Origin: Deltaproteobacteria bacterium
GTDB taxonomy: Bacteria > Myxococcota > Kuafuiibacteriia > Kuafuiibacteriales > Kuafuiibacteriaceae
NCBI GenBank assembly: GCA_040218735.1
Contig: JAVJQW010000023.1
Span: 32,001 to 96,000, forward strand
Direction of reading: 5' to 3'
Length of the DNA: 64,000 bases
Made by a program: the position numbers and the translations under genes. This document shows positions 1 through 64,000 of this stretch, one piece after another; the stretch's first letter is position 1, and each line of letters opens with the position of its first letter. The notes below the pieces were generated by a model. The model made no database searches. It was not told the DNA's origin and saw nothing but the letters and a program-made list of their open reading frames with translations.

Positions 1-74
1 CGCGCGGCTTCCTCTTCACCGACGCGGTCGCCCGCGCGATCCTCTCCGCGGCCCGCGACCTGCCCGGCGCTTGA
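1..74 (+). CDS. 3' end of an upstream gene, possibly radical SAM heme chaperone HemW (partial)
   Basis: Frame from nt 3 reads RGFLFTDAVARAILSAARDLPGA*, stop TGA 72-74. It resembles HemW C-termini, and hemW often precedes hrcA. Confidence 0.4.
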   Translation, partial: RGFLFTDAVARAILSAARDLPGA

Positions 75-101
75 CAGCGGGCGAGTTTCGCCACGTAAAT
101 C
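71..101 (+). promoter_or_regulatory. Possible sigma70-type promoter of hrcA
   Basis: Perfect TTGACA at 71-76 and a weak -10-like GTAAAT/TAAATC at 95-101. No CIRCE element seen. Confidence 0.3.
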
Positions 102-1220
102 GTGGTGTTGGCCGCTTCGAGCCCGTCTGACGTCGAACTCAACGACCGGCAGCGCGACATCCTCATCGCTTGCATCGAGGAGTACATCGCGACCGCCGAG
201 CCGGTCGGCTCGCGCACGCTCACCAAGCGCAAGGCCCTCGACGTCTCCCCCGCCACCGTCCGCAACGTCATGGCGGACCTCGACGAGCTGGGGTTGCTCT
301 CCGCGCCGCACGCCTCGGCGGGGCGCGTTCCCACACCGCGCGCGTTTCGGCTCTACGTCGAGCGGCTCGCGCAGCGCGGGCGCATCTCCCCCAAGGAGCG
401 CGAGCTGATCTCCGCGATCACCGTCCGCGCCAACAACGAATCCAACGACATCCAGGGTGTCCTCGAGGAGGCCGGGCGCGTGCTCTCGACGGTCTCCAAA
501 CACGCGACGCTCGTGTTGATGCCGTCGCTGGACGACGTGGTGTTCCAGCGGATCGAGTTCGTCCCGATCCGCGAGGACGCGGTCCTCGCCGTCTTCGTCG
601 CCAAGTCCGGGTTGATCCAGCAACGCCTCGTGGAGGTCACGTTCCGCACGGACCGGGACGAGCTCACCACGATGTCGAACTACCTGAACTCCCTGCTGGG
701 CGGGAAACCGCTCGCGGAGGTCCGGCGGGAAGTCCTCACCGCGATGCACGACGCCCGGACGGCGGCGGACAAGATCATGCGCCACGCCCTCTTCCTCGGG
801 GAGCGGGCGCTTTCGGCCCCCCCGGTCGGCCGCGTCGTGGTCGAGGGCGAGCGGACCCTCCTCGACCAGCCGGAGTTCGCGGACATCGAGCGGATGCGGA
901 AGCTCCTGCGGGCCTTCGAGGAGAAGACCATGATCCTCCGCCTCCTCGACGCCGCCACGACGACCCCCATCGAGTCCCAGGCCGCCGTGTCGGAGCTGAC
1001 CACCGTGGTCCTCGGCAGCGAGACCTCGATGAAGGACATCAGGGACCTCGCTGCGGTCACCGCCACCTACGCCTCGGAGGACGGCCCGGCCGGGCGCGTC
1101 AGCGTGGTAGGCCCCACGCGCATGAACTACGCCCGCGTCATCCCCCTCGTGGAGATGACCGCCGACGCCCTCTCCCAGAGCCTCGGCACCGAGGGCCCCT
1201 CGGACCCTGAACCGGACTGA
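102..1220 (+). CDS. hrcA: Heat-inducible transcription repressor HrcA
   Basis: IEEYIATAEPVGSRTL, VSPATVRNVMADL, HASAGRVPT and VVGPTRMNY motifs; upstream of grpE-dnaK. Confidence 0.97.
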   Translation: MVLAASSPSDVELNDRQRDILIACIEEYIATAEPVGSRTLTKRKALDVSPATVRNVMADLDELGLLSAPHASAGRVPTPRAFRLYVERLAQRGRISPKERELISAITVRANNESNDIQGVLEEAGRVLSTVSKHATLVLMPSLDDVVFQRIEFVPIREDAVLAVFVAKSGLIQQRLVEVTFRTDRDELTTMSNYLNSLLGGKPLAEVRREVLTAMHDARTAADKIMRHALFLGERALSAPPVGRVVVEGERTLLDQPEFADIERMRKLLRAFEEKTMILRLLDAATTTPIESQAAVSELTTVVLGSETSMKDIRDLAAVTATYASEDGPAGRVSVVGPTRMNYARVIPLVEMTADALSQSLGTEGPSDPEPD

Positions 1221-1274
1221 TCCAAGTCCACGACCTTATTGAAGTGTGGGTAAAGGCGTGACAGCTTACGCGCC

Positions 1275-1946
1275 GTGTCTGACGAGAAGGATCCGGCCGG
1301 CGAGGCTGCCGACGACGCCATCCAGGATGCCATGGCCGAGGCGGTCGCTTCCATGGAGGCCCGTGAAGACGGCGACGAAAAGCCCACGGACGGAAAACCG
1401 AGCGCGGCCGACGCCGTGACGGAGGCGCTCATCGACGCCAAGAAAGAGCTCGAAGAGGTCCTCGAGCAGACCCAAAAAGAAGCCGGCAGCTTCCGAGAGA
1501 AGTGGCTCCGCGCCGCGGCGGATCTCGAAAACTACCGCAAGCGCGCCGCGCGCGAGCGTGACGATGTCGCAAAGTTCGGTAACGAGAAGCTCCTCAAGGA
1601 CTTCCTGCCGATCGTCGACGACCTCGAACGCTCGATCGATGTGGTCGCGCAGTCCGAGGTCGGCGACACCGGACAGCAGCTCCTCGACGGCGTGAAGCTC
1701 GTCCTCAAGAAGTTCCTCAGCCAGCTCGAGAAGAACGGCGTCACGACGTTCGACTCCGTCGGTGAGACGTTCGATCCCTCCCAGCACGAGGCCGTGCAGC
1801 AGATCCACGCGGATCGCCCGCAGGGACAAGTGCACACGCAGCTTCAGCGCGGGTTCATGATCAACGATCGCCTGCTGCGCCCCGCGATGGTCGTCGTGTC
1901 GCTCGGACCGGAGGGCGGGAGCAAGGGTGACGGGGGCGAAGGATGA
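1275..1946 (+). CDS. grpE: Nucleotide exchange factor GrpE
   Basis: [22 protein letters not shown] and [18 protein letters not shown] motifs; ATGA overlap with dnaK. Confidence 0.97.
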
Positions 1947-3772
1947 GCAAGATCATCGGCATCGACCTCGGGACGACGAACTCGTGTGTCGCGGTGATGG
2001 ACGGCGGCGAGGCCGTCGTCATCCCGAACTCCGAGGGGAGCCGCACCACCCCGTCGATGGTCGCGTTCACCGATTCGGGTGAGCGCCTCGTCGGCCAGAT
2101 CGCGAAGCGCCAGGCGGTGACGAACAGCGAGAACACGGTGTTCTCGGTGAAGCGTTTCATCGGGCGCCCGTTCGACTCCGACGAGGTCCGGCAGGACCAG
2201 AGCAAGTCGCCGTACACGGTCGTGTCCGCGGACAACGGCGAAGCGTGGGTGCAGATCCGCGACAAGTCGTACTCACCGCAGGAAATCTCCGCGATGATCC
2301 TCATGAAGATGAAGGAGACCGCGGAGGACTACCTCGGCGAGGAGGTCACGGAAGCGGTCATCACGGTCCCCGCGTACTTCAACGACGCCCAGCGTCAGGC
2401 AACCAAGGACGCCGGGAAGGTCGCCGGGCTGAACGTCCCGCGCATCATCAACGAGCCGACGGCGGCGGCGCTCGCGTACGGCCTCGACAAGAAGGAGAGC
2501 GTGCGGGTCGCGGTCTACGACCTCGGCGGCGGCACGTTCGATATCTCGATCCTCGAGCTCGGTGACGGCGTCTTCGAGGTGAAGTCGACGAACGGCGACA
2601 CGCACCTCGGCGGTGACGACTTCGACCTGTCGATCATCAACTTCCTCGCGGACCGGTTCTCGGAGGAGAACGCGGGGGCGGACCTTCGCAAGGACAAGAT
2701 GGCGCTGCAGCGCCTGAAGGAAGCCGCGGAGAAGGCGAAGCACGAGCTGTCGTCGTCGACGGAGACGGACGTCAACCTGCCCTTCATCATGGCGGACGCC
2801 ACCGGGCCGAAGCACCTGAACACCACGGTCACGCGCCAGGAGCTCGAGCAGCTCGTGGAGCCGTTGATCCAGCGCTCGCTGGAGCCGTGCGGTCAGGCGC
2901 TGAAGGACGCGGGGCTCGCGAAGGGGGACATCGACGAGGTGTTGCTCGTCGGCGGTCAGACGCGGATGCCGCGCATCCAGCAGGTGGTGCGCGACTTCTT
3001 CGACAAGGACCCGAACAAGAAGGTCAACCCGGACGAGGTGGTCGCGATCGGCGCGGCGATTCAGGGCGGCGTCCTCAAGGGCGACGTCAAGGATGTGCTG
3101 CTGCTCGACGTGAACCCGCTGTCGCTCGGTGTCGAGACGGCGGGCGGTGTCTTCACGGCGATCATCCAGCGCAACACGACCATCCCGGCGAAGAAGTCGA
3201 TGGTGTTCTCGACGGCGATGGACAACCAGCCGATCGTGGACGTGCACGTGCTGCAGGGCGAGCGCCCGATGGCCGAGGACAACAAAACGCTCGGGCGGTT
3301 CCAACTGGTGGGCATTCCGCCGGCGCCCCGCGGTGTTCCTCAGATCGAAGTGACCTTCGACATCGACGCCAACGGTATCGTGCACGTGTCGGCGCGCGAC
3401 CTCGGCACGGGGAAGAAGCAGCAGATCAAGATCATCGCGTCGTCGGGTCTGACCGAGGACGAGATCGAGCGGATGGTGAAGGAGGCGGAGTCCAGCAAGA
3501 CGGACGACGCCAAGAAGAAGGAGCTGGCCGACCTGAGGAACATGGCGGACGGCCTGCTCTACACGACCGAGAAGTCGCTCGAGGAGTACTCGTCGATGCT
3601 CACGGAGGACGACATCGAGGACATCAAGGAAGACCTCGAATCCGTGAAGAGCGTCTACGAATCGAACGACGTCGAGAAGATCAAGGCCGCGATCCAGCGG
3701 CTGGAAGGTTCGTCACACCGCATCGCCGAGGCCATGTACCAAGAGGCGCTGCAGGACGACGACGAGGGCTAA
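1943..3772 (+). CDS. dnaK: Chaperone DnaK (Hsp70)
   Basis: [38 protein letters not shown] and [15 protein letters not shown] motifs. Confidence 0.99.
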
Positions 3773-3778
3773 TTCATC

Positions 3779-4855
3779 ATGACCATGCGATGCGCCGTCG
3801 TTGGCGCGACCGGGCTCGCGGGACAGCAGTTCCTCGCGGCGCTCGTCGACCACCCGTTCCTCGAAGTCACTCGGCTCGCGGCCTCGTCGCGCTCGGCCGG
3901 CAAGAAGTACCGCGAAGCCATCACGCAGGAGAATGGCCTCGTCGGTTGGTACGTCGCCGAGTCGGCGTTCGCGAAGTACGCGGACATGGACGTCGTCAAC
4001 GGGACCGACATGTCGCTCGACGACATCGACCTCGTCTTCTCGGCGGTGGAGTCGGACGCTGCGCGTGTGCTCGAGACGGAGTACGCGAAGCGCCGGCCGG
4101 TGATCTCCACCGCGAGCGCGTACCGGTACGAGGACGACTGCCCGATCATCATCCCCGCCGTGAACGGCGACCACGCGAACCTGATCCACGCGATGCGGAA
4201 GAACCGCGGCTGGGAAGGGTTCGTCGTGCCGATCCCCAACTGCACGACCTGCGGCCTCGCGATCGCGCTCGCGCCGTTGGTGCAGTTCGGTCTGGAGAAG
4301 GTCGTCGTGACCTCGATGCAGGCGACGAGCGGCGCGGGCCGTTCACCCGGCGTCATCTCCCTCGACATCGTCGACAACATCGTCCCCTACATCAAGAAGG
4401 AGGAGGAGAAGGTCGCGCTCGAGACGAAGAAGATCCTCGGCACGCTGAACGGCGAGACGATCGCGCCGCTCGATGTGAAGGTCTCGGCGACGTGCACGCG
4501 GGTGAACGTGATCGACGGGCACACCGAAGCCGTCACGGCTTCCTTGTCGCGCGACGTGTCGATCGACGAGGTCCGCTCGGCGATGGAGCGGTTCGGTGCG
4601 GAGCTCAACCCGAACACCCACCCCTCGGCGCCGGAGCGTTGGATCACCGTGCACAGCGATCCTTTCCGCCCGCAGCCGCGTCGCGACCGCGACGCCGACG
4701 GCGGCATGACCACGAGCGTCGGGCGTCTTCGTCCGGACGACGTGCTCGGCGACCACGGCGTGAAGTTCGTGCTCGTCTCCCACAACACGAAGATGGGCGC
4801 CGCCAAGGGCGCGGTCCTCGTGGCGGAAGACCTCAAGAGCCGGGGCCTTCTGTAG
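3779..4855 (+). CDS. asd: Aspartate-semialdehyde dehydrogenase
   Basis: GATGLAG Rossmann motif, catalytic PNCTT, MQATSGAG, CTRV, GHTE and SHNTKMGAAKG. Confidence 0.92.
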   Translation: MTMRCAVVGATGLAGQQFLAALVDHPFLEVTRLAASSRSAGKKYREAITQENGLVGWYVAESAFAKYADMDVVNGTDMSLDDIDLVFSAVESDAARVLETEYAKRRPVISTASAYRYEDDCPIIIPAVNGDHANLIHAMRKNRGWEGFVVPIPNCTTCGLAIALAPLVQFGLEKVVVTSMQATSGAGRSPGVISLDIVDNIVPYIKKEEEKVALETKKILGTLNGETIAPLDVKVSATCTRVNVIDGHTEAVTASLSRDVSIDEVRSAMERFGAELNPNTHPSAPERWITVHSDPFRPQPRRDRDADGGMTTSVGRLRPDDVLGDHGVKFVLVSHNTKMGAAKGAVLVAEDLKSRGLL

Positions 4856-4868
4856 GCGCGCGGTCGTC

Positions 4869-5543
4869 TTACTGCTCGTCCACGCAGAGGCGCGCGATGC
4901 GCTCACGGACGTGCTCCGTCTCGTCGTCGAACGTGAACTGAATCCCGAGCCAGCGTGTGTCGTGCTGGGAGCGGCTCGCCGCTTTCGCTCGACGCACGGT
5001 GCCGTCGACCTTCGTGAAACGCGGCTCGCCCGGGAGCTGGAGCATGAGCTCCACTTGGTCACCGACCGCGAAGTCGCGGCCGGGTGACTTCACGACGAAG
5101 GCACAGCCACCGCGCGACAGGTCGCGGACGGTGCCCTGCAAGCGTTGCTCGCCGATCTTCAGCGCGCCGCGAACGCAAACCCGAAGTCGCTCGTCCTTTC
5201 GTCGCGCGTACTCCTGAAGGATGTCCGGATAACCGACGAAGATCAGCGTCGCCGGTGACTCGTAGACCAGCTGGATCCGCGTGACGAACCCGAGCTCCCC
5301 CATGCCCGGCGAGTAGCGCGCAACGCACCGCGCCCCCGGGTAGAGCGGCGCGTCCGTGTCGTCCGGGATCTCGAGGAGCAGGTACTCCGACACCTTGTAG
5401 CCCCGGAGCGTCGCAGTGACCTGCGCCGACTCGCCGTGGTCCTCGATCAGGAGCTGCAGCTGGGCGTCCACGACGAGGTGCACCGGACCGCGGTCCTGCA
5501 CCAACGTCACGTCGGACGGCAAACGAGCGGCAGGCAACACCAC
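4869..5543 (-). CDS. PilZ-domain c-di-GMP receptor, YcgR/flagellar-brake-like (PilZN + PilZ)
   Basis: RKDER (RxxxR) and DLSRGG (DxSxxG) motifs after an N-terminal beta-barrel-like region. Start uncertain. Confidence 0.85.
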   Translation of the reverse strand: MVLPAARLPSDVTLVQDRGPVHLVVDAQLQLLIEDHGESAQVTATLRGYKVSEYLLLEIPDDTDAPLYPGARCVARYSPGMGELGFVTRIQLVYESPATLIFVGYPDILQEYARRKDERLRVCVRGALKIGEQRLQGTVRDLSRGGCAFVVKSPGRDFAVGDQVELMLQLPGEPRFTKVDGTVRRAKAASRSQHDTRWLGIQFTFDDETEHVRERIARLCVDEQ

Positions 5544-5551
5544 GAGACCAA

Positions 5552-5579
5552 GAATCGGCGAACCCGGGTCTGACCTTGA
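5552..5579 (-). promoter_or_regulatory. Sigma28 (FliA)-like promoter of the PilZ gene
   Basis: Minus strand reads TCAA-N16-GCCGATTC versus consensus TAAA-N15/16-GCCGATAA. Confidence 0.5.
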
Positions 5580-5610
5580 GAGGGGGTCTCTGGGTTAGGA
5601 TGGAGCGGTC

Positions 5611-6884
5611 GTGCGTGCGGCCCGAGTCGCCTCGTTCTGGATCGTCGTCACGGCCGCGTGCGGGTCCGAGTCCGATCTGTTCGTGAAACGCGTCTGGGGC
5701 GAATCCGAGGCCGCCATCCTCGTCGCCGTCGCCGAGTCCGGCGAGCGGACGCCGATCGTCGTCGCCGCTTCGGCGGGCGTCCGCGAGGCGACGTTCGAAG
5801 CGGAGGGTGACGTCACCTACTACGCGCAGACCTTCGAAGAGCTCGAAGGTCGGGACGTCTCGCAGTGCACGGTCACGTTCGGCCCCAACGACGACCTCGC
5901 GTTGGGCACCGCGCACCGATCTTGGATCGGCCAGCGCGACGGCGACGCGATTCAGTGGTCCCTCGAAGACGTGCCGCGCGCCTTCGACCTCCGCATTCGC
6001 GGCTGCGAGCGGCCCCGCGGGAGCTGCGACGTGGGGATCGAGCTGTTGGACGGCGGCCCCAGCGTCAGTGGGCTGTTCGCGACCGCGGTGCTCGACGACG
6101 ACACCGCCCTCTTCGCCGGCGCGCGTCGCGGCGACGGCGATATGAGCACCCTCACCATGCGCTACGACCGCGGAACGGTGTCGACGCTCCCTCCCGATCC
6201 GAACCTCATCGGAAAGATCCAAGCCGTCGAGTACGACGGTGACCGCATCATCGCCGCGCAGGGTGATCACCTCCTCCAGCTCGACCGACGGGGGGTCGTC
6301 ACTGCGTCGGTCGCGGTCGGCTTTGCGATCGAAGCCATGGAGATCGGGAGCGACGGTGCGGCGTTCCTGATGTCGTCGGACGGCGAGCTCGCGTTTGTCG
6401 CGCCGGGCACGCTCAGGCCGACCGCCTTCGCACCGCCACGCTACGGCGAGTTGACCGGCGGCGAGGTGAACCTCGACGTCGTCGACGCCGACACCCTCGT
6501 CCTGCTCGGGCCGGACGGGAGTGTGTGGCACTACACCGAAGAGAAGTGGACCTTGCTCCTCGAACGCGTCGAGGCGCGGGTGATCGCCACGGACGGCCGC
6601 GACGTGCTCCTCGCGCGCAACCACGCGTCCGTGCTCATCCACCGCATCGGGGGGTCGGACTGGGAGGGGATCAGCGTCGCGTTCAACCAACAGAACGCCA
6701 TCCACGCCGAAGCGATCGGGGGCGGACGGTTCATCATCACCGGGCAGACCGGCACCGTCATGTACTACGATGGCGCGATGGCCTGCACCGTACCGTCCGC
6801 GACCGATCGGAACATCGAGGACTTCGACCTGAGCCCGAGCGGCGACGTCGCGTTCGCGGTGGGCGAGCACTTCAGCGCGACTGA
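5611..6884 (+). CDS. Putative beta-propeller lipoprotein; expected stop out of frame (ORF as given runs to 7656)
   Basis: Lipobox-like VTAAC and beta-rich repeats up to ...GEHFSAT. After ~6880 the frame becomes Arg-rich antisense shadow. TGA at 6882-6884 is one base out of frame. Confidence 0.65.
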
Positions 6885-8682
6885 CCGAGGTCGACGACTC
6901 CGCCGCCGGCGCGAGCCAACGACGCACCGACTCTTCGAGGCGCGGGCGTGCGACGGGTTTCGACAGGAAGTCACACATGCCGGCGTTCTCGCAGCGCACA
7001 CGATCGGCGTCGGTGACATACGCGGTCACCGCGATGACGGGGACCGGCGTCTGGGCAGTGCTCGTGATGCGCTCCGTCGCCTCCCACCCGTTCATCACCG
7101 GCATCTCGCAGTCCATGAAGATCGCGTCGTAGTCCGCGGCGGCCGCGCGCTCGACGGCCTCCTGTCCGTTGGTCGCTTCGTCGACCTCCAGGCCGAGCTT
7201 CTTCAACATCCGCGACAGGACCATGCGGTTGACGCGGTTGTCGTCGACCACGAGCACGCGGCGCCCACCGACGGCGCTGACCGGCGGCGGCGGTGGCGCT
7301 TCGACGATGCGCGCGGGCACGCGGACGGTGATCGTCGTCCCGAGGCCGAGCTTCGACTGGATCTCGATCGTACCCCCCATTCGACGGAGGACCCGATCCA
7401 CCATCGCGAGGCCGAGCCCCGCCCCGCCGAACGACCGCGTCGCCGCGTCGTTGACCTGGTAGAAGAGGTCGAAGATTCGCTCGAGGTATTCGTCCGGGAT
7501 CCCGATCCCGGTGTCACGCACCGTCAGCAGCATGCCTCCGCCGTCCGCGCTCAAGCGCACGTGCACGTGACCCTCCGGCGTGAACTTGACGGCGTTCTCG
7601 ATGAGTCGCTCCGCGACGATGAGCAACCCGTCGGCATCACAACGCACCCGATGTGACAGCTCGGGTGCGACGTCGAAGCAAAACTCCAGGTTGCACCGCT
7701 GCGCAGCCCGGCGTGTCCGGTCGATGACCGGCGCGAGGTGTTTCTCGACGCTCACCTCGCCAATAGGAACGACGAGGTCCTCGGTTCCGCCGTCGGCAAG
7801 CGCGAGAACGTCTTCGATCAGGCGGGTGAGGTTGGCGGCCGAGTCCTCGAGCGCGACGCGGAAGTCTTCGCGAGAGATGGAGTCCGCTTCATCGAGCACG
7901 CCGCTCATCGAGCCTACGATTCCATTGAGTGGAGTCCGGAGCTCATGGCTCATGATCGAGAGGAAACGACGCTTCACCTCCAGGGCGCGCTGCATCTCCT
8001 CGTGGGCGACCTCGAGGCGACGGTATTGTGCGTTGAGCTCTTCTTGCTGACGGTTGAGCTCCTCGAGCGCCGCCTGGCCTGCGAACAGCGCTCGGAAGGC
8101 GCGACGGATGCGCGCCGGTAGCGTTTGTGACTGCGGCGGACGAACGAGGTACGTGCCGCGTCGGTCGTCGAGCTCGAAGTGCACCTCGGCGTCGGGGAGG
8201 CCCAGCAAACGTGGGAGCGCCTGCAGGATGCCGCGTGTGATGAGAAAGAATCCGACCGACGTTCGGTAGGGCTCCGGGATCTCGACGACGATGCGGATCT
8301 CGCCGTTCGGGAGCTCCGTCTGTTCGGAGCGAAGGTTGCTGAACGTGCGCTTGAACCCGAAGCCGTGGCCCACCGTGTAGAGCACCTTCGGGCTCGCCAC
8401 GACGGAGAGCACGCGGAGCATCCCGCCGAACTTCGGCAGCTTGAGCGCGGAGCGCCCGCACTCTTCGAGGGAGATCTTCCCCGCGGCTGCGACCGCCATA
8501 CGGTCGTAGAGCACACAGGCTTCCTCCCAGCTGAATCGCTTCGGGCGGTCGAGGAGGTGCTCATAGCCCTCGAGGATGGCGGCCTCGGAGCCGAGCAGCA
8601 GCTCCCCGCACACGAGGAACGGTTCGAGCGCCTCGCCGGCGACCTCCTCGCCTCCGTGGTGGACCGTGACCTCAGACCCCAT
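6872..8682 (-). CDS. Hybrid sensor histidine kinase/response regulator; expected stop out of frame
   Basis: H-box MSHELRTPLNGI, N-box ENAVKFT, DTGIGI, GAGLGL, receiver VLVVDDN...FMDCEMP...KP. Probable start ATG at 8682. The minus-strand TGA at 6874-6872 is one base out of frame. Confidence 0.88.
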
Positions 8683-8731
8683 CTCGTATCTGATGTCGGA
8701 CGCCCTGCGACGAAATTCAGTGGCCGGGCGA

Positions 8732-10360
8732 TCAGGCGCGCATCGCCGACACCCGCCCGTTGGCGTTGTGGAGCCGACCGCGGTGTGGCGCAGTGACCAC
8801 CCACTCGTACCAGGCGCGCCGGGTGCGGGAGCGCCGGAAGAGCTCGACGCGGAGCGTAGACGCCTCGCGAATCCCGAAGGGTTGCGCAAACGGCAGGTAC
8901 ATCGGACTCCAGCTGCGCATCCCGGGCGTCGCGTCTTGGGGGACGATCGACAACCGAACGCCGTCGGCGAGCTCCATATCGAAGAACGCGCCGAGACCGT
9001 GGGCGACGCCGTCTGCCTCGATTTGAAACGCTACGGCCGCGTGCTGATCGAGCGGCTCCTCGCCGGGGTGTGTGAAATGAAAGACCGGCTGCGGCGGAGC
9101 GAGGAGACACGCGCGGTCCAGGGTGATCGTGTAGAGCTTTTCGGGCTCCGCCACCGCCATCGCGAGGGACTCGGCGTGCAGCGGAGCGACGTAGCTCGTG
9201 TATGCGCGCGGGATCGAAACGCCGTCCCCCGCGAGGTGTCGTTCGATCGGTCGCAGGCACTCCGGCGACAGCTCGTTGTCACCAAAGCCACCGAGGAGCT
9301 CGCTGACGAGGACGTCGATCGGAGCGTCGGGTACCCAGCTCCGCATGTCCGCGTCGACGACCTTCGCTGCGTTTCTCCACTCGCGTTCGTTGCGCGCGTG
9401 GAGCGTCGCGCGCGCACCGGGGTTCTTCTCGAGCAGGACGAGTCGAATCCTTCGGTTCAGGAACTGCGCGGCGCGAAGGACCTGGTCCACCAACCCACCG
9501 CGCCCCGCCCCCGCGACGACGACGTGTGTGTCGTCCGGGCGATCACGAAGCACGGCGAGGGCGGCCTCGTGGTACGCGCGGTACTTCACCGGGTCACTCT
9601 CGATCACCTCGTACGTCGCGCTCGGGATGTCGTCGCCGAGGGGCTCGACCGGGATGATCGGGGCGTTGGCAAATGCCGCCGCGTGGTGGTGCTGCGCAGA
9701 CACCCCCGCCCACGCCGCGCGATAGGCTTCGTCGAGGTCGTTGCGCTGCTCGGGGTCCGTGAGCAGCACACGTTCGCCGAAGCTCCGGAACAACCGCTCG
9801 AACGCCGGCCACGCCTTCGACGCGACCACGAGCTCCACCGGCTCGGCGCACCATCGTTCGACGACGCCCTTGGACGGAGGGCGCTTCGTCGCGTCGAGCG
9901 CCACGTGTACGCGCGAGTGATGTGCAAAGAACCACCGCGCGTCGTCGTAGAGCGACCAGCCGGCCTCCGACCACGGGACGAGCAACCAGGCGTGCGCCGG
10001 TCCGCGCTCGATCAGCGACGCGATCGCCGCGAGCTGCGCGGTGGTCGTCTTCTTCGACAGCGGTAGCATCACCGCGGGGAGGCCGAGGTACACCGCGCGC
10101 TCCACCTGCGCTTCGATCGACTGCCCGGGCGCGATCGCACCGACGATGCGCCGACGCCAGGTCGCCGCGTCGAGCTCTCGGTCGTGATAGGCGGTCGAGG
10201 CGAGGTCGATGAGCGCGAGCTCCCCCCCGAGGCGCGCGACCTGGTTCAGCCCTACCTGCAGGCCGTGGTCGAGGCCGACCTGGACGACGTAGGTGAGGCG
10301 ACGGAGATCGGGCTGGGTGAGGCGCGCGTAGAGACGCGCCATGTCCTCGGAGCTGGTCAT
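8732..10360 (-). CDS. PRMT5-like (Skb1/Hsl7 family) protein arginine N-methyltransferase
   Basis: Colinear matches to PRMT5 motifs: YLGLPAVMLPL, ERWCAEPV, TYEVIESDPVKY, GAGRGG, EKNP, DMRSW, VSELLGGFGDNELSPECL, DGVSIP, FHFTHP, LSIVP, PGMRSW, WYEW, HNANGR. Confidence 0.93.
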   Translation of the reverse strand: MTSSEDMARLYARLTQPDLRRLTYVVQVGLDHGLQVGLNQVARLGGELALIDLASTAYHDRELDAATWRRRIVGAIAPGQSIEAQVERAVYLGLPAVMLPLSKKTTTAQLAAIASLIERGPAHAWLLVPWSEAGWSLYDDARWFFAHHSRVHVALDATKRPPSKGVVERWCAEPVELVVASKAWPAFERLFRSFGERVLLTDPEQRNDLDEAYRAAWAGVSAQHHHAAAFANAPIIPVEPLGDDIPSATYEVIESDPVKYRAYHEAALAVLRDRPDDTHVVVAGAGRGGLVDQVLRAAQFLNRRIRLVLLEKNPGARATLHARNEREWRNAAKVVDADMRSWVPDAPIDVLVSELLGGFGDNELSPECLRPIERHLAGDGVSIPRAYTSYVAPLHAESLAMAVAEPEKLYTITLDRACLLAPPQPVFHFTHPGEEPLDQHAAVAFQIEADGVAHGLGAFFDMELADGVRLSIVPQDATPGMRSWSPMYLPFAQPFGIREASTLRVELFRRSRTRRAWYEWVVTAPHRGRLHNANGRVSAMRA

Positions 10361-10376
10361 GCGCGGCGAGCGTAGC

Positions 10377-11057
10377 TCAGCGAACGCGAATCGGAGACTT
10401 TTCGTAGCGGGTCAGAACGACCTTCACGTAGCGGCGCGTCTCGGCGAACGGCGGGACGCCGCGGTGTCGGGCGACAGCGGCGGGTCCGGCGTTGTACGCG
10501 GCGACGGCGAGCTTCAGGGAACCGAAGCGGTCGAACATCTTCCGCAGGTACCGCGCGCCGCCCATGATGTTCTGGCGCGGGTCGAAGGCATCGCGCACGC
10601 CGACCTCGGCGGCGGTCGCGGGCATGAGCTGCATCAACCCCCGCGCGCCTGCGCTCGAGACGGCGTTGGGCCGATAACCGGACTCGGTGCGAATGACGGC
10701 GTCGATCAGCGCGGCCGGGAGCCCCGTGGCCCGTGACGCTTCTTCGATGAACGGAGCGAGCGCCGAGTAGTTGGAGCGTGAGGGACCGAGCGTCGCGAAG
10801 TGCGGCTTCTTGCCGGGCGGCTCCATGACGTCCGGCTCGAAGTAGGAGTCCGGCGGCGCACCCGGGCGGACATCGCGTGCGAGCAGGATGCCGAGCGCCT
10901 CGGTCTCGTCCCAGTCCATGAACTCTTCGTAGCCGACGACGATGTCGTCACCCATGACGTCGGCCGCGAAGTTGAGCGCCTCCGCGAGGTCGTTCGCGTG
11001 CGCGACCACGGGGACCGCGGCGAACGTGAAGACCAGCACCGAACGCAGGACGTGCAT
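10377..11057 (-). CDS. Secreted lytic transglycosylase (SLT domain)
   Basis: Signal peptide MHVLRSVLVFTFAAVPVVAHA; AVIRTES catalytic Glu, GARGLMQLMP, AYNAGP, ETRRYV. Confidence 0.93.
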   Translation of the reverse strand: MHVLRSVLVFTFAAVPVVAHANDLAEALNFAADVMGDDIVVGYEEFMDWDETEALGILLARDVRPGAPPDSYFEPDVMEPPGKKPHFATLGPSRSNYSALAPFIEEASRATGLPAALIDAVIRTESGYRPNAVSSAGARGLMQLMPATAAEVGVRDAFDPRQNIMGGARYLRKMFDRFGSLKLAVAAYNAGPAAVARHRGVPPFAETRRYVKVVLTRYEKSPIRVR

Positions 11058-11070
11058 CGTCTCGATAGGG

Positions 11071-11098
11071 TTGTCGGCAACCCGTCCTTCGAGGTTGC
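11071..11098 (-). promoter_or_regulatory. Possible sigma28-like promoter upstream of the SLT gene
   Basis: Minus strand reads GCAA-N16-GCCGACAA, ending 13 nt before the ATG. Confidence 0.4.
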
Positions 11099-11153
11099 GC
11101 CAAAAAGATCGGTTGCGCCAGGGGGCGCCGTGGGGGTGTATGGGGGCGTTCTC

Positions 11154-12005
11154 GTGGGCACGCACCACCTCGTACAGCTCGGGCCCGATCATGCAGAGAT
11201 CGCGCTCGCTTACTGCCAACGGCGCCCGCATCGCACGACGTTCCTGGCGGGGTGGATTCAGGACGGAGGTTTGTCCGAAGACCCGCGTGCGCCGCGCGCG
11301 TGGCTGTTCGCCGACATCGACGACGAGGGCGCCATTCAGGGCCTCGTCTACATCTCCGACACGGGCATCGTGCTCCCGGTCTCCTCCCAGGCGGACGGGT
11401 TGGACGGCCTCGTGGAGATCGCGCGCCGAAACCCGACGGCGGTGCGGGTGATCGTCGGCGAGCGCACGTTGGTCGCTTCGCTGTGGCGACGCATTCAGCC
11501 GTTCGGCTTCACGGCGCGGATCGACCGCAACCAGCTCGGCTACTCCGTGAGCGCCGGGAGCTTCGCCGACACCACTTCACACACCCTCGTCCGCGCGAGC
11601 GACACACACCTCGATCAGCTCGTCGAAGCCTCCGCCGCGATGGCACGCGAAGAGGCGCGCGACGATCCGCAGTCGCGGAACCCGGCGCTGTTCCGCTCGC
11701 GCATTCACGATCGTGTGAAGCGCGGGCGTGACTTCCTCTTCGAGGAGGGCGGGCGCGTCACGTTCAAGTGCAACGTGTCGGCGCTGTCCAAGGTCGGCGG
11801 ACAGATCGAGGGCATCTACACCGTCCCGACGCGGCGCCGCACGGGCCTCGGTCGCGCGGGGACCATCGCGGTGACCGCTTGGGTCCTCGAGCGGAGCCCG
11901 CGCGCGTTCCTCCTCGTCAACGACGACAACGAAGCGGCGCTTCGGCTCTACGAGAGCCTCGGTTACGAGAAGCGGTTGGAGAGCCGGACGATCTTCGTCA
12001 AGTGA
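11154..12005 (+). CDS. GNAT family acetyltransferase
   Basis: C-terminal IEGIYTVPTRRRTGLG acetyl-CoA motif and VNDDNEAALRLYESLGY. Start approximate (GTG 11136 or 11154). Confidence 0.85.
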   Translation: MGTHHLVQLGPDHAEIALAYCQRRPHRTTFLAGWIQDGGLSEDPRAPRAWLFADIDDEGAIQGLVYISDTGIVLPVSSQADGLDGLVEIARRNPTAVRVIVGERTLVASLWRRIQPFGFTARIDRNQLGYSVSAGSFADTTSHTLVRASDTHLDQLVEASAAMAREEARDDPQSRNPALFRSRIHDRVKRGRDFLFEEGGRVTFKCNVSALSKVGGQIEGIYTVPTRRRTGLGRAGTIAVTAWVLERSPRAFLLVNDDNEAALRLYESLGYEKRLESRTIFVK

Positions 12006-15000
12006 CCGGCGGCGTGAGCCGTCGGATGAGCGCGGCGAGGTGCTCGTCGTCGAAACGCCCCGCCTCGAGCAGCGCCGCGGCGAGCGCGCGCATGACGACG
12101 ATCGTGTCCTCGTCGTCCAGGGCAGCGCCGGCGGCGAACTGTTCGACGAGCGCGCGCACGTGCTCCCCGGTCGGCGGCCCCTCCGCGACCTCCGCGAGCT
12201 CGATGTCCTCCGACGCGTCGGGGAGGTCGTCCGCGTCGGACGGCGCCTCGACCAGCGCTTCGGCGGGCAGCGGCACGGGTGCGTCGGGATCCAGCACGCG
12301 CTCGGCGTGCGCGAAGGCGTCCGCCCCGAGCGGGAGCGGCGCGTCGCCCGCGTTCGGCTCCGCGTTGATGAAGGCGTCTTCGCCGAGCGGGCGCGGCGCG
12401 TCCGGCGACGCGGCGGCGGCGTCCGGCTCCGCGTGCACGAAGGCGTCCGCGCCGAGCGGGCGCGGCGCGTCCGTCGAAGCAGCGGCGGCGTCCGGCTCCG
12501 CGTGCACGACGGCGTCCGCGCCGAGCGGGCGCGGCGCGTCCGTCGACGCGGCGTTTTCGTTCGGCTCCCCGCGACCGAGCGCGGGCGACGCAGCGGCGGC
12601 CACGTCCGGCTCCGCTTGAACGAAGTTGTCCGCGCCGAGCGGGCGCGGCGCGTCCGCGTCGTGCGGGAGCGAAGCGGCGCCCTTGGAGGGCGGGTCCGGA
12701 AGCGTCGCCACGTCGGCGGGCGGCGGCACGTCCCGGCGCGGGGCGTCCTCGTCCGCGGCGTCGTGGGACGCTGCCTCGAGCGCCGAGGTGTCGTGGGCAT
12801 CGGCCGACTCGCTTGCGATCGGCGCCGAGGCGTCGAGGGACGCCGCTTCGGGCGCCGAGGTGTCGTGGGCCTCGGCCGGCGCGTGGGCGTTCGCCGCCGA
12901 GGCGTCTAGGGACGCTGCTTCGGGCGCCGAGGTGTCGTGGGCCTCGACCGGCGCGTGGGCGCTCGGCGCCGAGGCGTCGTGGGACGCTGCCTCGGGCGCC
13001 GAGGTGTCGTGGGCATCGGCCCGCGCGTGGGCGCTCGGCGCCGAGGCGTCGTGGGCCTCGGCCGACTCGCTCGCGATCGGTTCGGGGGGATCCGAGCGCG
13101 GCCCCTCGCCGTCGGCAGCGACTTCGGCCGCGACCGGCGCGAGCGCCTCCGGCGTGCCGTCATGACCACCCGGGGGCTCGTTGTGCAACGCGAGGGAGGC
13201 CCCGTCATCCGCCGAATCATCGTCGGCCCCCGCAGCCGCGGCCGACTCTGCGCCGACGTCGAGTGGGCTCGGCTCGGCGCCCGCGCCGCCGCGCGACGGT
13301 TCCGCGCCGACGTCGGCGAGCGCGCGAACGACCGCCGCGTCGACGTCCCCGGGCGCGGCGATCTCTGCCTCGTTGGACGCTGGCGCCCCGGCCGAAGGCC
13401 GCTGCACGCGGTCGACCGTCACCGTGTTCGCCAAGTCTGGCGTAACGCGTTCTGCAGACACGGTGCTCGCCAGGTCCGCCGGCACCTCGGGCACCGCGTC
13501 CGCGGGCGGGACCTCCGCCGAGCCACCGAACTGCGGCGAGCTCGTCGCGCCGCCATCGTCGCCCGGCGCGCCGATCATCTCGCCCGGCGCACCGAACAGG
13601 CCTTCGGGCACCTCGGCGTCGACCGTCTGCGTTCCGACCTCGGGCGAAGCGTCGACGGTGTCGACGCCCTGCGGCTCCGGCTCTGCGATCATCGTCGGCA
13701 GCGCGCTGTCCGCGGGCTCGGGGATCTCGAAGTCTTCGGTCGGGGCTCCGGTCGGCGCCGACGTCGGCGTCGAGCTCGAGCCCCAGGACAACGCGGGATC
13801 GAGGAGGTCACCCCAGCTCGGCCCCGTATCGACGTCCTGGGCCGCCGGCTCGGGCGCCGTCGGCTCGGGGATGCTCGTCGGCGCCTCATCGACGGTGCCG
13901 TTCGTCGCGCCGCGCGGCTCGTCGACCCCGGCGAACGCGCCCAGCGGCTCCGGCGGTGGGAACGCGTCGTCGTCGCCCGGCGCCTCGGGCGCGACGCCCG
14001 GGTCGGTCGAGATTCCGGCGAGCGCCGCGTCGACCGCCGCGTTGGACGACTCCGCCTCGGACGTCAGGCCCGCGAAGGCCTCGTCGATCGCGACGTCCGC
14101 GGGATCCCGCGACGACGCATCACCGACGAACGGGGAGGACGCAGACAGACCGGACTGCTGCGTCGCCTGTTCGGCGAGGGGCGGCGGCGCCGATCGGACC
14201 TCTTCGTCGAACGCGGCGGCGAGCGCGTCGTCGAGGTTCACCTCCGGCGGACGATGCACGGCGTCGACGAGCTCGTTGACCGCCGGGAACGCGCCGGACT
14301 CGACGACGTCCTCCGCGATGAGGATGTCGTCCGACGTCTCGCCGGAGGACAGCGGGAGGAGGTCCTTCGACCCCATCGACTGCATCCGCGACGCCGGCAG
14401 CGGCGTCTCGCCCATCGCAACGGAGAGCGCAGCGGCGATGTCGGCGGTCGACTGCCCCATCGATGGCGACACGCCGCGCGGCGGCGTGGAAAACGCCGAT
14501 GCCCGTTCGACGGGCCCCGAGACCGGGCGCCCCTGGATGACGGGGATGTCGCTCGAAGGCTTGGGCGCCTCACCGTAGTGACGCGCGAGCGCGAGCTCCA
14601 TCTCCGTCTCGCCCGCGAGCATCCACCGCACGCGGGTGTTCGTTCCCACGACGGCCCGCAGCGCTTGCAGCGCCGTCTTGTCGAGCGGATCGGAGGTGGC
14701 GACATAGAGACAGTCGCGGCTGTCTTCGCGCTGGCGCGCGATCGGGAGCACGTGATGTTTGAACGCGAGCGCGGCCGGCACGAGCGCGAGCACGCGCTCG
14801 TGGATCGGCGTCATGATCGGATCACAAGGCTCGATCCCCAGCTGACGAGACAGCGCGTGGACGAGGCGCTCCTCGGTGATGACCCCCGCACGAACGAGGA
14901 TCTTGCCCAGGCGCATGCCGGATCGCTGTTGCTCTTCGAGCGCGGACTCGAGCTGAGCCGCGTCGATGAAACCCATGTCGATCAGGAGCGAACCGAGCTG

Positions 15001-15015
15001 TTGCCCCGCAGTCAT
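11998..15015 (-). CDS. MshEN/GspE-N domain protein with a long acidic low-complexity repeat region
   Basis: Tandem MshEN motifs QLGSLLIDMGFI...Q and RLGKILVRAGVI...LSRQ, then a T2SSE_N-like region (ATSDPLD). No ATPase motifs. About 750 aa of Ala/Pro/Asp/Glu-rich sequence and a short helical C-terminus follow. Confidence 0.8.
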   Translation of the reverse strand: MTAGQQLGSLLIDMGFIDAAQLESALEEQQRSGMRLGKILVRAGVITEERLVHALSRQLGIEPCDPIMTPIHERVLALVPAALAFKHHVLPIARQREDSRDCLYVATSDPLDKTALQALRAVVGTNTRVRWMLAGETEMELALARHYGEAPKPSSDIPVIQGRPVSGPVERASAFSTPPRGVSPSMGQSTADIAAALSVAMGETPLPASRMQSMGSKDLLPLSSGETSDDILIAEDVVESGAFPAVNELVDAVHRPPEVNLDDALAAAFDEEVRSAPPPLAEQATQQSGLSASSPFVGDASSRDPADVAIDEAFAGLTSEAESSNAAVDAALAGISTDPGVAPEAPGDDDAFPPPEPLGAFAGVDEPRGATNGTVDEAPTSIPEPTAPEPAAQDVDTGPSWGDLLDPALSWGSSSTPTSAPTGAPTEDFEIPEPADSALPTMIAEPEPQGVDTVDASPEVGTQTVDAEVPEGLFGAPGEMIGAPGDDGGATSSPQFGGSAEVPPADAVPEVPADLASTVSAERVTPDLANTVTVDRVQRPSAGAPASNEAEIAAPGDVDAAVVRALADVGAEPSRGGAGAEPSPLDVGAESAAAAGADDDSADDGASLALHNEPPGGHDGTPEALAPVAAEVAADGEGPRSDPPEPIASESAEAHDASAPSAHARADAHDTSAPEAASHDASAPSAHAPVEAHDTSAPEAASLDASAANAHAPAEAHDTSAPEAASLDASAPIASESADAHDTSALEAASHDAADEDAPRRDVPPPADVATLPDPPSKGAASLPHDADAPRPLGADNFVQAEPDVAAAASPALGRGEPNENAASTDAPRPLGADAVVHAEPDAAAASTDAPRPLGADAFVHAEPDAAAASPDAPRPLGEDAFINAEPNAGDAPLPLGADAFAHAERVLDPDAPVPLPAEALVEAPSDADDLPDASEDIELAEVAEGPPTGEHVRALVEQFAAGAALDDEDTIVVMRALAAALLEAGRFDDEHLAALIRRLTPPVT
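12310..12660. repeat. Intragenic tandem repeat, ~69 bp (DAPRPLGADAFVHAEPDAAAAST), 5 imperfect copies
   Basis: Core aaggcgtccgcgccgagcgggcgcggcgcgtccg at ~12314, 12371, 12440, 12509 and 12624. Confidence 0.85.
12760..13085. repeat. Intragenic tandem repeat, 72 bp (AHDTSAPEAASxDASAPSAHAPAE), ~4.5 copies
   Basis: (g/a)gcgccgaggtgtcgtggg at 12779, 12851, 12923 and 12995 (72 bp period). Confidence 0.9.
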
Positions 15016-15083
15016 CGGCGTCCGGCAGCCTAATCCATAACGAGCCAGCGCTCCACGAAACGACCGCCGCCGCCGAGTCTTCT

Positions 15084-17372
15084 CTAGGATACGGCCACGA
15101 TCGCGCGCAGGACCGCCTCGGGTGTGCACGGTATGGCTAGCTCGACCTCGCGAGAACCGAACGCACCGACCGCGTGACGCAACGCCGTGACCACCCCGAT
15201 CGCGAGCATGAACGGTGGTTCTCCGACCGCCTTGCTCCCGTGCACGACGTCGGACTGCGGTGCCCCCTGCAGGAGCTGGACGTCGAACGCCAACGGCGCC
15301 TCGGACATCGCGGGGATCTTGTACGTGTCCGGGGAGTGCGTCTTCAGGTCCCCAGCGGGGCCCCAGACGAGCTCCTCACACGTGAGCCAACCGAGCCCCT
15401 GGATGAACCCACCTTCGATCTGTCCGCGGTCGATGGTCGGCACGAGTGAATCACCCACGTCGTGCAGGATGTCGACCCGCCGAACCTTGTGCTCGCCCGT
15501 GAGCCCGCTGACCTCCACCTCGATCACGGCGCCGCCGTACGCGAAGTAGTGAAACGGTTTCCCCTTGCCGACGCTCGGGTCGTACTCGATGTCGGGCGTC
15601 CGGTAGTAACCCGTCGCGGACAACGAGACCTGATCCGCGTACGCCCGCGCGACGACGTCTTCGAACGACACCGCGCGCTCACCCGACGAGACACGCCCGT
15701 CCTCGAAGCGGAGCGGCTCCAGCTCCGAGCACCCGATGAGCTTCGCCGCCACGGGTCCGAGCCGCGAGCGCAACCGCTCACACGCCTGTTTGATCGCCGC
15801 GCCGTTGAGGTCCGAGCCACTCGACGCCGCCGTCGCCGAAGTGTTCGGCACCTTGTCCGTCGAGGTGTTCATCAACCGGATGCGCTCGGGCTTCACACCG
15901 AGCTCGTGCGCCGCCACCGCGATCATCTTGGTATGCAGGCCCTGCCCCATCTCGGTACCGCCGTGGTTCACCTGCACGCTCCCGTCCGCGTAGACGAGGA
16001 CGAGCGCACCCGCCTGGTTGAGCATCGCGTTCGTGAACGAGATGCCGAACTTCACCGGCTGGTACGCGATGCCGCGCTTCACGAACCGCGACGACGTGTT
16101 GAACCGCGCGATGTCCTGACGGCGCTCGTGGTACCGCGCGTCGTCGAGGAGCTGATCGTGGATGCGCTCGAGGCGGCACTCCGAGACCTCCTGGTCGTAG
16201 GGCGTTCGGTTCCGCGGCGCGTCGCCGTAGTAGTTGCGCTTGCGGACGTCCGCCGGGTCCAGGCCCAACCGCTCCGCCGCGCGGTTGAGTATCTCTTCGA
16301 CGACCGCCATCCCCTGCGGCCCACCGAACCCGCGGAACGCGGTGTTCGACGGTTTGTTCGTACGCGCGACGCGCCCTTGGAAGTACAGCGCCGGCACGTA
16401 GTACGCGTTGTCGAGGTGGAAGAGGCAGCGGTCGAGGATCGCCTGCGAGAGATCCGCGCTCCAACCACCGTCGGAGTACGTGTAGACCTCGAGCGCGAGG
16501 AGGTCCCCCTCGTTCGAGAACCCCGCACGATATTTTGAATGGAACGGATGACGCTTCCCGGTCTGCGTCATGTCCTGGTCGCGGTTGAGCCAGACCTTCA
16601 CGGGCCGGCCCGTCGCACGCACCCCCAGCGCCGCGAGCGCGGCGAAGTGGGCCCCTTGGGTCTCCTTGCCGCCGAAGCCTCCGCCCATACGGGGGGTCTC
16701 GACCACCACGTGGTGACGCGCGAGCCCGAGCACCTCGGCGACCTTCGCTTGCACCTCGGACGGGTGCTGCGTCGACGCGTACACCTGGTAGGTGTCGTCC
16801 TCGCCGGGGATCACCAGCGACACGTGCGACTCGAGGTAGAAGTGGTCCTGCCCACCGGTGTCGATCTCCCCTTCGATCTTCACCGGCGCCTCGGCGAGCG
16901 CCGTCTTCACGTCGCCGCGACGCATCTCGTGCGGCTTGGTGATGAACGCCTCCTTGGCGATCGCGTCCTTCAGGTCGAGCAACGCGGGCTTCGGCTCCAC
17001 GATCAGCTCGATCGCAGCCGCTGCCTCGCGGCACTTCTCGTAGGACTCCGCGACGATCAGCGCGACCGCCTGGCCGACGCAGTAGACCTCCTCCTTCGCG
17101 AGCAGCTCCTCGTCGTGGGTGAACGGCGCGATGTCGTTCTCACCCGGGATGTCCTTCGCGGTGATCACCGCGAAGACGCCGTCGATCGCGAGCGCGTCGT
17201 CGACGTCGAGCGAACGGATCGTCCCGCGCGCGACGGGCGACGGGAGCACCTGTCCGACCAACATCCCGCGCGGCGGCGGGAGGTCGTCGACGTACATCGC
17301 GGCGCCGCTCGCGTGGCGATGCCCGCTCTCGTGGATCGCCGGGCGATGCAGAGGGCTCTTTGCGTCGCTCAT
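15084..17372 (-). CDS. xdhB: Xanthine dehydrogenase molybdopterin-binding subunit
   Basis: QDHFYLE, GGGFGGKE, TAFRGFGGPQG, GTEMGQG, TAASSGSD, GQIEGG and SKAVGEPP motifs. Start MSDAKS at 17372. Confidence 0.95.
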   Translation of the reverse strand: MSDAKSPLHRPAIHESGHRHASGAAMYVDDLPPPRGMLVGQVLPSPVARGTIRSLDVDDALAIDGVFAVITAKDIPGENDIAPFTHDEELLAKEEVYCVGQAVALIVAESYEKCREAAAAIELIVEPKPALLDLKDAIAKEAFITKPHEMRRGDVKTALAEAPVKIEGEIDTGGQDHFYLESHVSLVIPGEDDTYQVYASTQHPSEVQAKVAEVLGLARHHVVVETPRMGGGFGGKETQGAHFAALAALGVRATGRPVKVWLNRDQDMTQTGKRHPFHSKYRAGFSNEGDLLALEVYTYSDGGWSADLSQAILDRCLFHLDNAYYVPALYFQGRVARTNKPSNTAFRGFGGPQGMAVVEEILNRAAERLGLDPADVRKRNYYGDAPRNRTPYDQEVSECRLERIHDQLLDDARYHERRQDIARFNTSSRFVKRGIAYQPVKFGISFTNAMLNQAGALVLVYADGSVQVNHGGTEMGQGLHTKMIAVAAHELGVKPERIRLMNTSTDKVPNTSATAASSGSDLNGAAIKQACERLRSRLGPVAAKLIGCSELEPLRFEDGRVSSGERAVSFEDVVARAYADQVSLSATGYYRTPDIEYDPSVGKGKPFHYFAYGGAVIEVEVSGLTGEHKVRRVDILHDVGDSLVPTIDRGQIEGGFIQGLGWLTCEELVWGPAGDLKTHSPDTYKIPAMSEAPLAFDVQLLQGAPQSDVVHGSKAVGEPPFMLAIGVVTALRHAVGAFGSREVELAIPCTPEAVLRAIVAVS

Positions 17373-18814
17373 CACAGCACCACCGTAGCCGCGGGCCGGT
17401 GCACCAGGCGCGGGCGCGCCTGGGAGAGGGTCTCGAAGTAGAAACCGCGCACGAGGTTCTTCGCGACGGTGCTGCGGTACCACGCCGAGCCGCGGTGATC
17501 GTCGAGCGGCGTGAGCTCCGCGTCGATCGCCTTCACGGCGGTGTCGACGTTCTCCTCCGTCCAGGCCTCCCCGACGAGCGCCGCCTCCGCCTTCGCGGCG
17601 CGCACGGGCGTCGCCGCCATCCCGCCGAATGCGAGGCGCACCTCCTCGACGGTGTTCGCGTCGTCGAGCCGAACGTACGCGCCGAGCGAGACGGTGCTGA
17701 TGTCGAGCTCCTGGCGCTTCGACACCTTGTACGCGCCGACACGCGCGTCGTCCTCGATCGCGGGTATCAGGACCGCCTCCAGGATCTCGTTCTTCTGAAG
17801 CGCGGTCTGGCGATAACCGAGGAAGAACGCGCTGAGCGGGACCGTGCGTCGACCCGCGCGTGAGACCAGCGCGACGGTCGCGTTCAGCGCGAGGAGCACG
17901 GGGGCGAGGTCACCGATCGGCGAGGCCGTGCAGAGGTTGCCGCCGATCGTGCCGCGGTTCTTGATCTGCCGCGCGCCGAAGAAACGCAGCATGCGCTCGA
18001 TCGGTTCGAGGCCGTCGCGCGCCGCGTCTTCCAGATCCGCGAGAGGGGTGGTCGCGCCGATGCGCCACACGTCGGCGGTCCGTTCGATACCGCGCAGGGT
18101 CTCGACGCCCTCCAGCGAGACGACCGTCCCGAGGCGCTCGAACTTCTTCGTGACGCGGAGCGAGAGATCCGTCCCACCGCAAACGATTTCGCGGTCGGGG
18201 TGCGCGTCGAGGACGTCGAACAGCTCGTCGAACGTCGCGGGCGCAAAGAATTTCTGATCGCCGTGTTCGTAGCTCGGGACGCCGCGTTTGTTCTGCGCGG
18301 CTTCGAGCGCGGCGGCGAACCGATCGGAGGGTGCGAGCGAGGCGATCGCTTCGGTCGCGTCGCGGATCGGTCGGTACCCCGTGCAGCGACAGAGGTTGCC
18401 GCACATCTGATCGTCGAGCTTCCACGGTTCGTCGAGGTCCTTGCGGTAGCAAGCCTCGAACATCGACATGATCACGCCAGGCGTGCAGTAGCCGCACTGC
18501 GAGCCGAGCTTCTCGACCAGGCTCGCCTGTACCGGGTGCGGCGCACCGTCGGCGAGCCCTTCCACGGTGACGACGTCCTTGCCGTGCACCATGGGGAGGA
18601 GGACGAGGCAGCTGTTGACCGCGCGGAACGTCGCGCCCTGCGGCGCGTCCGGATCCACGATCGCCACGGTGCATGCGCCGCAGTCGCCCTCCGCGCAGCC
18701 CTCCTTCGTGCCGGTCTCCCCGAGGGGACCGCGCAGGTACTGAAGGAGCGTCATCGTCGGCGAGACGTCCGACGCCGATATTCGCTGCCCGTTCAGCGTG
18801 AATTCGATCGCCAT
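17372..18814 (-). CDS. xdhA: Xanthine dehydrogenase small subunit (2Fe-2S + FAD)
   Basis: GTKEGCAEGDCGACT, QCGYCTPG, GNLCRCTGY, GGTDL, GTIGGN and YKVSKR motifs. Start MAIEF at 18814. Confidence 0.95.
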   Translation of the reverse strand: MAIEFTLNGQRISASDVSPTMTLLQYLRGPLGETGTKEGCAEGDCGACTVAIVDPDAPQGATFRAVNSCLVLLPMVHGKDVVTVEGLADGAPHPVQASLVEKLGSQCGYCTPGVIMSMFEACYRKDLDEPWKLDDQMCGNLCRCTGYRPIRDATEAIASLAPSDRFAAALEAAQNKRGVPSYEHGDQKFFAPATFDELFDVLDAHPDREIVCGGTDLSLRVTKKFERLGTVVSLEGVETLRGIERTADVWRIGATTPLADLEDAARDGLEPIERMLRFFGARQIKNRGTIGGNLCTASPIGDLAPVLLALNATVALVSRAGRRTVPLSAFFLGYRQTALQKNEILEAVLIPAIEDDARVGAYKVSKRQELDISTVSLGAYVRLDDANTVEEVRLAFGGMAATPVRAAKAEAALVGEAWTEENVDTAVKAIDAELTPLDDHRGSAWYRSTVAKNLVRGFYFETLSQARPRLVHRPAATVVL

Positions 18815-18882
18815 CGTGCCCTCTGGCGCTACCAGCCGAAGCCCGGACTCGCAAGTCGACGGCCCGCGCGTTATGGGCAGGT

Positions 18883-19533
18883 GTGCCGAACCGCGAAGTC
18901 GAGCTGAAGTGGGAAGTGGACGACGAGCGTGGCCTCGAGCAGCTGGAGGCGGCGTTGGGCGGGACACCTGCGAAGGTCGTGCGGCAGCGAAACGTCTACT
19001 TCGACGCGGAGCACCGTCTGGCCGCCGCGGGCTGGAGCGTCCGACTGCGGGTCGAGGACGACAGGAACCGGCTCGCGATCAAGGGCCCGCGCGACGACAC
19101 CGCGGGGTACGTCGCGCGCCCCGAGACGCCGGACGTCGAGGTCGACGACGACGCGCGCGAAGCCATCCTGGACGGCGAGGATCCGTTGCCCTACCTGCTC
19201 GCGGCGCTCGACGAGACCCCGGAGGGTGTCTTCGCCCAGACGGTGCAGGACATCTGCGCGGGCCTCCCGCTGAAGCGCACCGGCGAGACGAACAACGAGC
19301 GGCGAAAGTACCCGGTCTCGGTGGCCGGGCTGGAGCTGACGGTGGAGATCGATCGCACGGACTACGCCGAGCACGGCGTGTTCTACGAAACGGAGCTGGA
19401 GATCCCGGGCACCGCGGACGAGGCGACGCGCGACGCGGTGCAAGCCTGGTTGCGCGAGATCTTCGAGCGCCTCGGCCTCCCGATCCGCGAGGCCCCCGGC
19501 AAACTCGCCCGCCTCCGCGCCCTCACGGCCTGA
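18883..19533 (+). CDS. CYTH domain (triphosphate tunnel metalloenzyme) protein
   Basis: N-terminal EVELK (ExExK), QRNVYFD, VRLR, YETELE. Confidence 0.85.
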   Translation: MPNREVELKWEVDDERGLEQLEAALGGTPAKVVRQRNVYFDAEHRLAAAGWSVRLRVEDDRNRLAIKGPRDDTAGYVARPETPDVEVDDDAREAILDGEDPLPYLLAALDETPEGVFAQTVQDICAGLPLKRTGETNNERRKYPVSVAGLELTVEIDRTDYAEHGVFYETELEIPGTADEATRDAVQAWLREIFERLGLPIREAPGKLARLRALTA

Positions 19534-19603
19534 CAATCGTCAGGCGACCACGCGGCGCCGCCTGCGATGGGAGGCACCGCGGACTTGCTCTGCCGACAAC
19601 GGC

Positions 19604-20056
19604 TCAAGGCCGTCGTATCTCCTCACGACGTCGCTGCTTCGTGAACGATCGAGAGAGCGACGACAGCGTGGAGAGCATCCACGACACGACGTCGTCGTAG
19701 GTCACGATGCCCTCCAGCTCGCCGCGGTCGTTCACCACCGGCAGGCGACGCACGCCGTGGAGCTGCATGATGTCGATCGCGTTTTCGATGCGGTCATCGC
19801 GCCCGATGACGTGGCACGGCGACGGGGCGAGGTCGCCGACGTGAACCTTGGCGAGGTCGTCGATGCCCTGCGCGATCGCGCCGAGGACGATGTCGCGGTC
19901 GGTGACGATCCCGACCGGGAGCTGAGCGGCCCCGCGCTGCTCGATGACGACGACGTCCCCGACGTGCCGCTCGCGCATCAGCTTGGCGGCCGCGAGCAGG
20001 CTCATCTCACGCGGCGCGGTGGTCACGTCCGAATTGGACAGGTGATGGATACGCAT
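19604..20056 (-). CDS. CBS domain pair protein
   Basis: GIVTDRDI, HGVRRLPVV and GIVTYDD. Confidence 0.9.
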   Translation of the reverse strand: MRIHHLSNSDVTTAPREMSLLAAAKLMRERHVGDVVVIEQRGAAQLPVGIVTDRDIVLGAIAQGIDDLAKVHVGDLAPSPCHVIGRDDRIENAIDIMQLHGVRRLPVVNDRGELEGIVTYDDVVSWMLSTLSSLSRSFTKQRRREEIRRP

Positions 20057-20068
20057 ACCGACCTACGA

Positions 20069-20084
20069 ATCAAAGGGGATGCCA
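20069..20084 (-). promoter_or_regulatory. Possible sigma54 promoter of the CBS gene
   Basis: Minus strand TGGCATCCCCTTTGAT (GG-N10-GA; the -12 deviates from GC). Confidence 0.3.
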
Positions 20085-20153
20085 CGCCGCGATCGCAGCA
20101 CGGACGGGCGCGCCGTTACCCGCGAGAAACGGACGCGAGGGCGCGGTAACGGT

Positions 20154-21179
20154 TCAGAGGCGCCCGCGGAGCTGGGCGACGATCCACCGCGAGTAGCGCT
20201 CGGCCCCCTTCGCGTTGAGGTGGTCGGCCGTGTCGTAGAACTCGTCGGCCTTCGCGGCGAAGGGGTCCGGGGCGAGCAGCTCGAAGGTCGGGTGTTGGGC
20301 GTTCAGCCCCTTCGCCCAGTCCCGCACCGGCTGCCCGACGCGCTCCGGCCACTTTTGGTGCGCGAGGATCTTCTCCATGCGCGGCGTGAGCGCGAAGAAC
20401 ACCTTGATGCCGTGCCGGTCCGTGATTTCGAGGAGGCGCTCGTTCCACTCGTCGACGTCCGGGTGGTTCTCGAACTTCCACGGCTGCTGCAACACGACCT
20501 GGATGAAGTAGTTGAAGTCACCCATGCCCGGGCCGTTCTTGCCGACGCCGCGTGAGTGCCCGCGATTCGCGAAGTGATCGATCCGCTGCTGCGCGCTCGC
20601 CGTGTAGCGCGTTTGCAGCTGCTGCATCGACGTCTTGCGCAGGTCGAGGACGAAGGCTTCGATGCCCTTGCCGTCGCGATACGACGGCGACGCGAGCGCC
20701 CACGTCCACTCCAGCGCGGTCGACGCGTCGATGAGGTCGTGCCCGTACCAGAAGCGCACCGCGTACGGCGTGAGGAAGTACGCGAGTGTGATCTCCGGGC
20801 CTTCGTGATCGATGTACTTCGCCTGGCCGTTCTCGGTGTGCACGATCAGCACCGACTTCAGAGCCGTGCCGCGCTCGATCGCGCGCTCGATCAGCGTGAC
20901 CTGGCTGGGGAACGCGCCGTGGAAGGTCGCGATGTTCCACGCGGGCACGCCGAGCTCTTCGGTGAGGATGTTCGTGTTGACGCCCCACCGGCCCGAGCTG
21001 TCGCCGATCACGAGCAGCTCGATCTCCGGGTGCAGGTCGAGCGCGTCGAGCGAGGCTTCACCGCGCACGACGGCGTCGTTCGGCGTGCACCGCATGTAGA
21101 AGTGGTGCAGCGCGCGATCGAACAGGACGAACGTCACGAGCGCCAACACGAGCCACCACCACTGCTTCACCCACTTCAT
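20154..21179 (-). CDS. Membrane-anchored SGNH-like/DltD-like partner of the MBOAT
   Basis: N-terminal TM, block I GDSS and C-terminal FYDTADHLN catalytic D/H-like motif. Confidence 0.7.
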   Translation of the reverse strand: MKWVKQWWWLVLALVTFVLFDRALHHFYMRCTPNDAVVRGEASLDALDLHPEIELLVIGDSSGRWGVNTNILTEELGVPAWNIATFHGAFPSQVTLIERAIERGTALKSVLIVHTENGQAKYIDHEGPEITLAYFLTPYAVRFWYGHDLIDASTALEWTWALASPSYRDGKGIEAFVLDLRKTSMQQLQTRYTASAQQRIDHFANRGHSRGVGKNGPGMGDFNYFIQVVLQQPWKFENHPDVDEWNERLLEITDRHGIKVFFALTPRMEKILAHQKWPERVGQPVRDWAKGLNAQHPTFELLAPDPFAAKADEFYDTADHLNAKGAERYSRWIVAQLRGRL

Positions 21180-21189
21180 CGCGCGCCCT

Positions 21190-22593
21190 TCAGAACTGGA
21201 AGTAGATGAACTGCACACGCGTGCGCAGGAAGAAGGTGAGCAGGCAGACGAGCATCGTCGTGGCGAGGACGTAGGCGGTGGCGGGGCGGCGGTTCGCGAA
21301 CACCTCCATCGAGTCGGTGCGGAGCTGGACGACGTGCATGATCACCATGGGGATCACGAGCGGGATCAGCGCGAGCGCGCTCTCGCCGGCCTTGGCGCTC
21401 GGCGCCTTGCCGAAGCTGCCGAAGATGTCGCCGAGCAACGTGAGCGACGGAATGCGGAAGAGCACCCAACCGAACACCGTCAGCTGGAGCATCACGAACA
21501 CCCGCGCGACGCGAACACCGAGGCGCGGCTCCTCCGTCTTGGCGATCCCCAGCGCTCGTTCGATGCCGAGCAGCACGCCGTGGTAGACGCCCCACGCGAC
21601 GAAGTGCCACGCGGCGCCGTGCCAGAGGCCGCCGAGCAACATCGTGAGGAAGAGGTTGAGCCGCGTTCGCCACGCGCCGCCGCGGTTCCCGCCGAGGGAA
21701 ACGTAGAGATAGTCGCGCAGCCAACGCGACAGCGAGATGTGCCAGCGCCGCCAGAAGTCGCGCGGGCCGATCGCGAGGTACGGGTGTCGGAAGTTGAGCG
21801 TGAGCTCCACCCCGAACAGCCGTGACGTGCCGCGCGCGATGTCGGTGTAGCCGGAGAAGTCACCGTAGATCTGAATCGCGAAGGCGAGCGCCGCGATGTA
21901 CCAGTCGATGGCGCCGTACGTGCCGGCCGGAGCGTCGAAGACCCGGTCGACGATCACCGCCGCACGATCCGCGAGGAGCATCTTCTTGGTGAGGCCCCAC
22001 AGGATCAGGAGCACGCCGTCCGCGGCGAGCTTCGGGTCGAAGCGCCGCTCGCCGTCGAGCTGCGGGAGGAGCCGGCTCGCGCGTTCGATCGGACCGGCGA
22101 CGAGCTGCGGGAACCACGCCACGAACAACGCGAACCGGAGCGGATCGCGCTCGGCGGGCTGCGCGCGCCGGTAGACGTCGATCGTGTAGCTCATCGTCTG
22201 GAACGTGTAGAAGCTGATGCCGACCGGGAGCACGATCGACAGGTGCAGCGGCTCGGTCGCGACGCCGAGCATCTGCAAGCCCTCTTGCATGCTCGAGACG
22301 AAGAAGCCGGCGTACTTGAAGTAACCGAGGATCAACAGCTGGCTGACGACGGAGAAGACGACGTACCCGCGCCCGGACGTGTCGTCCTCGTGCGCGGCTT
22401 CGATGCGGCGCGCGCAGACGTAGTCGATCACCGTCGACAGCGCGATGAGGGCGAGGAAGCGCCAGTCCCACCAGCCGTAGAACAGGTAACTCGCGGCGAG
22501 CAGGAGGAGCTGTCGCGGCCGACCGCGCACGAGCCAGCTCGCCGGCAACACCAGCGCGAGGAAGAACAGGTACGGAACCGCGTCGAAGAGCAT
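21190..22593 (-). CDS. MBOAT family O-acyltransferase (AlgI/PatA/DltB-like)
   Basis: LPVGISFYTFQ, FPQLVAGPI, DFSGYTD, FWRRWHISLSRWLRDYLY, GLWHGA and terminal FIYFQF. Confidence 0.95.
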   Translation of the reverse strand: MLFDAVPYLFFLALVLPASWLVRGRPRQLLLLAASYLFYGWWDWRFLALIALSTVIDYVCARRIEAAHEDDTSGRGYVVFSVVSQLLILGYFKYAGFFVSSMQEGLQMLGVATEPLHLSIVLPVGISFYTFQTMSYTIDVYRRAQPAERDPLRFALFVAWFPQLVAGPIERASRLLPQLDGERRFDPKLAADGVLLILWGLTKKMLLADRAAVIVDRVFDAPAGTYGAIDWYIAALAFAIQIYGDFSGYTDIARGTSRLFGVELTLNFRHPYLAIGPRDFWRRWHISLSRWLRDYLYVSLGGNRGGAWRTRLNLFLTMLLGGLWHGAAWHFVAWGVYHGVLLGIERALGIAKTEEPRLGVRVARVFVMLQLTVFGWVLFRIPSLTLLGDIFGSFGKAPSAKAGESALALIPLVIPMVIMHVVQLRTDSMEVFANRRPATAYVLATTMLVCLLTFFLRTRVQFIYFQF

Positions 22594-22640
22594 CGCTGGA
22601 CGGCACCCAAAAAGTTGCGCGGCGCCTACGTTGCCCGATA

Positions 22641-23087
22641 ATGCCCTACGTGCGGTCGCTCCTTCGATATTTTGTCTTCACCGCCGCGATCCTCGGTCTG
22701 GCGTACGCCTCCGTGACGGTCCAGGTCGACGGGCGCTCGGTGGCGGCCCACCTGAGGGATCACGGCAAAGTCTGGCTGGCGGAGCTGATGGAGGCCGCGA
22801 AGCCGGATCCCAAGCCCGCCGAGAAGAAGGCCAACCCCAAGAAGGCCAAGCCCGCGCCGAAGAAGGCGGTGGCCAAGAAGAAGAAGGACGAGCGCCCCGT
22901 GCGCGAGGTTCCCCCGGCCGAGCTGCAGTCCGAGCCCGAAGCCGAGGCGCGGGTGAACCTCCTCGCCAACGCCGCGAAGCAGGCCAACACGCGTCTTCGG
23001 GCCGAATCGAAGCCCGAACCGACGCGAATCACGCCCGAACAGAAGAAGGCGCTCGACGCACTGCTCACGAATCGCCAATCTCCCTGA
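22641..23087 (+). CDS. Hypothetical single-pass membrane protein with a Lys/Ala/Pro-rich segment
   Basis: Hydrophobic N-terminus, then KPAEKKANPKKAKPAPKKAVAKKKK; host-like codon usage. Confidence 0.7.
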   Translation: MPYVRSLLRYFVFTAAILGLAYASVTVQVDGRSVAAHLRDHGKVWLAELMEAAKPDPKPAEKKANPKKAKPAPKKAVAKKKKDERPVREVPPAELQSEPEAEARVNLLANAAKQANTRLRAESKPEPTRITPEQKKALDALLTNRQSP

Positions 23088-23089
23088 CG

Positions 23090-23515
23090 ATGGGGCGCGC
23101 GCCAGTCCGAGGGGCCGTCGACACCTACCGCGTGTTGGTCGCGGTGGTGATGCTGGGGGTCCTCGTCGCGACGATGTCGTGGCTGCAGTCGCGGTTCGAT
23201 TCGAGTGACCACGACAAGGCGGTGGAGCTCGTGAAGGGCTACAAACCGCAGGGCGGGCAGCAGACGCTCCTCGACGCGCTCCTCGCGCGACACCCCGGGC
23301 GCAAGCGGCACGAGTTCTCGTGGCGAAGTGAAATCATGAGCAGTTGCCTCGGGCACGTGCGCGTGCACGCGCGGCTCCCCGAGAAGGGGGACGAGCCGGA
23401 GGTTGCCTACGCGTTCGACGTCGACCTCACTGCGCCGAGCATCCACCCCACCGATCCCGTCACGATCGAAGTGCTGAAGTCGCTCACCACGGCGACGTCG
23501 ACGAAGGCGAGCTGA
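23090..23515 (+). CDS. Hypothetical membrane-anchored protein
   Basis: TM VLVAVVMLGVLVATM; TGATG coupling to the rhomboid gene. Confidence 0.65.
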   Translation: MGRAPVRGAVDTYRVLVAVVMLGVLVATMSWLQSRFDSSDHDKAVELVKGYKPQGGQQTLLDALLARHPGRKRHEFSWRSEIMSSCLGHVRVHARLPEKGDEPEVAYAFDVDLTAPSIHPTDPVTIEVLKSLTTATSTKAS

Positions 23516-24654
23516 TGGCGGTCGACACCTGTCCGAAGTGCGGCGCGCTGATCACGCCGAACCTCGCGCGCTGCCGGCAGTGCAAGGCGTACCTGCACGG
23601 GACGAAGCTGGAGGGGTTCATCTTCGAGAGCCTCCTCCCCAAGAACCTCGCGGGGTCGCCGGGGACGGGGATCATCTTCCTGATCGTCGTCCTCTACTAC
23701 CTGATGATGGGGCTGCTCGCGGGGCCGACTTCGTTGATCGCGATGTCGGGTTACAGCCTCGACCAGTTCGGCAACACGAGCCCAGCGGGGATCTTCCTCG
23801 GTGAGTACTGGCGGTTCGTGACGTCGATGTTCGGGCACCACGACCTGATGCACATCGCGTTCAACATGTACGCGCTGACGATCGTCGGGCCGCTGGTTGA
23901 GGAGGCGTTCGACCGCAAGAAGATGATGGTCATCTACTTCATCGGCGGCATCGCCTCGATGATCATCAGCTACATCGTCCACACCGAGTGGATGGGCGGC
24001 CGCGGCGGCGGGAGCATGGGCGCGTCGGGCGCGGTGAGCGCGCTGATCGGCGCGACGCTGTTCGCCGCGATCCGCAAGGGCCCCGAGGGCCGCGTCGTGA
24101 AGGCGGTGATGATCCGCTGGACGATCTACATGGCGGCGTTCGGTCTCCTCGTCAGCGGCATCGACAACGCCGCGCACGGCGGCGGCTTCCTCACCGGCGC
24201 GGCGCTCGCGTACGTCATGCCGCTCGGCGGCAGCAAGACGGTCACCGCGCAGAAGCTGATGTCCGTGCTGATGCTCGGGCTCGTCGCGCTGACGATCGGC
24301 AGCACCGCGCTGATGCTCGACAACCTCCGCGGCTTCCCCGCCGCGCTCGACAAGGACGGCTACGGGCGCCGCATCTTCATGTTCGAAGTGCAGGACCCCT
24401 ACGAGTGGTCGTACTCGGACCAGGTCGAGTCGTACCAGCGCTGCGTCGAGGGCGTCCGCACCGGGGAGACCGGGGAAAAGGCGATCCACGCCTGTGAGCT
24501 CGCGGTGCGCGCCCTCCCCTACGCCGCGGGTGCGCCCGGGGCGGAGGCCGCGTGGCACTTCCGGTTGCTGTCGGTGCTGCTGGCGAAGGACGGGCAGATG
24601 GATCGCGCGCGCCGCATGAAGTACGCGGCGCTGCGGCTCGAGAACCGGCTGTAG
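23515..24654 (+). CDS. Rhomboid intramembrane serine protease with N-terminal zinc ribbon
   Basis: CPKC...CRQC; WRFVTSMFGH, HIAFNM, catalytic GASG and DNAAHGGG. Confidence 0.92.
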   Translation: MAVDTCPKCGALITPNLARCRQCKAYLHGTKLEGFIFESLLPKNLAGSPGTGIIFLIVVLYYLMMGLLAGPTSLIAMSGYSLDQFGNTSPAGIFLGEYWRFVTSMFGHHDLMHIAFNMYALTIVGPLVEEAFDRKKMMVIYFIGGIASMIISYIVHTEWMGGRGGGSMGASGAVSALIGATLFAAIRKGPEGRVVKAVMIRWTIYMAAFGLLVSGIDNAAHGGGFLTGAALAYVMPLGGSKTVTAQKLMSVLMLGLVALTIGSTALMLDNLRGFPAALDKDGYGRRIFMFEVQDPYEWSYSDQVESYQRCVEGVRTGETGEKAIHACELAVRALPYAAGAPGAEAAWHFRLLSVLLAKDGQMDRARRMKYAALRLENRL

Positions 24655-24666
24655 CGCGGGCGCCCG

Positions 24667-25098
24667 TCAGAGCGCCGCCTTGATCTGCTCGTCGAGCTCC
24701 TGGGTGGAGGTCGTGCCCTTGATGACGTAGCCCTTCACGAAGTCATACGCCAACGCGCGTTCACGGTCCGCCGGGTGCTCGGACGAGCTGAACATCATGA
24801 TGACGCACGTTCGAAGCTCCTCCTGCTCCCTGCGAAGCGCACTGAAGCGCTCCAGGAACGTGAAGCCGTCGACGCGCGGCATGTTGACGTCGAGGAAGAT
24901 GAGATCCGGGGGGAACTCGTGTTGAAGCTTCGACTTGTTGCGCGTGTGCTCCACGAGGAAGTCGAGCGCTTCCTGACCGTCCGCGGACTCCTGCACGGAC
25001 ACTTCGAGGCTCGTACGAGAGAGATCACGTCGCAGGAGGTACCGGTCCGGGCGGCTGTCGTCGACGATGAGAACGTTGATTCCAGGTGCCGAAGTCAT
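24667..25098 (-). CDS. Single-domain response regulator
   Basis: LIVDDS, FLDVNMP, FSSS, IKG; 4-nt overlap with the kinase. Confidence 0.92.
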   Translation of the reverse strand: MTSAPGINVLIVDDSRPDRYLLRRDLSRTSLEVSVQESADGQEALDFLVEHTRNKSKLQHEFPPDLIFLDVNMPRVDGFTFLERFSALRREQEELRTCVIMMFSSSEHPADRERALAYDFVKGYVIKGTTSTQELDEQIKAAL

Positions 25099-26933
25099 CG
25101 CGATTCCCTGGCGAAGAACTCTACTTCGAAACGGGTGCCGGTGGGACTGGACTCGACGCGAATTTCCCCCCCCAGCCGCTCGACCTGACGCTTGACGATG
25201 TACAGCCCCAACCCGTCACCGGACGTCCCTTTCGGGTGCAGCGTGCGGAACATCGCGTAGATCTCGTCGACGTTGTCGGTCGGGATGCCCGCCCCGTTGT
25301 CTTCGACCGCCATGACGATGTTCTCACTCCGCCGCTGGACACCGATCCGTACGAGCGAGGGCTCCCGACTCGGGTCACGATACTTGATCGCGTTGGTCAC
25401 GAGGTTCGACAGGATTTGCACGACGCGAGACCTCGGCACGAGGTAGGCGTCCCTCGTCTCCACGCTGCGTTCGACGGTCACCTCGTTCTGTTCGGCCAGG
25501 GCCCCCAAACTGCTGACGACCTGGTCGACGAGCTGGGAGAGGTCGACCGCCTCCAGCGCGACATCATGGACGTCCGCCGTCGCCGCGCGGAGGCACCCGA
25601 TCACCATGGACTCCAGGACCGCCGCCTGCCGGCCGACCTCCTCCACGTTCTGCGTGGCCTCGTCCAAGGCCCCGGCGCCGATGTCCTCGAGGACGTACGC
25701 GGCGAGACGACGAATCGTCGTCAGAGGCGCCTTGAGATCATGAGAGGTCCGATGTGCGAGCTCGGCGAGCTCCTGGTTGGACCGCTCGAGCTCGGCCCGG
25801 GTGCGCACGATGTCCGAAACGTCCCAGTTCGCGCCGACCATCGTCTCGACCTCGCCGTCGGGACCGCGGTGAAGACTCCCCATCGCGCGGAGGGTTCGGA
25901 CCTCGCTGGTGTCCGGCCAGATGACGCGAAACTGTGTGTCGAACTTCTCGCCGCCTTCGACGGCGCTCTGCAGCTCGGCCACGGTCCGCTCCTTGTCTGC
26001 GGGGTGGAGGCCGTTTTCCCAGGCCTCGTAGGCGCCGGAGAAGTCGGCCGCGGAGCGACCGTAGAGCGCGTACATCTGCGCATCCCAGATCAGTCCCCCC
26101 GTCTTGACGTTCCACTCCCAGACGCCGATGCCCGACGCCTCGAGCGCGACCAACAAACGTGTGTTGAGTCGATCGATCTCGAGCTTGGATTCGACGGCCT
26201 CGGTCACGTCGCTGACCACCCCCGCGACCGCGCGTGGTCCACGGCCACCAGGCACCGGGAACGCGACCATCTGGTACCAGTTCTCGCGACCGTCGAGCTC
26301 GACGCGGAACTCGACGGTGCCGCGGTCTCCCTCACCGGCGGCGCGGAGCGCGGCCTTCACACCTTCGACGTCCTCGGCGCTGACCTTCGACAGGTCGACG
26401 GGTTCGGTTCGCGGCGTCCCGGTGGGTGCGGCGAAGAGCGCGAACATTCCGGGCGACCACTCGATCTCGTCCGGCTCGAAGGTCTGCTTCCAGTGCCCCA
26501 TCCGTGCGAGGCGCTCGGCCTCCAGCATCCGAACGAGGAGCGCCTCTCGTTCGAGCTCGAGGATCTTGCGCTCGTGGATGTCCTCGAACATGCCATGGAG
26601 CGCGACGACCTCGTCCCCTTCGACGATCGCTTCGCCGATCGCACGTACCCAGCGGACGTTGCCCTTGGCCGTTCGGATCCGCAGCTCCACGTCCCAAGGC
26701 TGCCGGTTGGCGATCCCCTCCTCGACGCAGCGCTCGATCGTCGGACGATCGTCCGGCACGTAGTATTGAATACCGTCTTCGAGCGCGATTCGCTTGGAAG
26801 GGTCCTCCTCGTGGATCTGGTAGGTCGTGGCGCTCCAATGACACTCGGCCTTGGCGACATCGACGACCCAGGTCCCGATCCGGCGGGTGCGTTCGAGCAG
26901 GTCGATGAGGCTCCTATTCTGCGCTCCCGTCAC
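25095..26933 (-). CDS. Cytoplasmic multi-PAS sensor histidine kinase
   Basis: Three PAS-like repeats; SHDLKAPL, NLVTNAIKY, DNGAGI and GDGLGL. Confidence 0.92.
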   Translation of the reverse strand: MTGAQNRSLIDLLERTRRIGTWVVDVAKAECHWSATTYQIHEEDPSKRIALEDGIQYYVPDDRPTIERCVEEGIANRQPWDVELRIRTAKGNVRWVRAIGEAIVEGDEVVALHGMFEDIHERKILELEREALLVRMLEAERLARMGHWKQTFEPDEIEWSPGMFALFAAPTGTPRTEPVDLSKVSAEDVEGVKAALRAAGEGDRGTVEFRVELDGRENWYQMVAFPVPGGRGPRAVAGVVSDVTEAVESKLEIDRLNTRLLVALEASGIGVWEWNVKTGGLIWDAQMYALYGRSAADFSGAYEAWENGLHPADKERTVAELQSAVEGGEKFDTQFRVIWPDTSEVRTLRAMGSLHRGPDGEVETMVGANWDVSDIVRTRAELERSNQELAELAHRTSHDLKAPLTTIRRLAAYVLEDIGAGALDEATQNVEEVGRQAAVLESMVIGCLRAATADVHDVALEAVDLSQLVDQVVSSLGALAEQNEVTVERSVETRDAYLVPRSRVVQILSNLVTNAIKYRDPSREPSLVRIGVQRRSENIVMAVEDNGAGIPTDNVDEIYAMFRTLHPKGTSGDGLGLYIVKRQVERLGGEIRVESSPTGTRFEVEFFARESR

Positions 26934-27044
26934 GTTCGCCCTCCCCTACGTCGTCGGACTCCGGCCGAAGACCTGAAGCCGAGTGGGCTCGCACGGGGGA
27001 CGACGTGGCCCATAAACATCCAGCGGCTGCGGTCCGATGCACGC

Positions 27045-28139
27045 CTACTTCCCCTGCAGCAGATAGACGATGATCCCGATGACGATCAGCCCCGCGATCA
27101 CCGCGAGCGCGATCTTCACCGCCGAGTACGGTCGCTCCCCCGCGGGCTCGCCCGTGCGAGCGTTGACGAGGAACCGGTACACCTTGTCGTTGTAGCGGAA
27201 GCTCGAGATCCACAGCGGCAGGAGGAAGTGTTTGAAGCGCACGTCGGAGTGCTGGATTCGCGTGGTGTGGATCCGCTGATCGTCGCCGCCGATGTCGCGG
27301 CGGATCTGGTTGCGGATCACCGGCTCCATGCGATCCTCCGCGACGTCGAAGCCCGCTTCGAGGCCCACGTCGTAGCGGTTCGCGAGGAAGCCGGAGAGGT
27401 AACCCGGCGCGTAGGCGACCAGCGCTTCGAGGTCCCACGGCTCGAGCGCTTCCAACAGCTTCCGCGGCAACGCCGAGGTCGCCGACACCAACACGTCGTC
27501 GAACGAGCAGTACACGGTGCCGAACGCCGGGTACCAGCGCGTCTTCCGTACGCGCCGCGTCTGCCGATCACCGTTGGCGTCCTCGTACTCCTCGGTGACG
27601 TAGTAGTGCTCGCCGCGCTGCCCGGTGTACGAGGTGCGCGTCTCGGAGTCGTAGGTCCAGTACGGGAGGAAGACGCCGTCCATGCCTTCACGGCGCGCGC
27701 GCATCGAGAGATCGTTCGGCGCGAACCACCGCGATGACACCCAGCTCTTGAACGCCTCGCGCGCCTGCTTCTCCTCGACCTGGAACGGCAGCAGGTTCTC
27801 CGGCGTGAAGATCTCCTCGGTGTCCTGCACCATCACCACCGGCGAATCGCAGAACGGACACCGCCCGGCCTCCGACGCCAGCACCGTCCGCGCGCCGCAC
27901 CCGTCGCACCGAACCTCGTGGCCCCCTTCCACCAGGTCCCGCGCGGGGCGTCGCTGCGCCTGCGCGACGGCTTGCGCGAAGTCGTACTCGACGACCGGTT
28001 GGTCGTCCTCGGAGCCGAGTGACTGCTCGTGTCCGCAGTACTCACACTTCAGCCCGCCCTCTCCGGGTGAGAAAACGAGGTTGGCGCCGCACTGCTGACA
28101 GGGGAACTCGTGCTTGGCATCGGGCTGCTCGGGCGTCAT
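27045..28139 (-). CDS. Double zinc-ribbon protein with C-terminal TM
   Basis: CQQC..CEYC and CDGC..CPFC; FLPYWTYD, LLPLWIS, VNARTGE; hydrophobic C-terminus. Confidence 0.75.
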   Translation of the reverse strand: MTPEQPDAKHEFPCQQCGANLVFSPGEGGLKCEYCGHEQSLGSEDDQPVVEYDFAQAVAQAQRRPARDLVEGGHEVRCDGCGARTVLASEAGRCPFCDSPVVMVQDTEEIFTPENLLPFQVEEKQAREAFKSWVSSRWFAPNDLSMRARREGMDGVFLPYWTYDSETRTSYTGQRGEHYYVTEEYEDANGDRQTRRVRKTRWYPAFGTVYCSFDDVLVSATSALPRKLLEALEPWDLEALVAYAPGYLSGFLANRYDVGLEAGFDVAEDRMEPVIRNQIRRDIGGDDQRIHTTRIQHSDVRFKHFLLPLWISSFRYNDKVYRFLVNARTGEPAGERPYSAVKIALAVIAGLIVIGIIVYLLQGK

Positions 28140-28244
28140 CGGCGCGCGATGCTAGCGTGACGACGCGCGCGGTGCGACCGGTCGCGCGACATCCCGCGAC
28201 GAGACGTTTCGTCCGCAGCGCCGACGCGGCCTATCCTCACCCGC

Positions 28245-29213
28245 ATGCGCTCCTGGGTGGCTGGGCTGTTCGTCTTCGTCGTGGCGTGCGGCGACAACGA
28301 ACCCGCGTCCGTTCGCGACGCGGGCCCCTCGGTCCGCAACGTCCGCGACGGCGGCCCCGGCGCTCCGCTGCGCGTCGCCTGGCGACGCCTCGAAATCGCG
28401 GGCCCTCCGCCTCGCGGCCAGCCCGCGATCGCGGTGCTCGGCGATCGTGTGGTGCTGTTCGGCGGCGGCGGCTTTCGGCGCGGCACGTTCATGCGCGACA
28501 CGTGGATCTTCGAAGACGACGCCTGGCGCGAAGTCACCACCGCGACGACACCCCCGGCGCGCACCGGCGGCATGATGGCGGCGAACGGCGGACGACTGAT
28601 CCTCTGGGGCGGCCTCGGCGAAGACACCTCCGGACTTACGGTGCACACCGACACCTGGGCCTTCGACGGCGCGAGCTGGTCGCGCGTCGCCGCGACCTCC
28701 GCCCCACAGATCCGACGCGGCGGCGCGGCGATCGTCGGCGACACGATCGTCTCCTACTCGGGACTCGACGACGACCTCGCGCGGAGCACCACCACGTTTG
28801 TGTTCGAAGACGACGACTGGGACGCCCGCGACGTCTCGCCGCGCCCACCCGGCCTCCGCAACAGCGCGATGACCACACTCGACGGGTTCGCGTACCTGCA
28901 CGGCGGCTCTTCGCCCGCCGCCATCGCCGCGGTCTGGCGCTGGGACGGCACGCAGTGGGACGAGGCCGGCGCCTTCGCGACCGGCCGGGCCTACAACGCG
29001 CTCGGCGCCCTCGATGGGCACCTCGTTACGTTCGGCGGCGTCCGCTCCAGCACCTCCACGATCGCGGAGACGGACGCTTGGCCGGGCCCGATCGAGGTCG
29101 TCGGCGCCGAGCCCCCGGGCGACGACGACTACGCGATGGTGAACCGCGGCGACCACGTCCTCATGTGGGGCGGCAATGCGGGCGAGACGTGGCTCCTCGA
29201 GCGCGCGCCCTGA
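28245..29213 (+). CDS. Kelch-repeat lipoprotein
   Basis: Lipobox VVAC; repeated LFGG/LWGG/TFGG ... DTW...W kelch units. Confidence 0.85.
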   Translation: MRSWVAGLFVFVVACGDNEPASVRDAGPSVRNVRDGGPGAPLRVAWRRLEIAGPPPRGQPAIAVLGDRVVLFGGGGFRRGTFMRDTWIFEDDAWREVTTATTPPARTGGMMAANGGRLILWGGLGEDTSGLTVHTDTWAFDGASWSRVAATSAPQIRRGGAAIVGDTIVSYSGLDDDLARSTTTFVFEDDDWDARDVSPRPPGLRNSAMTTLDGFAYLHGGSSPAAIAAVWRWDGTQWDEAGAFATGRAYNALGALDGHLVTFGGVRSSTSTIAETDAWPGPIEVVGAEPPGDDDYAMVNRGDHVLMWGGNAGETWLLERAP

Positions 29214-29309
29214 ACGACGCCATCTCGCCGCCCATTCCGACGCGCCGGTCGTGCGTGCGCTCGATCATGAGCGTGACAAACCCGCGGGTCTTCGGCACAC
29301 GAAGGAGCC

Positions 29310-30272
29310 ATGAGCCTCGTCGTCAGCCTGATGATCGCCTCCGCCGCATCGGGCCCCTGGTACGAACGCTCGACCTGCGTGGACGCCGCGCAGGCGGTGA
29401 TGTCGGTCGACTTCGAAGGCGCGAGAGCGAAGCTCGCCAAGCTCGACCGCGGCGACGTCGAGGACAAGGCCTGCGCCGTGTGGACGCGCGCGATGCTCGC
29501 CGAGACGGCGCTCGCCGTCGGTGGTCGCCAGCCGCAGCTCCTCGAAGCGCGCCGCAAGAGCCTGTACGCGATGTTCAGCTTCGCGAAGCGCTACCGGAAG
29601 ACGCCGCACCTCGCCGACCTCGCGATCGAAGCGCGCGTCCGCCGCGTGCGTGTCCTCCTCGACGACGGTGAGCGCAAACGCGCGCTCGATGAGACCCGCG
29701 GCGCCGTGAAGATGCTCGAACGCCGCGAAGGCGCGAACAACGCCACGCTCGACTACACCCGCGGCGTCGTGAACATGGCGCTGTCGCAGTCCGGGTGGGG
29801 GATGCGGCTCCTGCTCCAGGTCGCCGGCTTCTCCGGCGACGCGAACCTCGGACGCACTTCCCTCGAACGACTCGCCCAGGGCAAATCGGTTTACTGGTCG
29901 GACGCCCAATACGTTCGTCACTTCTTCACCGTCGAGTCGGACGCGAAGGACACCAACGCCGCGGCGATGATGAAGCGCCTCGTCGACGCCTTCCCCGACA
30001 ACCCGCAGCTCACCTACGAGTACGCGACGGACCTGTTCGTCGCCGGCGACTGCCCCGCGACGCTCGCGACGGTCACGAATCTGAACGCCCGCATCGATTC
30101 GGACCCCGGCCTGTGGTCCAACGACATGCGCGCCAAGCTCTACTGGCTCGGAGGGCGATGCGCCGCCGACGTCGGTCAGCGCGAGCTCGCGATGCGCTGG
30201 GCCAAACGCGCCGACGCGCAGGGCTCGAAGATGATGTCGGACCGCATCGAGGATCTCCTCGACCAGCTCTGA
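29310..30272 (+). CDS. Secreted helical/TPR-like hypothetical protein
   Basis: RBS AAGGAG, short hydrophobic N-terminus, Ala/Leu helical repeats. Confidence 0.7.
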   Translation: MSLVVSLMIASAASGPWYERSTCVDAAQAVMSVDFEGARAKLAKLDRGDVEDKACAVWTRAMLAETALAVGGRQPQLLEARRKSLYAMFSFAKRYRKTPHLADLAIEARVRRVRVLLDDGERKRALDETRGAVKMLERREGANNATLDYTRGVVNMALSQSGWGMRLLLQVAGFSGDANLGRTSLERLAQGKSVYWSDAQYVRHFFTVESDAKDTNAAAMMKRLVDAFPDNPQLTYEYATDLFVAGDCPATLATVTNLNARIDSDPGLWSNDMRAKLYWLGGRCAADVGQRELAMRWAKRADAQGSKMMSDRIEDLLDQL

Positions 30273-30279
30273 TTCGAAT

Positions 30280-31320
30280 TCAGCCGCGGCACTGGCAGAT
30301 GATGTCGAAGCGCGTCGCCAGCGAAGGCGGCACCTCCGCGCACGTCTCGAGGCGGCCGATGTCGTCCTCCGTCTCGAAGCACCCGGCGACCACGTCGGTC
30401 GCGGCGCGACAGTGGAAGCGGTGCGGCTCGCAGGTGAGCGCGACGCTCGCGCAGAACTGCTGGCACGAGACCTCGGAGTTGTGGAAGACGCTGTAGCGGC
30501 AGACGCCGACCTCACATGCGCCTTCCGAGCGCGGCGGTTGGCGGGCGGAGCACGTGACACCGCAGCCGCCGCAGTTCGCTTCGTCCGTAGTGAGTGAGAC
30601 ACACCGGCCGCCGCACGCCGCGAGCGCCGGGTCGTGACATTGGAGTTGGATCGCCAGGTCGCGCGAGGTCCGTTGACCTGCGACGTCGAAGAACTGCGCG
30701 GTGAACACCCGCGGCGCCCCGCCGGGCGCGAGCTCGATCGTGCGCACCGCGTCCATCTGGTTCCACGTGAGCGAGATCGTGTAGGCGCCTTCCGACGCCG
30801 ACGTCGCGAAGGTCCCGTAGGTCGCGCCGTCCGAGATGAGCTGTCCTCCGATGACGTCGTCGATGCCGTCGGGGTCGGTCACTATCGCGGAGAACACCAC
30901 GGCGCCTCCGGGGCGCACCGTGGTGACGTCCGAGGAGAAGTCGAGGATCCTCGGCGGCGACATCCCTTCGACGACGACACACGCCCCGGCCGCGTCGCAG
31001 CTCCCTTCGGTGCACGCGCCACACGACGTCCCGCACACCGGATCCGGCCCACAGACACGCGCGCCACACTCCGGCGTGCAGGGCGCCGCGCCGCACGCCG
31101 TGACGTCGTGCTCTCGACACCCGAACGCACACGACAACGTCCCCGGTCCGAAGCCGAGCGCCTCGCAGGTGCCGCCGCCCAGGTCGTCGCCGTCGCACAC
31201 CTCCGAAGGGTCGAGGACACCGTTGCCACAGAGACCGGGGACGATCGTCCCGGGGTCTCGGCGCTCGGATCCGCAGGCGACGAGGAGCAAACAGACCAAG
31301 AGGCGTCGAAGCGATCGCAT
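30280..31320 (-). CDS. Cysteine-rich lipoprotein (myxobacterial disulfide repeats + Ig-like domain)
   Basis: Lipobox LVAC; CGNGVLDPSEVCDG repeat, CGPDPVCGTSCGAC and TDEANCGGCGVTC. Confidence 0.8.
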   Translation of the reverse strand: MRSLRRLLVCLLLVACGSERRDPGTIVPGLCGNGVLDPSEVCDGDDLGGGTCEALGFGPGTLSCAFGCREHDVTACGAAPCTPECGARVCGPDPVCGTSCGACTEGSCDAAGACVVVEGMSPPRILDFSSDVTTVRPGGAVVFSAIVTDPDGIDDVIGGQLISDGATYGTFATSASEGAYTISLTWNQMDAVRTIELAPGGAPRVFTAQFFDVAGQRTSRDLAIQLQCHDPALAACGGRCVSLTTDEANCGGCGVTCSARQPPRSEGACEVGVCRYSVFHNSEVSCQQFCASVALTCEPHRFHCRAATDVVAGCFETEDDIGRLETCAEVPPSLATRFDIICQCRG

Positions 31321-31401
31321 CGCTGTCGGGGTACGTCGCGCGAGCCCAACCGGACGTTGCGCCGGGATCCCCGTTCGGGACATTCGTCGTAGACTCTGCG
31401 G

Positions 31402-33087
31402 ATGGCCAAGTCCGACGCCAAGAAGATCGCGGGTCACCTCGCAGGCCTGACCAGTCGCAGCGAGAACAAACGGCTCCGCGATCTGAGCGCGCTCCGTGAG
31501 CTGCTATTCGCCCCCGGCGTCTGGACCGACGCGGGCGTCGACGCCCTCCCCCGCCTCGTCGAGATCGCGGCGAGCGCCGCCCCGAAAGCCCAACGCGGCG
31601 CCGTCCTGTTACTCGCCGCGGACACGTACACCGCCGGGCACTTCAACGACGTCGGCGCCGGCCTCGACGGCGCGATCGGCGAAGCGTTCGAGAGCGGCCT
31701 CGGCCTACGGGCGGCGCAGATCGGGGCGTCGCTGCGCGCAGACATCGCCGCGTTGGTCGGCGACGACGACGCACGTGTCCGCGCGGCCGCGGCGTTGATG
31801 CTCGCGTTCGTTTCGAGCGAACGTGAAGCCTCCCTCGCCGCGATCGCCGACCAGCTCGCGACCGAGTCGAGCGCCCCGGCGGCCGCCTCGCTCGCGATCG
31901 CGTACGGCCTCCTCGCCCGCACCACGGAGTCGCCGGACTGGGCGCCACTGGAACGACGACTCGAAGACGACGACGACCTCGTGCGCGCAGCGACGCGGAT
32001 CGCGCTCCTCGATCACCGCGACGACGGCGCGGAGTCGGAGGCGCTCCTGTTGCACGGCCTCATCGAAGACGCCGAGTTCACATGGTGCGACGGCTCGGCG
32101 GACCAGCTGACGTTCCTCCGCCTGCTCGCCGTGCGCGGCGAGGACGCAGCAGTCGAAGCCATGCGTCGCCGCGTCGCGGAGCACGTCGACCACCCGCGCG
32201 CCGGATGGTGGGCGTTCTGGGCATTGGAGCGACGCTTCGAACCCGCGGCCGAGCTCATCGTCGCCAGCGATCTCGACGACGCCCAGCGTGACCTGCTCGC
32301 CGCCATCTCGGAACGCGAGCTCGACACCCACTTCGTGCGGTTCGGTGTCCCCGACTCCGTCGCCGTGCGTCGACGGTGGCTCGGGCTCGATCCTCCGACA
32401 CCGATCGACGCGCCGATGGAAGTCGACGGCGCGACGGTCCCCGCGTGGCAGGCGCGCCTGAAGCTGGGGCTGTCCGACTGGGTCATCGCCGTGCGGGATC
32501 AACTCGCGCCGGCCGTGCGGTTGGGCGTGGTCGCCGAGACGTTCGACGGTGTCCATCGCCCGGTCGAGCTGCCCGAGCTCGAGGACGCCGTGCGCACGAC
32601 GCCCTCGGTGCGTCGGCTCGCGTGGGCCGAGGCGTTCCTCGACCGGTTCTTCGAAGCGTCGACGCGCGAGGACGTCGAGTCGCAGCGATGGGTCCAGAGC
32701 ATGCGTCGCGTCGCGTGCTCTGCGCTCGGCGTCGTCGCCGATCACCTGCCCGACGGCGAGTCGCTCGACGCGTCGAGGCTCGCCGCCTTCACGCTTCACG
32801 GGACCGAGACGGCGCGTCACAACGTCGCGAAGGTGATGCCCGAGGCGTGGGTCGAGGCCCATGTGCTGAAGGCGATGAACGACCACCCGCGCCGCACCGA
32901 TCTGTCGCTCCAACGGATCGCGCCGATCGTCGAGTACGCGCAGACCCCGACCGTGCTCGAACGCCTCGCGAAGATCCTCGCGGAGGTCACCGGCCCGTAC
33001 GCGATCAAACGCGCCAAGGTGTGGCTCGTCCCGGCCGCGGATCGCCACGACGCCATCGCCGCGATCCTCCCGGACGACTGGCGCTGA
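31402..33087 (+). CDS. HEAT-repeat hypothetical protein
   Basis: LVGDDDARVRAAAALML and LEDDDDLVRAATRIAL units. Confidence 0.7.
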   Translation: MAKSDAKKIAGHLAGLTSRSENKRLRDLSALRELLFAPGVWTDAGVDALPRLVEIAASAAPKAQRGAVLLLAADTYTAGHFNDVGAGLDGAIGEAFESGLGLRAAQIGASLRADIAALVGDDDARVRAAAALMLAFVSSEREASLAAIADQLATESSAPAAASLAIAYGLLARTTESPDWAPLERRLEDDDDLVRAATRIALLDHRDDGAESEALLLHGLIEDAEFTWCDGSADQLTFLRLLAVRGEDAAVEAMRRRVAEHVDHPRAGWWAFWALERRFEPAAELIVASDLDDAQRDLLAAISERELDTHFVRFGVPDSVAVRRRWLGLDPPTPIDAPMEVDGATVPAWQARLKLGLSDWVIAVRDQLAPAVRLGVVAETFDGVHRPVELPELEDAVRTTPSVRRLAWAEAFLDRFFEASTREDVESQRWVQSMRRVACSALGVVADHLPDGESLDASRLAAFTLHGTETARHNVAKVMPEAWVEAHVLKAMNDHPRRTDLSLQRIAPIVEYAQTPTVLERLAKILAEVTGPYAIKRAKVWLVPAADRHDAIAAILPDDWR

Positions 33088-33091
33088 CCCC

Positions 33092-36000
33092 TCAGCAGAA
33101 CCGGACGGTGCCCACGCCGAAGAGCTGCTCGACCCGATCGACCACTTCGTCCGTCGGCGCGAGCATGAAGCTCGCGGGCAGCCTCATCTCCACGTCAGCG
33201 GTCTTGTCGAGGTGCACGATGATCTTCACCGAGCAGGTGCCGCGGTGCTCCGTGAGGATCGACTTGAGCTCCACCAAGGTGCGGTCGTCGAAGCGCTTCT
33301 CGTCCGCGGTCACGACGATCGAACGGGTGCGCTCCTCACGCGCGTCCGAGACGCGACGCGCCTCCATGCAGCGGACCCGGAGGCGCTGGTTGCCGTCATC
33401 GTCGGAGCCCATCGAGACGAACGCCTTCACGAGCAGCGGCGCCTCCGACTTGAGCGTCTCCTCGAACTGCGCGAACACCTTCGCGCTCGCCGCCATCTCT
33501 ACGGCGCCCGTCAGATCTTCCACGGTGATGAACGCCATGCGGCCCGAGCCGTCGCGCAGGGGGCGCTCGCGCAGCGCGGTCACGACGCAACCCATGACGA
33601 CCTCGGCCCGGTTCCCCTTCTTCTCGAGCTGCGAGATCGTCGCGTTGGAGAACCGACGCATGTCGTCCTGATAGCGGTCGAGCGGGTGCCCCGTGATGTA
33701 GAAGCTGATCGCCTGCTTCTCGAGCTTCAGACGCTCCAGCTCGGGCCACTCGCGGATCGTGTCGTCGTAGACCTCGCGCGGCTTGATCGCCGCGGCGAGC
33801 TCCGGGGAGCCGAACAAGGACTCCTGCCCCGCCGCCTGCGCGCGCTGCGTGGACTTCGCGGCTTCGATCGCCCCGTCCAACGCGGAGAAGAGCTGCGCGC
33901 GCGGTCGCTCGAAGCAGTCGAACGCGCCCGACTTCACCAACGTCTCGAGCGTCTTCTTGTTGAGCTGCTTCAGCGGGACCCGCTCGCAGAAGTCGTAGAG
34001 CGAAGAGAACGCACCGCGTTCGTCGCGGGCGTCGAGGATCGAGGACAGCGCCGCCCCACCGAGCCCCTTGATCGCGGAGAGCCCGAAACGAATGCGCCCG
34101 TCCGGCACCGAGAACGAGCGCTCCGACTCGTTCACCGTCGGCGGCAGCACCTCGATGCCCATCGACTTCGCGTCCGCGATGTACTTGACGATGTTGTCGG
34201 TGTTGTTGACCTCGGTCGACAACAGCGCCGCCATGAACTCCACCGGGTAGTAAGCCTTGAGGTAGGCCGTGTGGTACGTGATCAGCGCGTACGCGGCGGA
34301 GTGTGACTTGTTGAAGCCGTACCCCGCGAACTTCTCCATCAGGTCGAAGACGCCCTTGGCCTCGTCCTCGGGGATGCCGCGTTCCACACACCCGTCGGTG
34401 AACTTCACGCGCTCCTTGGCCATGACCTCGACCTTCTTCTTACCCATCGCGCGGCGGAGGAGATCCGCGCCGCCGAGTGAGTAGCCGGCCATGACCTGCG
34501 CCGCCTGCATCACCTGCTCCTGGTAGACGAAGCCGCCGTACGTCGGCTTGAGGATCCCCTCCAGCAACGGGTGCGGATACTTCACCTTCCGACGGCCGTT
34601 CTTGCACTCGACGAAGTCGTCGACCATGCCCGTCTGAAGCGGGCCGGGGCGGTAGAGCGCCACCGCCGCGACGATGTCTTCGAAGCAGTCGGCCTTCAGT
34701 CGTTTGAGCAGCTCCTGGAACCCGGTCGACTCGAGCTGGAAGACGCCGAGGGTCTCGCCCTTGCCGATCAGCTTGAAGACCGCCGGATCGTCGAGCGGCA
34801 GCAGGCTACAGCGCAGCGTGAGGTCGATGCCCTCGTCCCGCACCTTCAGACGATCCACGTACGCCGTGCCGTCGTTCACCGCGGCGGTGAGCGCTTCCTT
34901 CGTCTCCAGGGTCTTCCGGACGTGCGGGTGTTTCCAGAGCGCCGCGATGTCCTTCTCGTTCAGCTCCTTCTCGAGCCGCACGTTGGTGTGGCGCTCGGCG
35001 TGATAGATGACGTCGAGGGTCTTGAGGCCGAGGAAGTCGAACTTCACCAGGCCCGCGTCCTCGACGTCCGTCATCGAGAACTGCGTGACGAGCTCGTCGT
35101 CGTTGCCGCGGAAGATCGGCACGACCTCCCACAGGTTGGAGTCCGCGATCACGATTCCCGCGGCGTGCATGCCCGCTTGCCGGTACAGGCCCTCGAGCTT
35201 GCGCGCGATCTCGACGACCTCCTTGTAGACCTCGCTCTCCTCGGTGAGCTGGCGCAGCTTCGGCTCCAGCTCGATCGCCTTCTCCAGGGTGATCGGCTTC
35301 GTGTTGCCCTTCTTGTCCTTGTACGTGTTGGGCAGCAGCTTCGTGAGCGCGTTGACCTCCGCGAACGGGACCTCCAGGCACCGCGCGACGTCCTTGATCA
35401 CCGACTTCGCCTTCATCTGCGCGAACGTCGCGATCTGCCCGACCTGCGTCGCGCCGTACTTGTCCGTGACGTAGTCGATCACTTCGCCGCGCCGCTCCTG
35501 ACAGAAGTCGACATCGAAGTCGGGCATCGACACACGCTCCGGATTCAGGAAGCGTTCGAACAGCAAGTTGTACGGGAGGGGATCCAGATCCGTGATGCGC
35601 AGGCAGTACGCGACGAGCGACCCCGCGCCCGAGCCACGCCCCGGCCCCACCGGGATGTCGTGTTGCTTCGCCCAGTTGATGAAGTCCGCGACGATCAGGA
35701 AGTAGCCGGGGAACTTCATGCCGACGATGATGTCGAGCTCCTCCTTCAGGCGCGCCTTGTACAGGTCACGATCGACCGCGTACGTCATCTCCTTGAAGCG
35801 CTCTTCCAGCCCCTTGTACGAGCGGTCGATCAGGTGGGACGTGAGGTCCGAGCCGTCCTCGGGGACGAACGTCGGCAACATCGGGTTGCCGAGGTTGAGC
35901 TCCAGCTCGATTAGCTCCGTGATGCGCCGCGTGTTGTCGACGGCCTCGGGGACGTCGCGGAACAGCGAGCGCATCTCCTCGGGCGAGCGGATGTAGAGGG

Positions 36001-36733
36001 CGTCCGTCTTGCGCTGAAAGCGCGTCGGGTCGTTGCGCGACTTGCCGTACTGAATCGCCATCAGCACGTCGTGCGCGGCGGCGTCGTCGCGCATCTTGTA
36101 GTGGCAGTTGTTCGTCGCGATGAGCGGCACCTCGCAGTCGCGCGCGAGCTGCTTGAGGTGGTCGTTGGCCATCCGCTGATCCGGGAGCCCGGTGTCCTGC
36201 AGCTCGAGGAAGAACGCCTCGGGATCGAAGATCGACTTGAACTCGAGTGTCGCTTCGCGCGCACGATCGAGATCACCCCGCATCGCCGAGCCGGCGATCT
36301 CTCCGCCGAGGCACCCGGACAACCCGATCAACCCGCGTGACCGCTCGCGGAGGATGTCCTTGTCGATGCGCGGCTTGTAATAGAAGCCCTCCTGGTACCC
36401 CATCGACACGAGGTACATGAGGTTCGAGTACCCTTCGCGATTCTTGGCGAGCAGCACGAGGTGGGTGTTGCGGCCCTTCGTTCGATCGAGGCGCCCCTTC
36501 TCCGCGACCCACATCTCGCAGCCGAGGATCGGCTTGATGCCCGCGCCCTTCGCGCGTCGGTAGAAGTCGATCGCGCCGAAGAGGTTCCCGTGCTCCGTGA
36601 TGGCGCACGCATCCATCCCGAGCTCGGCGATCCGCGGCACGAGCTCCTTCATGTGGATGGCGCCGTCCAGGAAGCTGTACTGGGTGTGCAGGTGGAGGTG
36701 CGTGAAGTCCGCCACGGCCGAATCAGACAGCAC
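33092..36733 (-). CDS. dnaE: DNA polymerase III alpha subunit
   Basis: PHP HLHLHTQYS, GPGRGSGAGS, catalytic MPDFDVDF, KFDFLGL, YGFNKSHS and C-terminal OB fold. Confidence 0.98.
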   Translation of the reverse strand: MLSDSAVADFTHLHLHTQYSFLDGAIHMKELVPRIAELGMDACAITEHGNLFGAIDFYRRAKGAGIKPILGCEMWVAEKGRLDRTKGRNTHLVLLAKNREGYSNLMYLVSMGYQEGFYYKPRIDKDILRERSRGLIGLSGCLGGEIAGSAMRGDLDRAREATLEFKSIFDPEAFFLELQDTGLPDQRMANDHLKQLARDCEVPLIATNNCHYKMRDDAAAHDVLMAIQYGKSRNDPTRFQRKTDALYIRSPEEMRSLFRDVPEAVDNTRRITELIELELNLGNPMLPTFVPEDGSDLTSHLIDRSYKGLEERFKEMTYAVDRDLYKARLKEELDIIVGMKFPGYFLIVADFINWAKQHDIPVGPGRGSGAGSLVAYCLRITDLDPLPYNLLFERFLNPERVSMPDFDVDFCQERRGEVIDYVTDKYGATQVGQIATFAQMKAKSVIKDVARCLEVPFAEVNALTKLLPNTYKDKKGNTKPITLEKAIELEPKLRQLTEESEVYKEVVEIARKLEGLYRQAGMHAAGIVIADSNLWEVVPIFRGNDDELVTQFSMTDVEDAGLVKFDFLGLKTLDVIYHAERHTNVRLEKELNEKDIAALWKHPHVRKTLETKEALTAAVNDGTAYVDRLKVRDEGIDLTLRCSLLPLDDPAVFKLIGKGETLGVFQLESTGFQELLKRLKADCFEDIVAAVALYRPGPLQTGMVDDFVECKNGRRKVKYPHPLLEGILKPTYGGFVYQEQVMQAAQVMAGYSLGGADLLRRAMGKKKVEVMAKERVKFTDGCVERGIPEDEAKGVFDLMEKFAGYGFNKSHSAAYALITYHTAYLKAYYPVEFMAALLSTEVNNTDNIVKYIADAKSMGIEVLPPTVNESERSFSVPDGRIRFGLSAIKGLGGAALSSILDARDERGAFSSLYDFCERVPLKQLNKKTLETLVKSGAFDCFERPRAQLFSALDGAIEAAKSTQRAQAAGQESLFGSPELAAAIKPREVYDDTIREWPELERLKLEKQAISFYITGHPLDRYQDDMRRFSNATISQLEKKGNRAEVVMGCVVTALRERPLRDGSGRMAFITVEDLTGAVEMAASAKVFAQFEETLKSEAPLLVKAFVSMGSDDDGNQRLRVRCMEARRVSDAREERTRSIVVTADEKRFDDRTLVELKSILTEHRGTCSVKIIVHLDKTADVEMRLPASFMLAPTDEVVDRVEQLFGVGTVRFC

Positions 36734-36776
36734 AACGGCCCGGCCGGATCAACCGGAGCCCGTTAAACCTGCGTTC

Positions 36777-37184
36777 TCAGCCCGTTCGTGTGCGGCCGGC
36801 GCGCCTTCGGTTCTTCGCCGGCGCCGGGTCCGCGTAGGGGGGGCGCCAAGTCGGCGGCGGGCCGGCCCAGCCGAACACCGCGAGGTTCACACGCCCGCTC
36901 TCGGTGAAGACGATCCCTTCCTTTTCGAGGAGCTTGCGCTGCCGCGTCGGGCGCTCGATGTCGCCGCGCGCGGAGATGCGACCCGAGGCGTTGATCACCC
37001 GCTGCCACGGGACGACCTTCGCGCGCTTTCGGTCGAGGTGCTTCAGGGCGCGACCGACCGCGCGCGCGTAGCGCGGCGAGACCACGTAGGTGGCGACCTG
37101 TCCGTACGTCGCGACCTGCCCCTTCGGGATCATCTGCGTCACGGTGTAGACGGCCTCGATGAAACGGTCGTCGAGCTGAACCAC
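36777..37184 (-). CDS. Alkyltransferase-like (ATL/YbaZ, MGMT family) protein
   Basis: IPKGQVATYGQVA, ARAVGRAL and PWQRVIN (Trp replaces the catalytic Cys of PCHRV). Confidence 0.88.
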   Translation of the reverse strand: MVQLDDRFIEAVYTVTQMIPKGQVATYGQVATYVVSPRYARAVGRALKHLDRKRAKVVPWQRVINASGRISARGDIERPTRQRKLLEKEGIVFTESGRVNLAVFGWAGPPPTWRPPYADPAPAKNRRRAGRTRTG

Positions 37185-37239
37185 CCGTACGTTGAATGAC
37201 GAAGCGCCAACTTTCGCAAGCGTGCGGTAGACTCTTCGC

Positions 37240-38727
37240 GTGCGCCGCGTCCTCCCGTTTGCCTTGGCCCTCGCCGCGTGCACCGGAGAGTCCGGCGGGC
37301 TGACGCGCGTCGCGGGGAGCGGATACTTCGACCCGCCCAGCATCGACTTCGGCGCGCAGCCGATCGGCGACGTCGCACGAATCCCCGTGCGCTTCACGAA
37401 CTCGAGCGGCACCGGGTTTCAGGTGCTCGACGTGCAGTACGAGCCCCCCGCCGACGGCTTCGGCCTCCGCCTCGAAGGCGGCGGGTCGTTGCGCAACTCG
37501 ATCGTCGGACGCGGCGCGTCGGTCGCGCTGGAGGCGACGTTCGGTCCGGACCGCGAGGGCCCGGTCGAAGTCATGGCGCTCGTACAAACCGAGGACCTGG
37601 AGATCCCGCTCGAGCTCGCCGGCGTCGGCCAGCGCGTCGAGCCCGCGGTGCTCGTCGCGAACCCGACGACGGTCGACTTCGGCGAGGTCGCGGTGGGCGG
37701 GCGGGCCACCCAGCCGCTCACGCTGACCAACGGCGGCGAGCGCGCCGGACGGTTCGCGCGCGCCATCGGCCGCGCCCCCTTCGACGCCTCGCTCGAGAGC
37801 GGCGCAGCGATCCCCGCGACCGATCTCGAGCCCGGCGACACGATCGCCGCGGAGGTCGGCTTCGCCCCGCTGAACGTCGGCGCGTACGACGAGGTCGTGC
37901 GCTTCCTGCTCGACGGCGGCGACCAGACCGTCGTCCAGGTCCGCGGCACGGCGGTCGCGGCCGGCACGTTGAGCTGCGCGGTGACGAGCTTCGCGTTCGG
38001 CCCGGTCGAGCGCGGCGACGAGGCGCGCATCCCGGTGACCTGCACGGCGACCGGCGCGTATCGCGTGGGGAGCATCGTCTCCGACTCCGGCGAGATCGTC
38101 GTCGCCTCGGTGACACCGGCGATCGGGAGCAGCGTGACGACGCTGCAGTTCGAGCTGGTGTTTCGGGCGCGCGGCGTCGCGCACGCGGTGGAGGCCGACA
38201 TCACGATCACCGCGACGCACGGCGAACAAACCGTCCTCTCCGTCACCGCGGAGGTCGTCGACCTCCCGGCGTCGGAGGTCGACCTCGTGGCTGCGATCGA
38301 CTGGGTCGCGTCGGCGGACATCGATCTGCACCTGGTCCGGCAAGGTGGCCTGCCGTTCATGCAGGAGAACGACTGCCACTTCGAAGCGCCCACGATCGAC
38401 TGGAACACCCTCGGCGAGGACGCCGACGATCCGTTCTTGAGCCGGGACGTGACCAACGGTCCGGCCGAGGAGCAGATCTCGATGGAGAACGGCTCGACGG
38501 GGGTCTACGACGTGTTCGTTTTCCTGAACGACGGCGCGCAGCTCGTCGCCGTCGACGCCGAGATCCTGCTGCGAAATCAGGCGCCGATCCCGCTCTCGCG
38601 CACGCTCGATGGGTGCGGCGTGATGTGGCACGTCGGGACGATCCGACACGACTTGGGGCCTCCGCGCTTCGAGGTCGCGGACACCGTGTCGACCAACTAC
38701 ATGGCCTTCGCCGACTGCGCGAACTGA
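37240..38727 (+). CDS. Lipoprotein with tandem Ig-like (ASH/choice-of-anchor D-like) domains
   Basis: Lipobox LAAC; repeated PxxIDFG/VDFG/FAFG beta-sandwich starts; C-terminal DIDLHL domain. Confidence 0.75.
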   Translation: MRRVLPFALALAACTGESGGLTRVAGSGYFDPPSIDFGAQPIGDVARIPVRFTNSSGTGFQVLDVQYEPPADGFGLRLEGGGSLRNSIVGRGASVALEATFGPDREGPVEVMALVQTEDLEIPLELAGVGQRVEPAVLVANPTTVDFGEVAVGGRATQPLTLTNGGERAGRFARAIGRAPFDASLESGAAIPATDLEPGDTIAAEVGFAPLNVGAYDEVVRFLLDGGDQTVVQVRGTAVAAGTLSCAVTSFAFGPVERGDEARIPVTCTATGAYRVGSIVSDSGEIVVASVTPAIGSSVTTLQFELVFRARGVAHAVEADITITATHGEQTVLSVTAEVVDLPASEVDLVAAIDWVASADIDLHLVRQGGLPFMQENDCHFEAPTIDWNTLGEDADDPFLSRDVTNGPAEEQISMENGSTGVYDVFVFLNDGAQLVAVDAEILLRNQAPIPLSRTLDGCGVMWHVGTIRHDLGPPRFEVADTVSTNYMAFADCAN

Positions 38728-38774
38728 ATTCGGCTCGTTTTTTCGGGCGGGATGGCGTTAACGTCCGCGCCGAC

Positions 38775-39527
38775 GTGCTGGGGCTCCTCCTCATCGGGGC
38801 GACCGTCGGGGTCAGCGTGGACGAGGTCCGCGACGTCGAGCCGGCCGTCACGGACCGGATCGTCGAGACGCTCGCACGCCACATCAGCGCGCACAGCGGA
38901 CGCGCCGTGGTTCGCGACACCATGCTGTGGAGCTCGTGCACGCGCGACGACCGTTGCATCGACGCGGTGCGCAGCCGCACCAAGACCGACGACATCGCGT
39001 TCGTGCAGATCTTCGGCGGCGTGCGGCGGGTGCGCGTGCGCGTCGATCACATCGAGGGCAACGGACGGCTACGCTCCGCACGCGCGACGCTCCCCCTCGG
39101 CGAGGACTTCGGGCCTCCGCTGCTGGAGGTCGTGCGCCGCACGTTCGATCCGGGCGTCGCACCGCCGCCCCCGCCTCCGCCCGTCGTCACGGCGCCCCCT
39201 CCCGAGCGCACCACGTGGCCGATCTGGTTGGCGGCCGGGGTGACCGTCGCGGCGAGCGGCGCCGCGATCGGGTTCGGGGTCAGCGCCAACAGCGCCTCGT
39301 CCGAGCTCAACGGACGCATCACCCGCCCGGCGGAGTACGACGCGCTGAGCGACCGAGCCGGTACCCACGGCACGATCTCGAACGTCGCGTGGATCTCCGC
39401 CGCCGTCGCCGCAGGCGCGACGCTGACCCTACTCGTCTTGGAGCTCGCCAATCCCGACGTTGCACCCGAGCGGGTGGGCGTCGAACTCGGCGACGACAAT
39501 CGTAACGGGCTTGGCTATCTCGAATAG
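38775..39527 (+). CDS. Hypothetical exported/membrane protein with a polyproline linker
   Basis: Hydrophobic start, CTRDDRC, PPPPPPP linker and two C-terminal hydrophobic segments. Confidence 0.7.
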   Translation: MLGLLLIGATVGVSVDEVRDVEPAVTDRIVETLARHISAHSGRAVVRDTMLWSSCTRDDRCIDAVRSRTKTDDIAFVQIFGGVRRVRVRVDHIEGNGRLRSARATLPLGEDFGPPLLEVVRRTFDPGVAPPPPPPPVVTAPPPERTTWPIWLAAGVTVAASGAAIGFGVSANSASSELNGRITRPAEYDALSDRAGTHGTISNVAWISAAVAAGATLTLLVLELANPDVAPERVGVELGDDNRNGLGYLE

Positions 39528-40820
39528 AAGGACGCGGTTGCCGACGCGGATGACCTCGTCGATCTCGCTGTCCGCGATGCGGTCGAGCATGCAGTTGTCC
39601 AACCCCTCCACCCAGTAGCGGAAGAAACCCACCGTCGCTCCGAGGACGATCCCGTAATCGAAGTCGTAGATCCACGGTGTCCTGCGCCCGACGTCGGCCT
39701 GCAACGCGATGGCCCAAGTGTCACGGTCGACCTGTCGGACGATCCCGCCGCTCTTGGTCGAAGCCACGAGCCCGTAGCGACGCGTCGGGGTGAAGGCGAT
39801 CGGGGGACCGAGCGGCCCCTCACCGACCGGCGTCGAGGACGGGACACCATCCACGATGCGGTAGACGAACGCGCGACTGTCCATCCCGACGTAGGTCGCC
39901 CCTTCCTCGCGAACGTGATGAACGTCCGCGGAGAGCAGGCGCCCGATCGACGGGATGGGGTCCTCCTGAAAGAGCTCGCGCCACGTGCCGCCGACGTAGT
40001 GGTACATCGTCGCGCTCGACGTGAGCGTCCACAGCTCGAGGTCGTCGCCCGCCCCCACGCCGTCGGCCCACACGCGGCGCTGCGTGTCCCAGGGCCCGTT
40101 GCGGTCGGTCACCTGATACTGCATCTGCCCGTCGAGGTACCCGAACGCCCCGTTGCGACGCATCAACCACACGACGCCGTCGTCATCGATGTGCCCGCCG
40201 ATGAACCGCGTGGGCGACTCGACCACCTTCGTCAGCGTGTACGAATCGAGGTCGAGCGCGTAGCCGTCACCGTTGCCCACGAAGACGAGCGGCGGACGGT
40301 TCGGAGGCTGGAGCACGAACTGAACGGAGTGCGTCGCGGTCGTCGTGTGGCGGGTGATCGTTCGGTCGTACGCGAGGCACGCGTCGTAGCCGTTCCCGAG
40401 CGCGGGGCGCGTGTACGCGGTGGTGTCTTCGACGACCTCGAAGTCGATCGTCTCCCCGGTCCACGCCCCCTCCGCCGCCCACGCCGGCTGCGGCATCTCC
40501 AAGACGGGTGAAGGCGCGACCTGCAGGACGTCATCGTCCGCGGGGACCTCGGCGAGCTCGTAACACGTCGACAGCTGCGCGTCGGTGAACCCGACGAGGC
40601 GCTCGCGAACCCCGTCGGGCTGCACGGCGATCGGCTCGGAGAAGGGGTTCGTCTCGCCGCGCGGGAACAGCGCCGATGCGCGGACCATCGCGCCGGTGTC
40701 GTCCAACGTCACGAGCGCGACCTGCGTGACGTCGTCGGGCGGCGCGGGCGCACGGCCGGCGCCTTCGATGTCGTAGGAGCACGCGGCGAGCCCCGCGGCG
40801 AGCACGACGAACCGCTTCAC
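39429..40820 (-). CDS. Putative beta-propeller lipoprotein
   Basis: GTG start coupled (GTGA) to the kinase stop; lipobox LAAC; beta-rich C-terminal half. Confidence 0.75.
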   Translation of the reverse strand: MKRFVVLAAGLAACSYDIEGAGRAPAPPDDVTQVALVTLDDTGAMVRASALFPRGETNPFSEPIAVQPDGVRERLVGFTDAQLSTCYELAEVPADDDVLQVAPSPVLEMPQPAWAAEGAWTGETIDFEVVEDTTAYTRPALGNGYDACLAYDRTITRHTTTATHSVQFVLQPPNRPPLVFVGNGDGYALDLDSYTLTKVVESPTRFIGGHIDDDGVVWLMRRNGAFGYLDGQMQYQVTDRNGPWDTQRRVWADGVGAGDDLELWTLTSSATMYHYVGGTWRELFQEDPIPSIGRLLSADVHHVREEGATYVGMDSRAFVYRIVDGVPSSTPVGEGPLGPPIAFTPTRRYGLVASTKSGGIVRQVDRDTWAIALQADVGRRTPWIYDFDYGIVLGATVGFFRYWVEGLDNCMLDRIADSEIDEVIRVGNRVLLFEIAKPVTIVVAEFDAHPLGCNVGIGELQDE

Positions 40821-42352
40821 GGCGCGGACCTCTCCAGGCGCTTCGTCTCGCGCTCGAGCGTCGTCAACGCGTCGAGGGTGTCCTGCGCCTCGGGGGCCTT
40901 CGTCACCTTCTCGCTCAACGCGAGGTAACGATCCTCGAGCCGTCCGAAGTCGGCCTCGGACAGCTGGTCGACGAGCTTCGACAAACGACGACGCACCACG
41001 CGGAGCCGCTGCTCGGACGAGAGCTTCGGCGTCGGCGGTGCCGGGGGCGCGGTCGTCGTCCGCTTCATCGTCGTGCGCCGCTTCGTCGGGCGGACGACAC
41101 GACGCGGCGGCGGCGCCGGATCCGGTTCGTCGGGCTCCGCGACCTCGGGGGTCTCCACCGGGACCACGCCGGGCCGCACCGCGACCTGCGGCCGAGGCTT
41201 CGGCGGCGTGATCGGAGCGATGCGCGTGGGGGCGGAAGGCTCCCCGACGAACAGACTCACACCCACCGCGACCAAGGCCGTCACCACCACGAACATGAGC
41301 ACGAGCATCGACAGCGGCCAAGGTCGCGCTTCCTTGACCTGCGCGATCACGACCGGAGCGGTCGACGACGGGGTCAGGGAGGGGGTGAGCACCGGCGTTG
41401 GATCCTGCACCAGCGCGGTCGGATCCATCGAGGCGGCGACGGTCGCCCCGTCGAGGCTTTCGAGCGGGAGCGCGATCGTCTCGTCGATCGCGGAGAGCAT
41501 CTGCAGCACCTCCGCCGCCGACGCCGGCCGATCTTCCGGGCGCTTCTGCAGCAGCGTCGTCGCGATCTCGCCGAGCGGCCCATAGCCCGAGAGGTCGGGC
41601 GGTGGCTTCTTCACGTGCGCGCGGAGCACGTCGATCAGCGAACCCGAGAACGGCGGCTTGCCGGTGAGCATGTAACAGATGATCGCGCCGAGCGCGTACA
41701 GGTCGACACCAGGGCCCTGCTCGACCGACGTCACGACCTGCTCGGGCGCCATGTAGTTGGGCGTCCCGGTGAGGCCGTCGCCGGTGAGACGCGTGCGCAT
41801 CTCCTCGCCCTCGTAGGCGCGCGCGATCCCGAAGTCGAGGATGCGAACGAGCTCCCCCTTCGGCGTCCGCGAGATGATCATGTTCAGCGGCTTCAGGTCG
41901 CGGTGGATCAGGCTCGCCTCGTGCGCCGCCGTGAGGGCGCTTGCAATCTGGGTTGCAAAACGTAGCGCGCGACTCGGGAGCAACGATCCCTCGCGCACCA
42001 CGATGTCCCGCATCGTCTCGCCGTCGATGAACGGCATCACGATGTACGGCGCTCCGTCGACCATCCCCGAGTCGACGCCGCTGACGATGTTCGGGTGACG
42101 CAGGCTCATCAGGATGCGCGCCTCCCGCTGGAAGCGCTTCTTCACCACCGTGTTGGCGCGTGACTTCGCGACCTTCACCGCGAGTGTGCCGTCGCGCTCG
42201 GGGTGTCGCGCCCGGTAGACGTCCGCGAGCCCACCGTCACCGATGCGCGACTCCAACACGTACTCCCCGGCGAGCGTACCCGTCCGATCGAGCGCCGGTT
42301 CGTCCGGCGCCGCCTCGTCGAGCGTCGTCGAGTCGTCGAGTCGGTCCGTCAT
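40817..42352 (-). CDS. Membrane Ser/Thr protein kinase
   Basis: GDGGLADVY, AVK, HRDLKPLN, DFG and APE; TM and Pro-rich tail. Confidence 0.95.
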   Translation of the reverse strand: MTDRLDDSTTLDEAAPDEPALDRTGTLAGEYVLESRIGDGGLADVYRARHPERDGTLAVKVAKSRANTVVKKRFQREARILMSLRHPNIVSGVDSGMVDGAPYIVMPFIDGETMRDIVVREGSLLPSRALRFATQIASALTAAHEASLIHRDLKPLNMIISRTPKGELVRILDFGIARAYEGEEMRTRLTGDGLTGTPNYMAPEQVVTSVEQGPGVDLYALGAIICYMLTGKPPFSGSLIDVLRAHVKKPPPDLSGYGPLGEIATTLLQKRPEDRPASAAEVLQMLSAIDETIALPLESLDGATVAASMDPTALVQDPTPVLTPSLTPSSTAPVVIAQVKEARPWPLSMLVLMFVVVTALVAVGVSLFVGEPSAPTRIAPITPPKPRPQVAVRPGVVPVETPEVAEPDEPDPAPPPRRVVRPTKRRTTMKRTTTAPPAPPTPKLSSEQRLRVVRRRLSKLVDQLSEADFGRLEDRYLALSEKVTKAPEAQDTLDALTTLERETKRLERSAP

Positions 42353-42353
42353 C

Positions 42354-45300
42354 TCATTCCTTGGGAACGATCCGCATGCCTTCCAGTTGTACTCCGTACG
42401 TCTCGATTGCTGCCGTGAGCCGTTTGTCCCGCTCGGAGCTCACATCGACGAGTGACCATACGCGTACCGACGCGTCCTGCGCGACCGACACCAGGACCAA
42501 ACCATCCTCCGCGAACGCGAGGTCCTCGATCCCCGCCGCGTGCGCGTCGCGGATCCGCGCGACCGGTGCATGCCGCGCTGCGTCCCAGACGATGAGCGTG
42601 CGGTCCTCCCCACCGCTCGCGACGTACCGACCGTCCGCCGACACCGCGAGCGCCTTCGCGCGGCCGTCGTGGGCGCGCTGGTCCGCGACCGCGCGCCCGG
42701 TCTTTCGATCGTAGAACCGAACGTGCCCGTCGCGCCCCGCCGAGACGAGCACCGTGTCGCCCGCGCCGACCGCGAGGACCCCGCCTTCGTGTTGCCCGAG
42801 GCGCGTGGGCTGCGCGCCCCGACCGACCGCGAGTCGCTGCACCACGCCGTCGAAGCCGCCGGTCACGACGTGTTCGCCGTCGGGCGTGAACGCCAGCGCG
42901 TCGACCGAGCCGTCGTGCACGCGGACGACCTCGTCCTCGGCGTCACCTTCGACGCGGCGGAGGTGCACGAACCCGTCCGCCGACCCCGCGGCGATCTGCT
43001 TCGCGTCGCGTGAGAACGCGACGACGCCGACGGGAGCTCCGGAGGTCCGAAGGGTCCCGACGCCACCGTTCAGGTCGCGCACGACGATCGTGTTCTCGGT
43101 GAAGCCGGCGAGGTGCTCGCCGTCCTCCGCGAGCGCGACGCCGCGATCTTCGTCCACCGGGAGTCGACGCCGGACCTTTCTTTCGAGGAGATCCCAAACC
43201 ACGATCTCCCGGTCCGTCGCGACGGTGAGCCCCTCCGCTCCGCCGACGAAGCGCACCGCGGCGCCCTCCCCCGGGAGGTCGAAGATCTGCGCGCGGCGCT
43301 CCTCGTCGGGCCTCGCCTCGAAGCGCCGGACGGCGCGATCGTCTCCCGCGGCGAACATCGCGCCGTCGACGGAGAGCACGTCGCGCACCTTCCTCGCGGA
43401 GACGATCGTCCGCCCCTCGAGCGCGGCCTTCTCGACATCGTAGCGTTCGATCTCTCCGTCGTCGTTCCCCGCGAGGAGCCAACGACCGTCCGCCGAGAAC
43501 ACGAGCGAAGTGATCTCCTCGACCCCGCGTGGGAGGCGGGCGAGGTGGAGCATCGACTTGGGATCCCAGAGCACCAACGAGCGGTCGCGCCCCGCGCTCG
43601 CGAAGAGCTCTCCGCTCGGTGAGAACGCCACCGCCGTCACCGCACGATCGTGCGCGGACTCGTTGGTGACGAACTCCCCGTCGTAGACCGAGAGGCCGCC
43701 GTCGTCGTCGCCGATCACGAGGCGCCGGCCGAACACGTCGAGCGACGTGAGCGCGACGTCGCGCGCGAAACGAACGCCGAGCGGTCGCAGCTCGTCCGCG
43801 AACCACGCGCGCACCGCACCGTCCGCGCCCGCGGTGTAGACCTCAGCGCCGTCGCGCGAGAAGCGCACCGCGCGGACCCCGCCGGGATGCGCGAACGCCT
43901 GCGCCGTGACCTTGCGCTGCGCGCGCGACAGCAGCCACAGCCGACCGCCGTCGTCGCCCGCGACGACCCACGTCCCCGCAGGGGACATCGCGAGCGCGGT
44001 GATCCAGCCCCCCTTCGTCTCGATGCGCCCCACCGGATCGCCGGTCTTCCGCGACAGCAGCTCCACGCCGAAGCTCGTGCCACACGCGACCTCGTCGAGG
44101 TCCGGCACCGAGTCCAGATCGAGGCAGCCGGCGAACGTCCGTGCGCTCCATTCGAGGCGCGGGCGGAACCGGCCTTCGGCGTCGGCGAGTAGACCGCGCG
44201 CGTCGGCGTGCTCCTCGTGGCGCAACGCGGCGGCGGCCTCCAACGTGACACCGACCCAGCTCTTCTGCGCCGCGAGGACGCGCGCCTTCTCCACGTACGC
44301 GTCGGCGAGGTTGGCGAGGCTGCGTTTCTCCGCCGCGAGCGCGCGGTCGCGTTCGTCGAGCACCGAGAAGTACGCCCCTACGCCGAGCACGACGAGCAGC
44401 ACCACGCCGACCAGCGACGCAAACACCGCGGGCCGGTTGCGATCGAGGAAGCGGCGAACGAGCTCCAGGCTCGAGTAGTCGTACGCGTCCACCTTGGAGC
44501 CGGAGCGGTACGCTTCGATCTCGTCGGCGAGCTCCTTCGCGCTCTGGTAACGATCGGTCGGGTCCTTCGCGAGCGCGCGCTCCACCACCGCGGCGAGCTC
44601 CGCGGGGGCCTCGGGCGCGACCTCGCGGATCGGCGGCGTGTCCCCGCGCGCGACGTTCATCAACACCATCGCGAGGTTGTTGCCGGTGATCGGGAGCTTG
44701 CCGGTGAGGAGCTGGAACAGGACGACGCCGAGGCTCCAGACGTCGGAGCGTTCGTCGATGTCGTCGATGCGCCCCTCCGCCTGCTCCGGGCTCATGTACG
44801 CCGGCGTCCCGAACGCGGCGCCCGGGAGGGTCTCGGCGGCGGAGCTCTGCTCCTGTAGCAGCTCGATCTCGCGCACGAGCTCGCGCCCGCGGATGTCGGC
44901 CTTGCCGCGGACCTTGGCGACGCCCCAGTCGAGCACCATCGTCTCGCCGAACTCACCGATCATCACATTGTCGGGTTTGATGTCGCGGTGGATGACGCCG
45001 CGGCTGTGCGCGTACGCGATGGCCTGACAGAGGTCGACGAAGTGACCGAGGAGCGCGAGGCGCTCCGACAGATCCATGGCGTCGTGCAGCGCGCTCTTGA
45101 GCGTGCGCCCGCGGACGAGGCGCATCGTGTAGTAGAGCGTCCCGTCCTCGCGTCGGCCCAGCTCGTACACCGGGACGATGTTGGGGTGCTCGATCTGCGC
45201 CGTGACGCGCGCCTCGCGCATGAAGCGCGCGACCATCTCGGAGGTGGAGCCCGTCGCCGGGGTCCCGGCCGCGGTCTTCGTGCCCTTCGTGAGGAGCTCC

Positions 45301-45758
45301 TTCACCGCGACCTCGCGCCCGAGGTGACGATCGAACGCGGAGCGCACGACGCCGAGGCCTCCGCGACCGACCTCCGCGTCACGGCGGTAGCGACCGAGCT
45401 GCTCCTGCGTGACACCCTCCGCGGTCGGGCTGGACGGGACGCGCTCCTCGATCGGGCGTCCCCGCGACGGGAGCGTCTCGGCGATCATCGACGGCGCGGC
45501 GCCCATGCGCAGGAGGGTGTCCTCGAGGCCGGTCTCCTCCGGTTCGTGCGCGAGCGTGCCGACGACGATCTCTTCGAGCGCCCGACGCTGCGTGGGAGAG
45601 AGGAGGCCGTCGGCTTCGAGGCGATCAGCAAGTGTCAGCTCACCGGTGGTCATCGTGTCGGCGACGGCCGCGACGGCGGACGGATCCGCGAGCCCGAGCT
45701 GGACGGTGAGCACCCCGAACAGGACGTCGTGGTCGCTTCGCCCCACGGGCGGGAGCAT
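42354..45758 (-). CDS. Ser/Thr protein kinase with WD40 repeats
   Basis: GRGGLG, VAVKE, HRDIKPDN, DWG and SPE; TM; many AH...W(D) WD40 units. Confidence 0.95.
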   Translation of the reverse strand: MLPPVGRSDHDVLFGVLTVQLGLADPSAVAAVADTMTTGELTLADRLEADGLLSPTQRRALEEIVVGTLAHEPEETGLEDTLLRMGAAPSMIAETLPSRGRPIEERVPSSPTAEGVTQEQLGRYRRDAEVGRGGLGVVRSAFDRHLGREVAVKELLTKGTKTAAGTPATGSTSEMVARFMREARVTAQIEHPNIVPVYELGRREDGTLYYTMRLVRGRTLKSALHDAMDLSERLALLGHFVDLCQAIAYAHSRGVIHRDIKPDNVMIGEFGETMVLDWGVAKVRGKADIRGRELVREIELLQEQSSAAETLPGAAFGTPAYMSPEQAEGRIDDIDERSDVWSLGVVLFQLLTGKLPITGNNLAMVLMNVARGDTPPIREVAPEAPAELAAVVERALAKDPTDRYQSAKELADEIEAYRSGSKVDAYDYSSLELVRRFLDRNRPAVFASLVGVVLLVVLGVGAYFSVLDERDRALAAEKRSLANLADAYVEKARVLAAQKSWVGVTLEAAAALRHEEHADARGLLADAEGRFRPRLEWSARTFAGCLDLDSVPDLDEVACGTSFGVELLSRKTGDPVGRIETKGGWITALAMSPAGTWVVAGDDGGRLWLLSRAQRKVTAQAFAHPGGVRAVRFSRDGAEVYTAGADGAVRAWFADELRPLGVRFARDVALTSLDVFGRRLVIGDDDGGLSVYDGEFVTNESAHDRAVTAVAFSPSGELFASAGRDRSLVLWDPKSMLHLARLPRGVEEITSLVFSADGRWLLAGNDDGEIERYDVEKAALEGRTIVSARKVRDVLSVDGAMFAAGDDRAVRRFEARPDEERRAQIFDLPGEGAAVRFVGGAEGLTVATDREIVVWDLLERKVRRRLPVDEDRGVALAEDGEHLAGFTENTIVVRDLNGGVGTLRTSGAPVGVVAFSRDAKQIAAGSADGFVHLRRVEGDAEDEVVRVHDGSVDALAFTPDGEHVVTGGFDGVVQRLAVGRGAQPTRLGQHEGGVLAVGAGDTVLVSAGRDGHVRFYDRKTGRAVADQRAHDGRAKALAVSADGRYVASGGEDRTLIVWDAARHAPVARIRDAHAAGIEDLAFAEDGLVLVSVAQDASVRVWSLVDVSSERDKRLTAAIETYGVQLEGMRIVPKE

Positions 45759-45883
45759 AGGCCGGATCCGGTTTCAGGTCCCCCCCAACGTGTGGACCCG
45801 ACGTTCACGCTGTGGACGCGAGACCACGTGTTCGAAAGATCGCGCGTTGTAGACCCTACGGGCCACCGGTACACGCGATCGAC

Positions 45884-47647
45884 ATGAAGACGCGATGGTG
45901 TACGGCGCTGTTCCTGCTCGCGGCCTGTGTCCCGGACGGACACGACGGGAGCGCGGCGCTCTCGGTCGAGGACGCGCCGCCGGCGTTCTTCGCGCAGGAC
46001 GACGCGCTGCTCGAAGCGCTCTCCGCGCCGGATGAAGAGGGCTGGCGCGACAGCCCCGTCATCGAGGCGACGAACCTCTTCTCACGCGCGGGCGTACGTT
46101 TCGACGCCGACCTGGGCGCGGGGATCGAGATCCGCGCGTCGGTCGACGGCGAGATGTTCACGGCGTGGCGGCCCGCGGCGATCACGTTCGTCGAGTCGAA
46201 CGCGCACAACGCCCAGGCGGACTTCGAAGGTGAGTACACGTTCGTGCAACTTCGCTTGCGCTTCGACGAAGAACACCCGGTGACGTTCCTCGCGGTCGAC
46301 ACCGTGGTGCCGATGGCGATCGTCGAAGACGAGGCCGACTTCGAGACGACCTCGTCGGGGCTCGCGACCGACGGCGTCGCCGTTTCCCGGTCGGCGTGGG
46401 GCGCGCGGGCGAGCCGCTGCACGTCGCGGCACACGCCGAACCGCATCTCCGTGCACCACACCGTCACGCCGAACAACGACAGCGCTTCGATGCCGGCGCG
46501 CGTGCGCCAGATCCAGGCGTACCACATGGACGTGCGCGGCTGGTGCGACGTCGGCTACCACTTCCTCGTCGGGCAGGACGGGCGTGTGTACCAGGGCCGC
46601 CCCGAGAACCGCATCGGCGCGCACGTCGCGGGCGCGAACACGAACAACGCGGGCGTGAGCTTCGTCGGCAACTTCGAGACGACGGTGCCGAGCGCCGCGA
46701 TGATGAGCGCCGGCGCGCGGATCCTCGCGTCGCTCTCGCGCACCTACGGCATCGCGCTGAACCGCACGCGCGTGCGCGGCCACCGCGAGCAGGGGCAGAC
46801 CGCTTGCCCCGGCCAGCACCTCTTCGCGCGCCTCGGCACGCTCGTGAACCTCGCCGCCGGCGTGAACGCGCCGCCGCCCGCGCCGCCTCCTCCGCCGCCG
46901 AGCGGGCCGACGGCGTCGTGCGGGCGCGTGTCGTCGAACCAGCTCCTCGCGCGCGGGCAGAGCATGCCGTCTTGCAACGGTCGCTACCGGCTCGTGCACC
47001 AGGGCGACGGCAACGTCGTCCTCTACAACACGTACTCCGGCGTCGCGGTGTGGTCGACGGGGACGCACGGGCGCGCCACTTCGGCGTTCGTGATGCAGAG
47101 CGACGGCAACCTCGTCCTCTACAACGGGTCACGCGCGCTGTGGGCGAGCGGGACGAACCGCGGCGGTTCCTTCCTGGCGGTGCAGGACGACGGCAACGTC
47201 GTGATCTACGCACCCGGCGCGGTCGCGGTGTGGTCGACCGGGACGGTCGGAGCGGGCGGAGCCCCGCCGCCTCCGCCGCCACCTCCTCCGCCGCCGCCGC
47301 CGCCGACCTCGTGCGGGCGTCTGGCGTCCGGCGCCGCGCTCTCCCCGGGACAGAGCGTTCGTTCGTGCGGAGGGCGCTTCCTCTTCGCGCACCAGACCGA
47401 CGGCAACGTCGTCCTCTACGACGGCGGCCGCGCGTTGTGGTCGACCGGAACCCACGGCCGCTCGACCCGCACGCTCGCGATGCAGGGCGACGGCAACCTC
47501 GTGCTCTACGCGCCGTCGAACGCCGCGATGTTCTCGACCGGCACGCACGGCCACGGCGGCGCGTGGCTCGCGGTGCAGGACGACGGCAACGTGGTCGTGT
47601 ACGCCGCGAACAACCGCCCCCTGTGGGCGACGAACACGGTGCGTTGA
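45884..47647 (+). CDS. Lipoprotein: PGRP/Amidase_2 N-acetylmuramoyl-L-alanine amidase + two bulb-type lectin domains
   Basis: Lipobox LAAC; HHT, GWCDVGYHF, GAHV, GHRE, TACPG; six QxDxNxVxY motifs; polyproline linkers. Confidence 0.9.
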   Translation: MKTRWCTALFLLAACVPDGHDGSAALSVEDAPPAFFAQDDALLEALSAPDEEGWRDSPVIEATNLFSRAGVRFDADLGAGIEIRASVDGEMFTAWRPAAITFVESNAHNAQADFEGEYTFVQLRLRFDEEHPVTFLAVDTVVPMAIVEDEADFETTSSGLATDGVAVSRSAWGARASRCTSRHTPNRISVHHTVTPNNDSASMPARVRQIQAYHMDVRGWCDVGYHFLVGQDGRVYQGRPENRIGAHVAGANTNNAGVSFVGNFETTVPSAAMMSAGARILASLSRTYGIALNRTRVRGHREQGQTACPGQHLFARLGTLVNLAAGVNAPPPAPPPPPPSGPTASCGRVSSNQLLARGQSMPSCNGRYRLVHQGDGNVVLYNTYSGVAVWSTGTHGRATSAFVMQSDGNLVLYNGSRALWASGTNRGGSFLAVQDDGNVVIYAPGAVAVWSTGTVGAGGAPPPPPPPPPPPPPPTSCGRLASGAALSPGQSVRSCGGRFLFAHQTDGNVVLYDGGRALWSTGTHGRSTRTLAMQGDGNLVLYAPSNAAMFSTGTHGHGGAWLAVQDDGNVVVYAANNRPLWATNTVR

Positions 47648-47667
47648 GCTCTCGAAGCCTCCGGCGC

Positions 47668-48822
47668 TCAGCGACGATCCACCCACGTCCGTAGCGACGC
47701 CGCGTACGGGCCGTTCGGCGCACGGTCGAGGTAACGATACGCCCACCGCGCCGCGCGCTCGCGGTGTCCGCCGCGCCGGTAACTCTCGGCGGCCCGCGCC
47801 ATCGCGACGTCCTCCCCCCCATCGCCGAGGCCGAGCTCCAGCGCGAGCTCGAACGCGTCTCCGGCGGCGACGTAGTCGGCGAGCTCGTCGAAGAGGATGC
47901 GCCCCGCGCTGAACGCCGCCGAAGACGCCCGCTCGCGCGACAACGTCATTCGCGCCCCGCGCAGGTAGAGCTTCGCCGCGAGGCGAAAGTCACCGCGCTC
48001 CCGCGCCGCGTCAGCGAGGTCGAGCTCGGTGCGACCCGGCGCTTCCGAATCCTCGCCCATCGCCAAGCGCGGCGCGCCGCCGGGCACGTCAGCGTCGGTC
48101 TCCTCCGGCGAGGGCCCGCCCGAGAGGGAGGCCGCGGGCGAGGTGCCCAGGGGGCGCGGCGGAGCCGCGGCGCCGGCCAAAGACGTGACGGGCGCTTCGC
48201 CCCTCGGTTCGACGCGCGCGCCCTGGGGCGGACCTGCGATCCGCGGCACCTCGGCCTGCGCCTCGGCGACCTCCTCGGTCGCCGGCGCGGTAACGACCAG
48301 CCGCCCGCCGGCGAGCAGCCGCAGCGCGCCGGGATCGTACTTGCGGTAGACGACGGCTTCGCCGCGCTCCAGCTCGATCGTCAGCGCGTCATCGGTGTGC
48401 GTCACGGAGAAGCGCGAACCGACGATCTCGATCCGCGCGAGCTCGCTATCGAGCACCCACGGCTCCCCCGGCGCTGCGTCGACCGTTACCCGCCCGGACC
48501 TCAGCGCAAAGCGCGCGCGCCCCTGCGCGTCCTCGACCGGCGTGAGCAAGCCATCTTGCAGCTCCACCACCGACCCGTCCGCGAACCGTTGGTGCGTCGA
48601 GCCTTCGAGCTGCGCGACCGCGTGTCCTTCGACCGTCCGCGGCGGGACGCGCGCGCGGCCGAGCGCCCACGCCGCGATCCACACCACAGCGACGACGGCG
48701 GCGTACGAGGCCCACCGACGTCGACGCACACGCGCCGCCCGACGCACGGACATCAACGCGAGCGTCCCCTGCCACATGCGCTCGACGTCGTTCGGGCGCA
48801 GCTCGTGATCCGGCGCTCTCAT
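47668..48822 (-). CDS. FecR-like anti-sigma factor with C-terminal TPR
   Basis: TM, FADGSVVEL, IEIVGSRFSV and terminal YLDRAPNGPYA; ATGA-coupled to the sigma gene. Confidence 0.85.
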   Translation of the reverse strand: MRAPDHELRPNDVERMWQGTLALMSVRRAARVRRRRWASYAAVVAVVWIAAWALGRARVPPRTVEGHAVAQLEGSTHQRFADGSVVELQDGLLTPVEDAQGRARFALRSGRVTVDAAPGEPWVLDSELARIEIVGSRFSVTHTDDALTIELERGEAVVYRKYDPGALRLLAGGRLVVTAPATEEVAEAQAEVPRIAGPPQGARVEPRGEAPVTSLAGAAAPPRPLGTSPAASLSGGPSPEETDADVPGGAPRLAMGEDSEAPGRTELDLADAARERGDFRLAAKLYLRGARMTLSRERASSAAFSAGRILFDELADYVAAGDAFELALELGLGDGGEDVAMARAAESYRRGGHRERAARWAYRYLDRAPNGPYAASLRTWVDRR

Positions 48823-49406
48823 CGTGTCCTCCGATCCAACGCACCGACCGCCGACCGCACGTACCGCTTCACCGACGCGACGGACACCTCCATCGCGGCG
48901 GCGACCTCGGCGATCTGCAGGCCGTCGACGAACCGCAGCGTCCACGCGATGCGCTGCTTCGCCGGCAGCCGCTCCACGCGACGTGCGACCCACGTCAGCT
49001 CCGCCGCGCGCTCCGGGCTGATGTCCGGACTGATCAAACTCTCGAGGGGGAGATCAATCTCCTCGACCGGGCGCCCGACGATCTGCAGGAACAGGCGCCG
49101 CCGGTGGAAGCGCCGAAGCCGGTTGATCGCGATGCGCAGCACCCACGGCTTGAACGCGGAGTGATCCTCCAGCGTCGGCAACTTCTCGAGCGCGATCGCG
49201 AAGGCCTCCTGGACGATGTCCTCGGTCTCCTCGCGACGACCGCTGATCCTCGAAATCGTCCGGTGGATCGACGTCGCGTGCCGCCGGAAGAGCGCGGCCT
49301 GGGCGGCCCGCTCGCCGTCCTTCGCACACGCGACGAGCTCGGCGTCGGAGCGCGGACCGTTGGCCTTCGCGGCCCCTTCGACTCCGCTCGCTCTTCGTCC
49401 TCGTGC
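48819..49406 (-). pseudogene. ECF sigma factor whose intact frame lacks a canonical start codon
   Basis: Frame open from 49406: SDAELVACAKDGERAAQAALFRRH...EDIVQEAF...WVLRIAIN...LPAKQR...AEVAAAMEVSVASVKR. No ATG/GTG/TTG occurs between the upstream TGA (49409-49407) and the internal TTG at 49181. Confidence 0.75.
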
Positions 49407-49810
49407 TCACGTTCGCAGGCTGCGGTTCCGCGGAGGTGATCGCCCTCGAGGCCCCCTCGCCTGACGGGGACGTCCTCGCCCCGTACGATGGAGGCCCGCG
49501 CGACGCCGGGCCGCGCGACGCCGGGCCCTGCTACGACTGGGCGTCGGTGCAGCCCATCTTCGCGGACGCCTGCGCGACGCTGTGCCACACGAACCCGCCG
49601 CGGTTCTCGGCGCCGATCGCGCTCGTGACATACGCCGACTTCCAGCACATCACGCACGGCGATCGCGTTTACGAGCGCGTCGCGTTCCGAATCACCGCGC
49701 CGTCCGGCCGGATGCCGCCGTCTTCCCATCGGCGGCAGCTCACACCGAACGAGATCGAGCGCATCGAGCTGTGGGTCGCGGCGGACGCCCCGTTCGACTG
49801 CTTGGACTGA
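49403..49810 (+). CDS. Small lipoprotein with a cytochrome c-like domain
   Basis: FAGC lipobox; CATLCH (CxxxCH), distal RMPP and LTPNEIERIELWV. Confidence 0.65.
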   Translation: MLTFAGCGSAEVIALEAPSPDGDVLAPYDGGPRDAGPRDAGPCYDWASVQPIFADACATLCHTNPPRFSAPIALVTYADFQHITHGDRVYERVAFRITAPSGRMPPSSHRRQLTPNEIERIELWVAADAPFDCLD

Positions 49811-49856
49811 CCTACGGACGTCCGGACCTACGGGCGTCGGGTCTTACGGGCGTCCG
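49809..49856. repeat. 3 x 16 bp tandem repeat between convergent genes
   Basis: gacctacggacgtccg / gacctacgggcgtcgg / gtcttacgggcgtccg. Confidence 0.8.
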
Positions 49857-50626
49857 GTCGGGATGATCCGCGGCGCGGGCGTCCGCGGCGCCGGGCGCAC
49901 GCTCACGTTCCCGCGGTTGATCACCCCTCGCCTCGGCGTGGGTGAGAACGCCGGGCGCGTGCCGACCTGCCCGGGCACCCAGCCCCAGCCATTCCAGCCC
50001 CAGTTGAACCCACCGAAGAAGCGCAGCGACTCACGCTCCTTCGCGGCCTCCTCGGCGGCGCGCTTCGCGGCCTCCGCCCTTTCGGCGGCGCGCTCGGCGC
50101 GTTCGGCGGCCTCACGGGTCTCGCGGGCTTCGCGGCGCGCCGCGAGCTTCTCGTCCCGCGCCGCGGCTTCGTCGCGCGTGACCCACTCGCCGCCGTAGTT
50201 CACGTGGCCCGTCGCGCGCAGGTAGGCGGTCTCGTCGAGCCACTGGCCTTCGTGCTGGCGGTGGCCGAGCGCTCGGTGCGCCTCGTCGAGGTTCGGCGAC
50301 AGCCGGAGCGCCTGGCGGTAGAGGCTCCGCGCGCCGCCCGATAGCCCCTTCGAGCTCGCCCACCGCGCGAGCGCGAGGGTGCCTTGGAGATCGTTCGCCG
50401 AGAGCGCGGCGCGGCGCTGCTCGAGCTCGTGCAGCGGGGTCGCCTGGCGCTCGATCGTCTTCACCGCGGAGCGATCGAACCCGACCGTGCCGATCGCCAT
50501 GCGCACTTCGACGGTGTCGCCCTGCTCGGTCACGACCCCCTCGAAGCGCTGGCCGTCCTCCAGCACGACGACGTCCGCGAAGGCCGTCGAGGGGACGAGA
50601 GCCAGAGCCAGAACCCAGATGCGCAT
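49844..50626 (-). CDS. Secreted hypothetical protein (TPR-like, coiled coil, W/G/P/R-rich tail)
   Basis: Signal peptide ending AFA-DVVVLEDG; LARWASSKGL; AHRALGH. Confidence 0.75.
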   Translation of the reverse strand: MRIWVLALALVPSTAFADVVVLEDGQRFEGVVTEQGDTVEVRMAIGTVGFDRSAVKTIERQATPLHELEQRRAALSANDLQGTLALARWASSKGLSGGARSLYRQALRLSPNLDEAHRALGHRQHEGQWLDETAYLRATGHVNYGGEWVTRDEAAARDEKLAARREARETREAAERAERAAERAEAAKRAAEEAAKERESLRFFGGFNWGWNGWGWVPGQVGTRPAFSPTPRRGVINRGNVSVRPAPRTPAPRIIPTGRP

Positions 50627-50671
50627 GGCCTCACCATGCGGGGTGGGGCGCGCTCCGATCAACCGTCGGCG

Positions 50672-51142
50672 CTAACTGTCAGGGACGGTGGCCGTGAACG
50701 TCACGAGCTGTCCCGGATCGATGCCCAGGGACTTGGCGAGGCCTCCGTTGATCTCCAGGACGAACTGGCTGTCCCCGGGCACGCTCCGGCGCAGCGTGGT
50801 GTTCGGCTCCGCCTCGTCGACGATGCCGAGGATCCGGCGGTCGGCGCGGATGAAGATCATGTCGAGGGAGATGGGGGTGTCCTTCATCCAGAAGGCGCGC
50901 GGCTCTTCGTCGGGGAAGACGAACAACATGCCGTGGTCGGGCTCCAGGTGCGCTCGGCCCATCAAACCGACCTGACGTTCGCGCGTCGTGTCCGCGACCT
51001 CGGCGAGGAAGGTCACGGGGTCGGGCGCAGCGACGGTCACCTCGATGCGGTCCCGACCGTCGTCCTCGGTGCCGGCGCACGCCGTGAGGAGCAACGCGAC
51101 GACCCAAGCGTGACCCAGGCCACATGTCCGTTCTGCGGACAT
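50672..51142 (-). CDS. DUF192 family lipoprotein
   Basis: GLMGR, GMLFVF, FWMKDTPISLDMIFI and VLEINGG. Confidence 0.9.
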   Translation of the reverse strand: MSAERTCGLGHAWVVALLLTACAGTEDDGRDRIEVTVAAPDPVTFLAEVADTTRERQVGLMGRAHLEPDHGMLFVFPDEEPRAFWMKDTPISLDMIFIRADRRILGIVDEAEPNTTLRRSVPGDSQFVLEINGGLAKSLGIDPGQLVTFTATVPDS

Positions 51143-51190
51143 CTCCCTCCATTCTATCACCGACCTCGGCCCGCTAAGATTTTATGCGCG

Positions 51191-52603
51191 GTGTTCGCGT
51201 CCACCAAATCGCTCGGGCGTTACACGTTACTCGAACAGATCGCGCGCGGCGGGATGGCGCAGGTCTTTCTTGCGCAGCGAGACGGCGCCGCGACGCCGTG
51301 TGTGCTCAAGCAGCTGCACGTCGAGCTCGAAGACAACCCCACCGCCGGCAAACGTTTTCAGCGCGAAGCGAACATCGCTTCGCGCCTTCGACACACCAAC
51401 ATCGCCTCGGTGATCAGCGCCGGCATCGAGGACGGCACGTTTTGCATCGGCATGGAGCTCATCGCCGGGCAGACCGTCGAGGCGCTGGTGGTCGAGCTCG
51501 CGCGACGCAACGAACGCGTCCCGGCCGACGTCACGATCCGCATCCTCCTCGAAGTCCTCGACGGCGCGGCCTACGCGCACGCGCTCACCGACGAGGACGG
51601 GACCGCGCTCAACATCGTGCACCGCGACCTGTCGCCGCGAAACATCATGGTCGCGTTCGACGGGGCGGTGAAGATCATCGACTTCGGCGTCGCGCGCGGG
51701 CGCATCGACGCGTTCCAAACGGCACCCGGCATGATGGTCGGTACGTTACGCTACATGTCGCCCGAGCAGGCGATGGCCGAGGGCGTGGATCGGCGCAGCG
51801 ACCTGTACACCCTCGGCGTCGTGCTCCACGAGATGTTGTCGGGGGCGCCGGCGATCACCAACACCCGGGCGGTCGACGTCCTCAACCGCGTCATCGCGGA
51901 GCCCCTCCCGCCGCTGAGTGAGGTCGCGCCGCACGTCCCGGCCGCGGTGGGGGACGTCGTCGCGAAGGCCACCGCCAAGAACCCGGACGACCGGTTCGCC
52001 GACGCGGATCAGATGCGCGCCGCGCTCGCTGCGGCGTTCGACGCGCCGGCGGACGACGCCGCGCTCGGCGCGCTCGTGCGACGGCTGTTCCCCGAGCACG
52101 TGAAACGAACGCAAGGGTGGGCCGACGAGGCGCGCGCGTCGGCGCGGATGTCGGACGCGCTCGAACACGACACACTCACGGAGGCGACGGCCCCTTCGCT
52201 CAACCACGAGACCCTCCCCATGATCACGCCGCCGCCGCGCGTGGAGTCGGTGCGCAACCGTCGGACGAGCACGCCGCGGATCGAGCGGCGGTCGAGCACG
52301 CCGAAGATCGCGGACCTCGGATCCGATCCGCCGCCGCGGGGGACCTCGAAGGGCCCGTCGCTCCCGACGCCCGTCCCGGACCCTGCGTCGGGTCCGCCGT
52401 CGAACGCGATCACCGTCTCGGATGCGCCGACGCCGCGGGGCGTGAGTCGAGTCCGACCGACGAGTCGCCTCGACGCGAGCTCCGATGCGCGGATCCGAGC
52501 TCTGGAGAAGGAGGTCCACCGGTGGCGCAACGCGTTCGTGCTGCTGCTCCTCGTCGTGACGGGCGCGCTCAGTGTGCTCGCGTGGATCGTCTCCAGGTCG
52601 TAG
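51191..52603 (+). CDS. Ser/Thr protein kinase with C-terminal TM
   Basis: ARGGMAQVF, HRDLSPRN, DFG and YMSPE. Confidence 0.93.
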   Translation: MFASTKSLGRYTLLEQIARGGMAQVFLAQRDGAATPCVLKQLHVELEDNPTAGKRFQREANIASRLRHTNIASVISAGIEDGTFCIGMELIAGQTVEALVVELARRNERVPADVTIRILLEVLDGAAYAHALTDEDGTALNIVHRDLSPRNIMVAFDGAVKIIDFGVARGRIDAFQTAPGMMVGTLRYMSPEQAMAEGVDRRSDLYTLGVVLHEMLSGAPAITNTRAVDVLNRVIAEPLPPLSEVAPHVPAAVGDVVAKATAKNPDDRFADADQMRAALAAAFDAPADDAALGALVRRLFPEHVKRTQGWADEARASARMSDALEHDTLTEATAPSLNHETLPMITPPPRVESVRNRRTSTPRIERRSSTPKIADLGSDPPPRGTSKGPSLPTPVPDPASGPPSNAITVSDAPTPRGVSRVRPTSRLDASSDARIRALEKEVHRWRNAFVLLLLVVTGALSVLAWIVSRS

Positions 52604-52652
52604 TCCATCGTCGGTTGACGTCGCGAACCCCGAAAACGTACCCGGCGAGGCG

Positions 52653-53654
52653 ATGAAGATCTTCGTCACGGGAGGCCACGGGTTCATCGGATCGCGCGTC
52701 GTCGAGCGGCTGCTCGAAGGCGGGCACGAGGTCCGGTGCCTGGTCCGCGAGAGCAGCAAGACCCACCGCATCGACCACCTCGAATGGGAGCGGCACGTCG
52801 GCGATGTCCGCGATCGCGCTTCGCTCGAGGCGGGGATGCAGGGCACCGAGGCGGTCATCCACCTCGCGAGTGTTTCGTCGTGGGCGGACATGCGGTCGTC
52901 GGTCCTCGAAGACGTCGTGCAGACCGGGACGGAGAACGTCGTCGAGGCCGCGAAGTCGAGCGGCGTGAAGCGCGTGGTGTTCGTGTCGTCGTCGATGGCG
53001 GTCAACGCGACGCCGACGCCGATCGTCTTCGACGAGGCGTCGGCCTTCGAGCTCACGGATCCCAAGTACCGCTACCCGCTCGCGAAGCACCGCGCGGAGA
53101 AGCGCGCGCTCGAGGTGGCGGGGGACGACGTCGAGCTCGTCATCGTGAACCCCGCGGAGGTCTACGGCCCGAACGACGACGCGATGGTCACCGCGGGGAA
53201 CCTGCGCGACGCGCTGAACGACTGGCCGGCGCTCGCGTGCACGGGCGGCTCCGCGATCACCCACGTGGACGACGTCGCGGACGGCATGGTGCGTGCGCTC
53301 GAGAAGGGCCGGCACGGCGAGCGTTACATCCTCGGCGGCGACAACCTGCACGTCGAAGAGCTCATCCGCCTCACGCTCGAGATCGCCGCCCAGAAGAAGC
53401 CGGTCATGAAGCTACCCAACGGCCTGCTCAAGGTCGCGATCGGTGCGCTCGACAAGCTGGGCCTGCCCTCCCCGGTCGAGCCGGAGGTCGTCACCTACGC
53501 GACGCTCTACTGGTTCATGGACAGCACGAAGGCGAAGAACGAGCTGGGCTACGCGCCGCGCCCGGCGCGCGAGGTCCTCGAGCCGACGATCGCGTGGCTG
53601 TACGACAACGGCCACATCAAGACGCCACGCGCCGCGGACGCGGCGACGGCGTAG
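52653..53654 (+). CDS. NAD-dependent epimerase/dehydratase (HpnA/DFR-like extended SDR)
   Basis: TGGHGFIG, YPLAK (YxxxK), VNPAEVYGP and HVDDVA. Confidence 0.9.
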   Translation: MKIFVTGGHGFIGSRVVERLLEGGHEVRCLVRESSKTHRIDHLEWERHVGDVRDRASLEAGMQGTEAVIHLASVSSWADMRSSVLEDVVQTGTENVVEAAKSSGVKRVVFVSSSMAVNATPTPIVFDEASAFELTDPKYRYPLAKHRAEKRALEVAGDDVELVIVNPAEVYGPNDDAMVTAGNLRDALNDWPALACTGGSAITHVDDVADGMVRALEKGRHGERYILGGDNLHVEELIRLTLEIAAQKKPVMKLPNGLLKVAIGALDKLGLPSPVEPEVVTYATLYWFMDSTKAKNELGYAPRPAREVLEPTIAWLYDNGHIKTPRAADAATA

Positions 53655-53738
53655 AGCCGAGGCTACGGCCACCGACGCCTCAGGGAAGAACACCACCACT
53701 GTCTGCATACGAATCCGCGGTGCAGGTCCGACGCAAAT

Positions 53739-53754
53739 CGCACGGGCCGTGCCA
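53739..53754 (-). promoter_or_regulatory. Sigma54-type -24/-12 element, or a palindromic operator
   Basis: Minus strand TGGCACGGCCCGTGCG (GG-N10-GC). It also contains the inverted repeat gcacgg-g-ccgtgc. Confidence 0.5.
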
Positions 53755-53769
53755 TGCTGACGTCGAGCG

Positions 53770-54117
53770 ATGAACGTCGTGGCTCTCGTCTTCCTGATCG
53801 TGTCGACCGGCGCGCTGATCGCGGCCGTGTCGGTCGCCGTTTGGCTTCAACGCCTGGGCGGAAACCGCCTGCTCCTCGCAGCCCCCTTCGGGGTGCTCGG
53901 GCTCGCCGCGCTGGCCGCGTTGTTCCTCGATCCGGACGTGGCCTTCGGCGTCTGGGCGACCCGTCCGGGGTTGATGCTCCACGCGAGCGACGCCGCGATC
54001 GTCTGGACGCTCATGCTCTCGCTGACGGGTTTTGGCTACCTGCTGCGGCCGCGCGACGTCACGGTGCGCACGCCCGCGTGGTCCGACCGCTCGGACGTCA
54101 CGCCGAGCCGCATGTAG
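53770..54117 (+). CDS. Small membrane protein (about 3 TM)
   Basis: 115 aa, three hydrophobic stretches. Confidence 0.65.
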   Translation: MNVVALVFLIVSTGALIAAVSVAVWLQRLGGNRLLLAAPFGVLGLAALAALFLDPDVAFGVWATRPGLMLHASDAAIVWTLMLSLTGFGYLLRPRDVTVRTPAWSDRSDVTPSRM

Positions 54118-54178
54118 CGCTCCACCGGCTAGACCCAGCTGGTGATCACTCGCGGCACCTCCTAGTCTCGGCGACACG

Positions 54179-55162
54179 ATGGCCGAGACCACCGCGATTC
54201 GAATCCACGAGACGGGCGGGCCCGAAGCGCTGCGCGTCGAGACGATCGAAGTCGGCGCGCCGGGCGCAGGTGAAGCGCAGATCCGGCACACCGCGATCGG
54301 CGTGAACTTCATCGACACCTACCACCGCAGCGGCCTGTATCCGCTCCCGCGCATGCCGCACGGGCTCGGGCAGGAGGCCGCGGGCGTCGTGGAGGCGGTT
54401 GGCGAGGGGGTCACGGAGGTCGCGGTCGGCGATCGCGTCACGTACTTCGGCGGAGGCCCGGGCTCGTACTGCGGCCTGCGCAACGTGAAGTCACACCTGC
54501 TCATCCAGCTCCCGGACGCCGTGTCCGACGAGGTCGCGGCGGCTTCGCTGCTGAAGGGGATGACGGTGGAGTATCTCGTCCGCCGGACCTTCCCGCTGCA
54601 ACGCGGTCAGACGGTGTTGTGGCACGCGGCGGCGGGGGGCGTCGGTCTCATCGCCTGTCAGTGGCTGCGGCACCTCGGTGTCGAGATGATCGGCACCGTG
54701 AGCTCCGACGAGAAGGCGGCGCTCGCCGCGGAGAACGGGTGCACCCACCCGATCGTCTACACGCGCGAAGACTTCGTCGAACGCACGAAGGCGATCACCG
54801 ACGGCGCGGGCGTCCCGGTGGTCTACGACTCGGTCGGGCGCGACACGTTCGAGCGTTCGCTGAAGTGCCTCGCGCGGCGCGGAACGTTCGTGGGCTTCGG
54901 GAACGCGTCCGGCAAACCGGACCTGTTCGACCTCGCGAAGCTCGCCCAGGGCGGCTCGCTGTACGCGACCCGGCCGACGTTGTTCGACTACGTCGCCACG
55001 CGCGAGGAGCTGCTCGAATCGTCCGGCGCCCTGTTCGACGTCATCGCGAGCGGCGCCGTGAAGATCGACATCCGGCAGCGCTTCCCCCTCGCCGAGGCCG
55101 CGGAAGCGCACCGCGCGCTGGAGTCGAGGGCGACGACGGGGTCGACTGTGTTGGTTCCGTAG
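54179..55162 (+). CDS. qor: NADPH:quinone oxidoreductase (zeta-crystallin family)
   Basis: GVNFIDTYHRSG, HAAAGGVG, VVYDSVG and FGNASG. Confidence 0.9.
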   Translation: MAETTAIRIHETGGPEALRVETIEVGAPGAGEAQIRHTAIGVNFIDTYHRSGLYPLPRMPHGLGQEAAGVVEAVGEGVTEVAVGDRVTYFGGGPGSYCGLRNVKSHLLIQLPDAVSDEVAAASLLKGMTVEYLVRRTFPLQRGQTVLWHAAAGGVGLIACQWLRHLGVEMIGTVSSDEKAALAAENGCTHPIVYTREDFVERTKAITDGAGVPVVYDSVGRDTFERSLKCLARRGTFVGFGNASGKPDLFDLAKLAQGGSLYATRPTLFDYVATREELLESSGALFDVIASGAVKIDIRQRFPLAEAAEAHRALESRATTGSTVLVP

Positions 55163-55166
55163 CGGT

Positions 55167-56315
55167 TCAGGACTTCCAGAGGCGTCTGGACGCGATCGCT
55201 GCGCCCTCGGCGACGGCGGCGAGCTTGCCCCAAACGATCTCCGGTTCGACGGCGGCCTGTCCGACCCACGTGCCGAAGCCGCAGTCACTCCCGGCCATCA
55301 CACGCTCGCGCCCGACGCGGGTGGCGTAGCGCTCGATGCGCTGGGCGATGAGCTCGGGGTGCTCGATGAAGTTCGACTTCGACTCGATGACGCCGGGGAT
55401 GAGGACGAAGTCGTCGGGGAGCGCGACGTCGTCGAACACGACGTACTCGTGGGCGTGTCGCGGGTTCGCGGCTTCGAACGCGATGCCGGAGACCTTCGCG
55501 CGGAAGACGACGTCGAGGATGTCGCGGATCGGCACGTCGCAGTGGTGCGGTCCGTCGTAGTTGCCCCAGCACAGGTGAATGCGCGCTTGCTCGCGCGGGA
55601 CGTCCTGCAGCGCGTGGTTCAACGCGTCGACGTGCATCGCGACGCGGCTCTTGAAGTCCGGGAGATCGAGCTCGCGGTACATCATGTGGCGACCCATCGC
55701 GAGGTCGGGGCAGTCGACCTGCACCATGAGGCCGGCCTTCGCGATCGCCTCGTACTCGAACCGCATCGCGTCCGCGACCGCGAACAAGTAGCGCTCGAAG
55801 TCGCCGTAGTACTGGTCGTGGAAGAAGAGCGTCACCACGCCGGGCGACGCCGCGGTGAGGAACTGGCCCGCCGCGCCACAGTCCTCGGAGGCAGCCTGCA
55901 GGTTGGCGATGTCCGCGTAGACCGAGTCGTGGTCGGCGACGGTGACTTCACCGTCGCAGCCGGGGGTCTTGCGGCGTGAACGACCAGGATCGCCGAACAC
56001 ACGCTGCGCCATCGTCGGGTACTCGACGAGGTCCTGGTACGGCACCGGCACGCTCTCCCCGCCGAAGCCCGTGAGACGATCCTTGATGTACGTCGCGTAG
56101 CTCGGCTTCGACATCTCGCCGTCGTTGACGATGTCGATCCCGGCCTTGCGTTGCTTCGCGACGATCTCTCGCACGGCGTCGCGGATGTCCGTGGCGAGGC
56201 GACCGCGGTCGACCGGCACACCCTCCTCCTTCGCGAACATCGTGCGAATGAGATCCTCGGGGCGAGGCAGGCTGCCGGTGTGAGTCGTGAGGATGCGGTC
56301 TTGGCTCAGGATCAT
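55167..56315 (-). CDS. Stand-alone cobalamin-independent methionine synthase II / epoxyalkane:CoM transferase-like Zn protein
   Basis: TTHTGSLPRP, DGE, and Zn ligands HLC, FEAA and SDCGFG. Confidence 0.88.
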   Translation of the reverse strand: MILSQDRILTTHTGSLPRPEDLIRTMFAKEEGVPVDRGRLATDIRDAVREIVAKQRKAGIDIVNDGEMSKPSYATYIKDRLTGFGGESVPVPYQDLVEYPTMAQRVFGDPGRSRRKTPGCDGEVTVADHDSVYADIANLQAASEDCGAAGQFLTAASPGVVTLFFHDQYYGDFERYLFAVADAMRFEYEAIAKAGLMVQVDCPDLAMGRHMMYRELDLPDFKSRVAMHVDALNHALQDVPREQARIHLCWGNYDGPHHCDVPIRDILDVVFRAKVSGIAFEAANPRHAHEYVVFDDVALPDDFVLIPGVIESKSNFIEHPELIAQRIERYATRVGRERVMAGSDCGFGTWVGQAAVEPEIVWGKLAAVAEGAAIASRRLWKS

Positions 56316-56968
56316 GCGTTGGGTCTCTCTGTAACGTTGCCGTGCAAGCTAGGTTGCGGCGCTCCCTCGACGATCGGGAGACAGTCTTCCGGCAGGGTGT
56401 CGGTGAATTCGTGTCCGCGCGCTTCGAGCTCCGTGAGGAAGCCGTCGAGGCGCTGCATGGCGTCCGGGAGGATGTCGTGCAGGACGACGACGGTGTGGGC
56501 TTGGCGGTCGGCGTCGGCGAGCGCGTTCGCAACCCAGCCTTCGGCGTCGAGCCAGTCGCCCGGCACCGAATTCCACAGCGCGCACGTGTAACCGCCGGCC
56601 CGGAGGAACTCGACGCTCGCCCCGGAGAAGAGGTGCGGCCCGAGCTTCCCGCCCCCGCCGAACGGACGGAACCACCGGGGCCCCGTCCATACACGATCGA
56701 GGAGCGCCTCGGTCCGACCGAGCTCCAGGGCGACGTGGTCTTCGCGCGCGTCGTCGCCGAGCGGCGTCTCGTGGCTGTACGAGTGATTGCCGAGGACGTG
56801 GCCGGCATCCCGAATCTGCCGCGCGAGGTCGAGCCCGCCCGGCGCGTCGAGGCACTTGCCGCAGACGAAGAACATCGCGGACGCGCGGTGACGCGCGAGC
56901 ACGTCGAGGACGTGCGGCGTCACCGCGGGATCCGGTCCGTTGTCGAAGGTGAGGGTGACTCGGCCCAT
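56312..56968 (-). CDS. Polysaccharide deacetylase (CE4/NodB) family protein
   Basis: TLTFDNGP, GNHSYSH, FRPFGG and VVLHD; ATGA-coupled to the downstream gene. Confidence 0.9.
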   Translation of the reverse strand: MGRVTLTFDNGPDPAVTPHVLDVLARHRASAMFFVCGKCLDAPGGLDLARQIRDAGHVLGNHSYSHETPLGDDAREDHVALELGRTEALLDRVWTGPRWFRPFGGGGKLGPHLFSGASVEFLRAGGYTCALWNSVPGDWLDAEGWVANALADADRQAHTVVVLHDILPDAMQRLDGFLTELEARGHEFTDTLPEDCLPIVEGAPQPSLHGNVTERPNA

Positions 56969-56975
56969 GGACGGG

Positions 56976-57563
56976 TCAGGACGCCTCGGTGCGGAGCTTG
57001 CGGAACTTGTTGTTCGCTTCGGTCACGCCGGCCAGCCACTTCTTCAGATCTTCGTGCGCCGTCTGCGCGGCGGCTTCGAGGACCTCCTCGGACTTGTCGA
57101 CGCGCGAGGTGAGCTCGACCTGCATCCCGTTCGGGTCGTGCATGTACACGGAGTAGCAGTAGCCGTGATCGATCAGCATGCAGTCGACGCCAGCCGCTTC
57201 GACCTTCTCCTTGAACTTCAGGACGTCGTCCTTGGTGTCGACCTCGAGCGCGACGTGGTGGTCGAAGGGATCCTGATTCCCCTGGATGGCCGTCTCCTTG
57301 TAGAGGCCCTCCTGGAACTGGAAGAACGCGAGCGCGTTGCCATCGCCGAGCTCGAAGAACGCGTGCATATAGTTCGACGGCTTCTCCGTGACGGGGTCCG
57401 TCGTCTCCACGAAGACACCGATCAGCGGCATGCCGAGGAGGTCCTCCCAGAACTTGCGGGTCGCCTCCATGTCGTTGGTGCGGAACGCGTGGTGATGGAC
57501 GCAGCGGATCGGGTTGCTGGAGCGACGCTGCTCGGTTGTCTTGGAAATCGGCTTCGAAAGCAT
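56976..57563 (-). CDS. VOC/glyoxalase family metalloenzyme
   Basis: HHHAF...FWEDLLG, HHVALEV and YMHDPNGMQVE. Confidence 0.88.
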   Translation of the reverse strand: MLSKPISKTTEQRRSSNPIRCVHHHAFRTNDMEATRKFWEDLLGMPLIGVFVETTDPVTEKPSNYMHAFFELGDGNALAFFQFQEGLYKETAIQGNQDPFDHHVALEVDTKDDVLKFKEKVEAAGVDCMLIDHGYCYSVYMHDPNGMQVELTSRVDKSEEVLEAAAQTAHEDLKKWLAGVTEANNKFRKLRTEAS

Positions 57564-57592
57564 GAGTTGGTCTCCTAGTTCTCTTCGAAAAG

Positions 57593-58495
57593 TCAGGCGT
57601 GGTTCGCCGCGGCGGCGGCGACGGGTTGGTGGCCTTCGACGACCTCGTCGACGACCGGGTTGGACATCTCCCCGACGCCCTCGATCGCGACACGGCACGT
57701 CTCCCCCGCGCGCATGTAGCGCGGCGGGTTCCGCGCGTGGCCGATGCCGGAAGGCGTACCCATCGCGATGACGTCTCCGGGCTCGAGCACGAGCGCCTCG
57801 GACAACAGCGCGACGGTCTTGGCGACACCGAACACCATCTTGCCGGTGTCGCCGTCCTGCATGAGCTCGTCGTCGACGTGGGTCGTCATGCGGAGCCCGG
57901 CGGCGCCCGGGGGGAGCTCGTCGGGCGTGACGAGATCGGGTCCGAGCGCTCCGGTGCCGTGGAAGTTCTTGCCGATCGTCCACTGCGGCGTGCGGGTCTG
58001 GTAGTCGCGGATCGAGCCGTCGTTGAACACGGCGTAGCCGGCGACGTGATCGAGCGCGTCGGCTTCTGCGATGCGTCGGCCACCGCGCCCGATGACCACG
58101 GCGAGCTCGACCTCGAAGTCGAGTTTGTCGGACTCGGGGGGACGAAGCATGGGCTCGCCGTGTCCGATGAGCGACGAGGCGACGCGCGCGAACATCGCGG
58201 GGTAGTCGGGCACCGGAAGGCCGGCCTCCGCGGCGTGGTCGACGTCGTTGAGGCCGAGGCAGATGAACTTCGGCGGGCTCGGCACGAGCGGGCGGAAACC
58301 GAAGCCGGCGCCGACCGGGGCGGCGGACGACAGCGCGGCCGCGGCGCGCGCGCGCCAGTCTTGGCCGCCCGCGATGAGCTGTCCGACGTCGGTGCCGAGG
58401 CCGGGGTCGACCGCGGTCAGGTCGACGTACGCGCCGTCGGCGCGGCGCGCGGCGAGTCGGGGTCCTTGGGGAGTTCGTAGGGAGCTGAGGCGCAT
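57593..58495 (-). CDS. Fumarylacetoacetate hydrolase family protein
   Basis: ICLGLN, LDFEVELAVVIG, NDGSIRD, GKNF and MGTPSG. Confidence 0.92.
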   Translation of the reverse strand: MRLSSLRTPQGPRLAARRADGAYVDLTAVDPGLGTDVGQLIAGGQDWRARAAAALSSAAPVGAGFGFRPLVPSPPKFICLGLNDVDHAAEAGLPVPDYPAMFARVASSLIGHGEPMLRPPESDKLDFEVELAVVIGRGGRRIAEADALDHVAGYAVFNDGSIRDYQTRTPQWTIGKNFHGTGALGPDLVTPDELPPGAAGLRMTTHVDDELMQDGDTGKMVFGVAKTVALLSEALVLEPGDVIAMGTPSGIGHARNPPRYMRAGETCRVAIEGVGEMSNPVVDEVVEGHQPVAAAAANHA

Positions 58496-58505
58496 CGTGG
58501 GTGCT

Positions 58506-58530
58506 TTCCGATAAAATGTCGGCAAAAATA
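58506..58530. promoter_or_regulatory. Putative GntR operator in the divergent intergenic region
   Basis: AAAATGTCGGCAAAAAT at 58513-58529 in an AT-rich patch; matches the palindrome at 59299. Confidence 0.6.
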
Positions 58531-58580
58531 CGAATTGACGACGAAACCGTAGAGCCGTACTTTCGCACTGTCAACCGACC

Positions 58581-59285
58581 ATGCCGCCGAACGCCGACGA
58601 CGCCCGCACCGACGCCACCGTCGTGACCCGCCGACTCCGCGCGGAGATCGTGGAGGGGGTGGTCCCCCCGGGGTCGAAGCTGAAGCTCGTCCCCCTCGCG
58701 CAGCGCTACCAAGTCGGACGTGGCCCGCTCCGCGAGGCCGCCTGTCGGCTCGCGGCGGAGGGGTTGGTGCTGATCGAGGACCAGCGCGGTTTCCGCGTCG
58801 CCCCCATCTCCCGCACGGACCTCATCGACGTGACGCGCACCCGCCAGCGGATCGAGGCGCTCGCGCTCCGTGACGCGATCCTACACGGCGACGACGAGTG
58901 GGAGGGCAAGGTCCTGGCCGCGCTCCACGTGCTGGAGCGCGTGTCCTCGCCGGACGCTTCGGAGGCGCGCCGCGCCCAGTTCCAAGAGCGGCACCAGGCG
59001 TTCCACGACATCCTTTGCGCACCCGGGCCGTCCGCCTACATCCGGCAGTTCCGCGACACCCTCTACGCGCACAGCGAGCGCTACCGTTGCCTCGCGGCCG
59101 ACCGCTACATCCAGCAGATCACGCACCGCGACATCGCGGCCGAGCACGAAGCCCTCGCTCGCGCCGCGCTCGACCGCGACGCGGACCTGGCGTGCCGACG
59201 CCTCGAGAACCACCTCGAGCGCACCCTGGAGACGCTGCTCGACGGCTACCCGATCCTCTTCGGCGAGGCCGAGGGCGCCGCCTGA
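58581..59285 (+). CDS. GntR family regulator (wHTH + FCD)
   Basis: PGSKL...LAQRYQVGRGPLREA...GLV...RGFRV; FCD His residues FH, EH and NH. Confidence 0.93.
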   Translation: MPPNADDARTDATVVTRRLRAEIVEGVVPPGSKLKLVPLAQRYQVGRGPLREAACRLAAEGLVLIEDQRGFRVAPISRTDLIDVTRTRQRIEALALRDAILHGDDEWEGKVLAALHVLERVSSPDASEARRAQFQERHQAFHDILCAPGPSAYIRQFRDTLYAHSERYRCLAADRYIQQITHRDIAAEHEALARAALDRDADLACRRLENHLERTLETLLDGYPILFGEAEGAA

Positions 59286-59298
59286 GGCGCAGCTCGGA

Positions 59299-59329
59299 AT
59301 TTTGTCGACAAAATATTGGTTTGCCGACA
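59299..59329. promoter_or_regulatory. Putative GntR operator upstream of the YceI gene
   Basis: Perfect 16-bp palindrome ATTTTGTCGACAAAAT (59299-59314), followed by a second site TTTGCCGACA. Confidence 0.7.
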
Positions 59330-59410
59330 CGACGCTTGAGTGCGGACGACGTTGGTGGGAGGCTCCGTCCGTCCCTCATGAGACGACCGTTCCGGGAGAA
59401 CGATTCCAAA

Positions 59411-59992
59411 ATGAAGAAGCAGATCAAGACACAGCTCACCACCCTCGCCCTCGCAAGCGGACTCGCGTTCGCTACCGTCGCCGCGCCGAACGCCGCGACC
59501 GCCGCCGAGTTCGACATCGATTCGGGCCACACGTTCGTGGTCTTCAACGTCGGACACTTCGGCGTCGGCAAGGCCTACGGCATGTTCCTCAAGACGACGG
59601 GGAGCTTCGACACCTCGGCCAACAAACTCGACGTCACCATCGACGCCAACAGCGTCTTCACCGGCGACAAGAAGCGGGACGACCACCTCAAGGGCCCCGA
59701 CTTCTTCAACGCGAAGCAGTTCCCGAAGATCACCTTCAAGAGCAAGAAGGTCGCCGCGAAGGGCAACAAGCTCACGATCACCGGCGACCTCAGCATCAAG
59801 GGCAAGACCCAGAGCGTCACGTTCGAGATGACGAAGATCGGCGAAGGCAAGGATCCCTTCGGCAACATCCGCGCGGGCTACGAAGGCAAGCTGACGATCA
59901 ACCGAATGGACTTCGGCATGAACTACATGCCGGACGGCCTCTCGAAGGACGTCACCCTCGCGCTCGCCGTCGAGGGCATCAAGAAGAAGTAG
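59411..59992 (+). CDS. YceI family periplasmic polyisoprenoid-binding protein
   Basis: Signal peptide; IDSGHT, RDDHLKGPDFF, GDLSIKG and INRMDFG. Confidence 0.92.
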   Translation: MKKQIKTQLTTLALASGLAFATVAAPNAATAAEFDIDSGHTFVVFNVGHFGVGKAYGMFLKTTGSFDTSANKLDVTIDANSVFTGDKKRDDHLKGPDFFNAKQFPKITFKSKKVAAKGNKLTITGDLSIKGKTQSVTFEMTKIGEGKDPFGNIRAGYEGKLTINRMDFGMNYMPDGLSKDVTLALAVEGIKKK

Positions 59993-59996
59993 ACCG

Positions 59997-60899
59997 ATGC
60001 TCCTCGCGCTCGTCCTCTCCGTCGTCGCGCCCGCGGTCGTCGCGGTCGTGCTCCTCGCGGTCGGTCACCGACCTTGGGGAGAGATGAAGGACGGGCGCTG
60101 GTCCCTCGCGCTCGCGATCCCCGCCTGCGCGTTCGCCGCCTACTTCGCCGTGCGCGGCGCCCCCGCCTTCCCGCCGACGGACGCCGGCGTCTGGCCTCTC
60201 TGGATCGGCATCCTCGCCGCGGCCCTCGCCATCCTCGAGTCGAAGGTCGAGTTACCCCGCGTCGCACGCGGCGTGGCGTGGCTCGCACTCGCGTTCGTCA
60301 CCGCGTACCTCGTTTCGCGTCCACGCATCGAGTTCGCGTGGGACACCGGCGGCACCGTCGCGTGGCTCTTCGGCGCGACGCTCGCGATCGCGGTCGTGTG
60401 GGTCGCGCTCGAGGTTCGCGCGGAGCGCGTCACGGGCTCCGCCGTCCCCCTCGCAATGACAATCTGGGGCGCCAGCGTCGCGACGGTGCTCGGCCTCTCC
60501 GGCACGGCGCTCCTCGCGCAGACCGCGGGCGGCGTCGCTGCGGCGCTCGGCGTCGCGACCGCGCTCGGCGTGTGGCGCCAGTCGCTCCCCGTCGCGCGCG
60601 CGATCGTCGGACCGAGCGTGATCGTGCTGGGCGGTCTGTTACTCGGCGGCGTGCACTACGCCGACGTCGGCTTCGCGAGCGTCGGCCTCGTCGTATTCGG
60701 CGCCGTGCTCGTCGGGCTACTCTCCTTGCCCGCGCTCTCCACGGCGGGCCTCCGCACCACCGCCACGCTGGGTATCGTCGTTCTCATCGCGAGCGGCGCC
60801 GCGGTCATGACCACGGTGTGGCCCGCAGACGACGCGGCTGCAGATTCAGCATCCACTGAAGCGAACGACGACTCGGACTACGGCTACGGATACGACTGA
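59997..60899 (+). CDS. Polytopic membrane hypothetical protein
   Basis: About 9-10 hydrophobic segments; acidic tail DDSDYGYGYD; starts 4 nt after the YceI stop. Confidence 0.75.
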   Translation: MLLALVLSVVAPAVVAVVLLAVGHRPWGEMKDGRWSLALAIPACAFAAYFAVRGAPAFPPTDAGVWPLWIGILAAALAILESKVELPRVARGVAWLALAFVTAYLVSRPRIEFAWDTGGTVAWLFGATLAIAVVWVALEVRAERVTGSAVPLAMTIWGASVATVLGLSGTALLAQTAGGVAAALGVATALGVWRQSLPVARAIVGPSVIVLGGLLLGGVHYADVGFASVGLVVFGAVLVGLLSLPALSTAGLRTTATLGIVVLIASGAAVMTTVWPADDAAADSASTEANDDSDYGYGYD

Positions 60900-60994
60900 G
60901 TCCGAAGCTGCTCCGACATTGTCCGTCCCATGTCGCCGACGTAGGCGCGGCGCCGCGTTGCTGCCGCCCAAGGCCCACGCTAGACCCGAACGAC

Positions 60995-63900
60995 GTGGAC
61001 ACGGGAGCGGGCCTGCACCTCACCAAGATGATGCACGAAGTCGTGCGCGAAGATCCCTCGCGCCCACGACTCATCGACGCGACGAGCGGACGTGCGATCA
61101 GCGGCGACGCGCTGTACCAGACGAGCGCGCGCTTCGCGTCGTTGCTCGTGCAGCGCGGGCTCGCCGTCGGCTCCCGCGTGCTCACCTTGCTCCCCGACGG
61201 TGTGGATCTCGTCGCGGTGTACGCCGGCATCTGGCAGGCGGGCGGCGTCCTCGTTCCGCAGCACCCGAACACCCCCGCCGCGCAGCTCACCGAGATGTTC
61301 CGGCTCGTCGCTCCGCGTGTGGTCGTCACCTCTCCCGAGGGTGCGGAGCGCGTGCGCGCGGCCGCCGAGGACGCGCACTTCGAGATCATCGTCCTCACCC
61401 CGCCCGACGCCACGCCCGCGCACCCCACACCCGACGAACGGACGCCGGTGCTCGGTGACTTCTTCGCGCTCATCGAGGACGAGCGTCCCCTCGAGACCTA
61501 CCACGGTGGCGGTGACCTCCTCGCGATCATCGGATTCACCAGCGGATCGACCGGCACGCCGAAGGGCGTCGTTCACGCGCACGACTCGTTGGGGGCCGCG
61601 CAATACTACTTGCGCGACCGCAAGCCGGTGCGAACCGTCTGGGGCTTCCCGCTCGACAGCGTCGGCGGCACCTCGTTGCTCCTGAGTCAGCTCCACACGG
61701 GGTACACGATCTGCTTCCCGAAGAGCCTCAACCCGGTCGACATCCTCGACGCGATCCAGGGCCACCGCTGCAACGTCATCTTCACCGGCCCGACGGTGCT
61801 CTCCGCGATCATCGCGTTCCGCGACGTGGATCGTTACGACCTGTCGACGATGCACCGCTGGGAGTACGCGGGCGGACCGCTCGGCGATCAGCTCGCGCGC
61901 GAGCTCGTCTCGGGCAAGCTCCCCGGACGACTCCACTGCACCTACGGCCTGTCGGAGCTGGTCATCCTGACGCGGACCATCGACAGCGAGCCGCTGAAGA
62001 TCGGCAGCATCGGCCGCCCGTACGGCGAAGGCACCGCCGTGCGCATCGTGAAGACCGACGGCACGGAGGCCGGCGTCGACGAAGTCGGCGAGCTGCTCGC
62101 GCAGGGCCCCTCGCTCTTCCGCGGCTACTACCAACGCCCCGACGAGACCGCCGAGATCATCCAGAACAACTGGCTGCACTCCGGCGACCTGGTCCGGCGC
62201 GACGCGGACGGCGACATCTTCATCGTTGGCCGCATCAAGGACCTGATCATCCGCGGCGGAAAGAACGTCGTCCCCAGCGACGTCGAAGCCGTCGTGCGGA
62301 GGCACCCCGCGGTCCTCGACGTCGCGGTGGTGGGCGTCGAGAACGAGCTCTTGGGCGAAGAGGTCGTCGCGTTCACCGTCCTCAGGCCCGAGACCGAGGA
62401 CGCCGAAAAGACCGTCGCCGAGATCGACGCGCTCTGCGAGGCCGACCTTCACCCCGGCCAACGCCCCCGCGTTCGCCTCCTCGACGAGCTCCCCTCGAAC
62501 GATCGCAACAAGGTCGACAAGTTCGCGCTCAAACGGCTCGGACGTGACGGCTTCGACGCCGGCGAAGAAACCGAGCTCACCGCGACGATCCGCAAGGCGC
62601 CGGCCAAGACTCAGCTCGGCCTCGTCACGCGCGAGGTCCGCCAACTCATCGCGGAGCACCTCGAAGAACCCGAGTCGTCGATCCGTGAAGAGGCGCTCCT
62701 GACCGAGCTGGGGATGGAGTCACGGCACGCCGTGGAGCTCAGCCAACACCTCGGCGCGCGCTTTGGTCTCCGCGTCAACGCGACGTTTGTCTTCAACCAC
62801 CCCACCGTCCACGCGATCTCCACGGAGCTCACGGAGCGCATCACGTCGTCCGCGCGCGTGAAGAAGGCAGCGAAACAAACCGAAGGGCTCGACGACGATC
62901 CCGTCGTCGTGGTCGGCCTCGGCGTGCGCCTCCCCGGCGGCATCGAAAACGAAGACGACTTCTGGCTCGCGCTCCAGACCGCCTCCGATCTGCGGTCGCC
63001 GTTCCCCGAGGATCGTTACGACGTCGCCGCCCTCACCGCGCCCGAGTCCGCGAACGTCGCGACCCGCGGCGGCTTCATCGACGACATCCAAGAGTTCGAC
63101 GCCGGACTGTTCCGCATCAGCCCGATCGAAGCGGCCGCGATGGACCCCAACCAACGCCTGCTCCTCGAGACCTGCTGGGCCGCGCTCGAGAACGCCGGCA
63201 TCGCCCCCGAGCGCCTCGCCGGGACCCGCTCCGGCGCGTTGTTCGGCATCGGCAACCCCGACTTCCTGATGGACTTCCTCCCCTCCCCCGCGTTCGCGGG
63301 CGGCATCGGCGGCATGCACTCGGTCGCCGTGGGACGCATCAGCTTCGTGCTCGGGCTTCGTGGCCTCAGCTTCGCGCTCGACACCGCGTGTTCGTCGGGC
63401 CTCGTTGCATGCCACCTTGCGGCGCGCGCGATCCGGAGCGGCGATCTCGACCTCGCGCTCGTCGGCGGCGTGAACGTCGCGCTCTCCGATCTCCCGTGGC
63501 TCAACCTATCGGCGATGGGTGCGCTCAGCCCGACGAGCCAGTGCCACACCTTCGACGCGTCGGCGGACGGGTACGCGCGCGGCGAGGGCTGCGGCGTCCT
63601 CGTATTGATGCGTCGCTCGAAGGCGATCCGCGACGGCCACACCATCCGCGCCGTCGTGTCCGGCTCCGCGGTCAACCACGACGGCTTCTCCACCGCGATC
63701 ACCGCGCCCAACGGCACCGCGCAGCAGGAGCTGATCGTCGAAGCGCTCACGGACGCCGGCCTCGAACCGAGCGACGTCGGCTACGTCGAAGCCCACGGCA
63801 CCGGGACCCCGCTCGGCGACCCCATCGAGATCGCGGCGATCACGAAGGTCCTCGCCGGGCACTACCGACAGACCGAGCCCCTCCGCATCACCTCGGTGAA

Positions 63901-64000
63901 GACGAACATCGGCCACCTCGAGATGGCCGCCGGAGCGATCGGCCTGATTCGCATCGTGCTGTCCGTCGAGCGCGCGGAGATCACACCGAACGTCGGACTC
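60995..64000 (+). CDS. Type I polyketide synthase, 5' part: acyl-CoA-ligase-like loading domain - ACP - KS (runs off the window)
   Basis: Absent from the ORF track (no stop in the window), so translated by hand: FTSGSTGTPKG, YGLSE, SGD, GRIKD; ACP LGMES; KS DPNQRLLLE, DTACSS, HGTGT, KTNIGH. Start GTG 60995 or ATG 61028. Confidence 0.93.
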   Translation, partial: MDTGAGLHLTKMMHEVVREDPSRPRLIDATSGRAISGDALYQTSARFASLLVQRGLAVGSRVLTLLPDGVDLVAVYAGIWQAGGVLVPQHPNTPAAQLTEMFRLVAPRVVVTSPEGAERVRAAAEDAHFEIIVLTPPDATPAHPTPDERTPVLGDFFALIEDERPLETYHGGGDLLAIIGFTSGSTGTPKGVVHAHDSLGAAQYYLRDRKPVRTVWGFPLDSVGGTSLLLSQLHTGYTICFPKSLNPVDILDAIQGHRCNVIFTGPTVLSAIIAFRDVDRYDLSTMHRWEYAGGPLGDQLARELVSGKLPGRLHCTYGLSELVILTRTIDSEPLKIGSIGRPYGEGTAVRIVKTDGTEAGVDEVGELLAQGPSLFRGYYQRPDETAEIIQNNWLHSGDLVRRDADGDIFIVGRIKDLIIRGGKNVVPSDVEAVVRRHPAVLDVAVVGVENELLGEEVVAFTVLRPETEDAEKTVAEIDALCEADLHPGQRPRVRLLDELPSNDRNKVDKFALKRLGRDGFDAGEETELTATIRKAPAKTQLGLVTREVRQLIAEHLEEPESSIREEALLTELGMESRHAVELSQHLGARFGLRVNATFVFNHPTVHAISTELTERITSSARVKKAAKQTEGLDDDPVVVVGLGVRLPGGIENEDDFWLALQTASDLRSPFPEDRYDVAALTAPESANVATRGGFIDDIQEFDAGLFRISPIEAAAMDPNQRLLLETCWAALENAGIAPERLAGTRSGALFGIGNPDFLMDFLPSPAFAGGIGGMHSVAVGRISFVLGLRGLSFALDTACSSGLVACHLAARAIRSGDLDLALVGGVNVALSDLPWLNLSAMGALSPTSQCHTFDASADGYARGEGCGVLVLMRRSKAIRDGHTIRAVVSGSAVNHDGFSTAITAPNGTAQQELIVEALTDAGLEPSDVGYVEAHGTGTPLGDPIEIAAITKVLAGHYRQTEPLRITSVKTNIGHLEMAAGAIGLIRIVLSVERAEITPNVGL

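Follow-up and report, generated by a model that had tools for sequence, protein, structure and literature searches.

PRMT5 is generally regarded as an enzyme of eukaryotes, where it acts on histones and Sm proteins together with MEP50 and substrate adaptors; the human protein works as a hetero-octamer with MEP50, and it is a cancer drug target. The locus described here, an open reading frame (ORF) that resembles PRMT5 along its whole length in the genome of an uncultured bacterium, raises the question of whether a genuine PRMT5 exists in bacteria and, if so, what it does and where it came from. The ORF lies in the window, by which we mean the whole stretch of 64,000 nucleotides that was analysed, and comprises the following features:

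8732 to 10360, minus strand: PRMT5-family gene, a single ORF of 542 aa with an ATG start and a TGA stop
9818 to 10117, minus strand: PRMT5_TIM match, part of the N-terminal domain (residues 82-181; PF17285, 39.4 bits against a cut-off of 30.2, partial, profile positions 71-192 of 252)
9212 to 9694, minus strand: SAM-dependent catalytic (Rossmann) domain (residues 223-383; PF05185, 162.2 bits against a cut-off of 22.9, profile positions 3-171 of 171)
9272 to 9301, minus strand: double-E loop ELLGGFGDNE (residues 354-363; from the alignment to human PRMT5)
8744 to 9202, minus strand: C-terminal beta-barrel/oligomerisation domain (residues 387-539; PF17286, PRMT5_C, 128.4 bits against a cut-off of 30.3)

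By sequence comparison, the predicted product is a real, full-length member of the PRMT5 family with a three-domain layout. The three Pfam families all score above their cut-offs, and the HMMER search proposed in the original prediction thereby upholds its reading of this ORF as PRMT5 over three domains. A phmmer search of the PDB returned human PRMT5 as the best match (4gqb_A, E 2.8e-78), with further matches to the Xenopus (4g56_A, 5.8e-71) and C. elegans (3ua3_A, 1.7e-42) proteins; every one of the best 15 Atlas cluster sets for the window protein is a three-domain PRMT5, and Pfam gave no match to PF22528 (PRMT_C) at E <= 0.1. The domain order and all three families are shared with human PRMT5, S. 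pombe Skb1, S. cerevisiae Hsl7 and C. elegans PRMT-5, the type II protein arginine methyltransferases that make up eukaryotic PRMT5, and identity to eukaryotic PRMT5 is 30-37% over 74-97% of the length. The window protein differs in being bacterially encoded and approximately 95 residues shorter than its human counterpart, with several segments of the TIM barrel missing: the N-terminal domain, which as a whole covers approximately residues 1-222, lacks segments of approximately 18, 15, 27, 8+8 and 9 residues relative to vertebrate PRMT5 and is otherwise colinear.

The alignment to human PRMT5 contains each of the motifs by which the protein was originally recognised, namely YLGLPA, RW..EP, TYEV.E.DP.KY, GAGRG, EKNP and DMR, followed by VSELLG.F.DNELSPECL, PGM.SW, WYEW.VT.P and HN..GR. 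It also places E354 and E363 on human E435 and E444, and C368, the Cys of the SPEC motif, on C449, just as had been proposed. The SAM-binding residues are kept (GAGRG at 284-288, E311 for human E392, and D338-M339-R340 for human D419-M420-R421), as are Y250, K259 (human K333), Y260 and S483-W484 (human S578-W579), such that the SAM motifs, double-E loop, and K333, C449 and S578-W579 equivalents of eukaryotic PRMT5 are all present. The SAM and double-E residues are identical in 7/7 bacterial rows, apart from one row that has Ile instead of M339; among the 95 eukaryote-like rows, 92-95 agree. Two other positions differ. The position of human S439 is occupied by G358, with Gly in 7/7 bacterial rows (within the sequence ELLGGF) and Ser in 95/95 eukaryote-like rows; of two further bacterial homologues, P0122 has Gly and P0123 Ser. 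The position of human F327 is occupied by I253 in the window protein and its two closest relatives (Ile in 3/7 bacterial rows), whereas the other 4/7 bacterial rows and 95/95 eukaryote-like rows have Phe. The original prediction did not point out either the Ile or the Gly, although it is visible in a motif that it quoted.

To place this gene among its relatives, we surveyed genomes, protein clusters and contigs. PF05185 was detected in 5 of 401 sampled genomes of the phylum, all five within one class of 20 genomes, and was absent from the other 381 phylum genomes and from 14 control genomes. Among 1.84 billion proteins, only 5 representatives of the bacterial type stood out, whereas eukaryotic clusters number in the hundreds (922 representatives at E <= 1e-30). 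A contig scan with the single window protein recovered one locus only, from a metagenome-assembled genome (MAG) of the same genus; a search of metagenomes with the bacterial alignment gave 80 loci, each eukaryote-like and at <=42% identity, with no new bacterial locus among them, and a scan of viral contigs found no relative of the window protein. The bacterial homologues thus collected are P0002, P0003, P0004, P0005, P0084, P0121, P0122 and P0123/P0261, of which P0004 is the copy in genome G010, an NCBI 'hypothetical protein' of a Deltaproteobacteria MAG, and P0121 the copy in genome G004. They share the shortened architecture of the window protein (528-587 aa) at 33-76% identity to it, while P0084 and P0121 have no PRMT5_TIM match at E <= 0.001, and their neighbouring genes, where readable, differ. 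Bacterial PRMT5 is therefore a rare family, confined among the sampled genomes of the phylum to one class-level lineage. Its novelty is somewhat below what was first claimed: no paper describing a bacterial PRMT5 was found in the non-subscription literature searched, but a few bacterial homologues are already in NCBI and JGI, comprising a pair of Deltaproteobacteria MAG proteins entered in NCBI as 'hypothetical protein', and P0123/P0261, for which the JGI name is 'protein arginine N-methyltransferase 5'.

Phylogenetic analysis separates these sequences from their eukaryotic counterparts. In an ingroup tree of 28 rows (PMSF), nine bacterial rows split from 18 eukaryotic rows plus P0251 with SH-aLRT/UFBoot support of 98.5/100, and in the trees the bacterial sequences form one clan, nested in no sampled eukaryotic group. 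A 148-row FastTree placed none of its 115 unnamed representatives within the bacterial group; of the full 136 (P0124-P0260), it left out 21 that were <520 aa or >800 aa. The smaller trees (31-row and 28-row PMSF) use hand-picked subsets in which a few unnamed sequences join 20 and then 16 named eukaryotes, and the eukaryotic sampling knowingly includes no Discoba, Metamonada, Alveolata or land plants. Within this sampling, bacterial PRMT5 appears as a small lineage apart from all eukaryotic PRMT5, the direction of transfer being without support from the root. This placement fits the original proposal of either an old acquisition or an unrecognised bacterial lineage and, since the clade lies outside all sampled eukaryotic groups, it bears on where PRMT5 came from.

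We consider it likely that these proteins are genuine bacterial PRMT5s of old origin, putatively acting as self-sufficient arginine methyltransferases of bacterial proteins without eukaryotic partners. This reading has to be weighed against several others, one being that the gene is eukaryotic DNA misplaced in a bacterial MAG by faulty binning or assembly. The source is indeed an assembly of metagenome type, in 70 contigs, for which contamination is estimated at 4.65%, and the close named relatives outside the bacterial clade are all eukaryotic. However, the gene lies at C9:40735-42360 on a contig extending past 561 kb, it has no introns, and its GC3 of 0.86 falls within the 0.82-0.95 of the neighbouring ORFs; the host-like codons and bacterial neighbours noted at the outset are thus borne out. 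The flanking genes are all bacterial (hrcA, grpE, dnaK, asd, PilZ, hybrid histidine kinase, SLT, GNAT and a gene for an MshEN-domain protein), with hrcA-grpE-dnaK 5 kb away and the two nearest genes on the same strand:

10377 to 11231, minus strand: upstream gene, lytic transglycosylase with an SLT domain (Pfam SLT, 2.1e-28)
6879 to 8682, minus strand: downstream gene, hybrid histidine kinase with HisKA, HATPase_c and receiver domains (Pfam)

The stop codon of the SLT gene precedes the PRMT5 start by only 16 nt, and the ATG of the histidine kinase follows the PRMT5 stop by 49 nt. The same-genus MAG, G001, repeats the arrangement across two contigs, the first with hrcA..dnaK..histidine kinase-PRMT5 and the second with PRMT5-SLT-GNAT-MshEN. 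Two other studies supply contigs that cover the gene and bridge both flanks at approximately 99% identity, one of 9261 bp from run X3 spanning window positions 5000-12481 and one of 2858 bp from run X2 spanning 7867-10724. Diverged orthologues also occur in another three genera of the class, where they lie within contigs of 131 kb, 609 kb and 3.3 Mb. Together, GC3, flanks, synteny and independent contigs refute contamination for practical purposes, leaving it a vanishingly small probability: the PRMT5 gene is genuinely chromosomal in an uncultured bacterium labelled Myxococcota or Deltaproteobacteria. A genuine gene could nevertheless be a decaying, functionless relic of gene transfer. Its distribution is patchy (5/20 class genomes), the copy in genome G006 reads in three frames, which could be decay (a neighbouring gene in that assembly is split too), and PRMT5 evolves faster than housekeeping proteins, with 37-41% identity between genera as compared to 60-68% for HrcA and 82-89% for DnaK. 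Against this stand the intact ORF of 542 aa, intact orthologues of 528-587 aa in several diverged lineages, the 92 positions that are invariant across seven bacterial sequences, catalytic motifs included, and a dN/dS relative to the same-genus orthologue of 0.25 (309 codons) and 0.30 (244 codons). The bacterial PRMT5 gene is under purifying selection, and we regard the relic reading as very unlikely.

A selected and chromosomal PRMT5 might still have kept the fold and changed the chemistry, producing monomethylarginine only, producing asymmetric dimethylarginine (ADMA) as well, or acting on a substrate other than protein arginine. The two substitutions described above bear directly on this. 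Section 2.1 of PMC6272650 lists four PRMT5-specific active-site residues, namely F327, K333, S439 and S578; of the four, K333 and S578 are kept in the window protein, and F327 and S439, both invariant in the 95 eukaryote-like sequences, are changed. The same section ties Phe327 to symmetric-dimethylation specificity, and describes human F327M as changed in product specificity, making ADMA as well as symmetric dimethylarginine (SDMA), and mutation of S439 as strongly lowering activity. Since mutants at both positions affect the human enzyme, catalysis in the window protein may differ or be weak, and, given its Ile and Gly, its product may be monomethylated or symmetrically or asymmetrically dimethylated arginine. 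Nor did the genome yield Sm, histone-fold or Tudor proteins, the classical substrates and readers. Yet the protein retains its two catalytic glutamates, K259, S483-W484 and the entire SAM pocket, and Phe still occupies the F327 position in 4/7 bacterial relatives, so that, the Gly aside, the active site of the clade overall resembles that of an ordinary PRMT5. We rate an altered chemistry as unlikely. As to origin, the preferred reading would place it in an old event of one of two kinds: either the ancestor of the class took PRMT5 from a eukaryote outside, or earlier than, the sampled crown groups and most descendants lost the gene, or PRMT5 may itself be old in this bacterial lineage. Taken further, the latter would mean that PRMT5 in these bacteria predates the last eukaryotic common ancestor, and that eukaryotes obtained it from such bacteria. 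In addition to the lack of nesting within any eukaryotic group, a tree rooted with bacterial PRMT_C-type methyltransferases places the root at or among the bacterial lineages, and an enzyme of this type occurs in 20/20 class genomes (in the source genome at G000:C45:100390-100818), which suggests that PRMT-fold enzymes are at home in the class. These PRMT1-like PRMT_C (PF22528) enzymes resemble PRMT5 in having a Rossmann domain followed by a PRMT-type beta-barrel. They are only approximately 315-330 aa long, however, lack a TIM barrel, match PRMT_C and PrmA above cut-off but not PRMT5, reach only E ~1e-4 against the window protein, and are separated from it in trees by a very long branch. At 6.1 substitutions per site, this outgroup branch makes long-branch attraction likely, and support in the rooted tree is weak (0/78 for bacterial monophyly, 41.6/54 for the eukaryote side), such that the root is not fixed. 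The restriction of PRMT5 to 5/401 phylum genomes in one small class, as opposed to hundreds of eukaryotic clusters, favours transfer from eukaryote to bacterium. We accordingly hold a bacteria-first origin to be quite improbable. The same long odds apply to a divergence of the bacterial clade before the radiation of living eukaryotes, which in its boldest form has a myxobacterium-like partner in eukaryogenesis supplying PRMT5 to the eukaryotic stem; were it true, these bacteria would preserve a minimal, partner-free ancestral PRMT5.

Returning to the reading of a genuine and old bacterial PRMT5, the window protein is, most likely, catalytically active and methylates arginine without help from eukaryotic partners. 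We infer both activity and arginine as the target. Its shortened TIM-barrel-like N-terminus, Rossmann SAM domain with the double-E loop and C-terminal beta-barrel would form an enzyme that most likely binds S-adenosylmethionine and methylates the guanidino groups of arginines in bacterial proteins. It would most likely be self-sufficient, functioning without MEP50, pICln, Sm proteins or histones. In contrast to the eukaryotic methylosome, genes for pICln, Sm, Tudor and histone-fold proteins were not found in this genome: searches for the LSM (Sm) and histone-fold families matched control genomes and gave none here, while those for pICln (PF03517) and Tudor, which also gave none, are weak negatives because they matched no control genome either. 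Within this genus only, PRMT5 is probably co-transcribed with the SLT transglycosylase and the hybrid histidine kinase, the genes lying close together on one strand with no terminator-like site found between the SLT and PRMT5 genes. The 3' end of the histidine kinase gene falls where, judging from the X2 and X3 contigs, the window is without approximately 44 nt. The neighbours of PRMT5 are not conserved between genera, and comparing neighbourhoods between genera found no conserved partner gene of bacterial PRMT5; the locus thus gives no operon-level hint to function, and the active methylation 'system' of the original prediction is a putative one. Twenty-one runs are listed as holding the locus, with no RNA runs among them.

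Although the scope of the finding is limited by the rarity of the clade, a bacterial PRMT5 that is small and intronless, has a pared-down TIM barrel and lacks detectable partners would allow the abilities of the core enzyme by itself to be studied in a simple setting. In replacing F327 by Ile and S439 by Gly, it is also a natural experiment at two positions that never vary among the compared eukaryote-like sequences. Such an enzyme could provide direct evidence of PRMT5-type arginine methylation in some bacteria, and adds one more 'eukaryotic' gene to those found in myxobacteria-like lineages.

Possible targets were sought among the other proteins encoded in the genome. RIOK1 counts with MEP50 and pICln among the partner and adaptor proteins of the eukaryotic methylosome. 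A RIO1-domain protein with RGG repeats is encoded elsewhere in the genome, with no sign of a link to PRMT5. Strong RIO1 matches occur in 4/5 PRMT5 carriers as compared to 3/15 non-carriers (a further genome, G012, has weak matches only), a co-occurrence that is suggestive only, these genomes being related rather than independent. One small (GR)n protein is found in 18/20 class genomes irrespective of whether they carry PRMT5, and so shows no specific link. A search for RG-dense ORFs returned 27 candidates; of the seven inspected, one is without a match in Pfam, and the remaining six carry stretches rich in RG alongside ordinary domains. The candidates with RG tails include RluB-like, FtsJ-like and RIO-kinase proteins as well as the (GR)n protein P0274. 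The many proteins of this genome with RG-rich tails are thus, as far as their composition indicates, candidate substrates of the bacterial PRMT5.

Judged by its sequence, the following ORF belongs to the PRMT5 family, as eukaryotic PRMT5 does; the original finding is real and its assignment right.

8732..10360, minus strand: PRMT5-family gene, one ORF of 542 aa starting at ATG

The claim of a full-length PRMT5 is upheld by all three Pfam PRMT5 families, which match the protein above their curated cut-offs: PRMT5_TIM at residues 82-181 (profile positions 71-192 of 252; 39.4 bits, cut-off 30.2), PRMT5 at 223-383 (162.2 bits, cut-off 22.9) and PRMT5_C at 387-539 (128.4 bits, cut-off 30.3). None of the NCBIfam families matches it. 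A phmmer search of the PDB returned PRMT5 chains only, the best being human 4gqb_A (E 2.8e-78), with Xenopus 4g56_A at E 5.8e-71 and C. elegans 3ua3_A at E 1.7e-42, and every PRMT5 motif originally quoted is present in the alignment with the human chain. The N-terminal domain aligns colinearly with the TIM barrel of vertebrates but lacks segments of approximately 18, 15, 27, 8+8 and 9 residues, the ~27-residue segment being an acidic loop.

PRMT5 is regarded as eukaryotic. The host assembly (G000) comprises 11.6 Mb in 70 contigs, with completeness of 96.5% and contamination of 4.65%, and the contig carrying the gene, C9, extends past 561 kb; the window corresponds to G000:C9:32001-96000. The GC3 of the gene is 0.86, compared with 0.81-0.95 for other window ORFs chosen by the same rule, and its flanks on both sides carry hrcA, grpE, dnaK, asd, a PilZ gene, and genes for a hybrid histidine kinase, an SLT transglycosylase, a GNAT acetyltransferase and an MshEN-domain protein. 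Named proteins closest to HrcA, whose gene lies 8 kb away, come from MAGs labeled Myxococcota, Myxococcales or Deltaproteobacteria bacterium (57-67% identity). In a MAG of the same genus (G001), the 3' half of PRMT5 shares one contig with the kinase, dnaK and hrcA, and the 5' half shares another with SLT, GNAT and MshEN. The locus occurs in 21 public sequencing runs from 8 studies, none of the 21 recorded as RNA. A 2858-bp contig from run X2 covers window 7867-10724, i.e. the entire PRMT5 gene and portions of both neighbors, with 10 differences in 2858 bases; a 9261-bp contig from run X3 spans 5000-12481, with 62 differences in 5604 bases. X2 and X3 belong to two other studies, and their contigs link the gene to both flanks. 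Contamination or a chimeric join is ruled out for practical purposes, because GC3 resembles that of the neighbors, the flanks are bacterial, gene order is the same in G001, and the X2 and X3 contigs bridge the locus.

The SLT stop codon lies 16 nt upstream of the PRMT5 start and the hybrid kinase ATG 49 nt downstream of its stop, all on the same strand. No terminator-like sites were found between the three genes, and their co-transcription is plausible. Further along the locus, a lipoprotein-like ORF from 5611 (plus strand) and the convergent hybrid kinase (minus strand) both lack a stop at 6878-6879, continuing in the window to 7656 and 5059, respectively. At this point contigs from X2 (record 2) and X3 (record 8) have ~44 extra letters, and contigs from runs X4 and X6 stop; the window assembly probably misses a short stretch containing the stop codons of both genes. 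The MshEN-domain protein (11998-15129, minus strand, 1043 aa) has a low-complexity middle part with GC of 0.74-0.78 and repeated Ala/Pro/Asp-rich units. The X3 contig omits 66 nt inside this gene, at 12481-12548, which suggests that the repeat number varies.

In the genome collection, the class, order and family of the host are an identical set of 20 genomes in 12 genera. PF05185 was matched in five of these (G000, G001, G004, G006 and G010), and in neither the 381 other sampled genomes of the phylum nor the 14 control genomes. The carriers are not the nearest relatives of the host: G010 is one of the most distant (HrcA 60% and DnaK 82% identity), and the closer G011, G007 and G003 have no PF05185 match. 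Between genera, PRMT5 identity is 37-41%, compared with 60-68% for HrcA and 82-89% for DnaK, showing faster evolution of PRMT5 than of these two housekeeping proteins. The other copies have neighbors that bear no relation to those of the window gene: HSP20, NlpC/P60 and an IS-like element in G010; a Ser/Thr kinase in G006; and TetR, a beta-lactamase-family protein and thiamine genes in G004. The IS-like element (L017 ~1480-3500, contig G010:C7) lies a few hundred bases from PRMT5 and is bounded by inverted repeats of ~25 nt, as identified by eye. The G006 copy (L018 ~9264-10753, contig G006:C1) is matched in three frames, implying two frame changes. It could be a decaying pseudogene or the product of an error-prone assembly, which are not separable here because the adjoining molybdopterin oxidoreductase gene is also broken into overlapping ORFs.

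Bacterial relatives are also rare in protein collections. Searched with a word index, 5.8 billion protein clusters gave 239 matches to the window protein. One, P0001, differs by two residues and is encoded on the 9261-bp X3 contig; P0002-P0005, among the first five matches, look bacterial, as does P0084 lower in the list. At 27-46% identity, mostly 30-37%, the rest of the list consists of unnamed entries and of proteins named as eukaryotic PRMT5. Seven bacterial sequences (A1) were made into a profile and compared with 1.84 billion representatives, giving 5598 matches at E <= 0.001, of which 922 had E <= 1e-30. The top scores were those of P0005, P0003, P0084, P0122 and P0123 (855, 818, 797, 597 and 468 bits), which lie on contigs of 14-145 kb and fall within the bacterial group in all trees; below them scores form a continuous series from 447 bits downward. 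The Atlas clusters listed for the window protein are all eukaryotic PRMT5, with at least 50 members each. The sources give names to only three of the bacterial proteins: 'hypothetical protein' for two from Deltaproteobacteria MAGs, and 'protein arginine N-methyltransferase 5' for P0261 (JGI). A full-text literature search, with most subscription journals outside its reach, found no description of bacterial PRMT5. Novelty is moderate: a well-known enzyme has a rare, uncharacterized subfamily in bacteria, which was present in databases without comment.

The catalytic residues are extensively conserved. All seven bacterial sequences keep the SAM-binding GAGRG (284-288), Y250, K259 (human K333), Y260, E311 (E392), D338, R340, the double-E loop residues E354 and E363 (E435 and E444), C368 (C449) and W484 (W579); M339 is kept in six, with Ile in one. 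All the residues listed are also present in 92-95 of 95 eukaryote-like sequences. The dN/dS against the same-genus orthologue is 0.25 (309 codons) and 0.30 (244 codons), and the protein is under purifying selection. Two positions invariant in the eukaryote-like sequences compared are replaced in the window protein. The human S439 position is Gly in 7/7 bacterial rows and Ser in 95/95 eukaryote-like rows, a signature of the bacterial clade; beyond the A1 alignment, P0122 has Gly and P0123 Ser. At the F327 position, the window protein shares Ile with its two closest relatives, and Phe stands in the remaining four bacterial rows and in all 95 eukaryote-like rows. According to section 2.1 of PMC6272650, F327, K333, S578 and S439 are PRMT5-specific active-site residues, F327M leads to formation of both ADMA and SDMA, and mutation of S439 or S578 strongly reduces activity. 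Because it departs at F327 and S439, we file the window protein as a bacterial PRMT5 variant rather than a plain orthologue.

The original prediction left open whether the gene came from a eukaryote or represents a bacterial lineage, and its proposed phylogeny does separate the two sets of sequences. A 148-row FastTree phylogeny combined the window protein and 8 bacterial relatives with 20 named eukaryotes, 115 of the 136 unnamed representatives and, as outgroups, 4 bacterial proteins of PRMT_C type. It gathers the nine bacterial PRMT5 into a single basal group of the PRMT5 tree, with none of the 115 unnamed representatives inside it. An IQ-TREE quick search under a site-heterogeneous model (49 rows x 580 columns) puts all 20 named eukaryotes on one side of a branch (SH-aLRT 93), with bacterial PRMT5 as three lineages beside the outgroup (monophyly support 42). 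The same picture came from a PMSF run with three outgroups (31 rows x 546 columns, 1000 ultrafast bootstraps), where bacterial monophyly has support of 0/78, and the eukaryotes plus P0251 41.6/54. The outgroup branch there is 6.1 substitutions per site long. Without the outgroup (28 rows x 558 columns, 1000 ultrafast bootstraps), the unrooted tree divides the nine bacterial rows from 18 eukaryotic rows plus P0251 with support of 98.5/100, on a branch of length 0.39. Because of this split, bacterial PRMT5 is a separate clan, outside animals, fungi, amoebozoans, stramenopiles and cryptophytes as sampled. P0251 is a short, AT-rich PRMT5-like entry (531 aa) from a 21.5-kb metagenome contig; it carries the bacterial-type ELLGGF motif and is the nearest neighbor of the bacterial clan, on a long branch.

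The basal position may mean that bacterial PRMT5 is sister to all eukaryotic PRMT5, or it may reflect an early offshoot pulled toward the long outgroup branch. Judged on distribution alone, it is more economical to suppose that the ancestor of the class received the gene from a eukaryote and that losses followed, because one small bacterial class stands against hundreds of eukaryotic clusters; transfer from bacterium to eukaryote may be kept as the alternative. Genomes of the myxobacterial type are already known to carry eukaryote-like genes.

The window protein is predicted to be a self-sufficient, SAM-dependent protein arginine methyltransferase, whose substrates would be bacterial proteins. 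The earlier proposal of a working 'arginine methylation system' claims more than the evidence shows. Eukaryotic PRMT5 works with MEP50, and human RIOK1 is a PRMT5 adaptor. No LSM or histone-fold genes were detected in the host genome, nor pICln or Tudor, the last two being weak negatives as their searches matched no control genome either. A filter for RG-rich stretches gave 27 host ORFs as candidate substrates. Those inspected include an RluB-like pseudouridine synthase, an FtsJ-like methyltransferase, DnaX, a uracil-DNA glycosylase family protein, a RIO-domain kinase with RGG repeats and a 186-aa protein with a run of GR repeats, none with a specific tie to PRMT5. The RIO1-domain kinase (G000:C18:230409-232382) has a long RGG/ERGGG repeat region; strong RIO1 matches occur in 4/5 PRMT5 carriers and 3/15 non-carriers, with weak matches in one further non-carrier. 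The 186-aa protein (P0274, G000:C35:48181-48741) has no Pfam match and eight GR repeats near its C-terminus, resembling Sm-protein RG tails. Its family is found in 18/20 class genomes and is therefore not specific to PRMT5 carriers. A bacterial PRMT5 would surprise a PRMT specialist, and could serve as a minimal model.

A PRMT1-type identity for the window protein was rejected; that type (Pfam PRMT_C, PF22528) is encoded separately in the host (G000:C45:100390-100818), as a PRMT1-like methyltransferase of ~315-330 aa found in 20/20 class genomes and 0/14 control genomes. These bacteria therefore possess a second, universal PRMT-fold enzyme. G003 encodes another PRMT_C-type methyltransferase (L008 1258-2409, minus strand, contig G003:C21) of 383 aa with a C-terminal extension of ~100 aa, and a 346-aa ORF lies directly upstream, overlapping its start.
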